Part shown: positions 1 to 64,000 of the stretch, piece after piece
How the letters are laid out: each line of letters begins with the position of its first letter
Numbering within the stretch: the first letter of the stretch is position 1
NCBI GenBank assembly: GCA_964247055.1
Contig: OZ176052.1
Location: 8,990,001-9,054,000 of the forward strand
Origin: Paragordius varius
Lineage: Eukaryota; Animalia; Nematomorpha
Direction of reading: 5' to 3'
DNA length: 64,000 nt
Program-made: the position numbers and the translations under genes
The notes under the pieces: model-generated
What the model saw: the letters and a program-made list of their open reading frames with translations, nothing else
Told to the model about the DNA's origin: nothing
Database searches by the model: none

Positions 1-307
1 ATTTTTTTCAGCTAGAAGATCATAGATATTATTAAAAACTTTGCCCAAAATCTGCGAGTATAATTTTTTTTCACGATTTTGGTAAAAAATTAAATAGGCT
101 TTAACGCCATAAGTAAAATAATGAAATTGATTAGAAAAATATATATAGATTAAAATATACTATATTTATCAAGTAAGGAGATATACAAAAATTTAGACCA
201 CACATGTGCGCCAATTAAAAAAAATTTTGAGCCAATGTTATGGCTTTTTACTATCTAATTCAATTAATACTGCATGAACCTTCAAATTTCCATTATTATA
301 TAAACAG

Positions 308-3300
308 GTTGTTCTTCTCGTTGCTGTTGTCACTGCAAAACATCTCCTTGTGGTGTTTCCTCATCTATACCCAATTCTCCATCACATAAAACTCAAAACG
401 GTTACCATAAAAATAAAAGTCATCATTACCACCACAATGTTTCCACCGCATGTTGCAAAGGACATAATGGTATTCATGAGCAGCACAATATTAACAAGTC
501 AGGTTGTGAATCAATAGTTGCGGATTATAAAGATCAAAATATTTGTAACGACGGTTATAATATGAAAAATACCATTTCCCCTTCTTATGGTTTTGAACAT
601 TGTTCACAGCAACATAATCCAGATTATCACAATGATAAAAATAAATGTTGCGATGCGCATACAACTCATTCGAAGGAATCCAATTGTTGTTCAAATTATA
701 AAGACGGGGGACATTCCTGTCCCCACAAAAATGGTCAAACTGCCGAAAATAATGGCGGTTCATCTGAATGGTGTGCTTTACCAGAAGGATTAAATGCTGT
801 AAGTATTTAAATTTATTTTTCTCAAATTAACAGGATATTATTATATTACATAATAAGTTTGCAAAAAGTGTTTGAATATAAGTCTTTGCTTTTTTTATAA
901 CATTTTTGTAGGGGGTCCAATAATAAAAGACTTTCAGTTAAAATCATTTTTATTTTTGTTTATCTTTTCTCTAAGTGATTAGGATTGTTAAATAAAGGGA
1001 TCATCAACTCAATAACTTACAACTCATATTTGACATTGATGATTAAGGGTTTGGAAATAAGCCTGGCTTTTAATAAAAATGATATTTAATTATTTTATAA
1101 ACTACAGCTTCTAATAAACAAACTACCTTACCTTACATATATTAATGTAATAACGTCGATATTCTTTTCTTCACTTTCTAGGAACATCAAGAACTAATCC
1201 GTAAACTAGTTTTTTATCAGGATCAATTTGAGTTGCCACCAGAAGAGGAAGTTAAAAAGATTACACCGTTCACCTCTTTTTCCGAATACCAGGCTACGAC
1301 GGCATCAGAAAAAACTAGTAGCCCATCGTCATCATTATCATTAAATGTTAAACAAAGTGGAGGAGATATAAATGGTGATGTCGGAGGATCCCCTTCTGAT
1401 AGCCTTGATTTGGCTCACATGAATATGAATCATGTTAACACTGACCACATTAATTATCACGGCACCAATAACGATAATTTGAATGGTCAACAATCGCAAA
1501 TCGGTATTTTGATGTTTTGCTTAAATTATTTAAGTTTTAAGATTTAGCAGGGATAACTACAATTGTAATGGTGAATGACGGATATGTTTTGTAATAATAA
1601 CAGTTGTTAAATCCGTAAGATTATGATGAACGAAAATTAAATAGAAAATTAATTGAAAGTTAATATTAACATTAATTATAAATGATACATAAAACCCTTT
1701 CGCCAATAGTAATCGCACACTAGTTTCGTGCTTGTTAGCACTCATCAGTACGACACAACTATTTGACTTGGGGTTTTCACATATCGATTTTGTTTTAAGT
1801 CTATTTTTCTTCCGATTCCAAACTGGTTGGGGTGAAATGTTTGTCCTAAAAATTATTTTCGCCATAAATTTTTTAACTTGGATTTTTAATAATTTACTAA
1901 GAGCTTAATTATTTTACACAGCATTAACATAAAATATTATTTAACTCTACCGTTCAAATACATAAAAAAATATTTTTTATAATTTAAGTAAACACAACAT
2001 AAACGTGATATTTTATAAAATTCGGATTAATAATTTTAAATCAATTTTGAGAACCATAGTTTTGGTCACATTATTTGGACCATGGTTTAATCCCAATAAA
2101 GTTTTCCTAAGGTAAATTGCATATTTAAATTATTATTCACACATAATATTTTAATTACAGAAGATGAAGATGAAAGCATTTTTGCCAAATTTCAACGGTT
2201 TTCCCATTGCACTGAATTAACCATACTAGTTACACAACTTATAGTTGAATTCACGAAACGTCTCCCAGGTTTCCAAACACTCTTACGAGAAGATCAAATA
2301 ACTCTCCTAAAAGTATATCTCAAAAAAATTTTAAAGCTCATTTTAAAATCAATGTCATAAATTTTCAAATATTTTAAAAGATATTATTTTTTTGATTATG
2401 GGTATTTGTATTGTATTACACCTCTTTTATAACTTTACAAATAATTTTTTTGAAAGTTTTTTTAAAAAATTTTAATTATCATTGATGGGTATAAAAATTT
2501 TAAGATTTTTTTCTTCGAAGTTTGATCATAAACTTGAAAAATGGTTATTTACAGAGTATATGTAACATTTTATATAAGTTTTATGAAGCAAAACCATTTT
2601 TTATGCGCATAAATAGTATGGCACAAAAAAAATTTAAAATTACATAATTTTCACAAAAAGAGTTTAAATTTATAGTCCGAACAAAAGAATTTTGATGTAT
2701 TGTATATGTGCAAACATAATACTTTACGGATTATATTTTTAATTAGGCTGCAGTATTCGAATTAATGGTATTACGCACGGCACGAAGATATGATTTGGAA
2801 ACGGATTGTGTCGTTTTTGCCAACAATGTGCCCTACACGCGAGATAATTATAAATCGGCCAACATTGGTGAAATTAGCGAGGCTCAATTCGATTTTTGTC
2901 GATCCATGGCCATTATGAAAGTGGACAATGCCGAATATGCTTTACTATCAGCAGTCCTAATTTTTTCTGGTAAGAATATCTTGTTTAGTGAATGATTTCT
3001 TCAAAAACGCTAGTATATCCTAATTATAATAAGATAATTTTGTTAAAATGATTGATATTAAGATAAATTCCGTCAACGATCTTCCATATATATATATATA
3101 TATAAATCGTGTTTTTTAACCAATTTTCCGGAAAACTTGTAGGCTAATTTAAATTCAATAATCAGCATACACATTTCTATAATTTGGCCAATCATTTAAG
3201 ATATAAACTGTAGCCTTGGTGTTTAGCTCCACTTTCTAACAAATGCGGGTACAAGTCCCCTAAATTGTGTCCTTGAAACAAATTTTCGGAAAACGGTGTG

Positions 3301-3866
3301 GCCGTATAATAATAATTAAAACACCATTCTAATTTCCATCTGCCAGCCTATATAAATATCAATATAACTATCTATAGTTCATATATATCATAATTAAAAA
3401 CAAAAAATTGAGGTTTTTTATTCCACCACCATACTAAATAGTGTTATAAGATGAATGATAAAAAATAAATTATATTCATATAATTATTAAAATTTGTGAA
3501 TTCTATCTTATCAACAAAATATATAACATTCTTATAGATCGCCCAAACCTGTTGGAGCCGACAAAAGTGGAAAAAGTCCAAGAAATGTACTTGGATGCTT
3601 TACGAAATTACGTGGAACTTCAACGGGGTGGTCATACTTTTTCATCTCATCATCATTGCCATTGTTGCTGTTGTTCACACAATAAATCCCGAGACGCTAA
3701 TAATAACTCGACTGTCCCCAACGTAAACGTTTTAGCGAGATTACTAATGAAACTTACTGAACTACGGAGTATAGCTTGTCAACATTCAGATATGTTATTC
3801 TCCCTCAAACTTAAGGATCATAAATTACCACCTTTACTTTCAGAGATATGGGATGTTAAGCCATAG
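308..3866 (+). CDS. EcR: Ecdysone receptor (NR1H), hinge plus ligand-binding domain; 5' part including the DNA-binding domain lies upstream of the window
   Basis: Phase-consistent GT-AG exons 308-798, 1182-1503, 2161-2312, 2747-2969, 3538-3866. They encode LVFYQDQFELPPEEEVKKI, TELTILVTQLIVEFTKRLPGFQTLLREDQITLLK, MVLRTARRYD, VVFANNVPYTRDNY, MKVDNAEYALLSAVLIFSDRPNL and the AF-2 end LPPLLSEIWDV, all typical of EcR. Confidence 0.93.
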
Positions 3867-6079
3867 TCTACATCTGGGTTTCGTTTGATGGATTAGATAG
3901 ATAGACTAAAAATTAGAGCTATTTTCTTAACTGGCAACTATATTACGAAAACCAAAACACCACTTTTTAAGCAAAAAAACAGGATTTTATTTGACCCAAC
4001 AAAATTATAAATACGTCTGTGATATATACATTTTTGCGAGATGGTATGGTGTGTGTGTGCTTAAAAACTGGCACTAGATTTCAATTTTATAGCGCTCAAT
4101 CTCTATGATTATAGATATAATAATCATTTTAAGTTTTGGTTGATGTTACTAAAATTATAGGGAATATTATGCATCTATTTCTTTTTTCTCTACTTAATAC
4201 ATGCACAAATCATCAAAAAAATGATTATTCATTATGATTTTTTACTGTATTTAATCCATTGTATATCAACTCTTAATAGTATTATTTTGAATCTTCATAT
4301 TTATTGATCCACCCATATAATGGTATAAATATATTATTATTTATATTTATACATATAATTTTGTATTATTTTATGCGATCAAAACTAAAACTAATTATGA
4401 AAAAAACAATAAAAAATTTGGATATTTTTATCCCGTTCAAATAATAGTATTATCTCCACAATAATGAAAAAATGTAATTTTCATATAACAATAATAAAAT
4501 TTTTTTTAGTTAGATATGTATTTAATTAATCTAAGTAACCATATAATGTATAAATAAAAAATTGCAAATATATGAATTGATATGATAGATAATAATAATA
4601 ATCTATATACAAAATACATATATTCCCAATTGCATTTCTAGTATAAATCACATTGTGTTAAATATATCTTGATGACCATACAATATTTATTATTTTTTTA
4701 CGTTTAAAATTTTTTTTAAATAAATAAATTGCAAGGATCAACCAACGCTCGTTGAAAATGAACAAGAAATTAAATTTTATCATATATACTACTACAAAAA
4801 CTTTCAATATCGCAAACTATTTCTTTCTATGTAGAAAATTTATTTACACACCTTTTTTATGTATGGGCTGTAGACTTTTACCTATTTTACATATTTTGTA
4901 TCTTATTTAATTATTATAATTTACATATTGAAATAACCGTGATATGGTTATCAATTCAATATATAAATATCCCGATGTAATAAATTTTTAACGTAATACT
5001 TGATTTATTTTGTTTAAATAAAAAGGTTTAATCAAGATATATATAATGCAAATACTTTGGCAAGTTTGAGTAATTACAAATTAGCAATACACAAATATAA
5101 ATATAGATCTCAAAATTCCGATAAAAAATATGTTATGAAATGGCACCTTGTATGTGATAGTTTTAAAATAACTCTTATATAAAAAAATTTGAAGCTTTTT
5201 AAGGATTGCACACATAAGCAATGCAGTACAATTTGAGAGAGATTTTCTTTATTTAATGTAAAATGTTTATCGATATATAAGTACAAAATAATAAGCTCTA
5301 AGCAAACAATATTTACACATGGAAAAAAGGAAAACTTCACATTAATCTCGTTTCTTATTGCCTCTCCTTTCTTGAGGTGAAGAATAATCTTCAAAGCTTT
5401 TCAACGGTTTTTTGTTTGCCTGATTTGCTTTTTGCCGAACATTTTCTTCAGACATTGTTTGTTGATATGCGCTTGTTTCGTTTAAATCATGCGTTCTACC
5501 GCCATTTACTGATTAACACATATATTATTCATAAATGCATTAATCATAAAATATGCCTAAATTATTCCCTCACCTCTATCGTGTAAAATATGATGGATTT
5601 ATTATCATTAGAAGAATATATATATATATAATAGAATGAAGAATAAATTAAAAACTCAAAATGTTTCATGTAAATTTATATTGATTATCACGCAGTGAGC
5701 AAAAAGAGAAAAGCATCAGTAATTAATTATGAAAGTTTGAAATTTTTTCAATGTTTACTTTTCGAATAACTAAACTATATAAAGGTATCAACATATTGAT
5801 CCATATAGATATTTATCATTATTATAAAAAATTTATTTCATTAAGACGCATCTTAATATAATGAAAATTGATGCTGATAACTAAATAAAAAAGTATTTTG
5901 TCAAAACCATATTTTTTAAACCTTATTTTTTAATATAATTTATAGTTTTGCGTTGCGAAATAAAGATTAGACATATAAATTGTTAATAAGCCCCATTATT
6001 GTAAGTATATGGTTTATATAATAAGAAATCAAGAATAAAAAAGATTAGTTTTTTACGTTTCAAATTTTTTAGTGATATC

Positions 6080-7809
6080 TTATGTACCGTTTTGTCGGGT
6101 TCCATATAAATGAGATTTTTTTGAATGGGTAACCGGAGTCTCAGCATAGTCTTGCTGATTTAGAGATTCGAATTGTTCCTCACTATCATATTTTTGATGT
6201 TTTCGCCTTCTTTCTCTAACATCAGTATCATCCAAGTCACCTATAAAAAATTTGAAATTGAATGTATTCAAATTTATACAAATGTAATTAATAATACTAC
6301 ACTTATTAAAAAGTTTAGTTAAATTAAAAAATACCACACTTGTCTCAAAATTAGGACATACCATTTGGTACATGATGATTGTCATCATCGTCATAAATTT
6401 CCTTTTTAGGATGCGAGGATGGTGGTTTGCTATATCGCGAATCCAAAGAATTCCCATTCTCCCCGTTTTTCAAAAGGCTGGATTTAGCCGCATGTTTTTT
6501 GCCCTTGAAGGGCATGAACCAATCTCTAAAACCTTTTGAACCACTTGACGATGTTAAATTACCGAAAGATCCACCGTATGTTTTTTGAAGTGCATCCCAT
6601 ACACCACCCATAAATATGGTACAAAAAACGTTTTCAGTTCCAGCAAATGGATCATTTATATGAAACAATAAAGCCGATAACCGGAGATAAGCCATAAACA
6701 AAAATACGGTTGCGAAAAGAATGGGCGTTGGAAATTGAGTTGCAGCAATCCCCATTTTATTCAATGTAAAAATGATGGCAGATATAAGGCAAATTTTGGT
6801 GGATCTATATTTTTAGGCGCATGTACATATTTAATTTAATGCTTTGTAAAGGTTAAGAAACCAGAAAATTATAGGAAAACCACCAAAGCTCTGGAAAATC
6901 AACCTTATTAGGGTAGTGCTTTGTAAAATACCCGGATTACATTTTTGGATTAACTTAAAATTTTTATATTTTAACGCATTCCAGTTGCAATCCTCTAGCA
7001 ATGCATCTGCTATAAGCCTTTTGTCGGTCAAAGATGTAAAAATTAGTGTGATGCATAGAAATTTTGGGCCTTATAAATAAAAGTTAATTAATAAACTTAC
7101 GCAGTTGGCTGCAAAATTTCACTTGAGTTTGGAACCCATATTCCGCGCATAGACCTTTCGAAATTTCTTATGATTAGACTCCCGACACCTAAAAACAGGA
7201 TATATATAATTTATTGAATTATGTCCTTTACCTTTAATAGTTCCAATCATTACAACAATTAAGAATGAAGTAGGATACGTGTTCATAGCAATGTTTACAC
7301 CATCATATACAGCTCGACATCTGTAGAGTTCTTTAGCCACAGATATAATAACTTTGACAGGAAAAAAGTTGCAGATGTTATAGGCAATATCAAACGGGGA
7401 ATAAAACATAATATACCTTAAAATAAAATTAAAAAATACCATACGGCAGTCGAATACAATATACTTTCTTCATTTTTAAATGGAATCAATATTGAATGAC
7501 CCAAAAGAAAGTTTGCCAGAAAACTTCCTGCATAAATGGATAACATTGTTGAAAACCAACAAGAAAGTGGGTGTTTCCTGGAAAATGATCTGTCATCTAA
7601 GACAATAGATATTAAATTATATTTGAATAAATTTGGTAGACATTAAAGATACCTAATTCGTCCTTTAAAGATAAACAAACTCCAATCGCATGAGCAATTA
7701 TAAAATAGGGAAATGTTTTTAGAGAAAAGAGTTTGTTTGAAAGATCTATGAGTAAAATACGATCAAATTTTAATAAATCGAAAGACGAAAGATAGTCATA
7801 CATATTCAT
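6080..7809 (-). CDS. TMEM38: Trimeric intracellular cation channel (TRIC/TMEM38), ~396 aa with a long hydrophilic C-terminal tail
   Basis: Exons 7809-7653, 7596-7440, 7416-7232, 7188-7101, 6804-6362, 6240-6080 total 1191 nt (in frame). Motifs SRKHPLSCWFSTML, AVWYIMFYSPFD, KELYRCRAVYDGV, RGIWVP and INDPFAGTENVFCTIFMGGVWD match TRIC channels. Confidence 0.9.
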
Positions 7810-8946
7810 GTGGATAAATGAGTATCGCAAAAATATGTAATTTAACATATGCTTTGTGCTATCTTAGCCAACATATTAATTGGATTTAAGCTATTATGAA
7901 CAAAAAGATTTATATTTATATAGGCAGCCCAGTATATATATAAAAATATTAGTATAATAAGGAGTTTTCTGCGCTAAAATACTATTATTACCACCATTAC
8001 TTTTCGGGGTAGTTTTCTATCCCATTTCAAATCGAAATACTTGAAATAATCCACATTCCAAACACACATTCTATGATAATATAAAAGCAATAACTATAAC
8101 ACAACAAAATAACGGATGATAGTTCTCTATTTTTTTATTTTTTCGGATCCACCGAACATGCCTACTCAGAAAGCCTCTGTATTTAGTTCCCTGCCCGCTA
8201 AATGAATTTATGTAAAATCTAATCCCCAAAAAAATATAGGCATCCCACCCAAGAGATACTAAATTAAAAAAAATTTAAGGCATACTCAGAATGACACAAA
8301 AATACCCAGCGCTTTTTCCGTAGCCGTAGTCAAAAGTTTATCCCGCATGAAAGCAAAAAGTTAAAAAGAGGATTTTTTTAACTGGACATGGTTCCCCTTT
8401 CTGTGTATATAAGGTGACCAGACGTCCCGCTTTTTCACACTTTGTCCCGCGTCCCGCTACGTTTTTAAAATGTCCCGCTTTTTCACGATTATATAAAAAA
8501 AATTTTTTAATACAAATAAAAATTTTTATCCGTTTAAATTTTTTAAAATTTATTTTTTTCGAATTTATATCATATGATTATACACTTTCCTTCCTACTAC
8601 TACTGTCATCATTATCAAAAAAAGTTAACTGAATATCTTTGTTAGAAGCCCTGAAGAATGATTGACGTCCCCCTGCCCTGAGGCGCGTAAAAGCGTAGGA
8701 AGGCGGTAAGGGTCGTCCTGTGCGGACAGTGACGGTATGGAGCAAGCCTGTCACACCCTTTTCTGGATACCTGGATACCACAAATCTTTAGATTAAATGA
8801 CAAATTGATACCACAAATCGGTACCTTACACGTTTATTCCAGAAAATTAAGGTAATATAATATTTATTATACTAATAGTAGTTTATGATTATGAGCACAA
8901 AAAGAGGTTAAAAATTCAACGATGAATTAATCAAAGATTTTCGCTT

Positions 8947-10526
8947 TTGGAGAGGAAGAAAAATTTGGCACCAGCTGAAAGCTGGTTATCTTTTCACGCC
9001 GTTAATCATAATCATTCCTTTAGATCCATGGACTGTACCTCACAGGTTATTCGCACGTTATTCCATAAAAAATTTACATGTACCCGTACAAAGGCTAAAG
9101 CCATTGAGTGCAATGTCCTTTCGCCACATGCATTTTCTCAAATACAAAAAGATTTGCTGAAAATTAATCTCTTATCCCTATTGATGCATCAATCACCATG
9201 AAACAAAATTATTTCCCACTTTAATAAGATATTTTGATTCAGAAACCGGAGTAAAAATTAAAATTTTAGATTTAATTTCTCTACTATGTGAAAATTCCGA
9301 AATAATATTTACTTCAATAATGCATATTCCAGAAAAAAATAATTTAAAAGACAAAATTATCGCATATTGCGCTGACAACACCAATACGAACTATGGTGGA
9401 AAAGCAAGGAGGGGAACAAAATATATTTTTTATAAATTAACAGATAATCTTAATCAAAACAAAATTGGCTTTGGGTGTGCAGCTCATATAATACACAACG
9501 CTATTCAAACAGCTGCTGATTTGTTACCCCTAGATGTGGAAAATGTAGTTGTTAAAATATATTTCTATTTTTATATATACACGGTACGTGTTGAATCGCT
9601 TAAAGAATTATGTGAAAATGCAGAAGTTCAATATCAATAAATGCTTGGATATTGTAAAACTCGTTGGTTAGCTTTTATGCCAGCTATCGAAAGAATTTTA
9701 AAAATGTATGATGCTTTAAAATCTTTTTTTATCACTCTTCAAAAATATGGTTAGAATTCTTACATAATTAAGCTTCTCTCTTTCAAAATGTTATTAAATT
9801 TATAGAAGGTGACAAAATTTCGGCAATCGAAGTAGTCAATGAAGATAGTAACCTAAAATTCCAATGTCAAGAACGGTTAGAAAATAATTTTATACCATTA
9901 ACCATTCGCAATATAATAAATAATTTAGAAAAGCAAGGCTTAATAAATCGCCAGGACTTGTACCATATAAAAATGTTTTGTACAAACTGTAAAGATTATT
10001 TGGAAGACTGGACGACGCAATTTAATGAAATTGATCATTTTCATTGGCTAACATTAAAATCAGAATTTAATTGATGCGATGTTCTAAAATCATTTAAATC
10101 TGCTCCCAAAAATTCTCAAAAAGTAATCTTTCAGAAAATGATCTTTTTTTTGAAATATCATTAGTTAAAAGATATATAAATAATGAAAAACTTAAATTAT
10201 GGACAAAAGAAAAATATACAGCAGAAAAGAAATGGTTGGAAATATTTCATCATTTTGAAGCGAACTATATTACATACAATATATTTTAAATATTGTGGAA
10301 TTCGCACTATCTTTACCTCCAATTAACGCTAATATTGAGCCGTTTTTTCACAGTAAATCAGGTGTGGACATCGGAAAAATCAAATTTAAATGTTGAAACT
10401 TTAAAGGCCGTTTTATCTGTCAAATATAATTTGACAAATTCTTGTGAAGACTTCTGCAATATTTTAAAAAATGATGACAATCTGCTAAAACGCATTCAAT
10501 CAAACAAAAAATATACCAAAGAATAA
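8947..10526 (+). pseudogene. Frameshifted hAT-family transposase
   Basis: Fragments in shifting frames with stops: KFTCTRTKAKAI, DASNH, CADNTNTNYGG, GFGCAAHIIHNAIQTAAD, GYCKTRWLAFMPAIERIL, and a C-terminal dimerisation-like LNVETLKAVLSVKYN. Confidence 0.85.
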
Positions 10527-10629
10527 AATATTTTATTTAAAGTTTTTGTGTTAAAAAATAAACAAAATTACTTAAAATATTGTATAAGTCTTCATAATTT
10601 AAATTATACTTGAACACATAAAATGGCTT

Positions 10630-11400
10630 TTATTCAACATTTAAATTTGATTCCGTGTCCTTACTTAATTTCCTGTGCAAAAACGCGTTCATAGCAGTGG
10701 TTCAAGTAAAGATAATAATTCTACAATTAAAATATTATTGTATGGAACACAATTTGTTTAAAAATGATTATTTTAACCATTTCTATCCTACGTATTTTTT
10801 TCTGTTGTCCATAATATAAGTTTTCATTCAATATATATATTTAATAATGAGACTTCATAAAAAAGTGTCATTGTGCACCGTCTTGTCTTCCAAATAATCG
10901 TTTCTGTTTGTATAAAACATTTTTATATTCTGGCTATTCATTGAGCCTTGTTTTTCTGGATGCTTTATAATATTGCGATTAGATAATGGTATAAAATTAT
11001 TTTCTAACCTTTTTTTGACTTGGAATTTTGACCTTTGTCCTGTGATAAAAAATAGGATTCTAGGAGATCACATTTTTATAAACATTTCAATCGCTAGCAA
11101 AAGAGCTAACCAACAGTTCTACAATATCCAAGCATTTTAACATCTATATTTTCCACATCCAGGGGTAACAAATCAGTAGCTGTTTGAATAGCGTTGTGTA
11201 TCTGCCAATAATGTTTTGATTAAGATCATTCGCTAAATTGTTAAAAATATTTTTTGTGCCGCTTCTTGCATCACCCAGCGCACTTTGTGATGATTTCGTC
11301 TTTATTATTTTTTTCTAGAATTTACAATCACTTCAGCCTTTGTTCGTGCACATGTAAATTTATTGAATAAGGTACAAACAACCTGTGAGGTACAATTTTT
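10630..11400 (-). pseudogene. Second, internally deleted copy of the same transposase in inverted orientation
   Basis: The reverse complement matches the + strand copy, e.g. tacacaacgctattcaaacagctactgatttgttacccctggatgtggaaaat (cf. ~9490-9545), tgtacctcacaggtt (cf. ~9032) and aatcaaatttaaatgttgaa (cf. ~10378). Confidence 0.8.
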
Positions 11401-11544
11401 TTATAATTATAATGTATTTGTGTTAAAAATAAATAAATATTACAATAAATTTTTTGTATAAAAATTTTTGGTTGTACCCTCCAATGACCCCCCTTCTCAG
11501 ATTTGTCCCGCTTTTTCCTTTAAAAAATCTGGTCACCTTATGTA

Positions 11545-12780
11545 TATGCCACCATATAAAATAACGGGACTTTAAAGAAATCCAACTATAAGTCCATGTA
11601 GCATTAACTACAGTTTTGAGTATCAGTGCAGAAGCTAGCAATTATTATTCCGGTGCTTTTTAATTAGCGGGTTGGATGCCACCCTATGTTAAATACGCCA
11701 CCATTAGAATTAAATTGATCCAGCTAATTTATCCTGTAAAAATTATGGTTATAGGTATGACGCGTATAAAAATAAATTTGGAAGCCGCTGGGTAGGAATC
11801 TACCATTTGTCATAAACGCCATATGGAAAAAAATGGACTTTGAAGCTGATTGTGGCCCAAGTTGAGCTATATGGATTCAATAATGGTTTTCTTATTTTGA
11901 GCAGAACATTTTTGTTAAATTCGGAATTATCTATAGATGGATTTAATATTTTTTAGGCCCTAAAAGCAAAAACTAAAAGCGCTTTTCTAAATAAACTGCT
12001 GGATAGTGCCCTACCCATCGGTAAAAATGCCACCGTACAAAAATATTTAGCTTTGAAAGAACCTTTTAAATAAGCTACAATCATGGTTGAAAGTATTCCC
12101 TTAATGAAGAAAACTTTGGTAGACGTCTTTTTTGTTAACCCGATGAGGGATCCATCATCCGTGTAATAGCACCACTCAAAACCTAGATACCATATAGATT
12201 CATTAATGGTTTTCAGTCTCGTATAAAGCCAAAAATAATTTTCAAGCGCTTTGTAAAGATGAACAAAAAATAACATGGTTTGAAAGCAACTTTTCGAAAA
12301 TTACTATTAGACCTTATGGATTTATTTTATTATTGTATGAGAGAAAATTTTAGACAAAAGCATTTTTAAATTCTTTGAGTAGAGCCCGACCATATGTTAA
12401 ATGCGCCACCATGTAAAATAACATGACTTCGAAGCAATACGTGGTTGAGGCTAAGATACTATCTAAATCAATTTTAATACTAACTCTATAAATGCAAAAA
12501 TTTTAACACAGCGCTTTTTTGAATAAAACAATTGGTAGGACCCCATTCAATGTCTCATACGCCACCATATAAAACAAAGTGGCCTTTTACTCCAAAATTA
12601 TAATATCAAATAGATACTTATAAAACTTCTTGTATAAAGGAGAAATTCCCTGCCTTGTTAAATGATCCATTATAAAAAAACCGGTTTAAAAGCATCTTTT
12701 TATAAAACTTAATAGAATATATTTAATGGTTTTAGATTTTTCTCGTATAAAAGCAAAAATTAAGTTAAGATCTTCAATAA
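11545..12780. repeat. Degenerate tandem/dispersed repeat family (recurring cgccaccat-ataaaa...ggactttgaag and cagcgctttttt motifs)
   Basis: Motif variants recur at ~11547, 11695, 11815, 12403 and 12558. Related motifs occur at ~8305 and 32020-32620. Confidence 0.5.
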
Positions 12781-12853
12781 GTCTATGAGTGACACCTTAT
12801 GATATATATTCATCTTTTTCCTTTTATCAAAGAAAAAGTATTTTATCAATTCA

Positions 12854-13588
12854 CTAGCGTAAATCTCGTGCTGCTACGCAGCCCGAGGAAGTCCTTCGGA
12901 CTTCTGGGGGGGGGGGGGGGGGGGGGGTTAGAAGTTTGGATTTGAATGGGTCTACCGGTTTTCCTGTACCAGATCACAAAGCCATCATTTTCCATTTTTA
13001 TAAATATATAGATTACCATAAATAATGTATTAATATCCATATATCTTTTAACATCCTATACATATGATAGATACTCCTTACTCAGCAGCTATCATCAAAG
13101 AAACGCTTGACTAAAATTTTTGCCTTTTAACAGGCAATACGAAAAATCCTTCTCGAATTTTTACAGTCACCTTGGGCAAAAAAATACAATCAAAAAATTA
13201 TTTTTGTGGACTTTGTTTTTTTTTTGAAAAAATGGCATCTTACGGGGGGAGCGGGTAAAAAGAGGGCCTAAATCAAAAAAGTGGCTCGACTATGTTCGGC
13301 GCAATCGAAAATAGGTAAACAAAAATCATATTTGAAATAGAATGGACCATCACGTTCTTCAGAAAATTGTCTCAAAGACACGATTTTTGTGGACTTCTGT
13401 TTTCAAAAAAAACCCGTTTTTCACACGGGGTGGGCCCGAACTGGGGGCCTATTTCAAAAAAAGGGCGACACTATTGTCGGGCATTCATAAATGATTATAT
13501 TTTTTCGAAGTTTGGATTTGAATGGGTCTACCGGTTTTCCTGTACCAGATCACAAAGCCAGCATTTTCCATTTTTATAAATATATAGA
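12854..13588 (-). mobile_element. Non-autonomous Helitron, 735 bp
   Basis: On the - strand it starts A|TCTATATATTTATAAAAATGG and ends hairpin CTCGGGCTGCGTAGCAGCACGAG + 11 nt ending CTAG|T, so it sits in an A|T target with no TSD. Same family as 16508-21469. Confidence 0.85.
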
Positions 13589-14015
13589 TTAATGATATTG
13601 TTCACAAAGTGAAATGGCACACCAAGTCATAAATGTTTATAAAAGATTTGTAATATAAACATACAAATGCTGAAAATTCTTTTTATCGTTTGTATTAATC
13701 ACGGTAAAGGTAGATGGAAACACCAGGGTGTATTATTATGTTATTTTATTTTGATGTCTACATTTGTGAGATCATCAACTGGGTGTTAACGGATAATATA
13801 TTAAAATTCATGTATCAAACAAATATATAATTAAAAGTTTATTGTATTACACTATTAAAAATATTGCATTTTGGTACATTATATGAAAAAGTTAAAATAT
13901 TAGGTAGGACATAATTTTGAGTATCGTAATAGATTTGTCAATAGATTTAAAAATATTTTTAGACATAAAATATGTTATAAATCCATGAGGAATTGTGAAA
14001 TTGTGAGGTATCCGG

Positions 14016-17000
14016 TTATGATATTGCTACAAGACCCTTGATCTTCAATTTTTGCGCCAATTGTTGCTAAAAAAAATAATATTATGAATATATATTCAGC
14101 AATGGCAAAGAAATTTTTTTAATTGTGGGAAATTTGTTCTTTGAAAACTAACGAATGTTTTTAGTGCTATGTGCTTTTGGGTTTCACAGTACAATAAATT
14201 TAGAATACAAAAATACCAATCTGACTTTTGGAATTTCATAAACCTTATCCAAAAAATTGAAAATAAATAAAAATTTTATTATAAACCTTTTTCTGTAAAA
14301 AACTTTTTAAAATTTCAAATTTATTTGCATAATCATAAAAAGGTTATATATCAATTCAAATCGATAGTGTTATTAAACTTCTTTAGCAAATATACTTAAT
14401 AATCCAAGCACTCTGAAAATCTGTTACCTTGGCATTAAAAATTATAAAAAGTTGTCTTTATGAAAACATCAAACTTAAAAGAAACTTACCATTGCTTCGT
14501 AAAGATTTGGATGATATCGGATTCCCTTTTCTGAGTCGCATTTCGCCATATTTTTACGTTCTGGATCTCCTGCAACCAAAACCTCTTTTTCACCCTCAAT
14601 CTATCAAAAAAATTATTCAACTTATGTTTCAGCTTTATAAAAAATTGGAGAAATACCGCAACATATTTTACGAAATTCGGATGTTTAAATTTTTTAAATG
14701 CATACAGGTTCTAGATTTCGAACGATTCCCATCAAATCGGTCATCCGGTCTTCAAACCCAGGTGCAAACATTGCTGGATTTATGGCCACAAAACATTGCC
14801 CCTAAAAATATATTTAAATTAAATAAAAGCAGAAAAATTTAAATATATACTCTAAATGGGATCTTTTCAGATTTTGTTTATAGTCAATGCCTATGGAGAA
14901 ATATAGAATTTTTTATAATAAAAATGAGAAATTGATAATATATTTTTTATAAAACACAAACTTTTAATAATTTATTCATAGAAAGTTTTTTATTTAATTT
15001 ATACAAATCGGATCCTTGTATTATCTATTAAAACCGGTGAATGGCCAAATTGTAAAATAAAGTGAGCTGTTTGCGTGTGATTAAAATTTTTAAAGTATAA
15101 TTTGCCCTGTTCAATAACAACCAATTCAAATGCATGAAAAACAGTTTATCCTTTTTGACAATAAATGCAAATTATCATTAAAGTGTTAAATTTATACAAT
15201 ATGTTTTAAAACTAAAAAATGATATAAACATTTTGATATTTTTAAAGATCAAAGACAACGACAAATTAAACTCACTAGATCAGCCACTTTTTCCGTGTTC
15301 ATCCAACGCCGAATATTAGGTCCGTATGTACTACCCGCTAAGATGCCACAAAATATCTCAACCATCATAGCTAAACCGGAACCCTTATATCCACCAGTTT
15401 TTTCCATGCCTCCCAAAGGAAGTAAACCTCCGCCTAAAAGAACTTCTTTGGGTTTTTGTGTTTCAAGTCCGTCTTTATCTACACCCCAACATCTTGGTAT
15501 GGGTATACCTTGACGATCATGGTATTCCACCTAACAAAAACGTCTTTACTATTTTTATAGTATCAAGTGACAGAAATTTTTTGAGGTAAATTATCTATAT
15601 AACATCACAAATTCTAAGGAAATTATAGGACAAAAATTTAATTTGTTTAACATAACCGCAATTTATTTAAAAGGTGAATAAGGTGTGAAATTTAATAACT
15701 TTTCCAATGGCTGCGGTTGATGTAGCCATATCCAAACAAAAGTAATCTTCACCTTTTGCAGGGGCTGTAACGGCAATCGGATTTGTGCCTAAAATATTTT
15801 TTTTGCCCCGAGTTGGAACTTGTAAGGGTGATGTATTTGTAAATGCCATTCCCTGAAAATCAAAAAATACATATAATTGGAGCAAAATTGTGACAGCATT
15901 AAGCGCACGTTCACAATCTAAAATCGGTTAAATATATTAATTGTGCATAAAACTAAATATAATAAACATAACACATGTTTAATTGGATATTTAAAACATC
16001 AAACCAGGGCTGTCCAGAACATAGGATTTCTTGAGCCGTGTTTTTATAAATATTTTTTTAACTACAAAAAAAGTGAATTTGTTTTAAATATTTTATCAAC
16101 CACAAATAAAAATCACTCTCTGTTGATATTAATAAGTATTTGATAAAATTTAAACTAGCGGTAGAATAGGCTTTTTCAAATTTTTGTATGCCAAATTTTG
16201 AAACCTATGAAGATTTTAGTGGCCATGCCTATAATTCACCATTAAGCTTATAAATGTTAATTTTTGTAGATCTGTCGTAATCACGGCATATCCATATTAA
16301 AAGATAATATATTTTTAAAAAATTAAGGATTTTAAAATATTTGCTTCGTTTGATACAAAACCGATTTAAATTTTTAAAAATATTAATAGAAATCACCATG
16401 TATTAACCAATCTTAGGATACATTATATATATTACAACTGTTAGTACAAGACATAATCAATCCGTCATTTACCATTAAATCAGATAAGTTCTCTATTTAA
16501 ATGTTAATCTATATATTTATAAAAATGGAAAATGCTGGCTTTGTGATCTGGTACAGGAAAACCGGTAGACCCAATCAAATCCAAATATCGAAAAAATATA
16601 ATCATTAATAAATGTCCCGACAATAGCTTCGCCCTTTTTTTGAAATAGGCCCCCAGTTCGGGCCCACCCCGTATGAAAAACGGGTTTTTTTTGAAAACAG
16701 AAGTCCACAAAATCGTGTTTTTGAGACAATTTTCCGGAGAACGTGTTGGACCATTCAATTTCAAATATGATTTTTGTTTACTTATTTTCGATTGCGCCGA
16801 ACATAGTCGAGTCACTTTTTTGATTTAGGCCCTCTTTTTACCCGCTCCCCCCGTAAAATGCCATTTTTTTCAAAAAACAAAGTCCACAAAAATAATTTTC
16901 TAAATCGATTTTTCGCCCTAGGTATGAGACCGTAAAAATTCAATAAAGATTCCACGTATTCCCTGTTAAAAGGCAAAAATTTTAGTCCACCGTTTATTTG

Positions 17001-20000
17001 ATGATAGCTGCTGGGTAAGGAGCTACCCGCTAAAAACTGATTTTTCATATAACTTTGTGAACTGTTTCTGGAAAACCGGTGATCCCAATCAAATCCAAAT
17101 ATCGAAAAAATATAATCATTAATGAATGCCCCGACAATAGCTTCGCCCTTTTTTTGAAATAGGCCCCCAGTTCGGGCCCACCCCGTGTGAAAAATGGGTT
17201 AAGTCAATTTTTTGGAGAACGTGTTGGACCATTCAATTTCAAATATGATTTTTGTTTACTTATTTTTGATTGCGCCGAACATGGTCGAGTCACTTTTTTG
17301 ATTTAGGCCCTCTTTTTACCCGCTACCCCCGTAAAATGCCATTTTTTTCAAAAAAAAACAAAGTCCACAAAAATATTTTTTTGATTGTATTTTTTTGTCC
17401 ACGGTATGAGACTGTAAAAATTCGAGAAAGATTTTTCGTATTGCCTGTTAAAAGGCAAAAATTTTAGTCAAGCGTTTCTTTGATGATAGATGCTGAGTAA
17501 GGAGTATCTATCATATGCATAGCATGTTAAAAGATATATGGATATTAATACATTATTTATCCTCATCTATATATTTATAAAAATGGAAAATGCTGGCTTT
17601 GTGATCTGGTACAGGAAAACCGGTAGACCCAATCAAATCCAAATATCGAAAAAATATAATCATTAATAAATGTCCCGACAATAGCTTCGCCCTTTTTTTG
17701 AAATAGGCCCCCAGTTCGGGCCCACCCCGTATGAAAAACGGGTTTTTTTTGAAAACAGAAGTCCACAAAATCGTGTTTTTGAGACAATTTTCCGGAGAAC
17801 GTGTTGGACCATTCAATTTCAAATATGATTTTTGTTTACTTATTTTCGATTGCGCCGAACATAGTCGAGTCACTTTTTTGATTTAGGCCCTCTTTTTACC
17901 CGCTCCCCCCGTAAAATGCCATTTTTTTCAAAAAACAAAGTCCACAAAAATAATTTTCTAAATCGATTTTTCGCCCTAGGTATGAGACCGTAAAAATTCA
18001 ATAAAGATTCCACGTATTCCCTGTTAAAAGGCAAAAATTTTAGTCCACCGTTTATTTGATGATAGCTGCTGGGTAAGGAGCTACCCGCTAAAAACTGATT
18101 TTTCATATAACTTTGTGAACTGTTTCTGGAAAACCGGTGATCCCAATCAAATCCAAATATCGAAAAAATATAATCATTAATGAATGCCCCGACAATAGCT
18201 TCGCCCTTTTTTTGAAATAGGCCCCCAGTTCGGGCCCACCCCGTGTGAAAAATGGGTTAAGTCAATTTTTTGGAGAACGTGTTGGACCATTCAATTTCAA
18301 ATATGATTTTTGTTTACTTATTTTTGATTGCGCCGAACATGGTCGAGTCACTTTTTTGATTTAGGCCCTCTTTTTACCCGCTACCCCCGTAAAATGCCAT
18401 TTTTTTCAAAAAAAAACAAAGTCCACAAAAATATTTTTTTGATTGTATTTTTTTGTCCACGGTATGAGACTGTAAAAATTCGAGAAAGATTTTTCGTATT
18501 GCCTGTTAAAAGGCAAAAATTTTAGTCAAGCGTTTCTTTGATGATAGATGCTGAGTAAGGAGTATCTATCATATGCATAGCATGTTAAAAGATATATGGA
18601 TATTAATACATTATTTATCCTCATCTATATATTTATAAAAATGGAAAATGCTGGCTTTGTGATCTGGTACAGGAAAACCGGTAGACCCAATCAAATCCAA
18701 ATATCGAAAAAATATAATCATTAATAAATGTCCCGACAATAGCTTCGCCCTTTTTTTGAAATAGGCCCCCAGTTCGGGCCCACCCCGTATGAAAAACGGG
18801 TTTTTTTTGAAAACACAAGTCCACAAAATCGTGTTTTTGAGACAATTTTCCGGAGAACGTGTTGGACCATTCAATTTCAAATATGATTTTTGTTTACTTA
18901 TTTTCGATTGCGCCGAACATAGTCGAGTCACTTTTTTGATTTAGGCCCTCTTTTTACCCGCTCCCCCCGTAAAATGCCATTTTTTTCAAAAAACAAAGTC
19001 CACAAAAATAATTTTCTAAATCGATTTTTCGCCCTAGGTATGAGACCGTAAAAATTCAATAAAGATTCCACGTATTCCCTGTTAAAAGGCAAAAATTTTA
19101 GTCCACCGTTTATTTGATGATAGCTGCTGGGTAAGGAGCTACCCGCTAAAAACTGATTTTTCATATAACTTTGTGAACTGTTTCTGGAAAACCGGTGATC
19201 CCAATCAAATCCAAATATCGAAAAAATATAATCATTAATGAATGCCCCGACAATAGCTTCGCCCTTTTTTTGAAATAGGCCCCCAGTTCGGGCCCACCCC
19301 GTGTGAAAAATGGGTTAAGTCAATTTTTTGGAGAACGTGTTGGACCATTCAATTTCAAATATGATTTTTGTTTACTTATTTTTGATTGCGCCGAACATGG
19401 TCGAGTCACTTTTTTGATTTAGGCCCTCTTTTTACCCGCTACCCCCGTAAAATGCCATTTTTTTCAAAAAAAAACAAAGTCCACAAAAATATTTTTTTGA
19501 TTGTATTTTTTTGTCCACGGTATGAGACTGTAAAAATTCGAGAAAGATTTTTCGTATTGCCTGTTAAAAGGCAAAAATTTTAGTCAAGCGTTTCTTTGAT
19601 GATAGATGCTGAGTAAGGAGTATCTATCATATGCATAGCATGTTAAAAGATATATGGATATTAATACATTATTTATCCTCATCTATATATTTATAAAAAT
19701 GGAAAATGCTGGCTTTGTGATCTGGTACAGGAAAACCGGTAGACCCAATCAAATCCAAATATCGAAAAAATATAATCATTAATAAATGTCCCGACAATAG
19801 CTTCGCCCTTTTTTTGAAATAGGCCCCCAGTTCGGGCCCACCCCGTATGAAAAACGGGTTTTTTTTGAAAACAGAAGTCCACAAAATCGTGTTTTTGAGA
19901 CAATTTTCCGGAGAACGTGTTGGACCATTCAATTTCAAATATGATTTTTGTTTACTTATTTTCGATTGCGCCGAACATAGTCGAGTCACTTTTTTGATTT

Positions 20001-23000
20001 AGGCCCTCTTTTTACCCGCTCCCCCCGTAAAATGCCATTTTTTTCAAAAAACAAAGTCCACAAAAATAATTTTCTAAATCGATTTTTCGCCCTAGGTATG
20101 AGACCGTAAAAATTCAATAAAGATTCCACGTATTCCCTGTTAAAAGGCAAAAATTTTAGTCCACCGTTTATTTGATGATAGCTGCTGGGTAAGGAGCTAC
20201 CCGCTAAAAACTGATTTTTCATATAACTTTGTGAACTGTTTCCGGAAAACCGGTGATACCAATCAAATCCAAATATCGAAAAAATATAATCATTAATGAA
20301 TGCCCCGACAATAGCTTCGCCCTTTTTTTGAAATAGGCCCCCAGTTCGGGCCCACCCCGTGTGAAAAATGGGTTAAGTCAATTTTTTGGAGAACGTGTTG
20401 GACCATTCAATTTCAAATATGATTTTTGTTTACTTATTTTTGATTGCGCCGAACATGGTCGAGTCACTTTTTTGATTTAGGCCCTCTTTTTACCCGCTAC
20501 CCCCGTAAAATGCCATTTTTTTCAAAAAAAAACAAAGTCCACAAAAATATTTTTTTGATTGTATTTTTTTGTCCACGGTATGAGACTGTAAAAATTCGAG
20601 AAAGATTTTTCGTATTGCCTGTTAAAAGGCAAAAATTTTAGTCAAGCGTTTCTTTGATGATAGATGCTGAGTAAGGAGCATCTATCATATGCATAGCATG
20701 TTAAAAGATATATGGATATTAATACATTATTTATCCTCATCTATATATTTATAAAAATTGAAAATGCTGGCTTTGTGATCTGGTACAGGAAAACCGGTAG
20801 ACCCAATCAAATCCAAATATCGAAAAAATATAATCATTAATAAATGTCCCGACAATAGCTTCGCCCTTTTTTTGAAATAGGCCCCCAGTTCGGGCCCACC
20901 CCGTATGAAAAACGGGTTTTTTTTGAAAACAGAAGTCCACAAAATCGTGTTTTTGAGACAATTTTCCGGAGAACGTGTTGGACCATTCAATTTCAAATAT
21001 GATTTTTGTTTACTTATTTTCGATTGCGCCGAACATAGTCGAGTCACTTTTTTGATTTAGGCCCTCTTTTTACCCGCTCCCCCCGTAAAATGCCATTTTT
21101 TTCAAAAAACAAAGTCCACAAAAATAATTTTCTAAATCGATTTTTCGCCCTAGGTATGAGACCGTAAAAATTCAATAAAGATTCCACGTATTCCCTGTTA
21201 AAAGGCAAAAATTTTAGTCAAACGTTTCTTTGATGATAGCTCCTGAGTAAGGAGTATCTATCATATGTATAGCATGTTAAAAGATATATGGATATCAAAA
21301 CATTATTTATGGTAATCTATATATTTATAAAAATGGAAAATGCTGGCTTTGTGATCTACAGGAAAAACGGTAGACCCATTCAAATCCAAACTTCGAACCC
21401 CCCCCCCCCCCCCCCCCAGAAGTCCGAAGGACTTCCTCGGGCTGCGTAGCAGCACGAGATTCACGCTAGTTAGATATATAATTTTACATTATAAATGAAA
21501 TAACATATTACATATTGCATTTTTTTAAGAGATTATAGAATTTTTGCGGGCCTCAGAAAAAGATGCTCTCGGCAGCGTACTAAAAACTCTTGACCTAGAC
21601 TTAAATATAAATAAAGTGAAGATTTTTTACACTACAAACCCTCGTCGTTACCCAGACAGTTAAATATTTTCTCGGAAAATATGTGAGATTTTCAATATGT
21701 TCACATCACAAATTAACATATTAAATTATAATGCGATACCAATAATCCCTGATTGGTAGCCATTATCGAATAATATCCGGCTATCCCAAAATGATTTGAA
21801 TCTAAAAATCAATTAATTTATCTATATACCATAAAATTTAATACAGTTGAAAATAGTTTAGTTTTCAATATAATTGTCCATATGTATAAAATTATTTCAA
21901 TTGAATGAAAAGGTACTTTTGCAAGCCACCCATCCTACACCAGTTTCTTTGGCCTTTTTTATGGCTAAATTCATTGCAAACATTCCGACAACTGGGCCCA
22001 ACAGATTATTTCCATCGACCCATGCAGTCGATACCGTTTCTTTCAAGATAGTTGGAGTCCCGTCGCCTTTGCAAATTCGAGTTTCAACATCTTTGACATA
22101 CATGGCTATACATTTTTATAACTTAAGTTTACAATTTCCAAATAGGTGACAAAAAATTATAACAAATTTACACGAATCATATTCGTATATTATTAATTTC
22201 AACAGGAAAATTAGTTTTAAGTTGATGGGAAGAAAAATTCACGAATATTAACAAAAGTTAAGCTCAATAAACATAATATGTATCCAGCACATGCTAATAG
22301 AAATCGTGGGAGGTTTTAAAACAAAAACTTTAAAAATCATAATATCTAAGGAAACGGCTAAATTAGAAACAAAGAAAATCCAAATTAAATTATTAATTAA
22401 TTTACTATCGGGCATGGGTATAAAAATGTCTAACATATGCCTAAATAAATTTTAACTTTTAGTGTTGGAAAATATAATTTGGGGCAATTATTTCTGGTAT
22501 TGATTCAAAATCAGTGTTATTTAAATTTTGAACAAACCTGTCTATTAATAAGGCTTTTTGATCAATATATTAAAATATAATTTTGATGATAGTTTTTTTC
22601 TAGCATATCCATTGCAAATGAGTGGTTATTTTACTTCCCTAAAACAATTAGTGTTCATTTAAAACCAATTTTGAGAACATGTAAACACTGTCAATGATCT
22701 GGTATATATCTGCATATAGTTTTTAAATAATCTCCATAAAATGTTTTATATTTGAATTAAAGAAAAAATGGGGATTTTAAATCAGAAATCAATTTTTAAT
22801 TATGATAAATGATTTAAATTTTAATAAAGGTTTGTTATTGTAATTATTTGCATTAGTAACAATTTTGGATGGTATTCTAAAGTTTAAACTAAATAATCAC
22901 ATAAGTGAATTTTGAGGACAGCAATAGAGGCCTTAACATCCAAAAATTAAATGATTATGATTAATTAAAGCAATAAGAAGTAGTGCCAAACTCAAGCGTC

Positions 23001-23600
23001 AAAAAATCATTTTTTATATACATTGGCGACAACATTATATTATATTTTAATCACACGATAAAAAATGATACTTTAACTTAGTAAATAACTGTTTTCAAAG
23101 CATTCATCTATTTTAAAATAGGGAGTAATTAATATTTTACGTAATCGATTTAGACCATGGCTATAATGACCCCTGTAATCTGCGGTGACAAGCAATTCGG
23201 CCAAGGACTTTGCATGATCTTCTTGAGTGCCCACGGCCTTCATGGCGTCTGTCGCAAAACGCTTTGCATCAGCCATAGGTATGAGGACTTTAGCCACGTT
23301 TTCAGACATTGTAGCTGAATTATGATAATTGCAACTGGGAATTAAATTTGGGATAAAAGTTTGCGTAAGTTTGGTTTTATTTCTCGTGTCGTATTCAGAA
23401 TTATTTTGAGGCGTAATATAACTTTCAGGATCTTGTGTGGTTGCACTGAAAGTAGAATAATAAGATTCTGGTGAATATAGGGGTCCTGGGCACCTTTGAA
23501 TACTCTTATCAGCAAATACGGTTAAAGGGAATTGCGTACGGCACGGATTAAAAGCTGTCGTGTTAATCCTACGACCCATAACGGTATATTTAACATGCAT
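14016..23600 (-). CDS. Ldh_2-family (malate/L-lactate/ureidoglycolate dehydrogenase-like) oxidoreductase, 8 exons
   Basis: Exons (23600 or 23309)-23141, 22105-21917, 21802-21740, 15852-15700, 15530-15276, 14801-14706, 14600-14490, 14066-14016. Motifs [85 protein letters not shown]. Start codon is uncertain. Confidence 0.9.
16508..21469 (+). mobile_element. Helitron-derived tandem array in intron 3 of the Ldh_2 gene: about 4.5 units of 1058 bp, each a dimer of ~0.5-kb subunits, plus one 3' terminus
   Basis: Units start at 16508, 17566, 18624, 19682 and 20740, and the ORF track repeats at exactly 1058 bp. Each unit begins TCTATATATTTATAAAAATGG. The array ends with C20, two hairpins and CTAG|T at 21469. 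Confidence 0.9.
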
Positions 23601-25979
23601 TTGTGAGAGTGGAATAATTAATATAAAATTACCCAAACTTTATATAATTGAACAAATTATAAGATCAACAAAAACATCATAATTAAGTTATAGCTATGTA
23701 TTATAATAAACTTATATTTTAATTATCTATGTGTATTGATTGATGTTTACCCAATCAATAACATTGTTTTTTTGGTAAATAATATATGAATATATGCACA
23801 TTGTGCAACACTGGAAACCTTGAAATACATTATAATAAAAATTACGTTATGCGTTAAGTATGTAAAAACTAATAATGTAAACAAATTGTAACATATATCA
23901 TAAATATACCTTGCTAAATGTGATGAAATTCCAAAAAAATTTCGTGAAATCTTGCTGGTAGTCGTTTAAGAGATTGGGTTCGAAGTGAGATATTAGTGAA
24001 AGTTGACGAAAAAAAATACTAAAAGAAAGATAAAAAAAGTTAAAACATTAAATTTTTATTTATATAGACTAGACTACATAAAGTGCGCTTTATTGTTATC
24101 TTAAAATCATTGTTGAAAAATGCATTTTATTTTGTGATATTATACGTATACAGTACTGATTTGGCACCACCATAAGGTGGACACAAAAAAACAATAACAA
24201 ATATTTTGCATTTATACGGACATATCCAAAAAAATTTTGGACTCAAATTCGATATTTGTTGCTTCTTATAAGTTATTTTTGCCTCATTTTATATTATTCT
24301 TATGCGAAAAGTTTTTGTTATTGTTAACAAAATTTATATTTTTTTCATTAGTATCAAAATAAAGGGATGGATGGGTAGGTAAATAAACACGTGTTAAAAA
24401 TATTTAAACAAAAATGTGTCATGTAAATGTTGTTGCCCTTAAAAATATATATCAAATGTAATAAAAATTATTATAAATATTTATTACCTTGGAGATAAAA
24501 AGGAGAATATTTTGTAGATCTTTAAAAATAGTTAATATTGTAAAAGAGTAAAATTAAATAAAAAATAATAAAAGAGGGACTTCCTCACTCAGTTTCAGAA
24601 TGATTATTTTATAAATATTTATTCATGTATGGCTGTTATTTACAATTAGATTTTTTACATACACATTAGTAAACACCATTCGGGGAAAACTAGAGTAAAT
24701 TGGATAGAAAAAAAACAGAATCAATTATATTTTTATTTTTTTAGTTATGTATGCATTATTATATATTTTATAATAAATGTAAAATATTTTTTTTATAAAG
24801 ATTTACATTAGTCAAAAAATAAAACAATAAAACGGGGACCGTTTCTTTGGCAACTTTTTAGCGGTACTTTGTTTAAAACCACGGCCATAAAATTACAAAA
24901 AATCGTAATAAATAATTAGCATGTAAAATAATTTTAATATATAATTAGGATAATAAAACTATTAAGATATTTTGTCCGTTTTATTTTTCAATATAGGATA
25001 TTTAATTTCATAATTTAGAATGATTTCAAATGATAATTGTTCACACTATTGATAAAATATTTGGTGTCTTCAAATTTAATTAAATAATATTGTGATCAAA
25101 ATAAATCACTTAAATTTAAAGGTGAAACAATATTTATTTGATAATTCAGAGTCGGAGAAATCTTATGAAAAACTGTAATTACACTGTGTCCGAAAGCTTC
25201 CATAAAGCAAACTATGTGTTTTTACTGCAATCATTTATTTTGATTTTATAATCCAACCTATATTAACAATTATCGGACAATATCAAGTTTTGCGTTTATT
25301 TTGGACAGCTAGCCATTTTAACGGATTTCATGCAAGACTTTCAAGAGTCATTGTTGTAAATTAATTTATTTTTTAAATATTTTTGGTCTAAAATTTACCA
25401 AATAAATATTTTGATGTAAAGCCATTAAGCCAATTCGCATCCTACGACCTTTTAGGTAAATTATAAAATAACATTATATAAAAAATATAAAATAATTCAA
25501 AAAAACCTCATTTCAATTTTTAACTCCTCAATAATTAATTTTTAATTTTCGCTAAATCGCTAATCGGCAAATAAATACAGTTAATAAATAGAATCAATAA
25601 CCCAAATAATCATTTCACTTGACAATATATTTTCGTTAGAATTTACTTTATAATCAGTTTGTTGAATATTTGATTTTAATGTTATTAGACCCTAGAATGT
25701 GTTTGTGCGGCCCTTGACAACTTTTTATGCTGTCGGCGAATTCTTAATAAAAAATATTTTAATAATTTATAAAAATTATTACATATTTTCTTTAATTTAA
25801 ATAATTTTTTTTACAATTTTATATAAACAATTATTTCTACAAATATATCAATAATATTTTTTTCATTTAAAATCGAATAATAACTTAAATTAACTATAAA
25901 TCAACATGAATTGCAGTTAAACACGAATTTTTTTTAAAAATCTATGGAGAATAAATAGCCTAAGCACTTCATCACCTTT

Positions 25980-26800
25980 TGTAGTTTTCCAAAAATATAT
26001 TCTATTATAAAAAAATATTTAAAAAACTTTAGAGCATTCTTAAGCCATTTAGGCGCATGATTCAGACTAAATTTAAAAAATAAAATTGTAAAAAAACTTC
26101 ATCAGCTTGTCGCCTCCATTTTGTATCTTAGGTTTTTCCAATCGCTAAATACAGGCGAATAAATATATTTTATGGTTAAAAAATGTAAATTCAAATTGCA
26201 TTTTAGCAGCATTTTTTGATACTTATCTTTTTCATCAGCTATTTGTTTCAATCGGCTGATAAATAGATAATTCTTTTTCGAACACAAAAGAACATAGTTT
26301 AATTAATAAATTTTAAACAACATTTTTTATCACTTCATTACCTTTTCTCTTTTTTGTCCTAGTTTACTTTTGGGGTAATTTTACAGATCGTAATTTTGTA
26401 AATAAACTACTGTTTTGAAAGTTATTTTAGTAATAATTAAATTATCAAACATTGTTCTCATGCATCAATAAATATTTTTTACACTTTGGTGACTTCTAGA
26501 GTCTAAAATTGGGACAGCTCCGAATACGATTGAAACGAAGAGCTGATATTAAAATAAAATATATCAAGTTTTTGCTGGTAAAATGCAGAAAGCTTTATAC
26601 AATTAACTATTTACAATTTTTATAAAAGAATTTATAGATATAAAGATGGCGGCTGAGGATAAAAAAATTTTTGTATAATGTGCATTAAAGACTTAAGAAA
26701 GCATATTTATTTGCGGCTTAATATTTAATATACTTTTTAAGTTATTTATATTTCGAATCGTTCTGGGATGTAAGACTATCCCAACAGGTAATGCAGAAAA
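25980..26800. repeat. Dispersed MITE-like repeat family copy (others at ~47240-48410 and ~62690-63880)
   Basis: Shared blocks atggcggc...tataatg(t/c)gc..aaagact...aaagcat and attttgtaaataaactac. Boundaries approximate. Confidence 0.55.
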
Positions 26801-27881
26801 CAGTAATCTATTTGGGAGTTTTAGCTCTGAGGTAAATTACCCCATATGAATCGTCTAAAAAAGATGGATCTTGAAGGAAGTGTTAACTATGGTTAAATAA
26901 AAAAAATTGTTTAAATAATAAGATCCCCTTTATAAACATTATGTAATAACAATATGATAAGAGCACTTAATTAAATGAAACTATAATGTATAAAAATGTG
27001 AAAAATTTTTAACTATTATATTCAATGGGAGAAGCTTTGTCATGTTAATATTATTAAAAAGTAAATCTTTTTCAAATAGTTTGCTATAAAATGTTTTTAT
27101 TTGATGAGAACGTTGAACAAAATGCTATATAAAAACAGATAGTATATCAATTTAATTATTATTTTTGAGAGAAGTGCCTTTAAATCATATGCATCCCGAC
27201 TTCGAGTATTTAGACTGGATGAAAGCTATTAGAACCGTATTGTTATTTTTTTGAACTTTTGGGGTCAAAAAGACTGAAGGCGTCTTTTCAAAAAAATAAT
27301 TATTTTATCTCTTTCAACTTTTATTCAATGATAACTTTTATATAAACTCTATCGTATCATAAAATATTTTTTAAAATTTCCACATTTTATGAAAATAGTA
27401 AGGTTATACGAGAATAATGGACTCCAAAAGCATTGAAATAATTAAAAACCTTAACCGCTTTCGCTTCCGAAAAAGGATAAAACCGCAATCTTTTTTATAA
27501 TATATTATAAAATAAATTTTTTTATGTTTCTATGAAAATAAATATATATATATATAAATAATTGTATATATGCGTATAATGATTGTGCCCAAAAATGACG
27601 GGATATAATTTTTTTATAAAGGTTAATGAAATAAGTTTGTTTTTATTATTCGCCTATACCAAATTATTATTCGATCTGTTGTTATGCGAACTGATTTTTA
27701 TGATGCCCAGGCATCTCAATCTATTCATGACCCTTAACGACAATTTTAAAAATCTAAGCTTAGATTTTAAGAATTATAATTAATTGCTTACCGCTCTGTG
27801 ATAAAAACACTTAAATATGTATCTGTCTATGGAATATAATATAATAAATAACAGAAGAGCACTTTCCAAAGTCAGTATATC

Positions 27882-28395
27882 ATGTCAACCCCCATTTATT
27901 TGCGTTATTATGTTGGGCATAAAGGAAAATTTGGTCATGAATTTCTTGAATTTGAATTTAGCCCAAACGGTATATTTAGCTGTTTATATGTCAGGAAAAC
28001 TGAGATATGCAAATAATTCGAACTATAAGAATGATACACTTATTAGAAAAGAGGCATAAAATAATGATATAATTTAGGCCTATGTAAGTCGAGCCGTTTT
28101 GGATGAATTAGCTAGAATAGTACAAACATCAGAAATTTTGAAAGAAAATGATGAAACATGGCCCCCTCCTGATAGAGTAGGTCGGCAGGAATTGGAAATC
28201 CTTATCGGGAAAGAATATATATCGTTTAATACCGCCAAAATCGGAACTCTGGCTGATACAGAAAATACAAAGTTTATTTGTTTTTAATATTACAGGGATC
28301 CTGAAGGCTTAAAAGCTTTGTACTATCTGGTGCAAGATTTAAAGTGCTTGGTGTTTTCTTTAATTGGTCTACATTTTAAGATTAAACCAATTTAA
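27882..28395 (+). CDS. mago: Mago nashi (exon junction complex core), 146 aa
   Basis: Exons 27882-27969, 27995-28053, 28078-28271, 28296-28395 total 441 nt. [21 protein letters not shown]...[14 protein letters not shown]...[24 protein letters not shown]. Confidence 0.97.
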
Positions 28396-28432
28396 TTTTT
28401 ATACGATACTGCATGTAAATAAATTTGTAATA

Positions 28433-30658
28433 CTAATTTATTAATTCTGAGTTAAAGCTACAGTAGTTTAAAGTTTTAATAATGTGAATATCTTCAGGCT
28501 TACTTACCATATCATTTATTTTGTTCATGTTAATATCCACACCAATTCCAACTGCGAAAACTTCAACACCTATAAACATATAATATAATTTGATAAAATT
28601 ATAAATATTAGATAGTCTAATAAACCAATCTTTTTTAGTTTAGTTTTTTTAAATTTTTTTTTAAAATACCCATATTCCTGAGTAAAAGTGCTTGGCGACT
28701 TGCTGTATATGGTCTCGACTTCCCATCCGTCATAATTATGACCACTTTTTCTGCACCACTCCTTCCATGCACTATAAAATGTTGTCTTACAAGAGCCAAT
28801 GCTTTATCTATTCTGGTTCCTCCACCTTAATACCAAAAAAATAGATTTATAATAATCGATTTTTTAGTTGTAGAGTTAACACTAAAATACACCTTGATAA
28901 TTAAATTGACGTATCCCTTCCTTGACCTCCTCCAAACTCTTATGTTTCTTCAAATCAAACATCATTCTGGTCAGTGGGGAGCTTGAAAAAATGAGTGCAG
29001 CGACGCGTGTACCTTCATCCGAAATTTTATTTTGGCTATCCATAATTTCTACTGCATTCTAACATGCATATTTTTGACATTGAATAAAATAAGGTAAACC
29101 TCTGTTGGTGCGGACTATTTTTGTGAACTGAACAATACTATTTCTTTTTTCAGCGACACATTAAAAGCAAAATGATTTTCTTATTATGTTAAATTAAAAT
29201 TTAACCATCTTTCGTATGTGTCGAAAAATTTTAGGACAAAAAGTTTTTTGCATTTTTATTATGCTGACTATTGATAATTAGTGATATTTCTGAATAATAA
29301 TTTATTTTGTTGTGCGGCCTCCTCCATTTTTTTTACAAAAAGAGGTTAGACTTAATTTTATTACCCTATATATAAATACTAGTGATTGCCATTTCCAATT
29401 TGGCAAAAGCGAAAATAATTAAAATGATATGAAAACGAAATATTTTAACCATATTTGTACCTGTAAAGCTTCGACCCCACATTCAAATATACTACGACCT
29501 ATGCTACTGCTACCGTCCATGACGAGAATGGCATCTATGGCTTTTAGACCGCCATCTTTTTTCACATAATTGAATTTTTCAAGGGCTGAGGTGGCAGGTT
29601 CTTTTGCCATGACTCTGGCTTTTGCTAAGATTTGATCTTTATCGCTAAAATTTGCCACTCCTTCGTGTATATCATGTATGACATTTTTAATGAAAGATTT
29701 AGCATCGGTGTCTGTAGCATTTTTAAAGGTACTTTGACTTGCGTTCGCAACACTCTTTATCAATGTTACATCTATATATTTGTAGTAAATATCTGTAATA
29801 TACCATTTACAATTCAAATCCACCCTTGAACAATTTAAATTCACCCTAAAAATAATCTATGTGTTTTCGGACTAATATAAATCATCATTAATAAGAAATA
29901 TATTATGGCATAGTTTATTATTTTTTCAGTATTATATAAATTTTCAACGTATTTTAAAATATAAAAAAATATAAATAATTTTTAAATTTTAAAAAACACA
30001 ATTTTTTAGGGTGAACTTGAATTGATTGAGGGTGAATTTAAATGGTATAATCCTAATGAGAAGGATTAGTTAATTAAATTGGGTGCATTCTTTATGTTTT
30101 ACACATATATTTATTATTAACTGATTTAACGTAAACGACCCTTAAAATGCCCAAACTAATTAATTTATGACGCGGTGATTATATTTTTTTGACATTCGTC
30201 TGAAACTAGCTGATTTTTTCATATTTAGGTTTACTCTGTATAACAATAACAGTTAAACGACTATATTTGTAAAACATAAGTCTACACACACCTTAATATT
30301 TAAGGATCGATATATATTTTTTTATCGAAAATATTTACTTATATTATCATCTCATTAATTTTATCTAATAAATTAGGTATTTTATTCTCAAACGTACATG
30401 GAAATGATATATTAAACTGAATGAAGTTTTTATTTATTATATTTTCTTTTTTGATAAAAAATATGTATGATTTCGGTATTACTAAATAAAACTATTTAAT
30501 TTACTTGAATAATCTTCGAGTAAACCATGAATTGTATTGTTGACATTTTCCGAATTAATATTATTAGATAATCCGTGCACAGTTCTGAATACGAAAGAAT
30601 CCACACTGCTGCTATATTTGATCACATAGGCTGCTAATATACACATTAGTAAAGACAT
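28433..30658 (-). CDS. Secreted single von Willebrand factor A-domain protein, ~300 aa
   Basis: Exons 30658-30526 (signal-peptide-like, less certain), 29771-29461, 29058-28893, 28825-28670, 28569-28433 total 903 nt. MIDAS DGSSS, GGGTRID, VIIMTDG, GVEVFAVGIG. Confidence 0.82.
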
Positions 30659-32989
30659 GGAATATATTTTAAATAAATAATTGGAAAAATTAAAAATGGC
30701 AAAAAAGCGGCATTAAATATGAGGAAGTTTCAGGTCATTTTCTCACCAATTGTTTGGATCTCTTTTTAAGAGAACAAAGAATTGGCTTTATTAACACAAA
30801 CTGTTAAATTAAATTTTATTAATATAGATCCGATATTAAGCAAACAAAAGATATTTTCTTTGATTAAATAATTTATTCATATATAAAACATAAATTTATT
30901 TTGTTGTAACAATATAGTATACACAATGGTATATATTTTACTGTACACTATATAAAAGTAAATGTTAAAGTGTAGATTAAGATTCAATTCAAATACGTTT
31001 TATATCATTCATTGCTGTATTATGGTTTTTAATAGATAAGAGTAACAGAGAGGAATTATATATAGCACAAAGTTTGATTGTCAATTTGGCTATTTAAAAT
31101 GAAATTTATAGTCTTGACGAAATGACTTTATTTTTTATGTATATCTATCCAGAAAACTTGCAATGTGTATTATTAACGATTCAAGGTAACTTTTATCAGG
31201 CGGAAATCGTGCACAGATAAATAAAAACTGATAAAGATATTATTATATCGTAGGTAATGAAACCTAAAAATAATAAACTCAGTTCAAAAGATGTTTTTTA
31301 TCTTTTTATTTGATGAATCCAGCAATTAATGAGGGGTAGAGCTATACAATATGATACATTTTTCAATATTAATCAGCGCATATAGCATCTTTATAAAAAT
31401 AGGTATTTGGTTTTAAGGCAATAGTATTACTTGTTTAACTTATTCTAGGGAAATGTCCAGAAAGAGAATGTCAATGGCCATCTTTGTGCTCTGAACGTTT
31501 AATTTAACAATTAAATTAAAAATGTATGTAAGAAGAGGGGAGGGGCCTTAGAATAATGTTACAAGAGCTTCGTTTTGCCACTCTTTAGAAATTATTCGCA
31601 TGATGATCTACATGCAATCAACCTAATACGAATATATAAGTATTTTTTGCATTGTGCAACTGCAAAAAATTATTTTTATTCTCGATTAATTTAATATTCC
31701 ACTATTCATATTAAATCAGAAATTTAAATAGGTCATGTTTAATGCTTATTAGAAATTAAAAAACCTGTGAATACATCTATTTTAATAAAATGTAAAATTA
31801 AGGCTGAAGAAATTTTCCCCAAACTGTTACCTGATTAAAATGATTAATATTTAACGAATGTGCCGATCATAAATTACCAAGCTGTTCCCTAGCAAAATGA
31901 CATTTTTTCAAACAAAGCCAAGTCTTTTATACGAATTTTTGAGGAAATTTATTGCCCAAGTTAGGAAACTATATAAAAACAATATTGTTTAATGTTCAAT
32001 TATAAAGGCGAAAGTTTTAGCCCAGCGCTTTTTCAATTAGCCAATAGGTAGGGCTTTCCTCCGTTGAAAATGCGTTTTAAAACGCTTTGAAGTTAATATA
32101 ATTTTAAGACTGAAAATTTTGTTCCTTGTTGTAAAATACCCGCTGGTTAAGGCTTTCCACGTAAACACCATAACTTTTAGTTTTAGCGCACAAGAAGACA
32201 ATATAGATTAAATCACGGTTATAGCTATCTATAAAGAGAGAATTATAGCCACGAGGTTTTTTTCAAATTAGCACCAGGTATGCCCCCACCCTCTATAAAA
32301 TACGCGATCATATGAAAAAACATGGCATTGAAGTTAATAATCTAAAAGTTATGAAAATGGAATAACAAGGCCTTGGCTCTTTCCAGTTTAAAGAATAAAC
32401 TTAGTCCAGCGCTTTTTTAATTATCGGCGAGTTAGGGCATTGAGCTCTGTAAAATAATCAGCATAAAAAATCGCGGCTTTGAAGCTAATTTTCACTAAAC
32501 TTTTCAGGCCATATGAATTCAATATAATTTTAGGAAAATACTATACAGCTTATTCTTTAATCAGATGGCTAACATAGTCGACTTCGTTTAGTTTCTTATA
32601 CCGTAAAGTCCCGCTTTATCCAAAAATAACTAGGTCACAAAATATTTTGGACGAATTATTTGCAAGAAGTATGATTATTGATCCCACTTATTTGTCTATG
32701 AATGTATAAGTGAATTTTTTTAATTCCCCTTTGGGCAGGGTTCTTCCCAAACGTAAACTGCTCTTCCAAACAAAATTTTTTGGACATGTAGCTCTATGGC
32801 CTCAAAGATTTCCTATTAATTCACGCTTGGATTTCAAGTTTATGTGAAATTATTATATTACAATTATAATTCAGCTAAAATTATATGAATTAATTGTAAA
32901 TTTTTAATTACTACTAATCTTTGTTAAACGTAAATAAATATAATTGAAATATAATAAATTGTTTTTTTTGAAAAATCCACCTAAATTTA

Positions 32990-33545
32990 AAAGCAAAGCT
33001 CTATCAAAATTCTGACGTGATAAAAATGTTCAGCATCATTATGTAGAAAAAGATTTTTATAATTTAAAGCGTTTTTTACCGTTTCCATCTGCCTTAAAAT
33101 AGTATGAAGTACGCTTCGACAAATTTTTCTATAAATAAATTTTTTAAGAAAGTTTAGGAAAAAACTTATTTTGATTTTATTAGGCATACATTTAAATTTG
33201 TTAAAGTAATCTTGGCATTTTCACGTTTTTTAAAGAGAACTAACCAAAATTTGAGAATTTTAAAAATTATAATTTTATAAAAATATTGTTTTCCAATTTA
33301 TATGTAGTTAACAATACATTTAAGTGATTTTTTTTGGTATGAGGCATTTAGATTCAACCAAAAAGATTTTTAAGATGTGCGCAAATTTTCTCTGATATGA
33401 AAAAGTTACAACAAAAGCGGGAATAGCTTTTTTGAATCACTTTTAAGGGCCAAACTAAAATACATCTTGATAATCCTGATTCATTTGCCCATCATATATA
33501 TTTCATCAAGATATTTTATACTTTTTCGATTTTAGACGCAGTGTA
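32990..33545. repeat. Dispersed repeat, inverted homolog of ~47456-47960; one end TA|CACTGC suggests a Tc1/mariner-like non-autonomous element
   Basis: aattctgacgtgataaaaatgttcagcatc (33008) is the reverse complement of gatgctgaacatttttatcacctcagaatt (~47904). The end gcagtg|ta (33543) matches ta|cactgc (47456). The other end was not found. Confidence 0.55.
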
Positions 33546-34581
33546 ATATTCAAATCATTTGAGTGCATCCATGTTAGCAGAGCCGCTCTTTTAAATTAGC
33601 CTCTGCAATCAACTGAATCACGTCTTTTTGCAAATACATCATCAATAAATCTAAAGAATTTTCTGATATATATAAAGACAAGTAAATTCGTCCGATCTTA
33701 ATTATTTTTATTTGGGCACAATTTTGTGAGCGCCTTTTCTGTAAAAATTACAGATATCATTCAAAGCAGATTTTAGGGATTTGTATATTTTTCTCACCGT
33801 TTATAAAAGAAATCAGCTTTAATAAGGAAAGGGTCAGTTTTAATATGGCCAATAATATTTAATAGGTATATCTTAGCGTATGGAAGACCCCATAGAATTA
33901 TTTAAAGATATTTAGAGAAAATGGTTAGGTAATTTGATTTTTTCCTCTTTGTTGAAAAAATTATTAGAATGATTATCGGCGAGAGTGCATCACAGCAAAG
34001 CGTGTCAGGGTCAGCTAGTCTAAATACAAAATTTAAAAAAATATACGTAAAGAAGCCATATAAAAATTTCCTCACCCATCAAAGCAAAAATTATTAAGTT
34101 TAGAAATAGTATTATAATTAGGGTTTTATATAAATTTAAACCATTCGAATCTCTATTAAAAATTTATATCAATAATGTATCCAGTTAGCACAGTTCTGTA
34201 CCTTTAATTTCAATCCAAATACTAAAAATATAATCAGCATTTAAATCAACTAATGTCCGCATTCAGTATAACTTGTTTGATTAATGATACCATAAACTGA
34301 AAAACTATTTAGCAATTTATTATAAAAAATTATAATTATTTGTTCAGTTTTGCGAACTATTATATCTACATAACTCCTTCCTTAAAAATTATTTTATACA
34401 ATATTTTTTATAAAAAATGTAAAAAAAATATAATTATATTATTGTCATACGTTTTTTTGAATGTATAATGATGTCAGGTGAAGTTGCTTACAATATCGCC
34501 TTAGAGAGCGCATCTTTATACAATAAAAAATTATTCAAGGGTAGGAAAAAGCGGCTACCATATCTGGAAACCCATACAGGT

Positions 34582-37013
34582 TTATAATAAGTTTATGTTT
34601 TCATATAAATAATATAATCTTATATCCATATTTAAGTCTTTTTTGCTCAATATGGGAAGCGAGAATATTTCTTTAGCCAATTGGGATAAGAAAAAATATT
34701 TTTCATTACGATTGCACCACCACGAAATAACATTGTTTCCCACATAGATTTCTTTATTATAATTGTGCATCTCGTGACTTAACTGCATTGAAAGATTTTT
34801 GCAAAAATCTAAAATATATTCTTAATTTACTTTGTTCCTTATTTTTATGCATAATGTACTGGAAAATAATTTTTTGATTATCTTTGCTCATGGAAAACGA
34901 ATTTTTTATACTCGGATCCAAATATTGTGCAATAAGGATAATATCGTCAATATTTTTCCAAATGTTATTTATAGCATATAATACGTTTGGCAGGACATTG
35001 GTGATATTTTGTATTGTTGGATAAATATCGCTTATATATACAATTTTATCAATCATTTCTTCCATAACATCATGGATGTATGTTGATTCTTCATCATTCG
35101 CACCAGTGATCGGATCATTTATATTAAATTTATTTCCCAAAACGCACGTTGTATTTAATACACGCTTTATGTTTGTCCAATTAGGATTAATTATTTTGAG
35201 TTTTTGTTTTACACTTTTGCTTTGGGCTATTTCTTGCCATTCATTAAATGATTCTATATCAAATGATATGGTTTGTAAATTTAGTTCACCCAAATTCAGA
35301 TGTGTGTCGTAAGTCATTTCTTTTTTTACCAATTCATTGTTCTTATCGAATATACACACCTCCCAATAATTCATTAAATCAATTAGGCACGAATGATTTG
35401 AAACATTTATATTACGCGATTCCCAACCATTTTCTCCTTGTCCCTCGTATATGTAATAAAGATGGGCGGAATAATATTTTTGTGCCTCCTGAATGTTGTT
35501 AGATTCAAAATTGTTTTCATTTTCTTTTATCATAATAATAGGTTCACCCAATTTATTTATGATATAATCATGCTTCTGAATAAGTAAATGACAAGATAAC
35601 TTAGGTTCCAATAATTCCGTACATATTTTTATTTTAACGATTTCATCCAATCGGTTTTTTGTTTCATCTCTTAATTCGTTTAATAACGTAACATTACCAT
35701 GATTATTTATGCCACATGTATTAAGTATAACTAAACTCATATATTGTAAATAGTCATTGAGTGGTGAAATTTTGAATTTTCTAGCCCCTTTAATAAGCTC
35801 TTGGTAAATCTTTTGAGCTATTAATTTATTTTCTACATGCTCCTTTCCTGTGATATCACTTGTTAATGAATCATCCTTCTTTATGGTTTGAACCTCATTT
35901 GAACCAATAATCTGATCGTCATTTATTTCTTTAATTTCATTTTCTTCTAATTGAGCAGCAATTGTAGCATTTTGGTTATCGTTTTTAACATTATCATTGT
36001 TATCGGTACTAATTCCATCATTCCCCACCATTGGTTCATACATTTCTTCGTTTATCAATCCTTCCTTAACCTGTTGCAACCATTTTTTTATTATTTCCAA
36101 GCCAATCTCATTCGCTTGTTCTTGCGGGTTATGGTATTGATAAAAATTGTTTAATGAGTTATAATTATCTGACTTTTGTTTTTTGTCCGCAACTTTAGTC
36201 CTTTTAACATATTTTTTCTTAATTTTTCCACACGGGTACCGTTCAACAACCTCATTCGTATAATAATTCCTACTTTTAATTTTACCATTTTCAGGATTTT
36301 TACATGAAACCAGATTCTTATCGTTATCATCATTACCTCCAGTTATTATCTTGTCGTTTACCAATGTAGTACTAAGGGAATTCGTTAAACTATTTTGATT
36401 TGTAGCAACAGTTTTTCCCATAATTTCATATTCCATGGGATGTTTATTTCGCAAATGCGTTAACATGGGTGATGTGCTAAATCGTTTTGAACCGTAAGAT
36501 GGGCCACGGGAGATAACTTTACCACACAATTTACATATGGATTGCGATTCATTTTCCGGGTTTACGTTAAAATAAAGCCAAGCACCACTTTTACGTTTGC
36601 GCGTGTTTAGTCCATCCTCTATCCCACCAACATCAATACAAGTTTTACGTTCATTATTTAATTCATTATTATTTGGTGGTTTTAACAATGGTTCCTTGTT
36701 CACTTCACCACATTGAATATCAATCATTTTATCACAGTTAAGCAAGTTTGACCCTACTTTTGGACTTTTGTTGGGGTTGACATCCATTGATGTTTTTTCT
36801 TGCATTTCCATGGATTGTGAAGATAATTGGCACTCTTCCGAATTACTATTGGTCAAATTTTCAATTCGGCTCCTAATTAAAAATTGATAATTATTGTTTA
36901 ATAATTTATATCAGTATTTTAAATCACCTTTCGTTCCAATCCTTGTCTGTCACATAATTTGTTTCATTTATAACATCCAAATCCGGTTTAATTTCAAAAT
37001 CTAGAGTATCCAT
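34582..37013 (-). CDS. hAT-transposase-derived ZBED-like protein (BED zinc finger plus hAT C-terminal dimerisation domain), ~784 aa
   Basis: Exons 37013-36928, 36872-34831, 34808-34582 total 2355 nt. BED finger AWLYF...CKLC...TSPMLTHLRNKH, YLDPSIK, and NVISWWCNRNEKYFFLSQLAKEIFSLP. No TIRs recognised. Confidence 0.8.
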
Positions 37014-37734
37014 AAAGAAATGTTACAAAAATAATATTTATAAAAAAATTGTCAAATATTCGAATATTAGACAATAAATGCGTTCTAGAACGCTTAACCC
37101 CTCATTTGCCGATACGCATTTTATGTATTTGCGCTATACAAGTTTCACATACCATATTTTACAGTTTTATAAACGTTCTATTTCTTTAACGGTTTGGTTT
37201 GGGCTTAGCTAAAAAACGTATTAAATATACAATATTCATCACAAGTCAAAATTGTACAAATTTCAATGATAAGTCCTACTTTTGATACATAATGTAAGAG
37301 TATCAAACTATAAGCTAATAAATATTCCAAGTAATAACAATAATATATATAATTATATCATTGTATGTTTATATAAATGAATCTAAAAATGTAAAATTTA
37401 TGATTATCCCTTGGACCATATCAACCAAAATATAAAAATTTAAAGGTTTAATATTTTATGGGACCATACAAATCAACCAACACCAATATTTCAGATTATA
37501 TTAAAATATTTAACTAAAAAATAGAATTTTAATAAGTATTCGCATTGTCCGATATTTTATATATTAAATTCACCTATTTTTATTTAATTATACAGTATTA
37601 ATTTAATATATAAGTTAAAAGGTTTATATAAAAAATTTATTGATATATTATCCATTTTTGAAAAATAAAAAAATCTAATATGCATATGACCAATTTGTCA
37701 AAATGTTTAATTCTGTTTTTGTTGTATTCCTAAG

Positions 37735-40700
37735 GTATCCCGTTAGATAATACCATTTCCGTGTATTCGTGTTTTGAAAGAGGGCCTGGCAGAAAACACG
37801 ATCAAATATATTCTTATCCACCCCGTCGCTACTCAACTTCAAAACGTATCATTGTACAAAATAATTTTCTTAAAGGTATGATATGTGTTTTAATCTTTAA
37901 ATATCTATTATTTTATATTTTATAAAAAAAAATACGGCAAAATTATGTTATGAATATAGAAAGTAAAAATGAAGATTATATATCTGCATTTTTGGATGAC
38001 CAAATTGGTACAAATTCAAGCACGGTTTACCCACAAAAGCAACAGCACGGAAGTTTGGGTAAAATATTTTTAACAAATAAAATATTTTATTAATTACGCT
38101 TTGCATTAAATCATATAATAAAAATGAGCACCCAAATATTGTCGTCTAGTCTAGATGTTACTAATTTGTCAAACATTTTTTTGGTAATAAGTTTATCTCA
38201 GACAAACAATTTTTAACTAACTGATCGTCATAAAATAAATACTAATAACACTACTAAAATCATTATCATTAGATAAATTAGATTTTTGTATAATGCCTGC
38301 CTTAATGATATTGATTTGACGCTTATGACCAGAATGACTGCATTCCTATGCAGCCGTCATAACTATTGGTATTTTTTGATAGGTAAAAAACCAATCAATT
38401 CTTAAGTTTTATTTTCTACTCAAATAGGGTACGTTTATGAAGTGAAAACTGGTTCTCACAATCAAAACAACTCAACAAACTGCTCATCTCTAACATATGG
38501 TGGAGGTATAGGAACGATGGATGATATGGGCGGTTCTTCTTACATCGTTAGCGGTGGAATGGATAATAAAACGGGTTCTCGAGACAGCGGGGTAGATGGA
38601 CAAATGCTCGGTGCCGATGAAAGTGACAATGACACGAAATATGATCCTGATGTCGAATACTCAATTTCTGGATCACAAAATAGGTCCAAAAAACGGGCTA
38701 AACGGGTTTAAACATTAATATTAATAATATGGAATTTTTATTAATATATTGGTGTACAATGCTGTAAAAAAATTTAACGGTTATAATTATTTTTTAGCTG
38801 ATGCTTTTTTATCCTTATCAATATACAGGGTAATATTTTGAGCGTTAACATATAGTTTGACAAAATGAATTGATAAATAGTCCTAATTAAATGGCTCCTC
38901 AGTTTTTTCTCATAGTTATAGTAGTTTTTCCTGCTAAATAAAACATTTGTGGGTGGTATATGCATCATTTTAATAATTTGTTAACTTTTATCGTTAATAT
39001 CGAATATTTTTAGTACCAATAATTAATAAATAATATGTCGACCAAGTTTGAATGATCTTAATTTATCAAAAAAATTTTTAAGCATTGCTTTAGATATCGA
39101 CCATCATATACTAAAGATGCATTGCAACTTATAACGTCATTTGCAATGATTTAATAAATTGCTATAGTTTAATTATAAAACGGATAAAACATTAAATTTT
39201 TTTTCAATATTTGTTCTTTTGTTATAGGGAATAGGCAGGCCTAGTTTGAAACAATATCGGGCGACCAATTATGGGACACCCCCACACAACAATACTCCAT
39301 CATCCAATACAGTGCTGGCCTCTTCAAAAACTTTAATAGTTCCTTCCTACAATGTTGGCAATAGTTTTGAATCTCGTGGTTCTGGTTCTACACATCGCAT
39401 ACCTCTTTCTGTTACAACGATTTCGGCCATTAACAACAACAATTTTAGCAATAACGCTCTTAATGCCATTAGTGGAATGCAAAATCAATTAGATAGAGAT
39501 GGTAGTTTTTCTTTCTATGAATGAAAATAAGGATGTGATAGATATCATTTTTTAATTAACAAATTTATAGCATTTTGATTATTTTAATAGGCAGTTTTCA
39601 CAGATAGTATTATTTATTCATAAACAGATTTTTTGCTAAATTATATCATATTCTATATATTTTATTTTATATAGGTTTTAACCGGCATATACCAAATGCT
39701 GCCAATTTGAATCAAAATATGTATGGAGGTACTAACATAAATCCTTTAAATATGCCCAATAATAATAGTAATAACAATAAATATCCTCCAAATATGGCTC
39801 AAAGGATGGGAGCCTCTTATCTTTCACAAGATGGAAACAATATCAATGCCATGTATAATAATGAATCATACCCACCAAATCATCACTTAAGGTTTGATGT
39901 TATATAATGCCTTACTCGGTAACATACAAGGATTACAAAAAAATTATACAGAAAATTTTCCTCTTTTATTAATAGAATAAATTGATAAGTATAGATTACA
40001 CAAATATGAGTATCCATGTGCCGCATAAATAATTTTTTATTTATTCACTGGCCAAACAAACTAACCTCATTAAATGATATTATATTTGCAATTTTATACC
40101 ATCCTTTTTAGAATCGGAATAGTTATGTAGACGGGTTTAATATTAACCTTTTTAAGTCAAAATAAAGATTATATATAATAAGAAATTGACACCAGAATAA
40201 AATAATTATTTTTTTAATTTATTAGCTCAGGAACCACTCCGGTTTTCTTTTTAAATTCCTAGAAACCAGGCAGGTTCCAGTTTCCACCTTTTTCGATCCG
40301 GCTTAAAACCCATATATATATATATATCCTCTTATTTTCTTTGAAAACAAAATATCGTTATTTCAACCCATTTGCTCATTTTGATATTTTTTAACGCACC
40401 AAAAAGCCAGATTATAAGAATTATATTTAATATAGACCAACACTCCCTAACCCTATACCGTTTGTACAATCTGGTATTTCAAACACCGTTTATAAAGGAC
40501 CAAGTGTGGGACCTAATACGGGAAATTTTGCACAGGCGGGAGGTGGCCAACCCATACCAATGTATCATGAATCGTATATGAAATATTCTACATCTCAAAT
40601 GCCATACCCTCTTCATCACGGTGGTGTTAATCCAAATTTTGTGCCCTTTAATGAACATGCTTATGGAGGTCTTTCCACAAATTATTTAAAATAAATTAAT

Positions 40701-43700
40701 AGGCAGCATTATACTAAATTACTGTGTTTCGATGGTAGAGAGTTGGTTTTATAAAAATATTGTGGTTCTTATTTTTACTTTTTTTTACCTTATTTTGGAA
40801 ATTTAAATTTTTATATATTAATTTAGAAAAAAAAGTTTATTTAATATAGCCAAATTTATAACTCACCCAATTATATCAGCCAGTTATATAAACTTTTTTG
40901 AATGCATTTTTTTGTGAAATTTAGGTTATCCACATAATCCAGGGCATATGATAAGACCTCCGTATTCTGGCCAAATGATGAATCCAACTGCATGGAAAGA
41001 GGTTTTATTATACATTTTGTTTAAAAAAACCCTATATCAAATATAAAATTTCATTTATACCATTTGCACTTCAAGAGTGTCCTTCAACTCAAGTTGAACA
41101 CTTCAAGTTGGTCCTTGGACAATTTAAGTTGGTCCTTAAAATTTGATTAACCATATTATATTCATTTATATTTTTATTTTATTATGTACAAACCTAATTT
41201 TCTTTATTTATTATATATTTATTATTTTAAAATAAAAATTTCTATTCAAAAACCACTTTTTTGTTTCAAACTAATTTTTTTCAATTTAACACAATTATTA
41301 ATTTTTTAATGTTTTCAAAGAAAATTTTTAAATAAAAACCCACAAAACTTATTTTTTTTGAATCACGTATTAAAATCTTATAAAAATCCAAAATAATTCT
41401 AATAAATTTATAGCAAACGGTTTCTGAATGATTAAAAGATAGTATTGAATTAAAATTTATGTTTAATGATAGAAAATATGTTTAAAACAATAAAATAGGT
41501 GAATAATATACGATCTAATAGAAAAAGTTAAAAAAACAAAAAAGTCAAAGGAGACCAACTTGAAGTGTTTAAGGACCAACTTGAAATGTTAAAGTATCAA
41601 CTTGAAGTGTTTAGGACCAACTTGAAGTGTTCAAGGACCAACTTGAAGTGTTCAAGGACCAACTTAAAATGTTCAAGGACCAACTTGAAGTGTTCAAGGA
41701 CACTCTTGAAGGCAAATGGTATATTTTAATTTTACATCCATTTATGTTCGATAGCAAAATCACCCACCTCTGATGTATAGCGGAGGAGCTAATAATCAAA
41801 ATTATCCCCATCAGGGACCCGAAGTGAATAATGTTAATCATCATGCTAATTATGGGAACAATAATAATAATGTCAATAATTCTCAATTTTCCGGATCTAC
41901 AGGTATAATTTATTTGATTATATTTAAACATTTGTTTCATATTCAATGATATGATTAAATATCATCTTTTCTCGATCTAAATATTTAATTAATATTCATA
42001 ATTTTGATGTGACATTTTTTTAGGCCCTTCTCATGGAAATGCAACTAATGTGGTATCCTCAATGAATATTGTCGAAAAAGTATTATATCATCCCCAAAAT
42101 ATGATACATTATATTATATTAATTTTTGAAATATTTATATTAGGTAGAACCAACAGAGGTAGAAATCGCACAAAAACCGCATTCATGCAAATTTTGTGGG
42201 ATGCGTTATAAATCGAAAGCAGGCCTAAATTATCATTACACTCATTCGCATAACATTGTGAGAGAAAAGAAAAAATGTAATTAATTTTATTAAACCATTA
42301 TTAACACTTATGAAAATTATTTAAATAATTTAATTTGGAAAGTTAATTCATTGATATATCTTATTTTTCTGATATACTTATAAATATAAATTAAGCTTGC
42401 CCATACCAAAAGGGTTAATAAATAAAATAAAACAAAATATATTATATGACCTGTTTTTTGCATGATTAAATTAATATTTGAATATTACGTTAGCCAATAC
42501 AAATGCGACAAGCAGTAACGGCAAAAGCTCGGATGCAACAACTCTCTCCACATCGTCTGGAACGTTGAAAACCCAAGGTAAGTTTCATTATTGAGATTTT
42601 GGATTTTTTTTAAATTAAGATAAATATTGGTGATTAGGAATGGGTTAATACCCTGTCCTTCACATATATATCGAGTGAAGAATAAATATTTTTTTAAACA
42701 ATAAAAATTTAATTTTTCAAGAGTAAAGGTTTATTATTGTAAAAACGAAATAAATCATTTAAATCAGCATAGTATTAAAATGGATTAATACAACTTTAGA
42801 TTCAAGCTTTATACCATTATTTCATATTTGTAAATGTATGTCAAATTTTACCGGTTGTTTTTGAAAGCGGTCACAGTCACGGATAACTATACACATCCAC
42901 CTTCCGGAGGATTATGTAATATTAAAATGAAATTTCAGGGGTATTTTTTGAAAACCTTGTTAGGTTTTGGCACAGATGAAGAAATAATTGTGGTTTGGTA
43001 GTTAAAATTCCGAATATTTGGTTTTGTTCTTTTCAGTGCACCCTTATCATTAATGTGCTTACTAATATTTTAGGACGTTCAATTGGTGATTGCCTGTTGG
43101 ATAATAATTCTAATAGTTTGGGAAGTTCTTTTGCCAGCTCCGAATCAAAAGTCGATGAAGATGGAGTCATCATAACTAATTCTAGAAGTTTGTTTAATTA
43201 TTGTATAATTTAAGTTCTTAAAAATGACTAATTTATGCCAGTAGATTAGATTAAGAATATATTGTTATTGCCAGAAACGTCTAACATACAAAATATAATT
43301 TATTTTTTAAATAATTAGGATCTATTGATTACGGAAGCAATCCGAATATGCATGTATTTAACTCAAATATCAACATAAATGAAACATCAAATATGAAAAA
43401 TGAGAATCAAAATGTCCAAAATGATAAGGAGGAACCGAATACTATCGAAACTACCAGTGATGAAAATGATAATACAAATAGGATATCGTTTGCTGGTTCC
43501 GAAACTGAAAATGATATTAATAGTAAAACCTTGATAGAAGCTGGTATATATTACGTTCCAACAATATTAATATTTAGGGCTATATAATTGCGCCATTGTA
43601 AAATAGTAGTTAAAATGAATAAATTTTAATAATACTCTCTTTATAGTCTTAATATTGAGGAATTTAAAATAAACAGGCTAAACTCACTATAATAATACAT

Positions 43701-44521
43701 AATATACAATAAAGTATATTTGTTTATAGATGATTCTGACCTACATATGTCACAAAAAGAAACTGGTATTTTTGAACCAGAAAATCTTCAAAACAACACC
43801 AATAACATGTGTTTCACTGCCCCTGTCACCGATATTACGGAACCAGATATTTCCAACAACATCCCTATTTCTAGTGTGACAACCACTTTAGATAATAATA
43901 ATAATCGTTCCGATAAAAATAAAACTGAAGTTTTCAGTACTACGCAATTGAATAGTGCTGTCCTTACATGTGATTTTTGTTTGGGTGATGCGTCTTGCAA
44001 TAAAAAAACGGGTTTGCCTGAGCGTTTAGTTACCTGTTCAGATTGTGGTCGGGCTGGGCATCCCTCCTGTTTACAATTTACACCAAACATATTGGTGTCT
44101 ATTGCCAAGTATCCTTGGCAATGCATTGAATGCAAATCATGTGGTTTGTGTGGGACTTCAGATAATGATGTACATATTTTTTTGCCAAAATAATTAATAT
44201 TCTCCTTAGTACATTTTAACATGTCCAAAACTATGTATTATTATTATTTTATTATTTAGGATCAATTATTGTTTTGTGATGATTGTGATCGTGGATACCA
44301 TATGTATTGTTTGGATCCACCGTTGTCCGAACCTCCTGAAGGTATATTAACTTGGTTCATGATATATTTGAAAAACTTTTCATTTGTCAGAAATAACTAT
44401 GCAATACATATATATTTTTATAGGTAATTGGAGTTGTCATTTGTGCATAGAGGAATTTGGTCCGCTGGCAAGCATCAATATTCAAAGTAAGGGTTCTTCT
44501 GCGCAAAATATTGCCGATTGA
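37735..44521 (+). CDS. d4: d4/DPF-family BAF45 subunit (Requiem-N fragment, C2H2 finger, double PHD finger); 5' end unresolved
   Basis: [18 protein letters not shown] (37735-37875). C2H2 [26 protein letters not shown] (~42175-42250). PHD pair CDFCLG...[15 protein letters not shown]...[53 protein letters not shown], stop at 44521. Middle low-complexity exons are approximate. Confidence 0.9.
41060..41719. mobile_element. Foldback-type element whose TIRs are built from 21-bp tandem repeats, inside a d4 intron
   Basis: TATA|CCATTTGCACTTCAAGAGTGTCCTT ... AAGGACACTCTTGAAGGCAAATGG|TATA. Unit AAGGACCAACTTGAAGTGTTC occurs about 3 times inverted on the left and about 7 times on the right. Confidence 0.8.
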
Positions 44522-47239
44522 ATTATTATACTATTTTCAAATTATATTTTTATGAAGTATTTTCATATTTATCAATCTCGCACCCTGCATTTTACCATAA
44601 TTTATTTTATAACATGTAATTAATAATGTATCCATAAAAATTATACTTAATTATTGCATAAGCTTTATTTTTTTGATCATGAATTGTAACAGGTTTATAA
44701 TAAATCTCGTTGTATGAAACAAAAAATACTATACTCCTTCTGATCTGGTTATAAAAATTTGTTCAAAAAATGTAAATCGTTCTTGTCATAAAAGGCATTT
44801 TTTTCGTTTACCTTAGGAGTAATATCTACAGAAGATACAGTATCCATTTACTTAAGGAAGTTTTTTTTGTTTTTTATTTTAAAGGTTAAACCATAATCTT
44901 TCATTTCGACTGTTTGTTGGTGCTAAGCCCGAAATCATAATTCTAGGCAAATTGATTTCCTAATTGGCCAAAAACATTTATATTTATGTTGGCATATTAT
45001 CACAAAGTATCTGAATTTTCACGTTATTTGCCTAAAAACTGTTTTAAACGATATTATTAAAAAAATAGTTTAAAGTCTTATTTTTCTTTTAATTTTGTGG
45101 AAGACTTAAATTGTATCAGAACTTATAAAAGGTTTAACACCGGCTTCCCAGGGCTGATAGTGATGATCGAAAATAGCGCGGTTTCAGGGTTCAAAATTTG
45201 GTACACCACACACTTTCTAAATAATTTGTATATTTAACTTGGCGTAAATCATTTAACATATCCCATTTTTATTTAATTAATTTTTCATTTGACCATTTAT
45301 GGTAAAATTAATAGGATATCCTCCAATAAGCTTTACAAATCAATCTTATATTAATCATCATTTATGAATTTTAAATCCATTTAAATTTGGCACGCTAGAT
45401 ATATTAATTATCTTGTTTATATAAGGTTACCGATTTACAATTTAATGGGGACAGATTATTTCAGTTTGATAAAACCGGTATTAGACTCATTAAATGTTTG
45501 CAAAACCAAAAACGGTTTCCTCCCAGTCAATCATATCCATCTAATTCGTAATTTGAAATTCAAACAATTTAAAATATTTAAGCTTTCAATCTTCATATTC
45601 TCCCCATTAAAAAGGCAAAATATTGAAAAGAATATATAAAAGCCCCTCATATACCACTTCCCTAACAATGTTCATGTTTGAGGGACTTCTTTCCCCATTG
45701 CATAAAAGATTGGTGGCAGTTACAATTTTGGCTGAAATCTTATATGGAAATGAAAATAGATCCATATAAATACATTACAAATTTTATTATCTAACTGGTT
45801 CCGGCAAGATTTTAGTTTAACATCATAACTAAAATATCTGGTTATATCCTTGTATTTTTGGAATCATTAACTTTTATGGATATTTTTTGTTGAAAAACAT
45901 GTATAAGTAGACGTTTTGCCAATAACAAAAACAATATGTCAAATAAAATAATAGCTCGTATTATTCCGAATTTTTTGAAATTATCCCGCACACATATATC
46001 CTTTCAAAGGTATCAAATATATTATTTATTTATTTTAACATATTTCAGAATAATCAAAATTTTTAAATTTTCTGTAAGTGACTGCACTCTCTTTTCGGAC
46101 ATTGTAGATGCATATTTTATAAAGGTCTCCTTCGTTCGAACTTTTGTTCAAATATAATATAAAAACTTATTAACTTCCTCTTTATAAGCGGGAGGAGAAA
46201 TGACATAAAACGTATGACAATCAATAGTGCCTTCACAATTTTAATCAGGATGTGGCTGCCTTCCGCTACTTTTTGTCCAGCTCGCCAAAAATTAAAAATT
46301 TATATTAATTCTAAATTTGCAATATTTCATTAATTCAATACACCATAATTGGTAAAACTAATAATATAAATTGTTATTTTTAACCAATTTAAAGTTCAAA
46401 TTTTTAGTTATTAATTTTCTAAACTCAGATATCGATTAAATTTCATAAACACCATTATTGTGCTAAAATAATTATGAAAACATATTGTCCCCCTTGAATA
46501 TTTTAAACACGGTTTTCTTAATCACGTAAAAATTGAACATTTTTGCTGTTTTGATATCACAATAAATTTTTTTATGCACCGTAAAGGTACCCACCCATAT
46601 TTATATATTTTTATATAAAATAATTATAAGCTTGATTCAAAAAATGTACCTCTATAATCACAACTTTTCAAATATTGGCAACGAAATATTTAGCACTCTT
46701 AATGGTAAAAATTAGTGGTTGTACTGTATTTGTAAAAGAAACTCTCCTTAAAAATTTTTTCATGTATCTAAGACTCTTATGCGTCCCGCACAAATTCTTA
46801 AATTGTAAATATGGCCCGTGACATCATTTGTGTTGGATACCCTGTTCTCAATATTTATATATGCTATAATATAATATATATGCATTTAAAGTTTAATCTG
46901 AAATTTTTGGCCTGATAAAATTTTGCCAATAATTAAGCCATTCACCAAAAATCCAAAAAATATAGGCAAAATGTTTAAAATGAATATTTTTTTAAATTAA
47001 ACATTTTACAATGTTTCATAAAAAAACGTTTAGAATGCTGCAGCATTTTTATGAAAAGACAAATAGAATTATTAAATAAAATAAAAAATCGGTAAAAAAA
47101 TATCTCAAAGAATAAAATGAACCTATAAGAACTGAAATACGCGATTTTTTATTAGCAAAAAACATATTTAATGAAAGTTAATAAGCAAAAATATTTTTGT
47201 TGTATTTTTTTAACAAAGTCTTATAAAGTGAGCACTTTG

Positions 47240-48410
47240 TTTTTTCGGGTAGTTGTGCAACTAGAGCTATTTTAATTCGCATAGTCTGAATATAGATATT
47301 GGGCCAACTCAAATATACATTTTAGCCTTTTATGCGCATGATGCAAAAAAATGTTAAAAATGTAAAATTGGAAAAAATCTCAACTCAAACTTTTTGCCGT
47401 CATTTTTTGGATATTTATTAAAGAGCTAATACAACAGGTAATTAAGTGCATATTACACTGCCTCCATAAACGAGGGAAAAAAGTAGTCTGAAAAAATATA
47501 TATATTCTGATATGAAAATGTATCAGGATTTTTATGGTGCTTTTGGTTTTGGCTCTTACTAGTCATTTAAGAAAGTTATTTCCACTTTTGTGGTAAGTGC
47601 TCCATATCAGAAATGGCAAAAGTTCACCGAAATAATATTTTCAAAAAATTTTAATTTTTAGATATGAACTCCGAAAGTCTCAAACTTTTTTGCTCTTCTA
47701 AAATGAGCTAATACTCTTAAAAACGAAAAAACTCCGGGATTTCATTATAAAAATTTTAGATATATAAAAATGCATACTTTTCAAAAATCTTATTGTTTAG
47801 CAAAACTTTGTTGAAGCGCACTTCATACCTTTTGAGTCATGATGGAAACAGTGTGAAAGCGCTTTAAAATATCATTAAAAACACTTTTTTATGTAATTTG
47901 ATGATGCTGAACATTTTTATCACCTCAGAATTCTGATTATAATAATCAACGTTCTTCTTCAAATTCATGTTATATCAATATTGTGTTTTTGTTATAAAAA
48001 TTTACTTCAACGAAATATCTGAATAGATCTGTTCGGCATCATAATTATATAGATAAAGTCTTTTTATATAAGCGATTGTTAACCGTTTTCATCATGACTT
48101 AAAATAGTATGAATTAAGCTTTCCAAAATTTTGCTAAAAATTAAATTTTTGAAAAAAGTATGTATTTTTAACTCTTTATTTTATTTTTATCCTAGATTGC
48201 TTTTTGGGGTAGTTTTATACAGAATCATTGTTTGCAATAGCGATTTAAAAAATATATAGAAAAAAATGGCGGCAAAGTTTTATAAAAAAATCTTCATAAT
48301 GCGCTCAAAGACTAGAGAAAGCATATTTGTGAATTCCACATAATATCTTAAATACTTTTAAAGATAAATTTTAAATCGTTTTGGGATATATATCTACCCT
48401 AAAAGGTAAG
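47240..48410. repeat. MITE-like copy with degenerate inverted arms, carrying a nested insertion from 47456
   Basis: tttttgccgtcatttttt (~47392) versus aaaaaaatggcggcaaag (~48260), and gggtag/ctaccc near the ends. Confidence 0.55.
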
Positions 48411-49656
48411 GTAGTGTTAAAAAAAATATTTTTAGTGGATCTCAAATTTTAGCATATTTAATTTGTATCGCCCGATCCCGATATTTTTGCGTTTTTAAGT
48501 ACTACTCATTTCCGAGCAAAAATATTTGGGACCTTCGGAGCCCACATCTAAAATTTAAATTTTTTATATTATTTTGCTTTTTACACATGGTTGATATATT
48601 TAGCGTTTTCTCTAGACAGTGATGGCAAATTTTGCCATTTACTGATATAGAGCACTTACCACAAATTTCCTTCCACTCATAAAGGCCAAAATAAAAAGCA
48701 CTATGATAATCCTAATACATTTTCGTAATTTTTTTCGTAGGCACAGTCGCATGGTTTAACATTGAGAATGATTACAATTAAAAAACATTCAGATTATATT
48801 TTTATAGCAATTATTTTTTTTAAAAAAAGACTGTTTGTTACATTCGGGTTTTAAAGTTATCGCAATTAGAAATTATTGGCAGATAATATTACAGGAGAAA
48901 AATGTTTAATAATAATTATAACCATAAAAACTTTTAAAAGAGTAGTTGATTAATTTTAAACAATGGGGTACAAATGCCGTAAATGTAACTGCAAAAAAAT
49001 TAAAATGTAATCAAGTGCTAATTTTAAATTTTATTATTCATGTATACATTAAAAAGATTACTAGGGTAAAATATTGAAGATAAAAATTTTTGCAAATTTC
49101 ATTTTTGAGAAACATAAATGGTCCCAGTATGCAATTCTTAACCTTGGCTTATGTCAAATAATTTAATATTATTTATAATTTAAAATCCCTTGTGGCATCA
49201 TTCCAAAAGTTGAGAGGCATAGCCGATTTAGACGGCATGCTATAAAAGTTTGACTTTTTTAAATGATAATATCAATAATAATTATAATTTGGGCTGGACC
49301 AATCTATTTTGATAACTGTATTTGCGTTAAAACAATCGAACAAATAAGACAAAATCTAAAATACGTTATTTATATTTGATTAACTAGCCATTAGGTTAAC
49401 ACAAAGAGTTATTGACAAGGAATTATCAATATACGATATAAACCCTATCAAGATTTTTTTGTGACTTGGTCATTGTCACTAGAGTTCATAAAAACAAGAT
49501 TTTTTTTATTAAAAAATAATGGTAATCAAATTAGTTATAAACAGTTATTTGTTGCACTGTCTTTATTGTCCCCATTATGCAATATCTATTTCTATCATAA
49601 GATCTCCAGCTGTTCCATGGCACTACTTTCAAAATCTTGCCAAAACTGGTTTGAAA

Positions 49657-51521
49657 ATGCATCTAGTGAAGGTATTTTTTAATATATAAAAAAGGTGCCT
49701 TTGGAGGATCCATCTTTATTATACCGACCTGAAACCAACTTTAGAAATTATGAGGTCAAAATATTTTATATTGTAGATTGATAAGGGGTGCCCTGAACAT
49801 GTCAAACGTACATATTATGATATGCATAAATCACAAACTCTAGATTTTGTCAGAAAAAAAGTAATAGTAAATCTAAAAATTAGCATCTAAAATGGCTACA
49901 GTTTAATCATATTAAATTAACAATAATGGAAGCTCTAGAATTAATGAATCTCATAATTGATGAAAGCGACCCTGATGTACATATTTTGATAAAACTTTTA
50001 TTTTAGACATCCCTCCCTAATATAGTACACTCATTTCAAACTGCTGAAAGGATTCGGGATCAATATCCCAAAGACGGTATTTCGTAGTATTTATTAAGAA
50101 GAGATACCTCATAAAGTCATAATTATTTTTGTTTATTATCTTAATATCTCATTTGGCCAAGAAATCATATTGTCAAGTTGTAAACAATTATCAATCATTT
50201 GTTTCTAAATTGATATTTTTTTTTAAAATAAACAATAAAAATGTTATTAAAATATTAATATAATAGACTGTGGACAGTTATATTACAACATCTGTTTGAT
50301 AGGATTAGAACGCTTATTGATTTCTTTAATTATAATTATTAGTTTATTAATATCTCCGAAATTATTGGATTGAAAAATATATTATTTAATTTCAAACAAA
50401 AATAAAACTTCTAATTAATGCATTAACGAGATGTCAATGTCCTTTATCAAATTTATTTACCAATTTGGTAAGGTCTCCAATCTCCTACATCAAAACCTCG
50501 TTTAACCAAAAATAAGGATTTTATATTTAATATATTTTACAAAGAGAATACGATATGGTTACTGCCCCTGGGATTTTAATATTTTTTATTCACCTCAGTT
50601 TTAGGACCATTCATTAAAATTAAATGTTTTATTTGAATTCTTTGAAGATTGGTTCCATTTAACTGGACTCATACACGATATGGGGAAAATTTTAGCTATC
50701 ATTGATCCCTCTGAACCACAATGGGCTATTGTTGGAGACACATATCCACTAGGGTGTGCTTTATCGCCTCACATTGTTTTTGGAAAACAAAGTTTTGCCG
50801 GAAACAAAGATTGGTTTGATAACGATTCCAAACCGAGTCAACTATACTAGTATCTACATTTACTATAAAATTTGAATTTTTTGCTAAATAAACACATTTA
50901 TATTCTTTCATCTGTCCAAAATAAGTTTAGAATAAGTGTTTTACCATTTTGTATGAATGAATCAAATCATATTGGATTTTTTAGCTTTTTTACGTTTATT
51001 TTATTTTTATAGTTCTCCGAATGGGATATACGAAGCTAATTGTGGGCTTAATAAATTAATTATGTCCTGGGGACATGATGGTATTAATTGATGAATTTAT
51101 CATTATTTTATAATTGATTTCAGGATATTATATTTTTTTGCTTTTTATTGAATATATTTATATCTAGAATATCTCTATCAAGTATTAAAACATAATACTA
51201 ATAATCTACCAGATATTGCTTGCAACATTATAAGGTAATTATATAGATAATATATGTAAACTTGAATCTTATTATAATGTTATTTCAAATGTTACATTTA
51301 ATAGATTTCATTCGTTCTATCCATGGCATAAAAGTGGGGCTTATACCCATTTATGCACCGATGAAGATTTGACAAAAACACTCAAATATGTGCAGATTTT
51401 TAATGGTTTTGATCTCTATTCCAAATCCGACTCCATTCCCGACATTGGTGCAATCAAACCCTATTATAATGATTTAATTACGAAATATTTTGGCTCTACT
51501 GAACGGAAACTTCAATTTTAA
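49657..51521 (+). CDS. MIOX: Myo-inositol oxygenase, 291 aa, 9 exons
   Basis: Exons 49657-49671, 49695-49754, 49777-49860, 49884-49976, 50007-50076, 50648-50849, 51013-51080, 51168-51234, 51305-51521 total 876 nt. [80 protein letters not shown]. Confidence 0.95.
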
Positions 51522-52649
51522 CCTATCTTCTTTTATATTACTTATATTTATTTTAAAATTTTATTTTAAATGCTCAAAACAATGCAAAGTTAACGACACA
51601 AAAGACTATTTATTAGTTTATTTTTAATGTATGTATCTTATTTTTAACAAGATAATATATTTGGCAAATAACAATTACAATAAATTTTTAATACATATTT
51701 TTATATCCTGATATCAAATGTTTATATTTAAATTACTGATTTCTTTGCCCTTGACCCTATGTAATTTTCTATCTAGGGATTATGACCTTGTAATCATCAA
51801 TAATAAGTAATTATAAGCGTCTTTTGGATGTTTACTAAACATTAATTCGTTATGGGTTCTAGAATTGCCTCTATTATTTTGCTTTAAAAACTCTTTATTT
51901 GGTATAACTTAAAGTTTTTCGGATCCATTAAATATTTAATAATTATTAAAGCCCTTAGTATATATGACAATTATGATCAAAACTAACACTTAAATTAACT
52001 TGAAACTTACCAAAACAACAGTTAAACCATGGAAAATAAAGAAACATAACGAAACACGATTGCATAAATATGAACGGCATCCAATCGTATTATCACAACT
52101 TGAAATTACTTTGATTCAATAAATTCTCGTTTTGTGCAGTTATAATAATTGATATCAAGGCAAAATCTTCATGTAAGATAATGAGATTAGCCTTGATTAT
52201 TATTAACGTCATTTTATAAAAAACATGTTGGTAAAGAATTAATACTTAAAAACGGAAAAGTTGTGTCACTGCTCTGTCAAGCTCTCTTAACACTATACGG
52301 CTCGATTGCATAAAAATTGACCCATGCTTAATGTTTTTATCAGGGTTCATTTAAAAATAGAAAAGGGGTGGTTCCTAAAATTTTGGAACCGAAACCGGTT
52401 TGGTTTCAGCCCAGCGAAACCGGTTCCTGCTTTGTCTAGGTAATTCACGTCGCTAATCTAGATATATGTTTTATGTTTCAATAAACTTTGTTTATAACCA
52501 TTGATTATCCACCTAAATAAGAGAAATGCTTAAGGCATGTTACGGAAATGTGGTCAAATTCATATAAGTTTATTAAAAAATTTGGTTATAATAATATATT
52601 TTTCAGCAATCATTACATATATGTGTTTATAAAACAAAATCAAACATAA

Positions 52650-53834
52650 TTAAACATAACAAACGTCCAACCCTTTAAAGAGAACAGAGTTGATTCCAGA
52701 ATTGAAAACACCAACGTGATTAAATGAATGTTGTTCGAATGTGTATGGTAGTATTTGTTGTGTAACAATATAATGTTTTCTTTTCTGTTGGGGTTTATTT
52801 TCATTCGCTGTCGTAGATGGTATACGTTTCCCTAATTTTGAATAACAATGTAATATGATGGTAAGATTTTCGGTTTGACCCCTATCTAAAATGACAAAAT
52901 ATACATCTGTTATATTTTCTGGGATAGTAAGCGTATCACACACCATTGCTTCTTTCCCTTCATTGTTTTTATTGTATTCGGGTTTTGTTAAACCTTCATA
53001 CAAATCTGCCGAATGAATTAGGCATGCATAGGAAATTATTATGCGCGTTTCGTATTGATCTGTCTCACTGCTTCCTGGAATATTTGTTGGGGCATGACAT
53101 AAAAGACGTGTTTCAATGGTTATCTGCAAACCTTGATATTCATTAAGACCAGTACTAGTTGTAGATGTGGATGCCGTATCACCTAAAGATGATAATGCTA
53201 AAACGTTGGGAGGTATTAACGATTTCTTACGCACTGTACTTGTTCGAGGAGGAGTAGTCGGAATTCCTGACATTAAATGTACGGAGGTAAGATCGGGTTT
53301 AGCTCTAACTAAAAAACTTATTGAACTTTCGCATTCACTAGTGAGTGGATTCATGTCATCAACCGAAAAATGAAATGACCCATAAAATTTGACGAAATTG
53401 TTGGTTGTGGGATAATTTTTGGAGCTTAGCACAAGAGCCATGGGTTGAATAGTTAGGACATTAGGGGCTGTAGGAAAAATGGAGCAATTAACATCCAGCT
53501 CAACTAATTCAGGTTTGAAAGACCATTTTGTTGTATCGTAAACGTCATCATAAACGCAATAAATTAGAGTATTGATGAAACCATGAATATCCCAAGTAAA
53601 GGGGTTAACTATATTAGACTGAGGAGGTGGATAACTAGTGCGTAATGATTTGGGTTGGCTTAAATAATTGATTGGTACAGAATTTTTGAGTGATGTAGGC
53701 GCTTTATATGTATAGAATGAATTTTGTTGTAAAATGGGTTTGTTGAATGGTGCCACTTTCTCATACTTTAAGAATGGATTACAAAAAGGTCTTAAATTTC
53801 GCAATTTCCCTAAACTAACCATATTTTCATCCAT
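52650..53834 (-). CDS. Unidentified protein; 394-codon ORF, possibly a large first exon of a longer gene
   Basis: 1185-nt ATG-initiated ORF, far longer than expected by chance at this AT content. A possible donor GAC|GTTTGT lies near the end. No family recognised. Confidence 0.7.
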   Translation of the reverse strand: MDENMVSLGKLRNLRPFCNPFLKYEKVAPFNKPILQQNSFYTYKAPTSLKNSVPINYLSQPKSLRTSYPPPQSNIVNPFTWDIHGFINTLIYCVYDDVYDTTKWSFKPELVELDVNCSIFPTAPNVLTIQPMALVLSSKNYPTTNNFVKFYGSFHFSVDDMNPLTSECESSISFLVRAKPDLTSVHLMSGIPTTPPRTSTVRKKSLIPPNVLALSSLGDTASTSTTSTGLNEYQGLQITIETRLLCHAPTNIPGSSETDQYETRIIISYACLIHSADLYEGLTKPEYNKNNEGKEAMVCDTLTIPENITDVYFVILDRGQTENLTIILHCYSKLGKRIPSTTANENKPQQKRKHYIVTQQILPYTFEQHSFNHVGVFNSGINSVLFKGLDVCYV

Positions 53835-55081
53835 TATACGTCATTTTGCGTCATAGACAAAGTGTTTGTTATAATTATAATAAAGCGTGAATATTATAAC
53901 AAAAATTAATTTTTTCCTATACATCTCTTCATAGGTTTAGTAAATAATAAGCACTCAATATTAACCAAATATATGAAGATTAGGCCTTTACTACATGATG
54001 GAAAATTAAAATCAACCTACGAGAAATAATTGGGTTATCTCGACCCAAAAAATCAAACCAATTCGGAAATGATCGCAAAAATGTTCAATTATTTAAAAAT
54101 GGAATTCAGTATTTAGCCTGGCCGAAAAGCCGATCTGACCGCTTACAAATGCACTCATACATGATCATATCCAATCAATTTTACAAAAAATGAAAATTAA
54201 AATAACAAAAAACCAATAGTACAAAAATTATCGAGAATAACCATAAAATTTGATTAAATTAAAAACACAACTTTTGACATTAAGTTTGATTTCGCAACAA
54301 CAGTGGGTACACCATGGTTCAACGTGGCAATAATGAAACCATAAGCTATATAAGTCGCCAATAATATTTTAAGATAACTTACGAAGTTGAAAAATGTGAA
54401 CTTTTTTCTTTCATAAAAGTATTTTTAAAATATATTATTTCCTAAATAAAAACCGTTATCTAACAACCCTTTAAAGAAACACCTTTTTTATTAAAAGCCA
54501 TTTATCTACGTTTCTATTTCGAAAAGCAAATGAGACTCTTTTTTACTTAAGAAAGTTGCTTTTAGAGCTGTTTTTTGACTGATATAAAAGATTCGCTAAA
54601 TTTATATGCTTAATTATTATTTTATATTTACCAGAAAAAATCAAAATTATTAGATTTGTGTAAATCGGTGACAGACACATTCATAATCTATCAAACCCCA
54701 GTTAAGATTAATTTATTTTAAACTACCATGTCACGTCACATGTCGCTGTGACGCAGTCAAATCATTTTACTATCTTGAATAAATATTTTTGAATGTTGCA
54801 AAACTAAACATTTTAACAAAAATAATAATTTTAATAAAAATTTATTATGAATGAAGAAAATTATATATTATTAATTATAAATCCATATTCAACATAAGCC
54901 TAAAATGCACTATATCACATAATTTGTTGACATGTTTTCCTATTAAAGATATAGGTGTAACTCCCATATAAACTTCCAATCAGAAGCATCAATGCATGCG
55001 AAATGTTTTGATAACACATAACCATATTCTAATAAAAAATAGTCAAAATCAAAAAAGCGTACATAAAATTATATTTAAAAT

Positions 55082-55370
55082 CAGGGGTGTGTATCACGGC
55101 CCTCAACTTTATGCACCGCAATTTTGAAATCCATAATTTTCAAAAATATGCATCAAAATCTGAAAATGATATTTATTTAACAATTTTTTTTATGTAATTG
55201 TATCCAATTGACAAGAACTAGAAAATATTGTTTTATTCCACATGGATTGTGCAGTGTTATGTGTTTGAAAGCTAATTATTAAATGTCCATAAATATTTCA
55301 AATGTGGCCCCCGCTGGATTTTTGGAATCGAAAATGCGGCCTGTGTAGCCATTTATATTGGACAATGCTG
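55082..55370. mobile_element. hAT/Charlie-like MITE
   Basis: Ends CAGGGGTG...CAATGCTG with near-duplicated flanks TTTAAAAT/TTTTAAAT. The 3' part tgcggcc.gtg.agccattta is shared with 62095-62391. Confidence 0.55.
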
Positions 55371-55507
55371 TTTTAAATGGAAGCTGAATGCCTTAAACCA
55401 TTTTTTTAAATTTACATTTTGTAAAAGAAAATTGCTTTGTAACAAATTTTAACATTTAAATGTTCATACACATAACACATACTCGAAACTCGTAAAACGG
55501 TCTAGTG

Positions 55508-55766
55508 TAAGGGTGTCCAACACAAATGACTTCGCGGGCCCCATTTTTAAAATTTCTGCAGGCCGCATTTGAAATGTATATGGGCATTATTGAAGTATTT
55601 TACTAGAAACACAGTATAACATATCTAGTTCGTATCCAGTCTAAGAATTCGTTTACAAAATATCATTTTTATGAGATTTTATTAGCATATTTTTACAAAT
55701 CATGGATTTCTGATTTTTCGCGAGCCGTAAATAATGACTTGAAGGGCCGCGTGTCAAACACCCCTG
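55508..55766. mobile_element. hAT/Charlie-like MITE, 259 bp
   Basis: Imperfect TIRs TAAGGGTGTCCAAC / GTCAAACACCCCTG, with 8-bp TSD GTCTAGTG/GTCTAGTA (NTCTAGNN target) and GCGGCCC-like subterminal motifs. Confidence 0.7.
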
Positions 55767-57482
55767 GTCTAGTATTATTGAAATTCAGTATATGGAATAA
55801 AACAATGTTAGTCCAAAAAAGAATAAAAAATGTTATTTTCAAAAAACAATGGGATATTATGGATATGTCTATATATAACTGGAATCGTTTTTATAACATT
55901 ATTTTATACCATACACTACTGTAAACGCAAAAATCCCGATTGTGGAATTATAAATTTTAATATAAGATTATATCTAGTTAAAAAAATTTAATTAGCAATA
56001 CTATTAAATGTCATATGGTTTGCATACCATAACTATATCTAAGATCATAATTATATTATAAATATTTTTTTCATACGATATCTCTGAGTATTTATCCTAT
56101 AATTTTAATCGTCAAATTTTTTGGTAAAAATGGAAACGAAATATACGAGGAGTAATATAAATAAAAATTTTCTGAATTCTGATGCGCTGATATCGTCAGA
56201 AACATCGAGTTAGTAATTTGCTGTTTATTTATATGATATACCTTATTTATTATAATAATAAATAATTGTCATTTAATATAATAAATATATTTAAAATTTA
56301 TGCCCCGCAACCCCGCTTTTGCGTACTTTAAGTACATTTATTTATTTTATATTTATGCTTTAAATATAAGAAGGTTTTTTTTCTTAATTACATGCTTGAT
56401 TATCAAAATCCTTTTAGTAATAATATCATTACATCACTTATTTATCAATCCAAGTGTTTATGCAAGATAACCCTTGCCAGCTTCCTTAAGGTAGTATTTT
56501 GCCATTTCTTGTTTTTTTAGCCCTTTTTCTATGAGTATATGACTGGCTATTATTTAGGCAATCTATTGATAACTCATTTCGATGGACCAAAGCAACATAG
56601 TTTTTTGACATTCTTTCAGATATCGGTTTGACATCTTGCCTGCTAAATTATATTCTTATCTTAACCCTTACCCACATCAAGGCATCTTCCTTTCCCTATT
56701 TAAATAGATTTGTTTGGATTGATGCCCGACTTTATTAGATTACACTTTATTCGGGTTACATTAACGAATAATATATCACAATCACACAAAACTCTTGAGA
56801 TTTTGTCCATATTTAACGTATTGCTAATTATTTGTAAATTTTCCTAAGTCAAAGAACAAGCTACACTAGTGGTAGTCAAACTGCGGAAAAGGGCTTTATG
56901 GCCCTAAATTTTAATGTTATTATTTGGAGAATTGTTTGTGTATTGGGAAACAAACGGCACTTGATGCAATAAAAATATTTTATTCCCCCAAATATTTCGG
57001 TGGGTAACACTGATTTAAACCAATAGTACTCAAACTGCACCTCACGATCCGCATGGGGCACAAAAAATGCTTTTATAACCCTTTATTTATTTATTACAAG
57101 TTTTAATGCACTTATTTGTATTAAAATACCCGCATATGTATTAAACAGCGGTAGAATATTTTGGAATCATATGCCTTAACACAATAAAACCTTCGAAAAG
57201 TTTTTGGTAACTACCACTGAATCAAACCTAATAACTCTAAATACCTGCTTTTTTTCTTTACAACAGCCGCATAATCTTTCATTAACAGTAGTTTTCTCTG
57301 TCAGTGGATCAGACATAGTTATAAGGCTATCAAAAATTTTAATCGCCCACACGCTGATATTTTATTAATTGGACGAAGTTGACGCCTAATTTTTAAGAGG
57401 TTTATATAGCGGCACATTTTACAAAGGAAAATAATAATTAAATGTAATATATCAATACACAACACCTTTTTTAGTTAGTGAC

Positions 57483-58297
57483 ATGTTTGCTCGCAAGCTT
57501 AACGCTCTAGGTTTCCCAAGCTGGGAAGAATTTAACTCGGATGGTAATTTCATAACATTATATAGATATTAACCAATTTAAAAATCTAATAATATGGCTA
57601 GAAAATGAAAAAATAAGGTCTTATATTCCAGAAAATAACATATTTACAAATATTAATGATCTTAGTTGGGATGAAATATATTTTAAAGTTTAGTTTTTAT
57701 AATAGTAGTATCTAAAGGACCTTTCATGTCCATATTTATTAAATTCCTCTAAAGAGGAATTGTTGGATTGGTTATTAGGTTATGCTATACAATTAGAATA
57801 TGGAAATGATAGTTAGATTATTTTAGTTATTTTAGGCAGCTACAAAAACGTTAAATTAAATGAAACTGACACATCTAACATTAATTGTAAACTTATATTG
57901 ATTTTTTAGTCAATACATCTGAATTTAAAGCAGCAACATATAATTATGCCAAATTACTCAAGATTCCTGAACATCCGAATCATTTGATTACATTAGAAGT
58001 TTACCTAATTCATTATATTAGGCTTTTTGCAAATATATGTTGCATAATATGAATCCAGAAATAATGGATGCAAATAGACAGGTGTTACCTAAAAATAGGA
58101 AGTACATTGATTTGAAATTTATCAATGTTGGTGACATAAATCCAAAAATTATAGATGCAGCAAAATTATACAAATTGTTATGCTTAAAAGATCTAAGAGA
58201 TTTTCAAAATCAAATTAATCACGCTATAGTAGAATTACAGAATATAACCGCTAACCCAAAAACGGACCAAAGTTTAGGCAAAGTTGGTCGAGGATAA
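57483..58297 (+). CDS. RTRAF: RNA transcription, translation and transport factor (RTRAF/C14orf166/CGI-99), 233 aa
   Basis: Exons 57483-57543, 57566-57687, 57709-57811, 57836-57886, 57910-57998, 58022-58297 total 702 nt. MFARKLNAL, IIWLENEKIR, LLDWLLGYAIQLEY, LRDFQNQINHAIVELQNITANPKTDQSLGKVGR. Confidence 0.95.
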
Positions 58298-60236
58298 TTC
58301 CAAATCAAATTTTATATTTTTGCCATTATATGAAGAACAAGAATTTATTTTAGTATATACTAATATTGATATATAATATTCTGATTTAGTTCATTAAATC
58401 TATCAATTTTAAATCTGGATCAAATAAGACAAAGTGTAAGTAAAGGTTGTGTTATTTGATATAAGTGAATGATTCAATTTCATTATGACTGTCCTTATAA
58501 AGTGTTTTAAAAATTGTTCATTGATATATCAGGATCATATAGATAAAGTTTTTTTCATCCCTTTTCAACCAAAATAAGTTTTAACGGGTCAGATTTGATT
58601 TTATAACCACGCTTTCGAATTCTTTTTAACATTTTAAAGTTATAAATTAATATATAGCATATGTTTGTTTAATTTATTCAGAGTATAGTAGTATGCGGCT
58701 TAGTGTAAGTTTGTCATTTATTAATTTTTTATTAAAATGTAAAATGGTAATAAAACCATTTGACATTTTTTGTTTCGCAAAACAATGGATGTGGAAACGT
58801 AAAAGTTTCAATTTTAATCACTTTAATTATACACATGAAATGTGAAGCAATAGTAAATTTTTCAAACGGATTATTAAAAATTGATCCTTTTTTCGCTAAA
58901 TTATAAACCATAAGTATATCTTTTGGGTGTTCTTTCGCGTGTCCCTGTTTAATATTAAATTTCTAAGCAATATAATGAGATAAAAAATTAGCGCAAAAAT
59001 GGGTTTTAAACAGAATTGCACCTCTCTCAGGTTATTATTGATTATTAATAACTTTTGTCTCCAAGTAATCACTCGCTTTTATATGTATTTTCTTGTATAT
59101 TTTGGGTAATATGCTATCCCATATTATTCTTAGGCGGTCAATTCTATTGTTTAGAATTTTATTATCAATCTTTGTATTTAACCGTTTAAATGTATTTTGA
59201 GGCGCAGCATGTTTGTTTATCACTGAGGGTGACAGTTGTTTTAAATGTATTAATCATTAGGGTAAATTAAAACTAATAAGGTTACAAAAGAACGGATGTA
59301 ATCAAACATTCCTGTCTCGGATGCTCAAAAATGCTCAGTTCTATCTAGTATACCAAATATCTTTATCAGTTAGACAACTTTGCTAAGGAGATAAAAATAG
59401 CTTAGATACATGAGCCCTATCCAAATTAAATACCCCATTAATTTTTGTTTATTTGTGTTTCCGAAAGTATAAAGACCTGTTTAAATGAGGTAGCGTCTTT
59501 TAAAAAGTCAAACCGTTTCACCATTATCGTTAAGATCCGTGGGTACCAAATAGTTCAATGGGCTGAATAAAATATTTTTTGGCGTGTAATTACCGATAAA
59601 TATTACATAGATGTGACAATGCGGATACTTATCATAATTAAATCAGCAAGATTATATGCGGATCGCACATAAATTGCGATAGATACCTCTTGTACTTGGT
59701 GGTATTAAAAATAAAGATTTTTCTTACTTCATTTAACAAATAAGTGGTTTATTATTGACCAACAACTTTGGTCTTTCTAATTATCAGCCAATCTTACAAC
59801 ATATAAATTTATATATTTTATTTGTGATTAATCGCCTCTATGTGAGCTGAAGTTTTATTTGCCACATCTTGCCATATTCGTTGTATCCTTATAATTTGCG
59901 ATTCTCTTAGCACTTCAAATTCTCTTGTTTTTATCCCCAGAGCGATCTGAAATTTATTTAAAAATATGCTTTCTTTAGCCTTTTAGGAGCACATTTAATT
60001 TTTTAAAAAATACTTAAAATTGTAAAAAAATCTCATCTTAATCTTTTTCTCTGCCATTTTTTTTCTTTAAATAATTTTTTAAATCGCTAATAAATAGGCA
60101 AATTAATATATACTAGGCTACAAAATGTATAATTTAATAAGAGCTTGAATTTTACCAAAAAACTTGATATTTATTTTTAAAATGAGCTGTTTATGTCAGT
60201 TATTTTATGGAGTCGTCCAAATTTTAGACTCTAGAA

Positions 60237-62086
60237 CAGTGGTACTCACCAAAAAAATTTGACGGGCCAAATAAAATATATTTTTTTTTTCGAGAGCCAT
60301 GAACCTTAAAATGACAAAATATTTCATAGCTATACACATGTGCACATAATTATACTCTAAATCAGCACAATAAATTTTCAGATCGTATGTAAATCCAGCT
60401 AAAAACTCGTTTTGCACCATTTAGTTTAAAAAAATTAAAATATTATGATAACAACATCTATTTTGATATTAACCAATAATTTTTGACAAATTTGGTTATG
60501 CCTCATCAAAGGCCAATCTTAATACATAGTCCATATGATCATCGTTTAGCGATTTCTGTTGTATTCTTGACACTTCATTTTTGAATATGCCGTCTCACAC
60601 GTGTAAGTTAAAAACAGTTAGGATAACTTGAGCATATTTTTTTATTTCCTTATTGATTTGGCACACATCTTGCCAAAACTTTACATGTCCTTCTTCTCTA
60701 CGATTCTCCTTGAATATAGCCTCCAAATTAAAATCCTTTTTAAAATCTACCAATTCTTCGATTATAGGCCTGATCAAAACCGAAATGCTCAAGTTGCTGA
60801 ATATTGGATATATCCATATGCCATAAATTTTCAACGAGTTTTAAGAAATTTTTAATATTTCCTAATTCTTGAAAATGAATTTCATCTCATTAGATAAAAA
60901 TGTTAAATGATTGCCTATTATTAAATTGATCTCGGCGGTAAATTCCATATTTTTTTCATAAGTGTTGGAAAATATAGGAGTGTTTTATATATAAAATCTT
61001 GTTTATATATTATTATTCAAAAGCATATATTTTAACAAATTGTGTTATTTTACTCCCTTGAAGACTTGTATTAAAAATACTAAGTTATTTAGTAATGTCG
61101 CAAAGGTAAGCTAATAAACCCACCATTTTTCACTATTAATTTCCTTGTCAAACTTTCTAAATAATAAAATTTCATGTTTTAAAACAAAAAATCTATATAC
61201 TTTGCCTAGGCTTGGTCATCTCACAGCGGTGTACAAAAGAATATTATCAAACTCACTGTGGATATCTTTCAGAAGTTTTTTAAATTAACGGCGGTTAAAT
61301 TCTTTGCCACGGAAGTGGAAAGCTATGTACATAATAGATTTTTGTTTGTATAATTCTTTAATCATTCTATATTTTTCGTTTCGTACCTCATGATTTTCTG
61401 GTAATTTATGACAATGATGGATTATAAAATGTCTTTCAATATTGTATTTTTTTTAATTATGTTGTCCTTACATATAAGGCAGGTAACAACATTTTTATTT
61501 AAAACGACAAAGAATTTTTCTTCCAATTCTTTTTCAAAGAAGCGATTTTCGTCGGATATTTTACGTTTTTTAGCATTTTGTCATCATTTTGTGTTTAAAT
61601 ATTATGTATTTTTTCAGAAAAAAGGAATATAATTTGAATTATGCTATTAATAAACAGGTCGAAATTTAATGATGTTGATTTGAAAAATATTTTATGGGAA
61701 TGGGTTATAAAAAATGATGCAGGATAGCAATGAAAAGAATATGTATTGCAAGTTTGGGTGAAAAGCTTGTTTAAATACAAAAAAATAGCAATAAAAACTT
61801 CAAAATTGAAAAGAAAATAGAATACAGAAACAGAAACAAGTGCCAAAATTTTGAAATTATTAAAATGTAGTGAAATTTTTCTACTTTTTAAATTAAATAA
61901 AAGTAAAAAATTACCAAAATTAAATCTAAATAAAATAAATAATTATTAAAATAAGAGAAAATTCGTTTGTGTATTTTAATAATTCTTCAATAAAAAAATA
62001 ATCTAAGTATCAATATGCTCAAAGGGTAATTTTAAAGCACTCTTAGGACCGCATGCGGCCCGTGGGCCGCGGTTTGAGTACCACTG
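60237..62086 (-). mobile_element. hAT Charlie/SPIN-like transposon with decayed transposase
   Basis: TIRs CAGTGGTACTCA / TGAGTACCACTG and exact 8-bp TSD CTCTAGAA (60229-60236, 62087-62094). The - strand remnants FRGKEFNRR*FKKLL..SEFDNILLYTAVR*PSLGKV and KKYAQVILTVF resemble GTF2IRD2/Charlie transposases. Confidence 0.88.
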
Positions 62087-62094
62087 CTCTAGAA

Positions 62095-62391
62095 CGCGGG
62101 CGGCAACTTGCCACTTCCAATCTATGTGCAGCCGCAAAAAATTTGGACATTCAAAATTTGCAAAATTATGCTCACAAATCTTTAAAATTGATATTTCGCA
62201 TAAAAAATTCTAAAAAAGTCATTTAATTGTCAAAACGAACAAGCTAACAATGTTTTCTATATGTATTTTACTTTCTTACGTTTGGAATCAAGCAAAATAT
62301 TTATGAATGCCTTCATAAAAATTTGAACTACGGCTTAGATTTTTTGAGTCGAATATGCGGCCCGTGCAGCCATTTATGTTAGCCACTCCTG
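62095..62391. mobile_element. Charlie-like MITE directly abutting the previous element's TSD
   Basis: Degenerate TIRs CGCGGGCGGCAAC / GTTAGCCACTCCTG, flanked by CTCTAGAA and AACTAGAA. Homologous to 55082-55370. Confidence 0.6.
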
Positions 62392-62689
62392 AACTAGAAT
62401 TTGTAAAAAAATAAGCTTTTTAACTAATACAGGAGAACAATGTAAATAATTAAATTTAAAAAACTTTCAGTATTTATTTAAAAGATTGAGCTATGAGATA
62501 TAAAATGGCCCCAACGCAGGCGAAAAGAAAGATTATGTCAATATATTAAAAATTGAAAAATTTAAATTGATGAATGCACTCTAGAAGTTAAAAAAATATA
62601 AATCCAATTTTTATCTATTACAGAAAAAAATAACCAAAACAACTTTCAAAACAGTACAACTATTTTAAGTGGACCAGAAAACTATCCCA

Positions 62690-63880
62690 TGTCATCAAAA
62701 TTTTAAGTGTCAACACTCCATTACTTTGTCTCAAAGCGATTTTAAAGAATATTTTAAAAAGTATTTAGGTATTAAGGCGATAAATATGTAAATTTAGCGT
62801 TTTAGGCGCTGTAAAAAATTCTCTTCTCAAACTTTTTTGCCGTCATTTTTTTCTATATTTTTTAACACCAAGATGCAGGCACATTCATATTCTTCGATTC
62901 GAATTGGGGTAGTTGGATACCGACCTGTTTAAAATTAAATACCTTAAAAAATTTGGAAGGATTCGAAACCATGGCAAAATTTTGCACTTTTATAAAACTA
63001 ATGAACCATAATATAAAAAACAATTCATACAAAATACTTGGTAGTTTTTAAGGTAAAATCCAAAGGTAAAAATTCAGTCAACGTAATATGTGACATTGCT
63101 TAAATTGAAAATAATTTATAATCCCTTTTTCTACTTCTATCAATATTAGATGTAATTTAAATAAAATTCTAGATTTAATTTTACCTTTAAAAGAAAAGAC
63201 GATATTTTGCAAAAATTTTGTAAGATAAAAATAGCGTCGAAGTAGTTTGACATGGAACTTATTCAAAATGAAATTTTACTTAGATATTTTCGGTTATTTA
63301 TATAATTTTTTTAGAAGCTAAAATTTAAATAGGAATCGTTTCCTTCAATATTTTTATATAAACATATAATTAAATTTAGTGTACGGTATTTAGATACCCC
63401 AAATTGAATAAAAGTGTTAATATGACCTTTTTTATAGCATACCCTTGGAGTAGTTTTATATCCCAGAACTCAATTTTGTAAATAAACTACAGTTTTAGAT
63501 ATTATTTTAGCTATAACTTAACAAACATTGTTTTCATGTATTAGATAACAAAGCCTTTACTTTGTACAGTTTTCTTACTTCTATAGTGTGATGGGAGAGC
63601 CCTAAATCACTATCAAAACGAACTAGCTGATAAAATATATCAAGTCTTTGCAAAGTAGCCTGTAACTTAAGTTAATTATTCATATTCGTTAACTATATAC
63701 ATTTATTTACCTGTTACATTTGCGATCTATAAAATTTATAAAACTAAATGGCGGCAAAAAATTGTATAATGCGCTTAAAGTCTAAAGCATACTTTTAGAT
63801 TCGGCCTAAAACCTTAAATACTTTTTAGGATATTTAAATTTCAAACCGCCCTGGGATATAAAACAGCCCCAAAAGGTATA
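62690..63880. repeat. MITE-like family copy with inverted arms
   Basis: ttttttgccgtcatttttt (~62833) versus aaatggcggcaaaaaa (~63747). Internal block matches ~26375-26790 and ~48205-48400. Confidence 0.55.
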
Positions 63881-64000
63881 AAAGTTTAACATGCAAATAA
63901 TGTATATAATGGTTAAAAAATATAAATAATATAGGCTACATTTTACCAGCCAAAACTTGATATAATTTTATAAAGATAAGCCAGTTTCGATTGTTTTTTG

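Follow-up and report, generated by a model that had tools for sequence, protein, structure and literature searches.

Does an animal gene at positions 57483-58297 of the window, by which we mean the whole 64-kb stretch of DNA analyzed here, carry five introns that are each barely longer than 20 nucleotides, and if so, where did such introns come from? To our knowledge, introns shorter than 30 nt were long believed to be missing from animals. Micro-introns are a feature of Paramecium (~25 nt), Stentor (15-16 nt), and the nucleomorph of Bigelowiella (18-21 nt). The first-pass annotation of this DNA had placed an RTRAF gene at the locus and had divided it by five GT..AG introns of 21-24 nt. The analysis presented below, which compares the genomic sequence with RTRAF genes and proteins of other animals, indicates that these segments are very probably true U2-type GT-AG spliceosomal introns, namely five ancestral introns that have shrunk to 21-24 nt.

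Direct reading of the plus strand recovered all five GT..AG segments with the sequences, coordinates, and lengths that had been claimed for them (22, 21, 24, 23, and 23 nt, Table 1). As the first-pass annotation also had it, excising all five yields an uninterrupted frame of 702 nt that encodes 233 amino acids followed by TAA. The intron phases are 1, 0, 1, 1, and 0 in order, no stop or frameshift lies inside any of the exons, and the genetic code is the standard one. The claim that keeping any one segment disrupts the frame was likewise borne out, with a premature stop arising at codon 30, 63, 97, 120, or 160 when a single segment is left in place. Since the 21- and 24-nt introns, whose lengths are multiples of three, contain in-frame stops, all of the retention products would be non-productive. 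Intron 2 ends in two tandem acceptors (TAGTAG), and it had been proposed that only the distal AG avoids an in-frame stop; this is correct, for the intron is in phase 0 and use of the proximal AG leaves an in-frame TAG in the message.

Table 1. Predicted features of the RTRAF locus, with the introns found at the same positions in Gordionus and tick RTRAF, and other features of the window.
Feature	Coordinates	Strand	Description	Gordionus intron	Tick intron
RTRAF exon 1	57483..57543	+	61 nt; ATG; ends in phase 1; MFARKLNALGFP aligns with orthologue MF.RKL.AL		
RTRAF intron 1 (position 1)	57544..57565	+	22 nt; GT..AG; phase 1; after CDS nt 61, the same CDS nucleotide as Gordionus intron 1	42 nt	
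RTRAF exon 2	57566..57687	+	122 nt; Pfam RLL profile 22-59, E 1.8e-5		
RTRAF intron 2 (position 2)	57688..57708	+	21 nt; GT..TAGTAG; phase 0; precedes the conserved YLK motif	36 or 48 nt	564 nt
RTRAF exon 3	57709..57811	+	103 nt; Pfam RLL profile 62-93, E 1.2e-7; continuous with exon 2		
RTRAF intron 3 (position 3)	57812..57835	+	24 nt; GT..AG; phase 1; after ..DN in Gordionus; alternative in-frame acceptor 57826 (15 nt)	40 nt	763 nt
RTRAF exon 4	57836..57886	+	51 nt; variable linker, ~20 residues shorter than in orthologues		
RTRAF intron 4 (position 4)	57887..57909	+	23 nt; GT..AG; phase 1; inside conserved F codon (NIN/FNT; F codon of LD/FD in Gordionus)	5,420 nt	2,513 nt
RTRAF exon 5	57910..57998	+	89 nt; Pfam RLL profile 134-161		
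RTRAF intron 5 (position 5)	57999..58021	+	23 nt; GT..AG; phase 0; between LITLE and A	61 nt	
RTRAF exon 6	58022..58297	+	276 nt including TAA; Pfam RLL profile 188-253, E 6.6e-20; C-terminus PKTDQSLGKVGRG		
RTRAF position 6	absent		phase 1; before NPK in Gordionus	8,895 nt (L001 9186-18080)	
mago nashi	27882-28392	+	introns of 25, 24 (GC..AG, 28054-28077), and 24 nt, giving the canonical 146-aa protein		
MIOX	49695-51518	+	22-30-nt introns in the 5' half, then longer ones		
TRIC channel gene	7642-6081	-	23-nt intron 7439-7417 bridges Pfam profile 54 to 56		
hAT-like ORF	34757-36856	-	699 aa; BED zinc finger; 22-nt intron proposed at 34809-34830		
187-aa ORF	23073-23636	-	N-terminal part of Ldh_2 malate/L-lactate dehydrogenase domain		

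The identity of the encoded protein can be read from its parts as well as from the whole. When exons 2, 3, 5, and 6 were translated separately, each matched the Pfam RLL family (PF10036), the matches were colinear, and exons 2, 3, and 6 each exceeded on their own the curated cut-off of 24.6 bits. The spliced product scored 225.2 bits (E 8e-69) against an HMM made from 58 RTRAF orthologues. When 13 full-length orthologues were aligned with it, the match extended from MFARKLNALGFP to PKTDQSLGKVGRG without a gap or an insertion at any of the junctions, and both the N-terminal MFxRKLxAL motif and the C-terminal PKTDxxLGKVGR motif were present in this alignment. Taken together, these matches point to an intact and probably functional copy of RTRAF, a conserved housekeeping gene.

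An open frame spanning five excised segments could in principle arise by chance, either in a decaying pseudogene or in AT-rich DNA in which GT..AG segments that hop over stop codons are always to be found. Dynamic programming was used to search for the longest frame that can be stitched together across GT..AG segments. The five-intron RTRAF model was the top stitched chain of the plus strand, with a score of 716. However, 12 dinucleotide shuffles of the window reached scores of 317-470 when segments of 21-24 nt were allowed and 359-647 when segments of 20-30 nt were allowed, and decoy segments with AT..AG boundaries scored 743 at the RTRAF locus, compared with 716 for GT..AG. Thus, because shuffled sequence yields frames that are nearly as long and a decoy boundary performs equally well, the open frame by itself is weak evidence for introns in sequence with a GC content of 28%.

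An annotation-free census of the window also provided no usable excess of ORF-bridging GT..AG segments of 20-26 nt (63 observed, 55 expected), a result that would suit the chance explanation. The first version of this census was confounded by long ORFs, and the only peak in the refined version, at 23 nt, was produced by copies of a 1,058-bp tandem array. The census is uninformative, so window-level support for a class of micro-introns comes from the homology-supported cases. For RTRAF, what lifts the gene model above chance is the combination of the RLL matches, the orthologue-profile score, and the conserved intron positions described below. A chance origin is difficult to reconcile with a protein of 225 bits whose exons are clean and join seamlessly and whose two termini are the native ones, nor does it accommodate the finding that all five intron positions and phases are held in common with the nematomorph Gordionus; we consider it highly improbable and effectively refuted.

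The tandem array itself lies at ~16.5-21.5 kb, where a 386-nt open frame recurs at least four times at intervals of exactly 1,058 nt (16813-20372, minus-strand ORFs).

If the five segments are introns, RTRAF genes of related animals might be interrupted at the same places. A HMMER search with exon 6 against 1.84 billion representative proteins returned RTRAFs, and the nearest full-length one was that of the nematomorph Gordionus sp. m RMFG-2023 (XP_065320122.1; locus L001). The Gordionus protein and a tick RTRAF were threaded exactly onto their own loci to place their introns. All five window introns share both alignment column and phase with Gordionus introns 1-5 (Table 1), and the start and the end phase of exon 1 are identical in the two genes (CDS nt 61). 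The tick gene matches exactly at positions 2-4, phases included, and has a 2,256-nt intron only a few residues away from position 5, in a part of the tick gene model that seems to be extended. Since these positions and phases are the same as those of the longer Gordionus introns, the five segments are, as judged from this comparison, the positional counterparts of ancestral introns that have undergone extreme shrinkage.

A sixth intron, in phase 1 before an N/D-P pair, is present in Gordionus, in the tick, and in two ENA contigs (L003 and L004) that carry the last RTRAF exons of unrelated animals with ordinary introns. This distribution marks the sixth intron as ancestral, and it is absent from the window gene. 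Its predicted loss from this gene is an instance of intron loss alongside intron shrinkage. The Gordionus gene is thus orthologous, sister in the tree described below, and identically placed and phased at introns 1-5, but it differs in the length of every one of these introns and in retaining the sixth (Table 1), such that the entire gene occupies 815 nt in the window compared with 15.2 kb in Gordionus. No synteny between the window and the Gordionus locus was detected beyond RTRAF itself.

When 59 RTRAFs were placed in a maximum-likelihood tree under a site-heterogeneous model, the window sequence was sister to that of Gordionus with support of 99/92, in a single-gene analysis in which both sequences are AT-rich and long-branched and the composition of the window sequence is deviant. 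The two proteins are 42% identical, and they have in common the local motifs CPYL, LLC, and PNHLITLEA, which the other orthologues do not share. The resemblance is especially close in exon 5, where EHPNHLITLE nearly equals the QHPNHLITLE of Gordionus. The GC content of the window (28%) is similar to that of the Gordionus genome (26.9%; 10.1101/2023.06.26.546503). In the protein collections searched, there was no transcript-derived RTRAF of the source species and nothing nearer than Gordionus (about 42-48% identity). The host is most likely a horsehair worm (Nematomorpha) that is only distantly related to Gordionus; a dicyemid and a standard-code ciliate, both candidates at first, were set aside in view of the tree. 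A rival reading is that the DNA comes from some other AT-rich animal without near relatives among database sequences, in which case the pairing with Gordionus would be an effect of composition or of long branches. In its favor are the low identity, the deviant composition and long branches, the lack of synteny, and the occurrence of parts of the region in runs that bear six different organism labels. Against it stand the tree support, the shared motifs, the similar GC content, and a nuclear-receptor ligand-binding domain encoded in the window. We consider this rival unlikely.

We also considered whether the introns are real but at least one boundary differs from that proposed, for example through use of the acceptor at 57826, which would shorten intron 3 to 15 nt, or through production of both forms. 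When the five-intron model was compared with 107 frame-keeping alternatives at single junctions, it scored highest against the orthologue HMM, and all alternatives that removed more than 40 nt were at least 11 bits lower. Closer competitors were found among the short alternatives. The 15-nt version of intron 3 keeps the frame open while adding three residues and scored 223.6 bits, 1.6 below the best model, and for introns 1, 3, and 4 several other choices no longer than 30 nt came within 3-7 bits. The 3' end of intron 3 is the one real ambiguity. The mago nashi gene of the window likewise offers several micro-intron choices that hold its frame open, among which homology alone selects the canonical protein of 146 amino acids. 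Nevertheless, the proposed boundaries match Gordionus in position and phase at every one of the five sites, and a 15-nt intron falls outside the 21-30 nt spanned by the other supported introns. A different boundary at one or more of the introns is for these reasons distinctly unlikely.

The proposed introns of RTRAF have company in the window. Mago nashi, MIOX, TRIC, and the hAT-derived ORF together supplied eight more tabulated introns, each of 22-30 nt. For six of the eight, contiguous Pfam profile positions or homology of alignment quality spans the intron, bringing the window total to 13 tabulated micro-introns, of which 11 are homology-supported. MIOX is informative in that its profile match continues from position 22 to 26 across the 23-nt intron and from 54 to 55 across the 30-nt intron, while an intron of ~565 nt (about 50077-50643) bridges positions 76 to 77; MIOX further contains an intron of ~190 nt and one or two others measuring roughly 80-150 nt. 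Predicted micro-introns and ordinary introns therefore coexist, both in the window and within MIOX. These genes lend fair support to the earlier inference that the spliceosome of this animal handles a class of ~23-nt introns, since introns of 22-30 nt recur in other genes of the window, but the class is not the sole one, as the ~565-nt intron of MIOX illustrates.

An artefact of assembly or sequencing could also have generated segments of 21-24 nt. Unspliced RTRAF was found in Logan contigs of five runs, which represent three samples and two studies, and two of these contigs (974 nt and 918 nt) each cover the entire gene. Across the five runs, the introns contained no indels and every GT and AG was intact. 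The first-pass annotation had judged an artefact unlikely, and the presence of the intact segments in five DNA runs from three samples, on two haplotypes, and within the 974-nt contig that covers all of the gene agrees with that judgment and makes such an artefact exceedingly improbable. In all five runs that carry the gene (X1-X5), the introns are retained and the sequence continues through gene and flanks without joints, and we read these runs as DNA. Word shares of 0.63-0.65 had raised a fully spliced transcript as a candidate for X4 and X5; this was rejected, as alignment of the contigs shows SNPs to be the cause.

Sequence variation among these runs touched the introns at two sites, 57551 in intron 1 and 58013 in intron 5, and left the splice sites unchanged. 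The exons contained 17 SNPs, 6 synonymous and 11 non-synonymous, with the non-synonymous changes clustering in the variable linker encoded by exon 4. As evidence of purifying selection, the population SNPs are weak. One sample contains two haplotypes that differ at ~1-2% of sites, as seen from contig bubbles of runs X1 and X2 over the region 57300-58500. A further allele of the RTRAF region occurs in sample S3 and in run X3, which is filed under another organism label. Three runs that are labelled as RNA and filed under the same species (X11-X13) contained no match to RTRAF even at 82% likeness, and a 30-nt pattern across the exon 5/exon 6 junction had no match in metagenome contigs.

The 13 micro-introns of the window have sparse splice signals. 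At the 5' end, GT (GC once) is followed mostly by A or T, with A at +3 in 8 of 13 introns and G at +5 in a single one, and the upstream exon bases are unconserved. The 5' signal is accordingly close to GTa, without the extended agGTaagt motif used for comparison in PMC13644364. The 3' end is T-rich at -3 to -6 and reads TAG in 10 of 13 introns. Adenine is found at -7 in 10 of 13 introns and at -9 in 8 of 13. At ~82% A+T, neither these adenines nor the T-rich stretch is separable from base composition. In RTRAF, the introns have a GC content of ~18%, compared with 29% for the exons.

Based on these features, we propose that an ordinary U2-type spliceosome removes the RTRAF micro-introns by intron definition. 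Recognition would depend on the short 5' signal, GT followed by mostly A/T, together with the T-rich ..TTTAG 3' end, in introns that are about 81% A+T, and adenines ~7-9 nt before the AG would be the likely branch points. RTRAF mRNA that escaped splicing would be non-productive, given that every retained intron brings a premature stop.

The same properties would also suit micro-introns that are poorly spliced, as reported for microsporidia, such that much of the mRNA is non-productive and the introns, instead of being neutral, slow expression down or regulate it. All five RTRAF introns give premature stops on retention, the splice signals are short and AT-rich, and a median splicing efficiency of ~25% is cited in PMC13644364 for very short microsporidian introns. 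The gene is, however, an intact and conserved one that contains micro-introns exclusively, which implies that productive splicing is frequent enough for protein to be made. Predominantly inefficient splicing is in our estimation unlikely, and we favor efficient enough removal of shrunken ancestral introns by the spliceosome.

Introns of this size have precedents, and the comparison with each is instructive. The first-pass annotation had named ciliates, nucleomorphs, and dicyemids as the known sources of ~20-nt introns, a list that stands as far as it goes but omits the myxobolid myxozoans. Among 51 animal genomes, introns shorter than 30 bp were found only in Myxobolidae and in Dicyema japonicum (PMC13644364, Mol Biol Evol, September 2026), and the same study predicts that further lineages will be identified, with Nematomorpha unmentioned. 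Introns of myxobolids (Henneguya, Thelohanellus, and Myxobolus) have medians of 22-27 bp (PMC13644364). The window introns fall in the same length range, come from a similarly AT-rich genome, and are validated by the same logic of conserved positions between conserved exons. In contrast, myxobolids are cnidarians with compact genomes of 20-200 Mb, and their introns are backed by RNA long reads, while those of the window are known from DNA and homology.

The ultra-short introns of Dicyema japonicum (Lu et al. 2019 and Zverkov et al. 2019, as cited in PMC13644364) resemble those of the window in being animal GT-AG introns of less than 30 nt at conserved positions, with a 5' signal of approximately GTa and weakly conserved A residues shortly 5' of the AG. 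In dicyemids, which are parasites of microscopic size, introns are normally short, whereas the host of the window is probably a macroscopic ecdysozoan and its micro-introns stand beside introns of hundreds of bases. The two also differ at the 3' end: the signal is a bare AG in Dicyema and in non-myxobolid myxozoans (PMC13644364), while the window introns keep a T-rich ..TTTAG, which may only mirror base composition.

With the introns of ciliates and nucleomorphs, those of the window have in common that they are predicted spliceosomal introns near the physical minimum, that they are AT-rich, and that their retention generally results in premature stops. Ciliates and nucleomorph-bearing organisms are unicellular and often have altered genetic codes, in contrast with the window gene, which uses the standard code and has a TAA at the native RTRAF C-terminus. 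The ultra-short spliceosomal intron is a known kind of intron; the apparent novelty lies in the lineage and in the clean one-to-one mapping of such introns onto the longer introns of a relative.

In the literature searched, no report on nematomorph intron length was found, and introns are unmentioned in the Gordionus genome paper and in a comparative preprint on nematomorphs and mermithids. Based on the comparisons above, we think it likely that Nematomorpha are the third animal lineage to have acquired, independently, spliceosomal introns shorter than 30 nt. They would be the first of these lineages to consist of macroscopic ecdysozoans, with a genome that is rich in repeats, measures a few hundred Mb, and has micro-introns beside introns of hundreds of bases.

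If this is true, extreme shrinkage of introns would be separable from overall genome compaction, and many gene models could be broken by gene predictors and by tools of the BUSCO type in which the minimum intron size is set higher, with the result that some of the universal genes reported as missing from nematomorphs could be annotation artefacts. RTRAF is a very clean case of such shrinkage, in that the process can be read intron by intron, from 36-5,420 nt in Gordionus to 21-24 nt in the window. Confirmation by RNA data would add an ecdysozoan lineage to the animals with introns shorter than 30 nt, would mean that default minimum intron lengths fragment or miss genes in such genomes, and would provide a metazoan system in which to study how U1, U2, and U2AF act on a 21-nt intron.

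Some further features of the window were recorded. Scans of the 64-kb window with Rfam and for tRNAs gave no match. The second longest ORF in the window, an ATG-initiated frame of 394 amino acids at 52650-53834 on the minus strand, belonged to no Pfam family and had no homologue among 5.8 billion proteins. The window also encodes a nuclear-receptor ligand-binding domain, which had earlier been read as EcR. Finally, an acceptor-like motif, TTTTTTAG, is located at 57466-57473 on the plus strand and ends 9 nt 5' of the RTRAF ATG; it could serve as the acceptor of an intron in the 5'UTR or as a trans-splice acceptor.
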